From the IMG/VR virus record IMGVR_UViG_2917413769_000003, positions 1 through 40,870 of that record: 40,870 nt of DNA; one strand, written 5' to 3'. Positions 1-40,870 of the stretch are shown here, in pieces. The number at the start of each line of letters is the position of its first letter. Position 1 is the stretch's first letter. Both the position numbers and the translations under genes were made by a program. Below the pieces are notes generated by a model. The model made no database searches. It was not told the origin of the DNA and saw only the letters and a program-made list of their open reading frames with translations. Source of the DNA: a virus (lineage: Duplodnaviria; Heunggongvirae; Uroviricota; Caudoviricetes).

Positions 1-9244: not shown

Positions 9245-10396
9245 TTAGCGTACGACTGTGATTGCTACAGAGCCGTAGTGAACGGCACCGGCCAATTTTG
9301 CGGCCACCTGAATTGGCACACCTTTACGCGCTTCACGGTCCGCCTGCAGCTGGTCATCCACGCGCGGCGCGTAGATGTAATAGCCTTTGGTCAGGGTGTC
9401 GCCGGTATTCAGCTGCCCAATCGGGCCGCCCGTCCATTTGCCCGGTGCAAACAGCCCGTTGTTGACCGCCTGATCCAGCACCAGCTCAATGTTCGCGATA
9501 CGGGTTGTGGTACCGGCATCGGTCTGCGGGATTTTGGTCGTGCTGGTGTAGAGGGTGTTGTAGTCCGCCGTCTGGACGGTGTTCTGCAACCAGTCGAGAC
9601 CGTGGCGCTCGTCGAAGAAGTCGCCGTTCGCCATGACCCCCTGCTCCAGAATGGCGGTGTCGTTCTCGTAGTACACGTACACGTTGCAGTTCTTCGCCTC
9701 CAGCGCATTGGCCTGAGAAGTACCGATCGTTTCGTACGTGACGCCGGGCTCCTGCTTGAACTTCAGGGTAATGGTGGTATTGCTGCCGTTGAAGTCCACA
9801 GTGAAGGCGCGGGCGAACGCAGAAAGCGCTGCGTAGCGGCTGGTGGAAGAATACTGAATGAACGTTCGGCTATACTTCGCCGCTTTCAGCTTCGACGCGA
9901 GATCAGTATCGTCAGACGAGCTGAGAATACTTTCTTCAGCGGTGGTAATCGCAAAGATGCGTGACACTGTGGCAGCTTCAATCGCTGCGCTGATCGGGAT
10001 GATGTCGGCATCGTCCGGATAATCAACCTCAGGTACTGCGAGATGCAGACCATACCAGGAGTTGTAATCCATCAGCGCGTTAACAGCTTCCAGCAGCGTT
10101 TCGGTGGTGCCGGACTCGGCAGAGGCCAGGGAATCAACCCAGCGACCAACATAAACCAGCGTGGGCTGGGGTTGCTGAGAGAACCAGATAATAGCGGCCT
10201 TGTACTCTTCACTGTCGATCCCGAAATCATCGCCAATATCATCCGGCGCGGAATAGGCACGCAGGCGTTCGCTCACAGGGATCACGGTTGAGTTACCCAG
10301 GATAAGCATCGAGCCGAAGTTACGCCCTTGCGCAGCTTTGGCCGAGAGCGTCACGGTAGTATTCGCGACGCGATTTAACGGCAAACCTTTCGCCAT
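9245..10396 (-). CDS. Tail sheath protein (DUF3383-like)
   Basis: 383 aa ORF preceding tube/chaperone/tape measure; gene order and size. Confidence 0.65.
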   Translation of the reverse strand: MAKGLPLNRVANTTVTLSAKAAQGRNFGSMLILGNSTVIPVSERLRAYSAPDDIGDDFGIDSEEYKAAIIWFSQQPQPTLVYVGRWVDSLASAESGTTETLLEAVNALMDYNSWYGLHLAVPEVDYPDDADIIPISAAIEAATVSRIFAITTAEESILSSSDDTDLASKLKAAKYSRTFIQYSSTSRYAALSAFARAFTVDFNGSNTTITLKFKQEPGVTYETIGTSQANALEAKNCNVYVYYENDTAILEQGVMANGDFFDERHGLDWLQNTVQTADYNTLYTSTTKIPQTDAGTTTRIANIELVLDQAVNNGLFAPGKWTGGPIGQLNTGDTLTKGYYIYAPRVDDQLQADREARKGVPIQVAAKLAGAVHYGSVAITVVR

Positions 10397-10398
10397 GA

Positions 10399-10965
10399 TT
10401 AATCTCCGGTGGAAATCGTGACGTTGCCGTCAACGATGGATTTAATGTTGTAAGTACGCACCACTTTGCGGCGAAGCTGCACGTGCAGGTCGTAACGGCG
10501 AACCCACTGGTTATTGATGAGTTCAGGGAAGGGGGTAATATCGCTATAGCTGCCAAGAGACAGACCCAGCCGGTTCAGTTCAGCGTTGTTTTGCTCAATC
10601 GTGATACCGTCGCGAAAAACAGCGGCGTACTGCATCCCCGCCGGACCGTAAAAGGACGCCATCGCAACGAAGGATTCATGCCGCCACAGCTCTGCGTTTT
10701 CATCGGTCTGCCGGGTTGATGCTGGGGTGTTATAACTGGGCCACTCGACAATACCGAATGCGCACCAATTCACGTCGACTGGCATCAATGGTGGCTGGTC
10801 CGGCTGCCAGCGCGGGCGGACTGAGCTATCTGGCAGCCCTGAAACAGCCCGCATCCATCGACTAAGCAACCGGTCGAGATCAGTGTCGTACGCAGGACTA
10901 TCGCTTACTGGTGTCAGCCATCCAGCTTCATTGCTGCTGTTATTGCTCAACTGGAATTCCTCCAT
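10399..10965 (-). CDS. Neck/tail completion protein (hypothetical)
   Basis: ORF track 10399..11010; likelier start at internal Met (MEEFQLSNN...) to limit overlap with upstream gene. Confidence 0.4.
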   Translation of the reverse strand: MEEFQLSNNSSNEAGWLTPVSDSPAYDTDLDRLLSRWMRAVSGLPDSSVRPRWQPDQPPLMPVDVNWCAFGIVEWPSYNTPASTRQTDENAELWRHESFVAMASFYGPAGMQYAAVFRDGITIEQNNAELNRLGLSLGSYSDITPFPELINNQWVRRYDLHVQLRRKVVRTYNIKSIVDGNVTISTGD

Positions 10966-11329
10966 CGAACGGCAGCAGCTCGCAGTGCGCCTGTATAAAA
11001 CCAGCACCATAGGCAGTGTAAGGATCAGCGAATGTCACGCGATAATCCCGGCTCTGATAGGTCACGATATCGGCGTCACGACCAGTCTGCCCCTGCGTCA
11101 GGCGTTCGGTGGTGACCACGAGAATCGCCCCACTGATAACCTGCCCGGATTGCATTCGTCGGTTCTCAAGCGATCGGTCTACGGTGACAACACCAGAAAA
11201 CTGCGTCTTGACCAACTCGTCTGTACCGATGCCGTCCGCATCGATGGTCTGCTGTCGACGAGTCACCCAAAGATTGGTATCGCAGAAATCGGGGTCGAAC
11301 AGGACGTCCGTTACGTCAAGATCCGGCAT
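10940..11329 (-). CDS. Head-tail joining protein (hypothetical)
   Basis: 129 aa ORF in neck region between head and tail modules. Confidence 0.4.
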   Translation of the reverse strand: MPDLDVTDVLFDPDFCDTNLWVTRRQQTIDADGIGTDELVKTQFSGVVTVDRSLENRRMQSGQVISGAILVVTTERLTQGQTGRDADIVTYQSRDYRVTFADPYTAYGAGFIQAHCELLPFDGGIPVEQ

Positions 11330-11864
11330 TTTTGTCCCTCACAACGTAAGTAATCGCCCGCACATACTGGCCGGTATCAACCAGTGGTTTCGCGCCATCG
11401 GTGCCGGGTAAATCCCCCGCAGCGCGTCTCGCCATTTCGGCTTTTGCTCCCTTACGCCCACGACGCGCTCGCGCTTCAACGGTCGAGTCCGCAAGAGGAA
11501 CAAAGTCAGCAGCATTAATGAAAGCCCGAACACCGTTAACGGCGAGCTGACCCGCGCGCTCAAGCGACTGCTCCGCAGATGACTCATTGCCGTCAAAGGC
11601 CGCCAAAGCGGCATCCTTAAGCTGTGGCACCGTCTGTGATTCAGCAGATTTCACACCCGGCTGGAGATGGGGGCGTGCAGGGATGTTCTGCGCTGGTGAG
11701 CCGTATTCGTTGAGGTAACCAATTCCGGCATTGCCAAACGGCACATCCTCGCGCTCGCTATCTTCGGCAGGAATGCCAATCAGCACCTCTTTACTGGTAA
11801 GTGCTTTGAGAGAGTCGAGGATGGCCTGAGCATTATCAGTAGTGATTTTCACGCCGCTTTTCAT
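11316..11864 (-). CDS. Head-tail connector/neck protein (hypothetical)
   Basis: 182 aa ORF; gene order. Confidence 0.4.
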
Positions 11865-12289
11865 AGCTGGCGACCGCCAGCGCCGAACATAGTAGCTATC
11901 TGGTAAAACTCTGCGCCGTAGCGAGTGTTGTTCCAGAAACCTGCATCAGGATTCAGCGTCATGCTGTTGTCATAGCTGACACTGACTTTATCAACAGATT
12001 TAGAGGACTGGACGCCACTGGCATTACCGCCAGAGCCACCGGCCGCCGCAGAACGCTGGTCCTGCGCAAACAACGTCATGTAATGAGCGACATAAAGCTC
12101 GACAATGTAGGGATACATAGTCGGGCCATAGAGGCTTTCATTTAGCATGACGTCGGCCAGATTCAGCCGAAACTGGATCTGAGCATCAGGATATTTGGTG
12201 GTATCAGCGAACTGCGGGAAGTCGGTGCGAAATTTACTTACGGTTGGCAGGTCCGGATTTTTCGGCATTTTTATCCCCTTCGCCGCCAA
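11861..12289 (-). CDS. Head-tail connector protein (DUF4054-like)
   Basis: 142 aa ORF downstream of capsid genes; start may be at internal Met (MPKNPDLP). Confidence 0.45.
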
Positions 12290-12593
12290 TAAGCGACGCC
12301 GCGAGCTGCGTATTCAGGTCTTCAATCTGCTTATTCAGAGCATCAATCGTGTCCTGATTCGCTTTAAGTTGCTCATCGCGCTGAGCGAGTGCATCTTTTA
12401 GCTTCTGCAGTTCGTCGCCATCGTCAGTATTCGAACGGTCCGCCAACTCTGCATGAGCCAGGGTAAACCAGTGCCCGGCATGCTCTTCTGGCACGTCATG
12501 GAGACCTTTGGTGTATTCGGTCGCCGTACCGTCTGCCAGCGTCAACTTGAAAGGGGTGTGAACGAGGATCGAAACCAGTTTTTCTTTTGCCAT
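12234..12593 (-). CDS. Hypothetical phage protein with C-terminal coiled coil
   Basis: 119 aa ORF immediately after major capsid gene; ...[36 protein letters not shown]... heptad-like. Confidence 0.4.
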
Positions 12594-12635
12594 TTGGAAA
12601 GTCCTTCAGGCCCCATAAAGGGGCCATGCTGGTTA

Positions 12636-13583
12636 TCAGATACCGTCCACGTAGGACAGCGTTTCTTTGTACACAGGCTCGATTGCACCCAGCTTGCCGT
12701 AGTAGGTGACAATCTGATACAGACCACGATACTGCACCGGCACGCTCTGCAGCGGCACCAGCGGATAGCGGACGTACTTCTTGTCGTTGGTGTAAGCAAC
12801 CATGCGATCTTTACCGCCGACACCTCGGCCTTTCAGCCACTTAACCGCGCGGATGTTCAGTGGAACACCGTTCTGGTGGTAGCTGATGGTGTTAGTCTGG
12901 AGGTAGGTCAGTAAAGACTGATTACCCGCTGAAGACACGATGATGCTGGACAGCAGAGCAAACTGCTCTGGCGGGATCAGCAAATCGCGCGGCACAACTG
13001 AATAGCCAGAAGCAGCCCAGGCATCCGAAAGCACAGTGTTAATACTGGCGCGGATTTCATCCGGCGTGGACAGCGCCCACGTTTTGGCCGCATTGTTAAC
13101 TGGAATGCTAGTCAGCGTTGCCAGCCCTTTCAGGTTCAGAGAGGGATCACCGATGTAAACTTGCTCGTCGTTATCCATCTGCCATTTGAGCTGCATACCG
13201 TCGTATTTCTGTGTATCGATCGGACGACCAACCTGCTCTGCGGCTTTCAGCTCGATAACAGTCCAGCCTAATTCCATACCCCAGAGGTTCAGCGGATTGC
13301 CGTCTTTACCAATATCGACGTTCACGCCAGCAATGGCGGTAGATACTTTGCCAACCCAGTTTTTGCCATTCGGGTTAGCGCCGGTACCTGCTGCACCAAA
13401 TTTGGTATTAGTCCAGCTGGAGATATCGTCAGCGATGGAAACGTCTTCGCGCAGCTGAATATCGCGCGTCCAGGTGTACCCCACCAGCGGCAGGTTCAGC
13501 GTCTGATCCAGACGCTCCAGCTCGCCGACAAGAAACGCACCAGAGCCGTCTACCGTCGCCTGGTCAAAAGTAATCATTGACAT
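12636..13583 (-). CDS. Major capsid protein (DUF2184-like)
   Basis: 315 aa ORF with good RBS context, positioned after scaffold and decoration-like genes. Confidence 0.7.
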   Translation of the reverse strand: MSMITFDQATVDGSGAFLVGELERLDQTLNLPLVGYTWTRDIQLREDVSIADDISSWTNTKFGAAGTGANPNGKNWVGKVSTAIAGVNVDIGKDGNPLNLWGMELGWTVIELKAAEQVGRPIDTQKYDGMQLKWQMDNDEQVYIGDPSLNLKGLATLTSIPVNNAAKTWALSTPDEIRASINTVLSDAWAASGYSVVPRDLLIPPEQFALLSSIIVSSAGNQSLLTYLQTNTISYHQNGVPLNIRAVKWLKGRGVGGKDRMVAYTNDKKYVRYPLVPLQSVPVQYRGLYQIVTYYGKLGAIEPVYKETLSYVDGI

Positions 13584-13595
13584 GTTTTGTATTCC

Positions 13596-14093
13596 TTAAA
13601 TCTTCCAGGAGATTTCAGCGTTGCCATCAGCATCGCCAGCACCGGTGAACGCAGCATTCGGAAGAGCAACTGTCTTTCCGGCGGTGTTCGTTGCAGAGAA
13701 GCCGCCAAGCGGCACATCAATGGTGGAATCGACAGAGACCACAACGTATACCACAGCACCTTTTTTGATGGTGGAGGCATCGTTGCCCAGGTTGACGGTC
13801 ATGTAGCCACGCTTCAGCACATCACCCGGGAAGTTCTTGTCGGAGCCCACCTGGCGGACCATGTCCGGCGTGGAGGTCGTTGGGTACGGGCGTACATAAA
13901 TGCCAGTCACTTTGTCGGCGGTATCACCGTCTTCAAGCGGAACAAAATAACCATCAGCGTCGTATTTCCCCGCCAGGCCATAAGCCGTAAAGGCGTCGGC
14001 GGATTTGAGGATGACCGGCTCGGTGGTCAGATCCTGAGGACGAGAGATCGCCCCGGCGATGCCTACAGGCATCCGGTACAGATATGCAGTCAT
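13596..14093 (-). CDS. Head decoration/structural protein (DUF2190-like)
   Basis: 165 aa ORF between scaffold and capsid genes. Confidence 0.5.
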   Translation of the reverse strand: MTAYLYRMPVGIAGAISRPQDLTTEPVILKSADAFTAYGLAGKYDADGYFVPLEDGDTADKVTGIYVRPYPTTSTPDMVRQVGSDKNFPGDVLKRGYMTVNLGNDASTIKKGAVVYVVVSVDSTIDVPLGGFSATNTAGKTVALPNAAFTGAGDADGNAEISWKI

Positions 14094-14099
14094 CGTGAA

Positions 14100-15320
14100 T
14101 TACCCTTTTTTAGCCCAGAAGTCAGCGTTAACTTTATTCAGGTCAGAAATGTTTGGAGTGGTGATAGAAGAGCGGGAAGCATCGCCCGTTGTAGTGCGCG
14201 TATTGCGGCCTTTTGCCAGTTCAGAAACCGCATTGAAAGCCATTTCAACTGACTGTTTTGGCAGTTTGCGAATATCCGCATCCCCGACCACCTGGCGAAC
14301 CAGCTTCTTGTCGGCGGTGGACAGAACTTCGCGTTTGAACGCTGTAGGCTTCATCTTACGGCTCAGGTCGACGCCAGGCAGAATAACTTCGGCGCGGTAC
14401 GCTGAGTCACCAGTAATCACGGCTTCCTCTTCGTCGTCTTCACCGTCGGTGGTAGGGTCTTTTTTACCATCCGGATTATCGTTGTCGCCTGTAGGGCCTG
14501 CGCTCAGTTTCGCCAGTAGCGCTTTCAGCAGCGTAACGACATCATCGTCACCATCGGCAGTTTTACCGCCACCCATTTCAGGATCTTTATCCGGGAGCGG
14601 GTGCTGCGGTGACAGATTAATATTGAGGTTCACGCCCTGCGGCAAATCCCCCTCATCCCCCGTAACCGATGCGGGAGCCGACTCCACCAGTTCATTCATG
14701 GTGTCGGCATCCCCGGTTTTGATGGCAGCGCGCATGCGTGTCCACCAGCTTTTCTTTTGATTTGCCATTGTGTCTCTGTCTCCAATTGCACAACGATTTC
14801 CGGCTCTGCCTTTGGGGACAAGAGCCACATGGTTACCTGTAATTTCTACCTGCTCAGCTTTACCTGGCTCAGTTTGTTCGTACTCAGCGTCGTAACCACA
14901 CGACACCTGCCGGAGGCCGTCTTCGACCATCTGAATGGCGTATTCATCTTTGATAATGATGTCAGCGATCATCAGGTCGGACTGGTCACCGGTTCCACGA
15001 CGAACGTTCTGCAGGTGACCCACCGCAAGCTCTTTCCAGTTCGCAGGGTTGACCAGTTGTACGTTGCCGTTTTCGTCCTCCGGATGGAGCACGGTGATGC
15101 TCATCCCTTCGAAGGAAGCCAGCGTCGCAGGGTCGAAAACATGCTCCGGCGAACGGCTAACGACTATCTCACCAGATGCGTCAGGAATAAGGTTGGGTAG
15201 GTCGGCTTCGCCGTAGAGCTGTTTGCCCGTACGTGCGACAGGCACGTCTTTGCAAAGCAAAGAGCCATCCGCCAGGCGGTATCGGGTTTCCCCGAGCCTG
15301 GTCTCAAAAAAGTATTTCAT
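14100..15320 (-). CDS. Prohead scaffold/protease protein (DUF2213-like)
   Basis: 406 aa ORF with acidic low-complexity linker (DGEDDEEE), located between head-morphogenesis and capsid genes. Confidence 0.55.
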   Translation of the reverse strand: MKYFFETRLGETRYRLADGSLLCKDVPVARTGKQLYGEADLPNLIPDASGEIVVSRSPEHVFDPATLASFEGMSITVLHPEDENGNVQLVNPANWKELAVGHLQNVRRGTGDQSDLMIADIIIKDEYAIQMVEDGLRQVSCGYDAEYEQTEPGKAEQVEITGNHVALVPKGRAGNRCAIGDRDTMANQKKSWWTRMRAAIKTGDADTMNELVESAPASVTGDEGDLPQGVNLNINLSPQHPLPDKDPEMGGGKTADGDDDVVTLLKALLAKLSAGPTGDNDNPDGKKDPTTDGEDDEEEAVITGDSAYRAEVILPGVDLSRKMKPTAFKREVLSTADKKLVRQVVGDADIRKLPKQSVEMAFNAVSELAKGRNTRTTTGDASRSSITTPNISDLNKVNADFWAKKG

Positions 15321-15323
15321 GGG

Positions 15324-16106
15324 TTATGCTGCCCTTTTCATGGCGAATGGAACGCGAGCAAACACGATCTCTTTGTAGCAGCGACAATTCGGTAATTCGC
15401 CAGCATGACCGGTCATGCCATCCAGAGTTGGAGGCTTGCCCCACTCAACGAATTTCCCTTCCATCTCGGCATGCGAGTGCCTGACGTCGCCATCGTCCGC
15501 GGTGCGCCAGATGTATCCAATTGAGCCAATAGCAACCGCGCGAGACATATCCAGCGCGCCAGTGGCCCTCCCCAGCTCGGTTCGGGCTATCAGGTCGGCG
15601 CGCGACTTTGCAACATCACCAGTAGAAGCAATTTCTTTGGCAAACTGCTCAGCCAGGCCGCCGGTCACGACGGCCTCGATCGCTTTGTTCTGGATTTCAT
15701 ACACCCTGTCCGCGGCCTCAAGGGGTAGCGATTTGATGTACTTGACCTGTTCAGCAATGATGGATTGCATCACCTGGCCCACAGGAGCGCTTTCCACCAG
15801 ATTGCGGAGCTCGCGACTGATGTTCTTGCTGTGCTGCCGCCAAACTTTGTCGTTCTGCCGGGTTAGGTCCGCAGTGAATGACTCCGCCACCTTAGTCGCC
15901 CAAGGCGTTATGATTTCGCTATAACGCTCCAGGGCTTCCATGATTTCTGTGACGCTGTCATTTGAACCATCGTAGCGGCCATTTACGATGTCGCCGACCG
16001 TCCGCGCTATCTTGCGTAGGCTGGTTCGATATCGGATCTCCGCTTGCCGACTCTGGCTTCGGGTTTTCAAGTTCGCCGAGGCCTGGAGGCGCTTCGTCTT
16101 CGGCAT
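15324..16106 (-). CDS. Head morphogenesis protein (Mu gpF / SPP1 gp7-like)
   Basis: ORF track 15324..16151; start at Met16 (MPKTKRLQ) assumed; still overlaps the portal 3' end (15958), start uncertain. Confidence 0.55.
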   Translation of the reverse strand: MPKTKRLQASANLKTRSQSRQAEIRYRTSLRKIARTVGDIVNGRYDGSNDSVTEIMEALERYSEIITPWATKVAESFTADLTRQNDKVWRQHSKNISRELRNLVESAPVGQVMQSIIAEQVKYIKSLPLEAADRVYEIQNKAIEAVVTGGLAEQFAKEIASTGDVAKSRADLIARTELGRATGALDMSRAVAIGSIGYIWRTADDGDVRHSHAEMEGKFVEWGKPPTLDGMTGHAGELPNCRCYKEIVFARVPFAMKRAA

Positions 16107-17424
16107 TCTCGATATCCTCATCGGTGATTGATGCGCCGATGCCAGTAACATCGGAAGTTTCGCGCAGATCAGTCATTGCGGCTTTAGGTGTCATCAATCC
16201 CGCATCCTGCGCGGCGGTGATTGCATTTACCGTATTAACAGCAACAGTTGAACGATCGACATCAGACATCTGCCAGAGAGGATTAAACTCAAACGTAAAA
16301 TCTTCAGGTAGTGGCTGCTCAAGCTCAGAACGGTAAATTACGTCAAGAATCCTGCGCAACGGCTGCCTCAGGCGGCGTTCCTGAAGTGAGCCCACCCGGT
16401 CGTAGTAGTTAGCGAGGTCGGCGTCACCAGTGGAGAACCCCTTCGGTGACTGCCCGAACAGACGCACCAAGGGGATGCCCACTGCGCCGCTGATTTGTTC
16501 AGCAAACTGCGCGAGGATGTCATCCAGCCCCGCAAAGCTGTACTGATGGGTTTCGAAGGTGTCAGCGTTATCTTTGAGGGTCATCCCCTCATTGCTCTGA
16601 AACTGCCGAATCAGGTCTATTTGCTTCAGCAGAGCGTCGTAGGCCGGGCCGCCGAAGGCAATCAGTTCCCTGAGCTTGTCCACGCCGTAGGTACGCAGGT
16701 GAGCTTTATAGACGAGCTGCCCGGCGCCCATAGTCGCGCTGTCAAAAATAGTGAGCCTGTCCCAGATACGCTCCACAACGGACATGCCCCATTCGTTCTC
16801 GGTCATCTTCTGCTGAAAAGGCAGCGTGACGCCGTCAAATCGAATCAGGCGGCTGTGATGGATACGCCAGGAGGGGATACCTGTCGCGGTGGTCACCACG
16901 TCATAAAATTCAGGTTTACCCAGGTCCGGCCCCATCTCTTTGATGCGGCGGGTCAGTACCGGGTTGATCATCCAGCGGTCCAGCGGCAGGATGCCTTTAA
17001 ATTTGCCTTTGCCGATGGTCTCCAGCCGGAGCGGTGTCATCGGTGCCTGGCCTTCGATCATGATGAAGCCAACCGCACCGCCGTAGAGACGCGACCACTT
17101 CAGCACGTCGTTGAGGGCGTCCCACAGCTGCAGATCGTCAAACTGAGACTCAATAATGCCGCGGTCTTTTGCATCAATTTCAGAGGTGATGCGAATCCCC
17201 TTACGGGTCATGTCGTCCGGTATGGCATCAACCGCCTCGCCAACAATCCACGACGAGCGATACGCCCACTCCACCAGCAGCCGGTTGCGGCTGGTAAAGT
17301 TCGGTCGATACGTTGACGCTGCATGCTGGTTAGGTGCTTGCATCCCCACCCGGGCGACAAAGTTCTCAATGCTGTCAGCGGTAGCAACTGCTTTCCGCTG
17401 GCCGCCTTGCTTTTGTTTCGCCAT
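15958..17424 (-). CDS. Portal protein (DUF1073-like)
   Basis: 488 aa ORF immediately downstream of terminase large subunit (start overlaps TerL stop). Confidence 0.7.
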   Translation of the reverse strand: MAKQKQGGQRKAVATADSIENFVARVGMQAPNQHAASTYRPNFTSRNRLLVEWAYRSSWIVGEAVDAIPDDMTRKGIRITSEIDAKDRGIIESQFDDLQLWDALNDVLKWSRLYGGAVGFIMIEGQAPMTPLRLETIGKGKFKGILPLDRWMINPVLTRRIKEMGPDLGKPEFYDVVTTATGIPSWRIHHSRLIRFDGVTLPFQQKMTENEWGMSVVERIWDRLTIFDSATMGAGQLVYKAHLRTYGVDKLRELIAFGGPAYDALLKQIDLIRQFQSNEGMTLKDNADTFETHQYSFAGLDDILAQFAEQISGAVGIPLVRLFGQSPKGFSTGDADLANYYDRVGSLQERRLRQPLRRILDVIYRSELEQPLPEDFTFEFNPLWQMSDVDRSTVAVNTVNAITAAQDAGLMTPKAAMTDLRETSDVTGIGASITDEDIENAEDEAPPGLGELENPKPESASGDPISNQPTQDSADGRRHRKWPLRWFK

Positions 17425-19046
17425 TACGCCTGTCTCCCGAGTCTTTCCCAGATATTCAGTGCCGCATTCATCGGCGCATAGTTGATCATCACTGAGTCAG
17501 CATTGTTCGGCGACTTCGTGCCGTCAGGCTGTTTATCAATAACCATCTTGCCGACGCCATTGATGGAGAACGTCGGCTGCGACAGCTCAGTGACCAGTTT
17601 GTCCAGGCAGGAAATACTGCTGGAAAGAGAGATTATTTCGTCGGGGTTGTAGGGTTTGCCCTCTACCACCGCGCGATAAACGTTGCGGAACAGCTTGCGT
17701 AAATGCCACCAGCTCTGCGCTTTGGCATTTGCAAAGAAATCCTTGTTCAGGCGAGCCGCCCGGGCGTTGTCTCCCGGTACGGCTTCCCCCTCGGGGTCAA
17801 ACACCGAACCACTGCCGCGGAACGGCGTGGCGAGAATAGCCGGGCGGCGATTCGCTCTGCGCTGTTCGTTGATAACCCTTGCATCGCCGCGAGCACCAGC
17901 CCCCAGGCCATCCTCATCGAACCGCAGTTCTTCGGCTGCAGCCATATCGCAAAGACCAAAGGCCCGCTCAACAGTGGAAAAAATATCGCTGCCCTTGCCA
18001 GACCATTCCTGGACATCTTCCAGCAGGAAGCCGTAGCGGGATGAGTAGGAGTTTTTGTCCCGGCCTTCATCGGCGATATCCAGCGCGCCCTGGCGTCGGC
18101 CAGTTGGCTTAATGCCAAGCTTGATATGCGCATCGATAGCCGCCTGCACCCACTCGGCGGGGATGAGAACACCTTCAGCAGATGCGGAGTAGTTCAAATC
18201 CAGCTCTTGAGCGACAACAACCGGATTGTCGATTTTGTCGCATTCGTTGCGGTACCACTCGTCATCCTTGCGCGGATCGCTGCGCCAGTGGAATGTAAAG
18301 ACAGGTATTTTGCCGCCGTGGCGTTTCTGGGCGAACGGGTTGCCCATACCGTTGACAGAAGAGAGATCAATACGACAACGGGTGGTTTGGGACAGCGCCG
18401 CGTCAATCAGCAACGGGCGCTGCAGGAAGGCTGATTCATCCACAAAGTAGAGTGTGGAACGGTCACCACGGCCAATGTTATCGCCAGCTTCGCCTTTGAT
18501 AATGGCCCCAGTACCCGGGAACTCCACCTGCATAAAACGTGAATCTTTCTTCTCATTCCAGCCACCGCGAAACTCAGCTGGCAGCGTTTCAATGAATTTT
18601 CTCGCTTTCCAGAAAAGCGCTTTAGGATCAGCGGTACTGTCGACGTATTCTTCTTTACGGGAGCCGAAACCAATCACCATCTCTTTATTGAAAAGGCAGA
18701 GAGCGCAGGACATCCCGATCGCCGTCCAGCTAAGGCCCATTTCGCGGGATTTCTCGGTGATCCCGTTCTCGCGATTACCCCAGCGGTCCATAATCCAGTG
18801 GATCCACTCTTCCTGTTTTGGGAAGAGCAAAAACGGGATAGTCACCGGCAAGCCGTAGTCGAGGTTACGCGGGTCAGTTGTCATCCCCCAGTCAATGATG
18901 AACTGGCCGGGGTTATTGCGGTAGTACGTCTTCAGGGTCGCCAGCATGGCAGGGTCTTTGCGGATCCTCTCCAGCCGCTCCATTCGCCATTCGAAAACCT
19001 GCACGTAATCAGGCTTTTTGAAATCAAAAGGAAACGGTAAAGGCAT
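17424..19046 (-). CDS. Terminase large subunit
   Basis: 540 aa ORF following small terminase; size and position typical; contains acidic nuclease-like motifs (LYFVDESAF). Confidence 0.8.
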
Positions 19047-19048
19047 AG

Positions 19049-19621
19049 CTAACCCATCATTTTCTTGTACGCCTCCGCAGCTTGCTCTGGCGTTAAGTTG
19101 GTTGTTTCTGTTCTGACCGGGCCGCCATTCACGCCGGTGACCTCGTTCTTAACGTTATCTTTGAACGCCTGAATAGAGACGTGGCGCCCGAGCAGCTCAA
19201 GGTTTTTAACCTTGTCAGGCCACTTAATCTTTTTGAGGATGCCAACCATCTCGCGGTCATCGCCACGGCCTTCAAACATTTCAGCCAGGTTGAATCCGCT
19301 AAGATACCGACGCCATGATTCCGGCCACTCAGAAAGTGGCTTAACCTCGAGGGTTTCGGTCAGGATGTCCGCAACGTCGAGCTTGTCGATCTCCACCAGC
19401 CGCATCAGCACGTAATTTGCGTCGATGCCCAGCTGGTCGATACGTTCCTGCTTTAGCTCATTGATGCGGGCGCGTATTTCAGGTTTGCCGTAAAGCTCGG
19501 CCCCCGTTACATGCGCCCGCTTTGCGGCGTACCCTGCGCGAATGGCGGCTTGCGTGGCATTCAGATCGACAAGAAACTCGCGGCAAAACATCTCATGCTT
19601 TGCTTTCAGCTTCTTGGTCAT
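19049..19621 (-). CDS. Terminase small subunit (Terminase_2/P27-like)
   Basis: ORF track 19049..19693; start at Met25 ([31 protein letters not shown]...) with AAGGA RBS. Confidence 0.65.
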
Positions 19622-19729
19622 GTGGTAAGTCCTTAGAATGAGCCGATTGGCCCATACATTCGGCTCAAAATAAGAGCCGAATATGATTTGCATTATCGAA
19701 GCCCCTCACCGGGAAGAGCTTCTGTAATG

Positions 19730-20275
19730 CTACTTGCGATCCTGTTCGATTTGGCGTATTCCGGCCAGCTGGTTATTCGCTTTTTCGATAGCGGCCAGCA
19801 GCGGCTTTATCCAGAGAACAGCCTGGCAATATGTCAGCGAGCTGGAGGTAGAGGAGCTATCACCGGCTGCGTCAGCGTCCCCGGAATAGGTGTGCATTGC
19901 GCTGGCACGTAAACTGTTCGCGTAGTCGAGCAGCCCGCCAGCGACATCAGCAGGAACAGGAAGATCACAGGTTTTTTCACGTCGGAGGATCTCCCGGTAT
20001 TCGATGACAGTCTTATCGGTACCAACATCAATCAACGAGTTAAGACGGCTGGCGTTATCTGCAACCTGGTTAAACCTGTTGAAGTTGAAAGCCTGCGCAG
20101 CGATGACTTGCCCTTGCAGGGTATTGTCATTTCGGAGCACAGCAGCATCATTTTCAGCTTTCCCCAAATCAGCCCGGCTGTTGGCAAGCAGGACACAAAG
20201 CACAGCAACTATCGCTATCACGACTACCAGCAGTATCGAACGCCATAGGGCTTTGATATCAGGAAGAGTAATCAT
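19730..20275 (-). CDS. Rz-like i-spanin
   Basis: 181 aa; N-terminal TM (ILLVVVIAIVAVLCVLLA) then coiled-coil periplasmic domain; directly downstream of endolysin. Confidence 0.65.
   Translation of the reverse strand: MITLPDIKALWRSILLVVVIAIVAVLCVLLANSRADLGKAENDAAVLRNDNTLQGQVIAAQAFNFNRFNQVADNASRLNSLIDVGTDKTVIEYREILRREKTCDLPVPADVAGGLLDYANSLRASAMHTYSGDADAAGDSSSTSSSLTYCQAVLWIKPLLAAIEKANNQLAGIRQIEQDRK
19834..20031 (-). CDS. Rz1-like o-spanin embedded in +1 frame of Rz
   Basis: Embedded ORF with lipobox L-A-G-C (…KKPVIFLFLLMSLAGCSTTR…) and Pro-rich C-terminus (QPVIAPLPPAR); true start may be GTG at 19980. Confidence 0.55.
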   Translation of the reverse strand: MMLVPIRLSSNTGRSSDVKKPVIFLFLLMSLAGCSTTRTVYVPAQCTPIPGTLTQPVIAPLPPAR

Positions 20276-20302
20276 TGCACGCCATCCAGGCAGAGCGCCT
20301 TT

Positions 20303-20803
20303 TCATCTCCTGCGCGTTTCACCAGACCGGGCAAAAACGCGACCGCCGCCGTAAATCCAGCGGGGAAACTGGTAGCACGCCGCTTTCACATCCCCATTTC
20401 TGAGCAGCGAGAACATCGTGGATTTGCGCATATTGCCGCATCCTGATCGGAACGTGACCGATACCGCGGCGCTGAAAGTGTTATCAGACAGTTTTCGCCC
20501 GTTGCCGTAGCGGTTAACGCAGGACTCGGCATCCAGAATATTGGTTTCCCATTCTGCGGCGATCTGCTGGTCGTTCTTTAAGGTGCCTTGCTTAACCCCA
20601 TGAGTATTACCCATGCCGTCAGTCAGCACACCAGCCGGACAGACATAGGGGTCACGACGGCACGACTCAGCATTGCCAATTAACTCCAGACCCCGCTCAT
20701 TCGTCCGAACATGCCCGGCATTGAGCACTATCGCAATAATCGTGGCGACGGAACATACAACACCGGCAACGCCGTTTTTCTTACTCAGTTTCAACTGTGC
20801 CAC
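20303..20803 (-). CDS. SAR endolysin (phage P1 Lyz-like lysozyme)
   Basis: N-terminal Gly/Ala-rich weakly hydrophobic segment (GVAGVVCSVATIIAIVLNAG) then VRTNERGLELIGNAESCRRDPYVCPAGVLTDGMGNTHGV, closely resembling P1 Lyz catalytic region as recalled. Confidence 0.8.
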   Translation of the reverse strand: MAQLKLSKKNGVAGVVCSVATIIAIVLNAGHVRTNERGLELIGNAESCRRDPYVCPAGVLTDGMGNTHGVKQGTLKNDQQIAAEWETNILDAESCVNRYGNGRKLSDNTFSAAVSVTFRSGCGNMRKSTMFSLLRNGDVKAACYQFPRWIYGGGRVFARSGETRRR

Positions 20804-21101
20804 TGGAGATTCTCCGCATCGCCTCCGTTACCACCTCGGCGGCAGCCGGACGATCGGAGTGTGGTTTTTTACCAACATCAGTTAAATAGTTCGCCAGCAG
20901 CTGGGTTCTTTTCCTTTCCTCAGCCATACGCTCACGCTCTTCTTTACGTTTTGCGTAGTAGGTCTTTATCGTAAAGAACGCCGATACGAGGGCGCCGATG
21001 ATAAATACGTAGTCCTGTAAGCTGAGCAAAGAAAACAACCCTAATGCAGCCGACCACCAGTACGGCAGGTCATGTCCATTTGTTGGGTTCATACGTTGCA
21101 T
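20781..21101 (-). CDS. Holin (class II, two TM), possible dual-start holin/antiholin
   Basis: 106 aa; two hydrophobic helices; starts M-Q-R-M; RBS GGAGGTG; overlaps endolysin start. Confidence 0.6.
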   Translation of the reverse strand: MQRMNPTNGHDLPYWWSAALGLFSLLSLQDYVFIIGALVSAFFTIKTYYAKRKEERERMAEERKRTQLLANYLTDVGKKPHSDRPAAAEVVTEAMRRISSGTVETE

Positions 21102-21135
21102 TCCACACCTCCGGGGATAGCGGGGTGCTGTGATG

Positions 21136-21160
21136 TAAAAAGACGCCCGCCGAAGCGGGC
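21136..21160 (-). terminator. Rho-independent terminator between accessory cluster and holin
   Basis: Minus strand GCCCGC-TTCG-GCGGGC followed by GTCTTTTTAC; about 35 nt upstream of holin start. Confidence 0.6.
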
Positions 21161-21175
21161 AAAATGAGGGTTAAC

Positions 21176-21790
21176 TCAGAAACGCCTGAAAGCGTAGGTA
21201 CCAACCCCTTTGCGCCCGAGCTCGCACTCGATTTCGTTGTGCTCCACGCATTCGAAGCCCTGCTCCGCAAACCAGCGCCGCAAGCCCTCGTCCGTGAAGT
21301 ACCAGATATGCTCGTCTTTCTTGTAGTGATGTGATGCCAGAATGTCTTCGGCACCTTTGAAGATCGGGATTGAGAGAAACACGAACTGTCCGGCTTGCTG
21401 AACTGCGCTAACCGGGTCGTCGATGTGCTCCAGGCTATCCCAGAATGTCAGCGCGGGAGCGCCTTCAGCGTAGAGATCAACGAAACATCCGTTATCCTTC
21501 AGCCAGGAGACTCCCGCAGGGTTGACGTCGTAGCCGACCGTTTCCGCTCGCGTGGACACGAATTGTCCGGCCCCGATTCCCACATCGAGTACCAGACCGC
21601 GGTAATGGCGACCCACAAGATCGATACGCGCCTGCGTCAGGGCGTAGCCGGTCTCCGTATCGGCATAAGCCTGATACTTTGCAAAATATTGCGAGTTATA
21701 CGGCCTTGCTGGTGGTACCGGATATCGACCGATCCCCAGCTCAGGCAGAAACACCAGCCCGCGTTCCAGTTCCCGATAAAACGACTTCAT
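21176..21790 (-). CDS. Class I SAM-dependent methyltransferase
   Basis: ORF track 21176..21955; start at Met56 (MKSFYRELERG...) assumed; motif I VLDVGIGAGQF. Confidence 0.6.
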   Translation of the reverse strand: MKSFYRELERGLVFLPELGIGRYPVPPARPYNSQYFAKYQAYADTETGYALTQARIDLVGRHYRGLVLDVGIGAGQFVSTRAETVGYDVNPAGVSWLKDNGCFVDLYAEGAPALTFWDSLEHIDDPVSAVQQAGQFVFLSIPIFKGAEDILASHHYKKDEHIWYFTDEGLRRWFAEQGFECVEHNEIECELGRKGVGTYAFRRF

Positions 21791-22637
21791 GGAGCCAGGC
21801 CTCGAATGTGTTAGTGAAATTGGAGATCCGCTTGTCGCAGTGGTGGTCCCACTCCTCACAGCGGCAGTAGTTGTCAGGGATGGCCCAGCCAACCCGCGAC
21901 AGGTCCATAGCCGGATCGGTAACGATTTCCGGGGCGTTGTGGCCGCCACGCCCACCCGCTACAACGTAGACAGGGGTTTTGTAGGCAATCGCCGCAGGAA
22001 GCGCCCAGCCAACAGGCGTAACCACCACAGCAGCATGCTCAACCAGGCGCATCAGCGATTTGAAGCCGAGCTCACCAGCGTGTAAACGCAGATCAGCGTC
22101 CGGCAGCTCACCGACGGCCCATTCCTCGCCGTCCTGCAAGTCAGCCACGCTGATCACGCAGAAATGCTTGCGCAGGATGTGGGAAGCCTTCAGCAGGTAA
22201 TCGGGGTCCGGATTGCGCGAATCGCTGCGCCATTCAGATCGGACGGTTGCCGGGCGTATGACCGCGATCGGCTTTTCGTGCGTGAACTCCGCAGGGCCGA
22301 AGGAAGGGAGATCCAGCGCTGCTGGCTCCGTGCCGAACTGCTGGCGCATTGCGTCAAATATCGAACCGCGCCGCAGGTGGTCTGGCCCGTAGAAAATACG
22401 CTTTGTCTGGCGCATATCCGGCAGCGGGTGGAATACCGACTGCGTGCGGTGCTCGTTCTTCCGCTGGGTTCTCAGCGTGGTATTGCTGCGCACCGGGCGG
22501 ATGGGTAAATCCTCGTACAGCTCCGGCCAGGGCGTTTTGATAAACGAGCCCGCAGGCAGCTGACGGACGAAAGCACGCTGGTAGATGTTGTCACCCATCC
22601 CCAGCATGCCCTCAATGAAAAGGGGTACATTCAGCAT
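21741..22637 (-). CDS. Glycosyltransferase-like protein (GT-B fold, GT9/heptosyltransferase-like motifs)
   Basis: 298 aa; N-terminal GMGDNIYQRAF resembles GT9 SxGD motif and C-terminal TPVGWALPAAIAYKTPVYVVAGG resembles the GT9 donor-binding region; from memory. Confidence 0.45.
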   Translation of the reverse strand: MLNVPLFIEGMLGMGDNIYQRAFVRQLPAGSFIKTPWPELYEDLPIRPVRSNTTLRTQRKNEHRTQSVFHPLPDMRQTKRIFYGPDHLRRGSIFDAMRQQFGTEPAALDLPSFGPAEFTHEKPIAVIRPATVRSEWRSDSRNPDPDYLLKASHILRKHFCVISVADLQDGEEWAVGELPDADLRLHAGELGFKSLMRLVEHAAVVVTPVGWALPAAIAYKTPVYVVAGGRGGHNAPEIVTDPAMDLSRVGWAIPDNYCRCEEWDHHCDKRISNFTNTFEAWLHEVVLSGTGTRAGVSA

Positions 22638-23182
22638 GTGGCCTCGCGTAGCGCCTCGTCGAGTGACTGACGCCGAAAGCAGTTAAGCGCCGTCTGGCGG
22701 CTGCTGTTGGTGATATTGACTTTGCCGCGAAGCAGCTGCGCGACGCGAGCAAACTCACCGTGCCAGCGCTTCACATTCGCCGCTGTCGGGTTGTCCAGAC
22801 AGGTGTGGTCTCCATGCCAGTGGCTGCCATCTGTGATGGAGCAGTCGAAGCCCAGCAGGATGATGCGCTTTGCACCCAGCCAGTGGGCAAACAGAATCGC
22901 CCTCTGCCCTGAATTGAAGGTGCCAGTGGTATCTGTCGGGAACAGGTTCAGACCATGCCTGGTGTGCGCCCTGCGGTTGCATGTCCAGCGCTCAGGCCCA
23001 TCAGGTAGCGCGGGGATGTTCATATCCCACCAGCGGAGATCGCCCGCGTAGATGTGAGAGCAGCCCGGTACCGCACGCCATGATGAATTAACCGCGATGA
23101 CCGGCAGGCCAGAACGGCATGCTGCGGTACAGTCAGCGACAGTGAGAGAGGGACCAGAAGCGCAGATGATCGCCGCATCCAT
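22631..23182 (-). CDS. Maf/DUF115 (MptE-like) family protein
   Basis: ORF track 22631..23194; motifs IICASGPSL, PVIAVNSS and RIILLGFDCS match DUF115/Maf conserved blocks as recalled. Confidence 0.5.
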   Translation of the reverse strand: MDAAIICASGPSLTVADCTAACRSGLPVIAVNSSWRAVPGCSHIYAGDLRWWDMNIPALPDGPERWTCNRRAHTRHGLNLFPTDTTGTFNSGQRAILFAHWLGAKRIILLGFDCSITDGSHWHGDHTCLDNPTAANVKRWHGEFARVAQLLRGKVNITNSSRQTALNCFRRQSLDEALREATC

Positions 23183-23194
23183 CCCAACCCCCAT

Positions 23195-23508
23195 AATTTG
23201 TTAAAAAACGGCCTGATTTAACATAATGTACGTTATCGGCACCACGCGATCGGCACTCGTCGCTGGATTGCGGCGAAGGGCATGTTTACGCGGATTAAGT
23301 GGCCTGAAACGGACAAAAACGAGTGAATAAATCGTGCATAAAACAGGGTGCAAATTGCATAGCGTTTTTTCGCAGCAAAAGCCCTGTTTTATTAACTTTT
23401 CCCCAGGAAGGAGAAAAGAAAAAGGCCCTCATGCGAGAGCCTCTTAGTGATGAACTGTTTTCAACAGATATCAGGCTAATCGGCTTTTTGGAATTCCACA
23501 ACTATTTT
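23195..23508 (-). promoter_or_regulatory. AT-rich intergenic region, candidate late promoter (PR'-like) / Q-utilisation region
   Basis: 314 bp non-coding, AT-rich, downstream of Q and upstream of late-oriented genes; no convincing -35/-10 pair pinned down. Confidence 0.3.
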
Positions 23509-23850
23509 TTATCTTACCTTGATACCTGAGGCCGTCAGGTGCTTACGGCAGTCCTGAATACCCTCGTTATAACCCGCATCGTAGAAGCTATCGGGCTTTG
23601 CTTTTAACGCAGGAAGAGTGACGCTGGTAGCTTTCCGTTCAGCAGCTACGCCCGCCTGAAAAAGCTCCCACATCAGCTGCACCGCAGGCTCGAAGAACTC
23701 GACATCTTCGCTATACAGCTCGCGCTCCATCCTGAAGCCAAGCTGAGCTTTCATTGACGATCCGATATCACCTTTGATCCGCAAGGAGAGGTCCGGGTAT
23801 TGCTGTTCCATGTAACTTTCAAATCGATTGCGAACACTGATCAGAGCCAT
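23509..23850 (-). CDS. Hypothetical protein downstream of Q
   Basis: 113 aa ORF, no recognisable motifs. Confidence 0.4.
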   Translation of the reverse strand: MALISVRNRFESYMEQQYPDLSLRIKGDIGSSMKAQLGFRMERELYSEDVEFFEPAVQLMWELFQAGVAAERKATSVTLPALKAKPDSFYDAGYNEGIQDCRKHLTASGIKVR

Positions 23851-23881
23851 CTGGTTCCCTTACATGATTGATATCCGTCTA

Positions 23882-24304
23882 TTATGCCGCTGGGCGGTTT
23901 CTGTGCAAAGTCCTAAGCATCTGAGGCTTTGACTGTACCGACTGATCCATTTCGAGAACCACGTCCAGCATCGCCAGGCAACCGTCGATAAATCCCTCTG
24001 CGGCCTGGAGCCTCTTCAGAACGTGGGTATGCGATACGCCGAGCTTCTCGCCCATCGCCCGTACTGGCATGGCCTGAACGTAATGCCACTCAAGCAGTGT
24101 GCACAGATACGGATCTTTTTTCTTCAGGCAGTTCATAGCGGAGCTGATGATCAGACCGTCGTTGTCGCTGCACTTAAGCCGTCCGGCTTGCGTTGTGGGT
24201 AGCAGATTCTTAAATCCTGCAGCTACAGGGGGAAAGTAAATACTACCGCCTTCACTCGCAGCCCAGCCACCCCATCGATCTAAAACCTGTTGAATATTAC
24301 GCAT
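23882..24304 (-). CDS. Late-gene antitermination protein Q (E. coli QuuD-like)
   Basis: N-terminus MRNIQQVLDRWGGWAAS...VAAGFKNL closely resembles QuuD MRDIQMVLERWGAWAA...IAAGFKGL as recalled; located upstream of lysis cassette. Confidence 0.8.
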   Translation of the reverse strand: MRNIQQVLDRWGGWAASEGGSIYFPPVAAGFKNLLPTTQAGRLKCSDNDGLIISSAMNCLKKKDPYLCTLLEWHYVQAMPVRAMGEKLGVSHTHVLKRLQAAEGFIDGCLAMLDVVLEMDQSVQSKPQMLRTLHRNRPAA

Positions 24305-24435
24305 AGCTCTGACCTCTACGTTTTGCTACGAAAAAATTTTCAGGGAACCGCGTCCGCCTCTCCGTGGGCGTGGATAACGCAGTCCCGATTTGCGTATTGC
24401 ACGTCTCAACATGCAAAAAGTTACTTATTCGGAGT

Positions 24436-24623
24436 GGAACCACCTGCCCCCACCTGGAACCACCTTTTTCTAACCTTTCCCCCAATCGACTTATATATAT
24501 ATATGGGGTTTCTAATAGAAAGGTGGTTCCAGTGGTTCCAGTAGTTCCGCACCGCTTGCCGCAAGGGCTGCGAGGTGGAACCACCTTCGCTTTTAGGTGG
24601 TTCCACGTGGTTCCAGCGGTTCC
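24436..24623. repeat. Iteron array (GGTGGTTCC / GGAACCACC, about 9 copies in both orientations) flanking a (TA)n tract; putative replication origin
   Basis: Copies at about 24436, 24456, 24522, 24532, 24574, 24596, 24607, 24615; TATATATATATAT at 24491..24504; directly 3' of the primase-helicase gene. Confidence 0.5.
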
Positions 24624-26779
24624 CAAACCTTGCATTTTTTCCCCTCAATTCGCCGTTGAGCACGCTTATAGCCGCAATTTTGCAAAACATTGCTAATTCG
24701 CATTTCTTCGCGTTTTCCGATGTGGCTGGGATTTAAACCAATCGCATCGCGCAGAACGTCGCTAGCGCGTAAAAATTCGCAATTTCGCGGAATGTCGTTA
24801 GTCATCAGGTCGGGTGTGTCGAGCCATTTCTCGACCGTTTCGAGCCACGCATCCTTAATGGTGTACTGCTCGTGGACACTCGCGCCGAGACGCTCAGCAT
24901 CGCGGAACTGGATGCCGCCGAGGCGCTTAAACGTCTCGCGAGCCTCCGCCCATAGCAAAAGGAGGTCGGTTTTTATCGCTTTCACGTCGACTTTCGACAC
25001 CTCCACGGGAAGCCAGCGACGGTTACCGGTCTTGTCTGCGAGGAATTCGTCCTCGTTGGTGGTGCCGACGAACACCAGGCGACGCGGGAACTGTGTAGCG
25101 AACTCACGATACTTAGGGATCCAGTTCTCATGTGTACGCGTCACGAATGCCTTAATGCTTTCCAGCTCTTTGGTATTGAGGCCGCGCAGCTCGCCAATCT
25201 CCGCCACCAGCCGCCCGCGCATCTTGCGTGCGAGATCGTCATCTTTCTCAGCGAAAGATATCTCGGTGAAGAATGCCGGGTCGGGGCTCAACGCCTCCAC
25301 GCCGGAGGATTTACCGCAGCCCTGAGGCCCGACGAGGATCGGCACCATATCGGCTTTGACGCCAGGCTCCAGCACCCTGCCCGCCAGCGCCGTCCACATG
25401 TACATGGACACCGCACGGGTGTATGCCGTGTCGGCAGTACCGAAGTGCGTGTGGTAGAAAGATTCGATACGCGGCACGCCGTCCCACTCCAGTCCGTTCA
25501 GCCAGGTTGTCGCGGAGTCGAAGGGCTGTTCGTCAGCGGCCAGCAGCACGACGTCGCGAATGAGCTCGCGCCCCACAGGTTTGAAGCCGCGCTTTTCCAT
25601 CGTGATGCGCAGGCGTGCATAGTCGGCATCGGTGAACGCCTGCCACTGGCCGGAGCCCGCAGAGGAAAACATGATTTCGTCGCGGAACTGGTCAAAGCGG
25701 ATATCGATGTCCACGAAGTCAGGGCGTACAACCGCTTTGGCTGCATTGCTGATGGTCGACTCGATGCGCCCCCATTTATCACGTTCGAACGCTGGCAGCG
25801 GTAACGGCTCGGCTACTTCGGTGCTGGTCAGGTCCTCGAAATCGTCGTTGCGGATCCCAATAGCATTAAGGAAATCGCCGTCGTCGCGGTGTGCGCAGCT
25901 GGCGTGCAGGCATTTGAAATGACCCTGCTCAAAGCCCGCGGTACCACCCGGGAAGTAAACCGTGCTCGTCGGGTCGCCGCCAGTACTGTGGCCGTCCTCG
26001 AACGGGCAGCGGATATAGCGCTCGCCGTTCGCACCATCCAGCAGCGTCCAGCCATTGGCGTCCAGATAATCCGCCGTCTCATCAGTAGCACCGGGCGTGA
26101 ACGTCGAACGGTCGCGCATCTTCGTACTACCCGCTTCTGTGGTGACCGACACAGGCAGCTGATCCGCCAGGCGCTGCCACAGCGTTTCGAGTTGGTCAGC
26201 AGTAATGACAGGCGGTTCATCCGGCAGATCACCGTCCCACTCAATCCGGGCGCCGCTGCTGTGTGTACCGCAGGCAACGAACTGCTGCCCATTGGCCAGC
26301 AGCTCAACGATGCCCAAATCGCCCGCCAGGCGGTGAATGCGTTTACGGAAATCGCCGTCGACAGCCAGCAGGTACAGGCATTTATTGCTGTTGGCACGCC
26401 AACGCCGCGGCGGCAGTTCGCCCAGCAACTGCACCAGCGTGTTGCGAATATCGGCCTGGATGTCTTCGTCTTCGCTGTCGCAGTCCAGCGCCAACCAGCC
26501 AAAGCCGGTGCGCACACAGATCCCGTAATCAGGCTCTCTGGACCAGCGGGCAAAGTCATGCTCAGTGACGACATGCTCGGTCCACTGAGCAATACCGGTA
26601 ACCAGGCGGTCACGGTTATAGCGGCTCGGCGTCTTGCCCAGCGCTTTCAGTTTACTGTCGGGGGAAATGGCCGCGCCCGGGTTGCACACGACCGGCAGCA
26701 GCTGGTCAGTACGACCCAGCACCAGATCGAAGTGGAACCATTCGTCAGGCGTCGCCCCCCAGTTCTTATTCTCTGGCAT
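24593..26779 (-). CDS. Bifunctional primase-polymerase (AEP) / SF3 helicase replication protein
   Basis: 728 aa; N-terminal AEP-like motifs (WLALDCD; ACGTHSSG) and C-terminal Walker A GPQGCGKSS; start 3 nt after cro stop. Confidence 0.75.
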   Translation of the reverse strand: MPENKNWGATPDEWFHFDLVLGRTDQLLPVVCNPGAAISPDSKLKALGKTPSRYNRDRLVTGIAQWTEHVVTEHDFARWSREPDYGICVRTGFGWLALDCDSEDEDIQADIRNTLVQLLGELPPRRWRANSNKCLYLLAVDGDFRKRIHRLAGDLGIVELLANGQQFVACGTHSSGARIEWDGDLPDEPPVITADQLETLWQRLADQLPVSVTTEAGSTKMRDRSTFTPGATDETADYLDANGWTLLDGANGERYIRCPFEDGHSTGGDPTSTVYFPGGTAGFEQGHFKCLHASCAHRDDGDFLNAIGIRNDDFEDLTSTEVAEPLPLPAFERDKWGRIESTISNAAKAVVRPDFVDIDIRFDQFRDEIMFSSAGSGQWQAFTDADYARLRITMEKRGFKPVGRELIRDVVLLAADEQPFDSATTWLNGLEWDGVPRIESFYHTHFGTADTAYTRAVSMYMWTALAGRVLEPGVKADMVPILVGPQGCGKSSGVEALSPDPAFFTEISFAEKDDDLARKMRGRLVAEIGELRGLNTKELESIKAFVTRTHENWIPKYREFATQFPRRLVFVGTTNEDEFLADKTGNRRWLPVEVSKVDVKAIKTDLLLLWAEARETFKRLGGIQFRDAERLGASVHEQYTIKDAWLETVEKWLDTPDLMTNDIPRNCEFLRASDVLRDAIGLNPSHIGKREEMRISNVLQNCGYKRAQRRIEGKKCKVWEPLEPRGTT

Positions 26780-26782
26780 GGG

Positions 26783-26983
26783 TTACGCCTTTTGTTTAGC
26801 CGTCTCTTCCTGAAAAAGCTTTTCTATCGCACGTACCGTAGAAAAGCGGGGGTCAGAGTGAACCCCGGTAAGAAGCCGACTAATAGAAGATTGCTTCACT
26901 CCTGCAATTTCGGCAATCTGGCTTTGGGTGTAGCCTGAGTCAATCAGGCTTTTGACCATTTCTTGGGGTGTTAGTCCGGACAT
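26783..26983 (-). CDS. Cro-like HTH (XRE family) regulator
   Basis: 66 aa, HTH (YTQSQIAEIAGVKQSSISRL), divergent from CI-like repressor; RBS GGAGA. Confidence 0.7.
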   Translation of the reverse strand: MSGLTPQEMVKSLIDSGYTQSQIAEIAGVKQSSISRLLTGVHSDPRFSTVRAIEKLFQEETAKQKA

Positions 26984-27124
26984 ATTTAAGTCTCCGCTTT
27001 TGTCTATAGAGCAAATCTATACGAAAACGGATTATTCAGCAATACAGCAATGTCATATCAATCTGGATTAAAATATCCGATAACGCATAATCACCGTCCC
27101 TGTCTTCTACATGGATGAATCCAA
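26984..27124. promoter_or_regulatory. Immunity switch region (divergent cI and cro promoters/operators)
   Basis: 141 bp AT-rich between divergent repressor genes; contains TCTATAGAGCAAATCTATA and CAGCAAT direct repeats. Confidence 0.5.
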
Positions 27125-27799
27125 ATGATTGATACCACCGATATCCTTTCTCAAAACATCAAGTACCTGATGGACAAAGCCAAGATAAGCTCGATAACCG
27201 AGCTAGCTCGTCGGTTACAACTGAATCAGCCAACATTACACAGGCTGGTATCTGGGGAAGTGAAAGACCCGAAATACGCAACGCTGAAGCAGATCGCCGA
27301 TTACTTCCGAGTGTCCCCGATTGACCTGGCGGAAAAGAGCCTTCAGGAGATGAGTAACGGAGGCGACGCCAATACAACAACCTACATATCTCTTCGATTT
27401 AATAAGGTGCCGGTCTTGGGAAATACTCAGCTTGGTGTTGGGGGACTTTGGAGCGACACTCCGTATTCGGTGGGCAGCAGCGATGGCTTCATCTACTGGC
27501 CGACAAAAGATGAAGATGCATATGCTCTGAAATGCGTTGGCGACTCAATGATGCCAAGAATTAAAGAGGGGGAATTCGTAATCGTCGAACCCAACCATGA
27601 CTACGCCCCGGGGGATGAAGTTCTTGTCGTTACGCAGGATGGTGAAGTTATGGTTAAAACTTTCCTGTTCGAGCGCGATGGTCTGTTTCACCTGATGTCC
27701 GTAAACGAAGACCACCCACCAATTAGGGTATCACGCGAAAACATCGAGAAAATCCATTACGTGGCTGGAATTGCTAAATCCGCCCTACGCATGTACTAG
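27125..27799 (+). CDS. CI-like repressor (HTH + S24 LexA-type peptidase domain)
   Basis: 224 aa; N-terminal HTH; C-terminal KCVGDSMMPRI (Ser nucleophile) and VMVKTF (Lys). Confidence 0.8.
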   Translation: MIDTTDILSQNIKYLMDKAKISSITELARRLQLNQPTLHRLVSGEVKDPKYATLKQIADYFRVSPIDLAEKSLQEMSNGGDANTTTYISLRFNKVPVLGNTQLGVGGLWSDTPYSVGSSDGFIYWPTKDEDAYALKCVGDSMMPRIKEGEFVIVEPNHDYAPGDEVLVVTQDGEVMVKTFLFERDGLFHLMSVNEDHPPIRVSRENIEKIHYVAGIAKSALRMY

Positions 27800-27829
27800 C
27801 GCCCACAGCACGACAATCCGTTTCTAACT

Positions 27830-27860
27830 AAACCGCTCAATACATGGGCGGTTTTCTTAT
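27830..27860 (+). terminator. Putative terminator downstream of cI
   Basis: AAACCGC - 11-nt loop - GCGGTTT followed by TCTTAT. Confidence 0.4.
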
Positions 27861-27883
27861 ACGCAAAATAATTCATTTTCGCA

Positions 27884-27912
27884 TTGACACAAAATCCCAT
27901 TACGCATATAAA
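27884..27912 (+). promoter_or_regulatory. Near-consensus sigma70 promoter (TTGACA - 17 nt - TATAAA) reading rightward
   Basis: -35 TTGACA at 27884..27889, 17-nt spacer, -10 TATAAA at 27907..27912. Confidence 0.55.
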
Positions 27913-28234
27913 TACGATATCGCATAAACAATGCGTTTTGTAATCGCTCTTTAACAAACTGAACCGCGTGACAGGCAAGCCGCTGTGCTCCTGGCAACAA
28001 AATAGCACCCGATGGGATCGAGGTAAGCGCCGAGTCCGTATGCGTACGGTAAGCGTAGAGGACCACACCGCGGCGAGCTGATAAGTCACGCAAGTTGAAA
28101 CGCCCCGACGATGGGGCGCTTAGTTCCCTTTGGGGTGCGGTGAATTGCAGTCCACCGAGACAAGCCGAAGCTCAGCATCGGCCACCGCACCACCAAAGTG
28201 AACTGACCAAGTGAAACTAACAGAGAGGTAAAAC

Positions 28235-28345
28235 ATGCGTTACATCAAAATCGACAAAGGTCCTAACCGTGCACAGCGTCGTAAATCACGTCACGACACG
28301 ACAGTATCAGTAACCGGGAGCAAAGACGCGCAGCACACCGGATGA
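28235..28345 (+). CDS. Small basic ORF (36 aa) with arginine-rich motif
   Basis: RBS GAGAGG; MRYIKIDKGPNRAQRRKSRHDTTVSVTGSKDAQHTG; below ORF-track size cut-off, found by manual translation. Confidence 0.3.
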   Translation: MRYIKIDKGPNRAQRRKSRHDTTVSVTGSKDAQHTG

Positions 28346-28468
28346 ACCGCCCAGAGCGGTTGGAGATGGTGAGCTCGGGCCATCTCAAACTGTGTAACTT
28401 CTTCAAAATCAGTTAACCCCAGCCGCATCCACCATCCCCTGAATCATCCATTGCTGTGTGTAGTCTTT

Positions 28469-28494
28469 GCCCGCCTCCCATGACGGGCTTTTTT
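28469..28494 (+). terminator. Rho-independent terminator
   Basis: GCCCG - 10-nt loop - CGGGC followed by TTTTTT. Confidence 0.5.
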
Positions 28495-28551
28495 ATGTCC
28501 GAAAACGCATTCAGCGCAGTGCGTTCCCCGACATGAAAAGGAGCACCTCCG

Positions 28552-28701
28552 ATGAAACCTGAACACCTCCACCGGCTGACGGGGCGCGACGTGCTCCGCT
28601 ATCGCCGCAACCACTTCGATTTAATTACCGGCCTGGCCCTCGCTACTGCGTGCGGTCTGGTTATTACCTTCATTCTCCTTGTAGCGAGGACCGCAGTATG
28701 A
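28552..28701 (+). CDS. Small membrane protein (49 aa, single TM)
   Basis: RBS AAAGGAG; [49 protein letters not shown]; stop overlaps next gene ATG (ATGA). Confidence 0.4.
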   Translation: MKPEHLHRLTGRDVLRYRRNHFDLITGLALATACGLVITFILLVARTAV

Positions 28702-29615
28702 GCTTAGAAACTAGTCTCGAACTTAACAACAAGCTGCTGACGCAGCACAACGCCCTGCTTGAACAGCTGATTACGGCACTGGCTTCAGGCCAGACAATTC
28801 AGCCGCAGACCCTCGTCACCCAGGTACAGGAATATCGCGAGACGGTACCGGACAAATCGGCCACTGATGACGAGCGGCCGGATCTGGAAACGCTGGAATT
28901 CAGCGACGTTATCGCGCTGGCATGTTTCTACCCTTTACCAGTTATGTACAGCTTCGAGATGTTCCAGCGCGCTATCGATTATCGCGATGCTGTTGGCGAC
29001 AAACGTGTGGTGCAGATCGACGCGCTGGACATGGCGCTCCAGGGTGTGAAACGCGCCAACCATCTGAGCAAGCCAGCACTGTTAGATCTGGCTCGCCACG
29101 TTATTCGCTTCTGGGATGATTTGCCGACTATTGAGTCCCGCCGCGACTTTGCCGAACGCCTGCTGGATGCGCCAGCTGCCGGACGCGACGAAGTAAAACC
29201 GAAGAAGGCCAGCGGCAAAGACAAACAGTCTGAGGAACGCACCGGGCCGTTTTACTGCAAAAGCGTAGACGGTAAGGCAGCCAGTGAGCTCCACACTTTA
29301 CGCAAACTGAATGCAATGCTGGAGAAAGGCCACGTTGAGATCAACCGGGTCGAGTACCTCCAACTGCAGGAAGAATTCGCACGTAAAGACGCAGTAAACA
29401 GCGGACAGGGTAAAGACGATGAAACGGATGATACTCCCGACTTTGCGGCACTGCGTAAACAGGCCGAAGGGCTGATTCTGCAGCTGGCGAAAGGTGGTTA
29501 CCGCGCCGAAGCCGTCGCCATTCTGGAAAAACATGGCGCCCAAAAACTTGGCGGTGTTGCTGACGAGGATCTCGCAGACGTGATCGCCCAGGCCGAAAAA
29601 GCGCTGGAGGGTTGA
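28698..29615 (+). CDS. Hypothetical phage early protein
   Basis: ORF track 28650..29615; start at ATG 28698 ([12 protein letters not shown]...) assumed. Confidence 0.5.
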
Positions 29616-29617
29616 GA

Positions 29618-30916
29618 ATGCCAGACGTTCACGCACGACTTTCCCCCTCTGCGGCGCATCGCTGGATGCGCTGCCCCGGTAGCCTGGCGCTGGAAGCCAC
29701 GCAGCCAGATAAAAGCAGCACCTTTGCGGAAGAAGGCACCGCAGCGCATGCACTCGCTGAAAAAGTGCTGCGCAACCGCCAAAGCCACCCCGAGCATTAT
29801 GCCGGGTGCAACGTCGCAATGTTCCTCGGCTCATATCCATTAAGCGAAAACCCGGATGACCAGTCCGGCCCGCAAGTGAACGAGGAAATGGTCGAGGCCG
29901 TTGGCCTTTATACCGACACGCTCTGGACGCTCGCTCAGGGCAACGAGCTGCTGGTCGAGCAGCGTGTCGACTTTTCCCACATCTTCGGCGTGCCTGATTC
30001 ATTCGGTACCGCCGATGGGGTAATCATCGCTGGCAACGAGCTGCAGATCCACGACCTCAAATACGGGAAGGGGGTTCGCGTCGACGCCGAGCAGAACGAA
30101 CAGTTGCAGCTGTACGCCCTGGGCGCGCTGGAGCAGTTCAGCATGCTGTATGACTTCGAGACGGTGCGCCTGTTCATCCACCAGCCGAGGCTTAACCACG
30201 TTTCAGAGTGGGCCCTGACGGTGGAAGAGCTCCAGGCGTTCGGCGAACGGGCGCAGGAAGCGGCGGCCAACGTGATCGTGATGTTCAACATTGCCGATTG
30301 CGAAGGCGTCGAAACGCTGCCGCTGGAAAACTTCACTCCAGGCGAAAAACAGTGTCGGTTCTGCAAGGCTAGTGCCATCTGCACCGCCCGGGAACAACTG
30401 CACATCAGTACCATCGCGGGGGATTTCGACGACATAACGCAGTCCGTTGGCGATCTGCTGGCTGACTCAATCGCGCGGGTACCGCTACTAACCGTTGAAC
30501 AGCTGGCAGAGGTATACAGCCAGGCGGACTTTATCGAATCCTGGCTAAAGGCCGTGCGCGACCGGGTGAACAGTGAGCTGAACGCCGGGCATCAGGTTCC
30601 GGGCTTTAAGCTGGTCACCGGCAAGCTGGGTAACCGCGCCTGGAGCAACGAAGCAGAAGCAGAAGAGCTGCTGAAATCCTTCAGGCTGAAACAGGAACAG
30701 ATGTACAGCATGAAAGTAATCAGCCCGACGCAGGCCGAGAAGTTGCTTAAGAAAGAAAGTCCGCGCCGCTGGACAAAAGCCGAAGCCCTGATCACCCGCG
30801 CTGACGGTAAACCCACCGTCGCCCCTGAATCTGACCCGCGCCCTGCGCTCAATATCAACCCTGTTAACGATTTCGACGACGTGTCCGACGACGCGCTCGC
30901 CGCAGACCTCATCTGA
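29618..30916 (+). CDS. PD-(D/E)XK family nuclease (DUF2800, Cas4/RecB-like) with C-terminal Cys cluster
   Basis: ORF track starts at TTG 29612; ATG 29618 with GGAGGG RBS; N-terminal [14 protein letters not shown] and [10 protein letters not shown] cluster. Confidence 0.65.
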
Positions 30917-30931
30917 TTAAGGAACAACTCC

Positions 30932-31480
30932 ATGAAAATTAAACTGAACAACGTCCGTCTGGCCTTCCCTGCTCTGTTCGAAGCAAAAACCGTGAATGGC
31001 GAAGGCGACCCGCGCTTCTCTGCTGTTTTCCTAATGGATCCGAAGCACCCGCAGCTGGACGAAGTCCGCAAAGCGCTGAAGCAGGTGGCGAAGGAAAAAT
31101 GGGGTGAGAAATGGGAAACCATTTACAACCAGCTGGAGAAAAAGCTCAACCTCTGCCTGCATGACGGTGACGAGAAAGCCGAATACGAAGGCTTCCCGGG
31201 CAACTTCTTCCTGAATGCTGCCAACAAAGCGCGCCCGGCAGTCATCGATCGCGACCGTTCTCCCCTCATCCAGGCTGATGGCCGTCCTTACGCCGGTTGC
31301 TACGTCAACGCGGTGATCGACATCTGGGCGCAGGACAACAACTTCGGCAAACGTGTTAACGCATCGCTGGGCGGCGTCCAGTTCCTGCGCGACGGTGACG
31401 CGTTCGCTGGCGGTGGTGTTGCCGCTCCGGACGACTTCGACGACATCAGCGAAGGCGCAGACGCGGGCGAGCTGATTTAA
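30932..31480 (+). CDS. Phage ssDNA-binding protein (DUF2815-like)
   Basis: 182 aa; follows DUF2800-like gene as in the common DUF2800/DUF2815/PolA phage module; acidic C-terminal tail (DDFDDISEGADAGELI). Confidence 0.6.
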   Translation: MKIKLNNVRLAFPALFEAKTVNGEGDPRFSAVFLMDPKHPQLDEVRKALKQVAKEKWGEKWETIYNQLEKKLNLCLHDGDEKAEYEGFPGNFFLNAANKARPAVIDRDRSPLIQADGRPYAGCYVNAVIDIWAQDNNFGKRVNASLGGVQFLRDGDAFAGGGVAAPDDFDDISEGADAGELI

Positions 31481-31525
31481 CCCCTACCCGCCCGGCCATG
31501 CGACGGGCTCTTTTCGGAAAACCCC

Positions 31526-31717
31526 ATGCGAAGGATTTATATCCGGCTGGTCATCACTCTGGCTATCGCCGCGCTCGTTTACGGCTTCCTGGTTCCTTCC
31601 CTGATCTCGATGAAGGACACCGTGGCTGTGCTGTCTGGTTTCGCGCTGGCGCTGACCGCGCCGCCGTGTCTGTTTGCCATTTTCAAAGGCATCTTTATTA
31701 CTAAGGAAAAGAAATGA
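31526..31717 (+). CDS. Small membrane protein (2 TM), partner of SPFH protein
   Basis: 63 aa, two hydrophobic helices; stop overlaps SPFH start (ATGA). Confidence 0.45.
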   Translation: MRRIYIRLVITLAIAALVYGFLVPSLISMKDTVAVLSGFALALTAPPCLFAIFKGIFITKEKK

Positions 31718-32550
31718 AGAAAATTATCTTTGCTGCCGTCGTCGCCCTGTCGGCGCTGGCTCTGTCTGGTTGCGAACGCGCCACCGTTCCCGCGGGTTAC
31801 GTCGGCGTTAAAGTGGACCTCTACGGTGACGAAAAAGGCGTTCAGCAGTCCGAAGTCGGCGTCGGTAAATATTGGCTGACGTGGAACGAAGAGATTTACC
31901 AGTTCCCGACGTTCAACCAGCTGCACAACTATGATCAGCCATTCACCTTCCAGACCGCCGACTCAATGGATGTGAAAGCCCGGATCGGCGTCGAATATTA
32001 TGTCGACCCCGAAAAGGTGACCAAAATATTCCAGACCTACCGCAAAGGGGTGGACGAAATAACCGAGGTCAACCTGCGCCAAAATATCAGTGATGCGCTG
32101 ATCAACCACTCCGGGAAGATGAATATCAACTCGCTGGCAGCCGGAGGCAAAACGCAACTGCTCGAACAGGTTACGCAGGATCTGAAGTCCAAACTTGACC
32201 CCATCGGCATCAGAATCGTGAAGCTGTCATGGGTAAGCGACCTGGACTACCCGCAGAAAGTGAAAGAATCCATCAACGCGAAAATCGAGGCCACACAGCG
32301 CGCGCTGCTGCGCGAGAACGAGATCGCCCAGTCTAAAGCCGAAGCCCAGAAGGCAATCGAGCAGGCACGCGGCGAAGCAGAATCCACCATGTTGCGCGCC
32401 AAAGCTGAATCTGACGCTATTGCCCTTCGCGGTGAAGCGTTACGCAGTAACCCCGAAGTGCTGCAACTGGAAGCGATTAATAAATGGAATGGCACATTGC
32501 CGCAGTATCTGACCAGCGGCGCAGCAACTCCCTTTATCCCCCTGAAGTAA
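31714..32550 (+). CDS. SPFH/band-7 domain lipoprotein (prohibitin/flotillin-like)
   Basis: 278 aa; lipoprotein signal [20 protein letters not shown]; band-7-like core and C-terminal coiled coil ([22 protein letters not shown]...). Confidence 0.65.
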
Positions 32551-32624
32551 TCACCTCACCCGGCCACGCGCCGGGTGTTTTGCAAAGAGCATCCCTTTTC
32601 GCAAAGCACCCGCGAGGACTATCT

Positions 32625-34691
32625 ATGCCTGAAAAAATTCTCTGGGGCGACCTGGAAACCTTCTGCAGCATTCCTATCAACAACGGCACGCACGCTTATG
32701 CGGAAAGTGTCGAGGTGATGCTGTTCGCCTGGGCAATCGGCGACGAACCGGTTAGCGTCTGGGATCTGACTGCTGGCGAACCTATCCCCGGCAGGCTGCG
32801 GAAGGCCATCGCCGACCCTGACACTATTCTATTTTTCCACAATTCACACTTCGACCGCACGGTCCTGCGCCATGCAATGCCGGAACTGGCACCCGATGTC
32901 ACCCGCTGGCGCGACACGATGGTGCAGGCGCTGGCGCACAGTCTCCCCGGTGCACTGGGGGCGCTCTGCGAGGTGCTGGGCGTTCCGCAGGACAAAGCCA
33001 AGGATAAAGAAGGTAAAGCGCTGATCCAGCTATTCTGCAAGCCACGACCGAAAAACAGCAAACTTCGCCGGGCCACCAGCAAAACCCACCCGGAAGAGTG
33101 GCGGCGCTTTGTTGCCTATGCCGGGCTGGATATTGAGGCCATGCGCGAAGTGCATAAGCGCCTGCCGAAGTGGAATTATCAGGGTGCAGAGCTGGCGCTC
33201 TGGCATCGCGATCAGCGCATTAACGACCGCGGCGTCTGCATGGATGTGCAGCTCGCGCAGGCGGCGATCGAGGCGGTAGACCAGGAGCAAAAGCGCCTGG
33301 CGAAACGCACGCAGGTGATGACCGACGGCGAAGTGCAGGCGGCTACGCAGCGCGATGCGCTGATTAAGCACATTGTTGAATCCTACGGCGTGGATCTGCC
33401 GGACATGCAGCGCAGCACGCTGGAGCGCCGCATCGCGGATCCTAATTTACCGTCTGCGGTGAAAGAGCTGCTACACATCAGGCTCCAGGCCAGCACCACC
33501 AGCACCAGTAAGTACAAATCACTGATGAAGGGTGTAAGCCGTGACGGTCGCCTGCGTGGCACGCTTCAGTTCTGTGGCGCATCGCGTACCGGGCGCTGGG
33601 CCGGGCGGTTATTCCAGCCCCAAAACCTGCCCCGCCCTTCCCTTGAGCAGGAACGTATCGACGAAGGCATAGAGGCGCTGAAATCAGGATGCGCCGATCT
33701 GCTGTTCGACAACATCATGGAGTTGACCAGCTCGGCTTTGCGCGGCTGCATTATGGCCCCCGAGGGCAAAAAGCTGGTGGTTAGCGACCTGTCGAACATC
33801 GAAGGACGAAAACTGGCCTGGCTGGCTGGGGAACAGTGGAAGCTGGACGCGTTCCGGGAGTTCGACGAGGGCACCGGGCCGGACCTATACAAACTGGCCT
33901 ACGCCCGCGCCTTCAACATCTCGCCGGATGATGTCGACAAATACCAGCGTCAGATCGGCAAGGTGATGGAGCTGGGTCTCGGCTTCGGCGGTGGTGTTGC
34001 GGCGTTCCTGACCTTCGCGCTGGTTTACGGCCTCGACCTTGACGAACTGGCGAACGCTGCGCTGCCGAATATCCCCCGCGATCTTATCCGCGAGGCGAAA
34101 AGCTGGTACGACGAATCGGTTAAACGCAAGTCGACCTACGGCCTGTCAGAGCGCGTATTCATCGCCTGCGATTCGCTTAAACGCCTCTGGCGCAGAGCCC
34201 ACCCGGCAACCTGCGATTTCTGGTACGAGCTGGAGCGCACCGTCCGCACCGCCATCGCAACCCCGAAAAAGACGCTGTACTGCGGCTATCTGAAAATTCG
34301 CCGCGATGGTGCATGGTTGCGCATACAGCTGCCGTCCGGGCGCGCGCTGTGCTACCCGTCCCCGTCCATTGAGAAAGGAAACATCACCTATCAGGGCGTA
34401 AATTCCTACTCGCGCAAATGGCAGCGGCTCAAAACCTACGGCGGGAAACTGGTGGAAAACGTCACCCAGGCGGCAGCCCGTGACGTTCTGGCCGGAAACA
34501 TGCCGCTGATCGAGGATGCCGGTTACAGCATTGTGCTGACGGTACACGATGAAGTGATCACCGAAGCGCCGGACACCGACGATTTCAACGAAACGGCGCT
34601 TTCCGCGCTGCTCTCCACTAACCCCGAATGGGCGCCCGATATCCCGCTGAACGCTGGCGGCTTCGAAGCGATTCATTACCGTAAGGATTGA
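32625..34691 (+). CDS. Family A DNA polymerase (phage-type, with 3'-5' exonuclease region)
   Basis: ORF track 32484..34691; start at ATG 32625 with GAGGA RBS; length and position after DUF2800/DUF2815 genes. Confidence 0.75.
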
Positions 34692-34695
34692 CCCC

Positions 34696-34905
34696 ATGAA
34701 ACAAGGCAACATCCAAAACTTCGCCATCATTGTTCTGGTAAACGGCGGAACTAAACAGGTCTTTTTGACCAAAGAACAAAAGCGGCTTTTCGCAAAGCTC
34801 ACTCTCGGCGCGTTGAGCGACAGGCCGATTACCATGATGCCTATCGACGACATGATCCAGCTGCAGCCGGACAATGACGCATTTTCAGACGGCGGCCCGC
34901 TATGA
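34696..34905 (+). CDS. Hypothetical small protein
   Basis: 69 aa ORF translationally coupled within PolA operon. Confidence 0.4.
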   Translation: MKQGNIQNFAIIVLVNGGTKQVFLTKEQKRLFAKLTLGALSDRPITMMPIDDMIQLQPDNDAFSDGGPL

Positions 34906-35114
34906 AACACATGTTTATGGTGATGGATAGCCGTGCACAGTTCGATATCGACCGCGCCGCTGTCCTCGAATGCTGCGGCGAAAAACAACCATCCTGGCGT
35001 TCCCTGTGCAGGGATTGGGGCGAACAAGGCGCAGTTCTGGTCCGCTTCCGTCTGGTACCAAACACTAACGGCGACGTAGCTACCGATCCCGAAGTTGTTG
35101 GCACCATCAAATAA
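34902..35114 (+). CDS. Hypothetical small protein
   Basis: 70 aa ORF, start overlaps previous stop. Confidence 0.4.
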   Translation: MKHMFMVMDSRAQFDIDRAAVLECCGEKQPSWRSLCRDWGEQGAVLVRFRLVPNTNGDVATDPEVVGTIK

Positions 35115-35125
35115 GGTAATCCCCT

Positions 35126-35341
35126 ATGTCATTCGAAAAACACGACAGTCCGTTGTATTTCCGGTCTGCGCGGGAGGCTATGCGTCTTGAGCAGGCTGGC
35201 GAGTATGACCGGGCGGCGAAGGTATGGGCCAAAGCAAACCGGGAATCACGCAACCCGGTAAACCAGCAATGGAGCGATAACCGCTCTGATTTCTGCATCA
35301 TGCAGAACATCCGCAGCAAACGTAAAGAGGTGCAACTGTGA
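35126..35341 (+). CDS. Hypothetical small protein
   Basis: 71 aa ORF, stop overlaps next gene start. Confidence 0.4.
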   Translation: MSFEKHDSPLYFRSAREAMRLEQAGEYDRAAKVWAKANRESRNPVNQQWSDNRSDFCIMQNIRSKRKEVQL

Positions 35342-36114
35342 TCCCAGGTGAAATTAACACCCTCATCAGCACTGGTGCGCTCTTTGTATCAAACCACAGC
35401 GGCGGAAAAGACAGTCAGGTGATGTTGATTAAACTCCTTGAGATTGTTCCCACTGCGCAGCTTATCGTTGTGCACGCATCGCTCGGTGTTATTGAGTGGC
35501 CAGGTGCACTGGAACTTGCTGAAACTCAGGCTGCAGGCGCGGGTCTGCCGTTCATCGTGGCTCGAGCCAGCAAGACCTTCTTCGAAATGGTAGAACGTCG
35601 CTTTGAGAATCGTCCAGAAGTTCCCAGTTGGCCATCCTCCAGCACCCGACAATGTACCAGTGACCTGAAGCGCGGCCCCATCCAACGCGAGGTACGCCGG
35701 TATGCAAAAGCCAACGGGTTTAAAACCATCGTTAACTGCCTCGGGCTGCGTGCCCAAGAATCACCTGGCCGAGCTAAGCGCCAGGTGTTCAGCAAAATGG
35801 GGATCAGCAACTCAGTTAATACCTGGTACGAATGGCTCCCAGTTCACGAACTGCTTACCGAGGAAGTATTCGCCACCATTCGAATGACTGGACAAGAGCC
35901 GCACTACGCCTACGCTCTGGGCAATGAGCGATTAAGTTGTGTGTTCTGCATCATGGCCAGCCGTAACGATATGGTTAACGGCGCCCGGCATAACCCACCC
36001 TTGCTGGAGGAATACGCAGACCTAGAGGCTAAGACTGGGTACACCATGCATATGAGCCGGATCCCCATTCGAGTGCTGGCGGCTGACGACGAAAACAAGG
36101 TACATGCAGCATGA
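35338..36114 (+). CDS. PAPS reductase-like PP-loop ATPase (phage PAPS reductase / DndC-like family)
   Basis: 258 aa; GTG start; PP-loop SGGKDS near N-terminus; C-terminal Cys pair (CVFC). Confidence 0.7.
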   Translation: MIPGEINTLISTGALFVSNHSGGKDSQVMLIKLLEIVPTAQLIVVHASLGVIEWPGALELAETQAAGAGLPFIVARASKTFFEMVERRFENRPEVPSWPSSSTRQCTSDLKRGPIQREVRRYAKANGFKTIVNCLGLRAQESPGRAKRQVFSKMGISNSVNTWYEWLPVHELLTEEVFATIRMTGQEPHYAYALGNERLSCVFCIMASRNDMVNGARHNPPLLEEYADLEAKTGYTMHMSRIPIRVLAADDENKVHAA

Positions 36115-36392
36115 CCTACGAGCGTGAAAGCACTATCGAAAAGCACCTCGTCGCCGAAGTGAAAAAGGCTGGCGGGCTGGCTTATAAATTCGTGTCGCCT
36201 GGCCGCCGCTCGGTACCAGATCGCATTGTGCTGTTACCCGGCGGCCGTCTCGTCTTTGTCGAATGCAAAGCACCTGGCAAACCACCACGCGCCGACCAGC
36301 TGCGCGAGCACGAACGGCTGCGCGCACTGGGCTTTTGCGTGGTGGTGCTGGATAGCAAAGACCTTTCGCAAGTGCTATCTCTAGCGCCCTAA
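36111..36392 (+). CDS. VRR-NUC domain nuclease
   Basis: 93 aa; PD-(D/E)XK core PDRIVLL...FVECKAPG; start overlaps previous stop. Confidence 0.7.
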   Translation: MTYERESTIEKHLVAEVKKAGGLAYKFVSPGRRSVPDRIVLLPGGRLVFVECKAPGKPPRADQLREHERLRALGFCVVVLDSKDLSQVLSLAP

Positions 36393-37307
36393 CTGAGGGT
36401 TGCGGAAGTTGTCAGCAATTCGCATCGCATCAGCTCTCCCGCCGGGCAGCATCCCCGCCTTCGTCAGGATGTATTTAGGGAACTTGGTGGGCAAATACTC
36501 ATGACGGAACCAACGACGAAATTCTGGCAACGCTTCGTTGGGATAAGCGTTAATCATCTGAGGATTCGAAGTAGATTGATTAAAGTCATCCGGATAGTGA
36601 TGCGCACATTGAACGCGATCACCGAACTGACGTGAGAGGCCGTTTGACGTCCAGTGACGCCCCCAGCATGAACCGACGCTGATATCAGGCACGGTATACA
36701 TATTCACCGCAAGACCAGCGGTAATCAGGTCAACCATTAAACCCGCAATTTCGTTAAAAATGATAAAGTGGCCGTCGGGTACCGTGCCGGTACTTTGGAT
36801 AATGGAAACCCGCTGATGATAAGGCCCCCAAGGGTCTTCTGGCTGGTATCGCAACGCGCCATAAATATAATCCCGAAGCCCGACTCGGGCTAATTCGCGA
36901 TAGTATTGTTGCGCGGTTGAATTTGATGCTGCTTGCGATTCAAAAGCATAAAACTCGAGCAGAGCCATACACACAATATCAGGGAATGCGTAATGTACAG
37001 AGCCTGCACGCATAACCGAGATAAATAGCACAGGGTCTGTATAACCGGCTTGCTGAAGATATGTGCTAATAAACTCCATTCGCCCACGAGTAAAAACCCC
37101 GCTCTGGAAGCACTGAGCGTATTCGTTTGCGATGTCTGCAATGTTTGTGCGGTTGACGCCGCAGATTCTTGCGAGTCCGTTCTGAGTAAGGTACGGAATA
37201 CCGTTCTCCAAAACACCCATTTCAATATCGTTGAAAACACCTTCCTGCCTAACTCCAAGATCTAATACAGCAGGGGGTGTGGGCTGAGGCTGATTCTGTG
37301 TAGTCAT
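36381..37307 (-). CDS. Hypothetical protein, opposite-strand low-GC insert (moron-like)
   Basis: 308 aa on the minus strand inside a plus-strand operon; visibly lower GC than flanks; 3' end overlaps VRR-NUC 3' end by 12 nt. Confidence 0.5.
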   Translation of the reverse strand: MTTQNQPQPTPPAVLDLGVRQEGVFNDIEMGVLENGIPYLTQNGLARICGVNRTNIADIANEYAQCFQSGVFTRGRMEFISTYLQQAGYTDPVLFISVMRAGSVHYAFPDIVCMALLEFYAFESQAASNSTAQQYYRELARVGLRDYIYGALRYQPEDPWGPYHQRVSIIQSTGTVPDGHFIIFNEIAGLMVDLITAGLAVNMYTVPDISVGSCWGRHWTSNGLSRQFGDRVQCAHHYPDDFNQSTSNPQMINAYPNEALPEFRRWFRHEYLPTKFPKYILTKAGMLPGGRADAMRIADNFRNPQLGR

Positions 37308-37409
37308 CTATCTGATTTCCTTATTTTTATACCCTGAGGCTGCGCCTTAGGAATTATCTTAACCCCCTTATTTATACTCCAACTTGCAATTTTTTGCGAG
37401 GTACTAACT

Positions 37410-38804
37410 TTGAGTAAAATCTTCACCCCCCGCCCCTACCAAAATCTCATTATCAACCACGAAATTGACTCTCTGCGCTGCAACATCTGGGCGGGCATGG
37501 GCATGGGTAAAACCGTGGCAACACTCACCACTCTGGAAGATCTCTTCATGGCGGGATCGGAGACGCAGCCCGCGCTGGTTCTCGCGCCGCTGCGCGTGGC
37601 AGCCAGCACCTGGCCGGATGAAGCGGTGAAATGGGGGCATCTGCGCAATATCGAGGTGCAGCCGATTGTCGGTAACGCCAAAGCACGCTCGGCGGCGCTA
37701 GCGAACAGCAACGCAAGCGTGTTCACCATCAACTACGACAATTTGGTCTGGCTGGTGGAAGAGCTGGGCGGCCGCTGGCCGTTCGGTACCGTCATCCCGG
37801 ACGAAAGCACCCGGCTGAAATCCTTCCGGCTGCGTGGGGGTGGCAAGCGTGCAGCGGCACTGGGCAAAGTGGCGCATAAGCATATCCGGCGCTGGATGAA
37901 TCTCACCGGTACGCCAGCGCCAAACGGTCTGGTGGATTTGTGGGGGCAGGCGTGGTTTGTCGACCAGGGGCAGCGCCTCGGACGCACTTACGGCGCGTTT
38001 ACCTCCCGCTGGTTCAACTCAATACAGTTTCCGGGGCAGAGCTGGACGAAGCTGGAGCCATTCGCCCATTCGCAGGACGAGATACAGCGAGCGCTGGCCG
38101 ACGTCACTATCTCACTGGACGCTGCCGACTGGTTCGACATCAAAGAGCCAATCCATAACGTGATCCGCGTGGGCATGCCGCCGAAGGCCCGTCAGCAGTA
38201 TCGCGAGATGGAAAAGGAAATGTTCCTTGAGCTCAACGGCGAGGGCATCGAAGCGCCGAATGCCGCGGCAAAAACAGTGAAGTGCCTGCAAATTGCCAGC
38301 GGCGCGGTGTACACCGACGACGCCGGGAGCTGGTCAGAACTGCACGACGCGAAGCTGCAGGCGCTGGACAGCATACTCACCGAAGCAGCTGGCGCACCGG
38401 TGCTGGTGGCCTACCACTGGAAGCACGATCTGGAGCGCCTGCTTAAAGCGTTCCCTAAAGGTCGCCATCTCGACCAGGATCCGCAGACGCTGCGCGACTG
38501 GAACGCCGGGGAAATCCCGGTGCTGTTCGCGCATCCCGCCAGCGCAGGTCACGGTCTGAACATGCAGGACGGCGGCAACATACTGGTGTTTTTCTCGCAC
38601 TGGTGGGATCTGGAGCAGTACCAGCAAATCATCGAACGCATTGGGCCAACCCGGCAGATTCAGGCCGGACACAACCGCCCGGTGTTCATTCACCACATCA
38701 TCGCTGCCGACACTATGGACGACATGGTGATGGAGCGGATGAACTCAAAACGAACAGTGCAGGACATCCTGCTCGATGCCATGAAGAAGAGAGGTATAGC
38801 ATGA
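37410..38804 (+). CDS. SNF2-family helicase (phage-type)
   Basis: 464 aa; TTG start with AGGT RBS; motifs RPYQ, GMGKT (Walker A), DEST (DExx box). Confidence 0.8.
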   Translation: MSKIFTPRPYQNLIINHEIDSLRCNIWAGMGMGKTVATLTTLEDLFMAGSETQPALVLAPLRVAASTWPDEAVKWGHLRNIEVQPIVGNAKARSAALANSNASVFTINYDNLVWLVEELGGRWPFGTVIPDESTRLKSFRLRGGGKRAAALGKVAHKHIRRWMNLTGTPAPNGLVDLWGQAWFVDQGQRLGRTYGAFTSRWFNSIQFPGQSWTKLEPFAHSQDEIQRALADVTISLDAADWFDIKEPIHNVIRVGMPPKARQQYREMEKEMFLELNGEGIEAPNAAAKTVKCLQIASGAVYTDDAGSWSELHDAKLQALDSILTEAAGAPVLVAYHWKHDLERLLKAFPKGRHLDQDPQTLRDWNAGEIPVLFAHPASAGHGLNMQDGGNILVFFSHWWDLEQYQQIIERIGPTRQIQAGHNRPVFIHHIIAADTMDDMVMERMNSKRTVQDILLDAMKKRGIA

Positions 38805-39001
38805 GCGAGCAACCCGACGATCTGCTCACCCCGGACGAGGTATGCCAGAAGCTGGGCATAACCCAGAAGACGTTATGCGACTGGAATATAAAGCACCGGC
38901 ATCGCGCCGTACTGGCCCCCATCCGTTTCAGCGCGAAAGTGGTTCGCTATGAGCGCCGTAACGTCGACGCCTTCATCCAGAAATGCCGCAGCCAGTATTA
39001 A
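38801..39001 (+). CDS. Excisionase / AlpA-like DNA-binding protein
   Basis: 66 aa in-frame part of ORF 38603..39001; ATG 38801 overlaps SNF2 stop; LLTPDEVCQKLGITQKTLCDW HTH; adjacent to integrase. Confidence 0.55.
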   Translation: MSEQPDDLLTPDEVCQKLGITQKTLCDWNIKHRHRAVLAPIRFSAKVVRYERRNVDAFIQKCRSQY

Positions 39002-40401
39002 CCCCGTCGCCGTAACAGCGCAGCCTGCGCGAGTATGCTCCGTTCGTGAGCCTCGAAGGCTTCGCGCTTCAACGCAATCTCTTCCTGCAAAATCTCGTCT
39101 GAAAAGTCGTAATGTTCTGCCATTGGGTCATCTGACTTGCTGGAGTGATGAAGGCACAGGAGGCTTATTTCCCTTCGATCTGATCGGGAATAACCTCTTT
39201 CCTTCATCAGGGCGATAACGTTGCTCTTAAGGAATTTACGGCACATCGTATTAAATGCCCCCTCTTTCCCTTTAATAGTCCCGTCATGCTTCATGCCTTT
39301 AACAGCGCCTTCCGGGCTATAGGTTTTCACCAGTTTATCCAGCGATCTTTTTGAAAATGGCTGCATTGGGTCACGCGGCTGCAGGAATACAAAATCGTTA
39401 TTGCACTCAGGAACTGAATCACGCCAGGCTTTCTGCTCGTCGATAATCCGCTGGATCTCTGGCGTTATTGGCAAGCGGAAAGCCTTTTGTGTTTTCATGG
39501 CCCCGCGCATACCGATAACTCCTTCCGGATAAACAATTTCGCCAGCATCTTCATTAATGTAATCCCAACGCAGGTTATGAACGTTAATCGGTCGAACGCC
39601 GGTAATAATCATATAGCGAACGGCGTTTTTCTGCTGTATTGAGGTACAGGCGGCCACGTTGAGCCAGAGCCGGGCGATGGATTCAATATCGGTAAAAAGT
39701 CGTGTCGGGGTGGGTTTCTGTACGCGGGAGGAAACATAATCGTCGGGCAGGCTGGCGGCAATGTTGCGGCCATTGCAAAGAGTGGGAGAGCAAAACTTCC
39801 AGAACCGACGAAGCTCGGCAAACAACTCCAGGGCGTTATTGTTCGAGCGAGTGGCGATCCATTCGTCCAGCACTTCCACCAGCCGAGGGTATGTCACGTC
39901 GCTGAACACTTCGCGCTCGCCGAACGTTGCTTTAATCCGGTCGATACGCACCCCGTAGGTGGTGAAACTGTCCGGGCTCAGCTTCTGCCGGGCCACTTTG
40001 GCTTTAAGGTCATCCCGGTACATTTCCAGCGCAGCATGGACGGACTCGGCTCGCAGGCCACCTTCGGCCATACCTGACGCCTTCTCGCGCGCCAGCTGAA
40101 TTGCGAGCTCCGGCCATTCGCCGAGCTTTTTACCTTTGAGCCCCATCTTTTTGGGAAACTCGGCGTAAAATGTAACCTTACCTGCTTTGCTGAAATCGAT
40201 GCGGAGATAGTTCTCTTTTTCGTATTTGGAACGGCGAGCCACGCCGGAAGCAGCGAGGATGGTTTTGGCGGCAGCAACACAGATTTTCATGTGTGCGCTG
40301 GTATAGGGAGGTTTACAGGCGTCCCACTTTTCAGACGCGGCTAAAACATCGTCATTATTGGGGCTATCCGGTTTATGTGTTACAGTGCGCGGCATTCTCA
40401 A
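38998..40401 (-). CDS. Tyrosine integrase
   Basis: 467 aa; C-terminal catalytic region with TGVRP (box I Arg) and LLCLHHSS...EHY (His/Tyr); at prophage end next to host gene. Confidence 0.8.
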   Translation of the reverse strand: MRMPRTVTHKPDSPNNDDVLAASEKWDACKPPYTSAHMKICVAAAKTILAASGVARRSKYEKENYLRIDFSKAGKVTFYAEFPKKMGLKGKKLGEWPELAIQLAREKASGMAEGGLRAESVHAALEMYRDDLKAKVARQKLSPDSFTTYGVRIDRIKATFGEREVFSDVTYPRLVEVLDEWIATRSNNNALELFAELRRFWKFCSPTLCNGRNIAASLPDDYVSSRVQKPTPTRLFTDIESIARLWLNVAACTSIQQKNAVRYMIITGVRPINVHNLRWDYINEDAGEIVYPEGVIGMRGAMKTQKAFRLPITPEIQRIIDEQKAWRDSVPECNNDFVFLQPRDPMQPFSKRSLDKLVKTYSPEGAVKGMKHDGTIKGKEGAFNTMCRKFLKSNVIALMKERGYSRSDRREISLLCLHHSSKSDDPMAEHYDFSDEILQEEIALKREAFEAHERSILAQAALLRRRG

Positions 40402-40600
40402 TCCTTATCTGCGTAAGCGCAGAAAACAAGCTCACACATGCAGGTCTTTACTACGGGACAAAATGCAATGTGTTGCGGTTTTGTGTTACTGGATTGAGTT
40501 TATCAGCGTTAAATACACTGGATCAACATACAGTAAGTTAATAATAGTGAAGAATGCGAATATGTCATAACTTACTGATTTCAAACTGCTTTAATGGTAA

Positions 40601-40870
<270 letters not shown>

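Follow-up and report, generated by a model that had tools for sequence, protein, structure and literature searches.

A BstA-family abortive-infection gene carried as exchangeable cargo between the VRR-NUC and SNF2 genes of a non-lambdoid prophage, with a candidate aba site across its start codon

The window analysed in the present study, a stretch of 40,870 nucleotides from a Caudoviricetes record of IMG/VR (IMGVR_UViG_2917413769_000003), contains a lone minus-strand gene inside a plus-strand early operon, which raises the question of what this gene encodes and whether it belongs to the replication module around it or is carried there as cargo. An earlier note on the same DNA had described a minus-strand 308-aa ORF between VRR-NUC and SNF2 genes, with a 12-nt convergent overlap with the former, a lower GC content than its flanks and an AT-rich upstream region of its own, and had suggested acquired abortive-infection, defence or anti-defence cargo. 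The ORF list and the profile matches of both neighbours give the following arrangement, in which the gene is named bstA on the evidence presented below:

36111..36392, plus strand: VRR-NUC/PDDEXK nuclease, 93 aa, left flank of the VRR-NUC/SNF2 slot
36381..37307, minus strand: bstA coding sequence from the ORF list, 308 aa plus stop codon, ATG start
37308..37409: divergent intergenic region between bstA and SNF2, 102 bp, GC 0.373
37410..38804, plus strand: SNF2-family helicase (Pfam E=5e-11), right flank of the slot

The left-flank nuclease matches Pfam VRR_NUC at only E=0.058, with PHROG 93 ‘endonuclease’ matched at E=3.5e-31 and its homologues annotated as VRR-NUC/PDDEXK in RefSeq. Its convergent overlap with bstA is exactly 12 nt (36381-36392). 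The GC content of bstA is 0.495 (GC3 0.495), compared with 0.585 and 0.599 for the flanking genes (GC3 0.62 and 0.74), and just 5.4% of the 927-bp windows in the prophage have a GC content as low. The overlap, the composition and the AT-rich spacer were all as the earlier note had described them.

Based on profile matches, the 308-aa protein is clearly a full-length member of the known BstA abortive-infection family. The PADLOC BstA model (PDLC02356) aligns to residues 13-304 over model positions 7-290 of 292 (E=4.6e-113), PHROG 6287 ‘BstA abortive infection system, replication inhibitor’ matches at E=6e-105, and BLASTP aligns residues 28-306 with BstA of the Salmonella prophage BTP1 at 39% identity (E=1e-69). 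All invariant columns of an alignment of 63 homologues are present in the protein, and PF26567 (BstA_C) is carried by every one of the best 120 of 632 homologues from a large protein database. The nearest protein-database homologue among the matches listed is 92% identical, and an IMG/VR contig (L083) holds a copy with 99% amino acid identity. The earlier note had recognised no motif, which holds for the Pfam and NCBIfam scans of the ORF, neither of which returned a family (Pfam E<=1) though PF26567 is precomputed on homologues; as a description of the protein it is superseded by the PADLOC and PHROG matches to BstA over its full length. That the gene would belong to an already characterised family was not foreseen in that note. 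On its own, it is an ordinary, already-named defence gene.

The biology of this family has been described by Owen et al. 2021 (PMC8585504). BstA is made in lysogens, moves to the replicating DNA of an infecting phage and stops phage DNA replication; the infected cell dies and no progeny are released, which protects the population and constitutes abortive infection. The carrier prophage escapes its own BstA by means of aba, a site that acts as DNA, needs high copy number and is cognate to its own BstA (PMC8585504).

An AlphaFold model of the protein from the window was confident (pLDDT 85.9, pTM 0.72) and indicates two domains:

36843..37265, minus strand: predicted N-terminal KilA-N-like DNA-binding domain, residues ~15-155
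36384..36842, minus strand: C-terminal BstA_C domain, residues ~156-308

From this model we assign with confidence a two-domain layout with a KilA-N/Bro-N/APSES-like N-terminal domain. A structure search of BFVD returned antirepressor, Bro-N and KilA proteins. In the PDB, a sequence-profile search returned nothing and Foldseek nothing significant, so that neither search gave a convincing solved relative for the C-terminal half. The predicted layout agrees with the published KilA-N-like domain followed by a second domain (PMC8585504).

The same fold admits another reading, namely that the gene encodes a KilA-N/Bro-N-type regulator (an antirepressor or transcription factor) which is related to BstA by descent but plays no part in defence here. 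In its favour are the resemblance of the N-terminal fold to the DNA-binding domains of KilA-N, Bro-N, APSES and antirepressor proteins, and a weak additional match to the PADLOC HTH model (E=3.5e-10). However, homology to BstA extends over the full length and includes the BstA-specific C-terminal domain, and the BTP1, E. coli and Klebsiella BstA proteins, which are only ~40-48% identical to one another, all three gave protection (PMC8585504). Pfam KilA-N (PF04383) does not match the ORF, the resemblance being at the level of fold only. We consider a regulator without a defence role very unlikely, and the genomic setting of bstA bears on it further.

The gene is encoded on a prophage, with an integrase, a repressor, a PrimPol-VapE primase, structural genes and a replication module consisting of DUF2800, an Enc34-type SSB, PolA, VRR-NUC and SNF2. 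The features relevant to its position are:

27125..27799, strand opposite to bstA: CI/LexA-like (S24/HTH) repressor
~36365..37384: cargo segment, ~1.02 kb, delimited by alignment with the empty-slot prophage of E. coli STEC383 and three other slot variants
38998..40401: integrase, at the prophage end beside host yfhL
40610: host yfhL

Placement of bstA downstream of the prophage repressor has been called strikingly conserved, being frequent rather than obligatory (PMC8585504). An E. coli pan-genome survey of >1,300 strains found bstA in no prophages other than lambda-like ones at the tRNA-Arg hotspot. In the window it lies ~9 kb from the repressor, not downstream of it, and is flanked by VRR-NUC and SNF2. 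BstA evidently travels beyond the lambdoid cI-N slot, into a different prophage lineage and a slot in the replication module.

Homologous prophages were aligned across the VRR-NUC/SNF2 junction. In the related prophage of STEC383, which is integrated at another position in the chromosome, the slot is empty and the two genes, which the earlier note had expected to adjoin elsewhere, overlap by 4 bp; the last codons of VRR-NUC in the window are encoded inside the cargo segment. E. coli prophages at the yfhL site hold bstA in the junction in 11 genomes (~80-81% DNA identity), and in others a 243-aa or a 104-aa hypothetical gene. The slot was surveyed in 80 IMG/VR phages with an SNF2 protein at least 94% identical to that of the window. 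Between the VRR-NUC match and SNF2 there were ~0 to 2200 bp, and more than 35 different largest ORFs were found on either strand, many with hydrophobic N-termini; only 5 of the 80 phages had bstA.

A third account, that the protein is a conserved replication or recombination accessory acting with VRR-NUC and SNF2, draws on the recurrence of the VRR-NUC/bstA/SNF2 order in the 11 E. coli genomes, in Yersinia and in metagenomic prophages. The survey argues against it, given that so few phages with a near-identical SNF2 carry the gene, as do the translational coupling of VRR-NUC and SNF2 in STEC383 with nothing between them and the location of the same protein family beside cI in lambdoid phages whose replication genes are unrelated. 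We find this account scarcely credible. The same variability counts against a regulator, since a gene required by the phage would not occupy a slot that is empty or differently filled in sister phages. Because of this turnover we regard bstA as exchangeable cargo, not a conserved accessory: that a hypervariable slot of the replication module carries it as swappable cargo is supported. Together with BstA family membership, the empty or otherwise filled slots of relatives bear out the suggestion of acquired defence-type cargo made in the earlier note. The finding that this note had named as counting against its suggestion, presence of the gene in the same position in every homologous prophage as a conserved accessory, is not what the relatives show. 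Neighbouring slots carry TIR, SIR2 and DUF4145 genes. With these neighbours and its own content, which amounts to dozens of small uncharacterised genes, many of them membrane-like, the VRR-NUC/SNF2 slot is a practical ground for mining new defence genes.

The aba of BTP1 is 63 bp long and comprises 29 bp upstream of bstA and the first 34 bp of its coding sequence; its terminal CCCGCC direct repeats are essential, and a single-base change in either repeat abolishes function (PMC8585504). Cognate aba activity was also shown by experiment for the E. coli (NCTC10963 bstA-Ec) and Klebsiella loci, where the sites are unmapped, and the mechanism of aba is described as an open question (PMC8585504). 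In the window, a segment with the position and architecture of the BTP1 aba straddles the start codon:

37278..37342, minus strand: candidate cognate aba, 65 bp
37334..37342, minus strand: upstream repeat CAGCCTCAG, beginning 35 nt before the ATG
37313..37331, minus strand: central A/T-rich spacer with ribosome-binding site, TATAAAAATAAGGAAATCA
37284..37292, minus strand: downstream repeat CAGCCTCAG, coding nt 16-24 (codons 6-8), 50 bp from the upstream copy
37278..37286, minus strand: downstream copy in the canonical register, CAGCCCACA, whose CAGCC lies 56 bp from the upstream CAGCC

The minus strand of the region reads gcgCAGCCTCAGggtataaaaataaggaaatcagatagATGactacacagaatCAGCCTCAGCCCACAcccc. 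By analogy of architecture, 37278-37342 is a candidate for the cognate aba, with two copies of CAGCCTCAG at 50 bp and two of CAGCC at 56 bp; in the canonical register the match covers few nucleotides, and the upstream copy has changed compared with that of close relatives. Within the restricted search space, 0.67% of 29,213 windows drawn at random from the same loci contained an exact repeat of at least 9 nt. The spacer TATAAAAATAAGGAAATCA is similar to the central part of the BTP1 aba (AACAAGGAAAATCAA) and differs very little from that of the BstA-Ec-type locus, the proteins of which are just 34% identical to the one studied here. Folding of the single-stranded DNA gave no stable structure for either the candidate (z=+1.0) or the BTP1 aba (z=+1.4), and an Rfam scan of 35900-37800 gave no match, both of which are consistent with a duplex protein-binding site and not a hairpin. 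An imperfect hairpin around the upstream repeat (37333-37351) was dropped, being not conserved in relatives. The earlier note had recorded the AT-rich upstream region without foreseeing that, with the first codons of the gene, it probably forms an aba.

Repeat pairs in the subclade of the window place the altered upstream copy in context. L083 has the pair AGCCCTCA / AGCCCACA at 57 bp, and most close relatives (L083, L087 and L089) share an upstream (T)AGCCCTCA-GGGT and a downstream (C)AGCCC[A/G]CA-CCCC at the same spacing. The L083-type upstream copy, GTAGCCCTCAGGG, is also found in L084 and L085, where the downstream copy is AACCCACA. Other members have GGTTACA at 57 bp (L081), AACCC[a/g]CA at 57 bp (L080) and AGCTCAC at 56 bp (L079). 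Canonical pairs in this subclade are short, with runs of 5 + 2 nt. The window differs from L083, L084, L085 and L089 exactly inside the upstream repeat (GCGCAGCC-TCAGGG versus GCGTAGCCCTCAGGG); relative to the upstream copy of L083, a T has become C and one C has been lost in a 1-nt deletion. After this substitution and deletion, what remains of the canonical pair of 5 + 2 nt at 57 bp is CAGCC at 56 bp, and the same two changes created the perfect 9-mer pair at the atypical spacing of 50 bp. Shorter CCTCAG/CTCAG pairs at 50 bp are present in 8 of the 10 close relatives examined, and in L073 both copies show a concerted G to A change (CAACC(C)TCAG and CAACCTCAG).

Since single-base changes in the BTP1 repeats abolish aba function, self-immunity in the window may be altered or lost. 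Taken to its conclusion, this would mean a genuine BstA with a degraded self-immunity site, in which the deletion and substitution broke aba and the prophage either aborts its own lytic replication, as a domesticated defence island, or escapes by other means. The location of the differences, precisely in the upstream repeat, the shortened canonical match and the published sensitivity of aba to single-base changes (PMC8585504) all point in this direction. Against these stand the perfect 9-nt repeat at 50 bp that the same change produced, which is rare by chance, the CCTCAG/CTCAG pairs at this spacing in most of the close relatives, the otherwise complete appearance of the prophage in the window, and the length of the BTP1 repeats themselves, which are just 6-7 nt. 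A broken aba is in our assessment unlikely, and we favour a BstA system with 37278-37342 as its candidate aba. For this allele, the functional register (50 versus 56/57 bp) and the integrity of self-immunity are the main uncertainty.

Whether paired repeats of this kind are general to bstA was examined in loci drawn from GTDB genomes, IMG/VR, E. coli genomes and phage records. The best direct repeat was sought from -150 to +20 of an anchor at spacings of 30-90 bp, with the conserved residue-15 codon as anchor, since many loci lack an unambiguous start-codon call. Of 107 dereplicated loci, 53 had their best repeat at a spacing of 56 or 57 bp, a result seen in 2.7% of 3,913 random windows (p=2.5e-53 in a binomial test, with kinship handled by dereplication alone), and in a smaller set it was 33 of 71 dereplicated loci (p=5e-28); about half of bstA loci have no clear 56/57-bp repeat. 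Relative to the anchor, the median start of the first copy is -81.5 nt. Copies match each other (local score >=7) in 49.5% of comparisons within a locus versus 2.5% between loci, the mean match score being 6.84 versus 3.20 for permuted pairs (sd 0.13, maximum 3.70 in 2,000 permutations). The repeat sequence varies from locus to locus, examples being TAACTCCGGCCACCCC, CACCCGGCACCCCC, GCCCGCCACCC, TTTGGTCACCA and AACAAAAATATCGCGGG, so the repeats are locus-specific, as expected of a cognate determinant.

The published BTP1 aba, the BstA-Ec-type locus and a Kp-like locus fit this pattern. The BTP1 aba has CCCGCCA at 56 bp, and the BstA-Ec-type locus, the upstream sequence of which matches the BstA-Ec cloning primer of the authors, has ATCCCT[a/g]CA at 57 bp. 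The Kp52.145 locus was represented by a proxy, a homologue from a Klebsiella phage with 48% identity to BTP1 BstA, which has GGTCA at 57 bp. No mention of repeats in homologues was found in the searched text and supplements of PMC8585504 or in the later literature searched. This computational result suggests that the 56/57-bp repeat architecture is conserved and locus-specific. We further propose, as an idea that we hold to be evenly poised between right and wrong, that the locus-specific 56/57-bp pairs, with one copy before the ribosome-binding site and the other at codons ~6-10, are general specificity determinants of aba across the family, operator-like and read by the KilA-N-like domain, and that the 50-bp allele of the window would be a natural spacing or specificity variant. 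If true, it would be possible to predict the cognate aba of any BstA from sequence, and the 56/57-bp pair would be a concrete, testable answer to the open question of aba mechanism and cognacy.

With regard to expression, a sigma-70 promoter scan of 36000-37700 returned no site. Two TATAAA motifs (37371-37376 and 37326-37331) were considered as promoters and not adopted, as neither has a convincing -35. A block at ~37381-37400 is strongly conserved among close relatives and may serve SNF2 translation instead of a bstA promoter. Because bstA stands alone and antisense to the early operon, we infer that it has a promoter of its own in 37308-37409.

Taken together, we are rather confident that this is the gene for an abortive-infection protein of the BstA family, a piece of exchangeable cargo that sits between VRR-NUC and SNF2 in a non-lambdoid prophage beside yfhL, with 37278-37342 as its candidate aba. 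As in its homologues, BstA would be made in the lysogen, presumably from a promoter within the 102-bp spacer, and upon infection by an unrelated phage would gather at the replicating DNA of that phage and block its replication. The KilA-N-like domain would recognise DNA, and the repeat upstream of the ribosome-binding site with its partner in codons 6-10 would form an operator-like site. Replication of the prophage itself would then supply many copies of aba, neutralising BstA and preventing self-abortion; in the simplest model, aba titrates the DNA-binding domain. More speculatively, read-through from the early operon, antisense to bstA, might lower its expression during lytic growth, and it is a possibility that the antisense position thereby adds a layer of self-immunity by transcriptional interference.

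Compared with known systems, the protein of the window is most readily set beside BstA of BTP1, which has equal length, the same two-domain layout, 39% identity and the conserved residues. Both are prophage-borne single-gene systems, and in both an A/T-rich AAGGAAA(A)TCA stretch and the start codon lie between direct repeats ~56 bp apart. They differ in that the BTP1 gene lies downstream of cI and co-oriented with it, whereas that of the window is a lone antisense gene in a replication module; in the repeats, which are CCCGCC at 56 bp in BTP1 and CAGCC(TCAG) in the window, with the best match at 50 bp; and in the carrier phage, which unlike BTP1 is not lambdoid or P22-like. The BstA-Ec type, from the NCTC10963 / 2012C-4431 lambdoid prophage, has a central spacer (ATAAAAATAAGGAAATCA) nearly identical to that of the window and a repeat pair that also straddles the ATG (ATCCCT[a/g]CA, 57 bp), but its protein is only 34% identical and its gene lies between a LexA-family repressor and N. 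KilA-N/Bro-N/APSES proteins have an N-terminal fold similar to that of BstA, from which they differ in that BstA has no Pfam KilA-N match and a C-terminal domain specific to its own family. Finally, lambda RexAB and other prophage ‘moron’ Abi genes are, like bstA, lysogen-expressed cargo that aborts infection by other phages and lies in a recombination-prone slot flanked by conserved genes. They have no sequence or fold relation to BstA; RexAB consists of two proteins and depolarises the membrane, and whereas the RexAB-type hotspot lies in the immunity region, that of the present bstA lies inside the replication operon.

The interval between the VRR-NUC and SNF2 matches was examined in 80 phages with near-identical SNF2 (loci L165-L244), in which it accommodates over 35 distinct uncharacterised ORFs. 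Many are opposite-strand ORFs whose N-termini are hydrophobic (e.g., MDIWDFGKLFVFVLFVVPGFISIKV), and we regard the slot ORFs as candidate superinfection-exclusion or Abi genes of unknown types. At the SNF2 side of the slot, the window carries the following block:

about 37381-37409, plus strand, near-invariant block upstream of SNF2 (CTTGCAATTTTTTGCGAGGTAC..)

Among close bstA-carrying relatives this block varies hardly at all, and it resembles a stretch of the empty-slot phage (GCAAAAATCTGGAGGGGAT) made up of the VRR-NUC 3' end and the SNF2 ribosome-binding site. It looks as if the junction sequence was kept or duplicated upon cargo acquisition.

Two further genes of the window were noted:

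31714-32550, plus strand, SPFH/Band-7 domain protein (Pfam, E=1e-24; PHROG 200 'lipoprotein')
35338-36114, plus strand, PAPS-reductase-fold protein of 258 aa, early operon

The SPFH/Band-7 gene is flanked by the SSB and DNA polymerase genes, an interval that is a second cargo slot because relatives fill it with different genes, namely DUF4145 (PD-T7-4-like), Nmad5 or small hypothetical genes. The PAPS-reductase-fold protein matches the PADLOC models BrxP (E=8e-19), SspD and DndC and, among PHROG families, the 'moron' family 424. Its gene may represent DNA-modification or anti-restriction cargo. In relatives its place, or a nearby one, is taken by Nmad5, DUF4406 or a DNA methylase.

The replication module that carries bstA in the window has neighbouring slots in which sister prophages bear other defence-type genes (L077 4803-6326, L004 2952-3713, L079 4460-5221, L073 7622-8320 and L080 3933-4946). 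The set comprises a SIR2 protein (PADLOC PDC-S25, E=6e-159), TIR-domain proteins, a DUF4145/PD-T7-4-like protein and a DNA methylase.

Measured in 927-bp windows, GC within the prophage is lowest at about 3000-3800 (down to 0.425). This stretch lies in the minus-strand late/structural region and may mark another exchanged module, such as a tail-fibre or host-range gene. GC drops to 0.37 within 40350-40870, between the integrase and a host gene:

40610-40870, host yfhL, 4Fe-4S ferredoxin

The low-GC region is presumably that of the attachment site. The yfhL product differs by 2 aa from E. coli YfhL, and E. coli relatives share this integration site, adjoining shoB and acpS.

The longest of the aba-like repeats seen was the 17-nt AACAAAAATATCGCGGG in the IMG/VR locus L156, which is present twice, exactly 57 bp apart, at about -96 from the residue-15 codon, in a locus whose BstA shares only 41% protein identity with that of the window.
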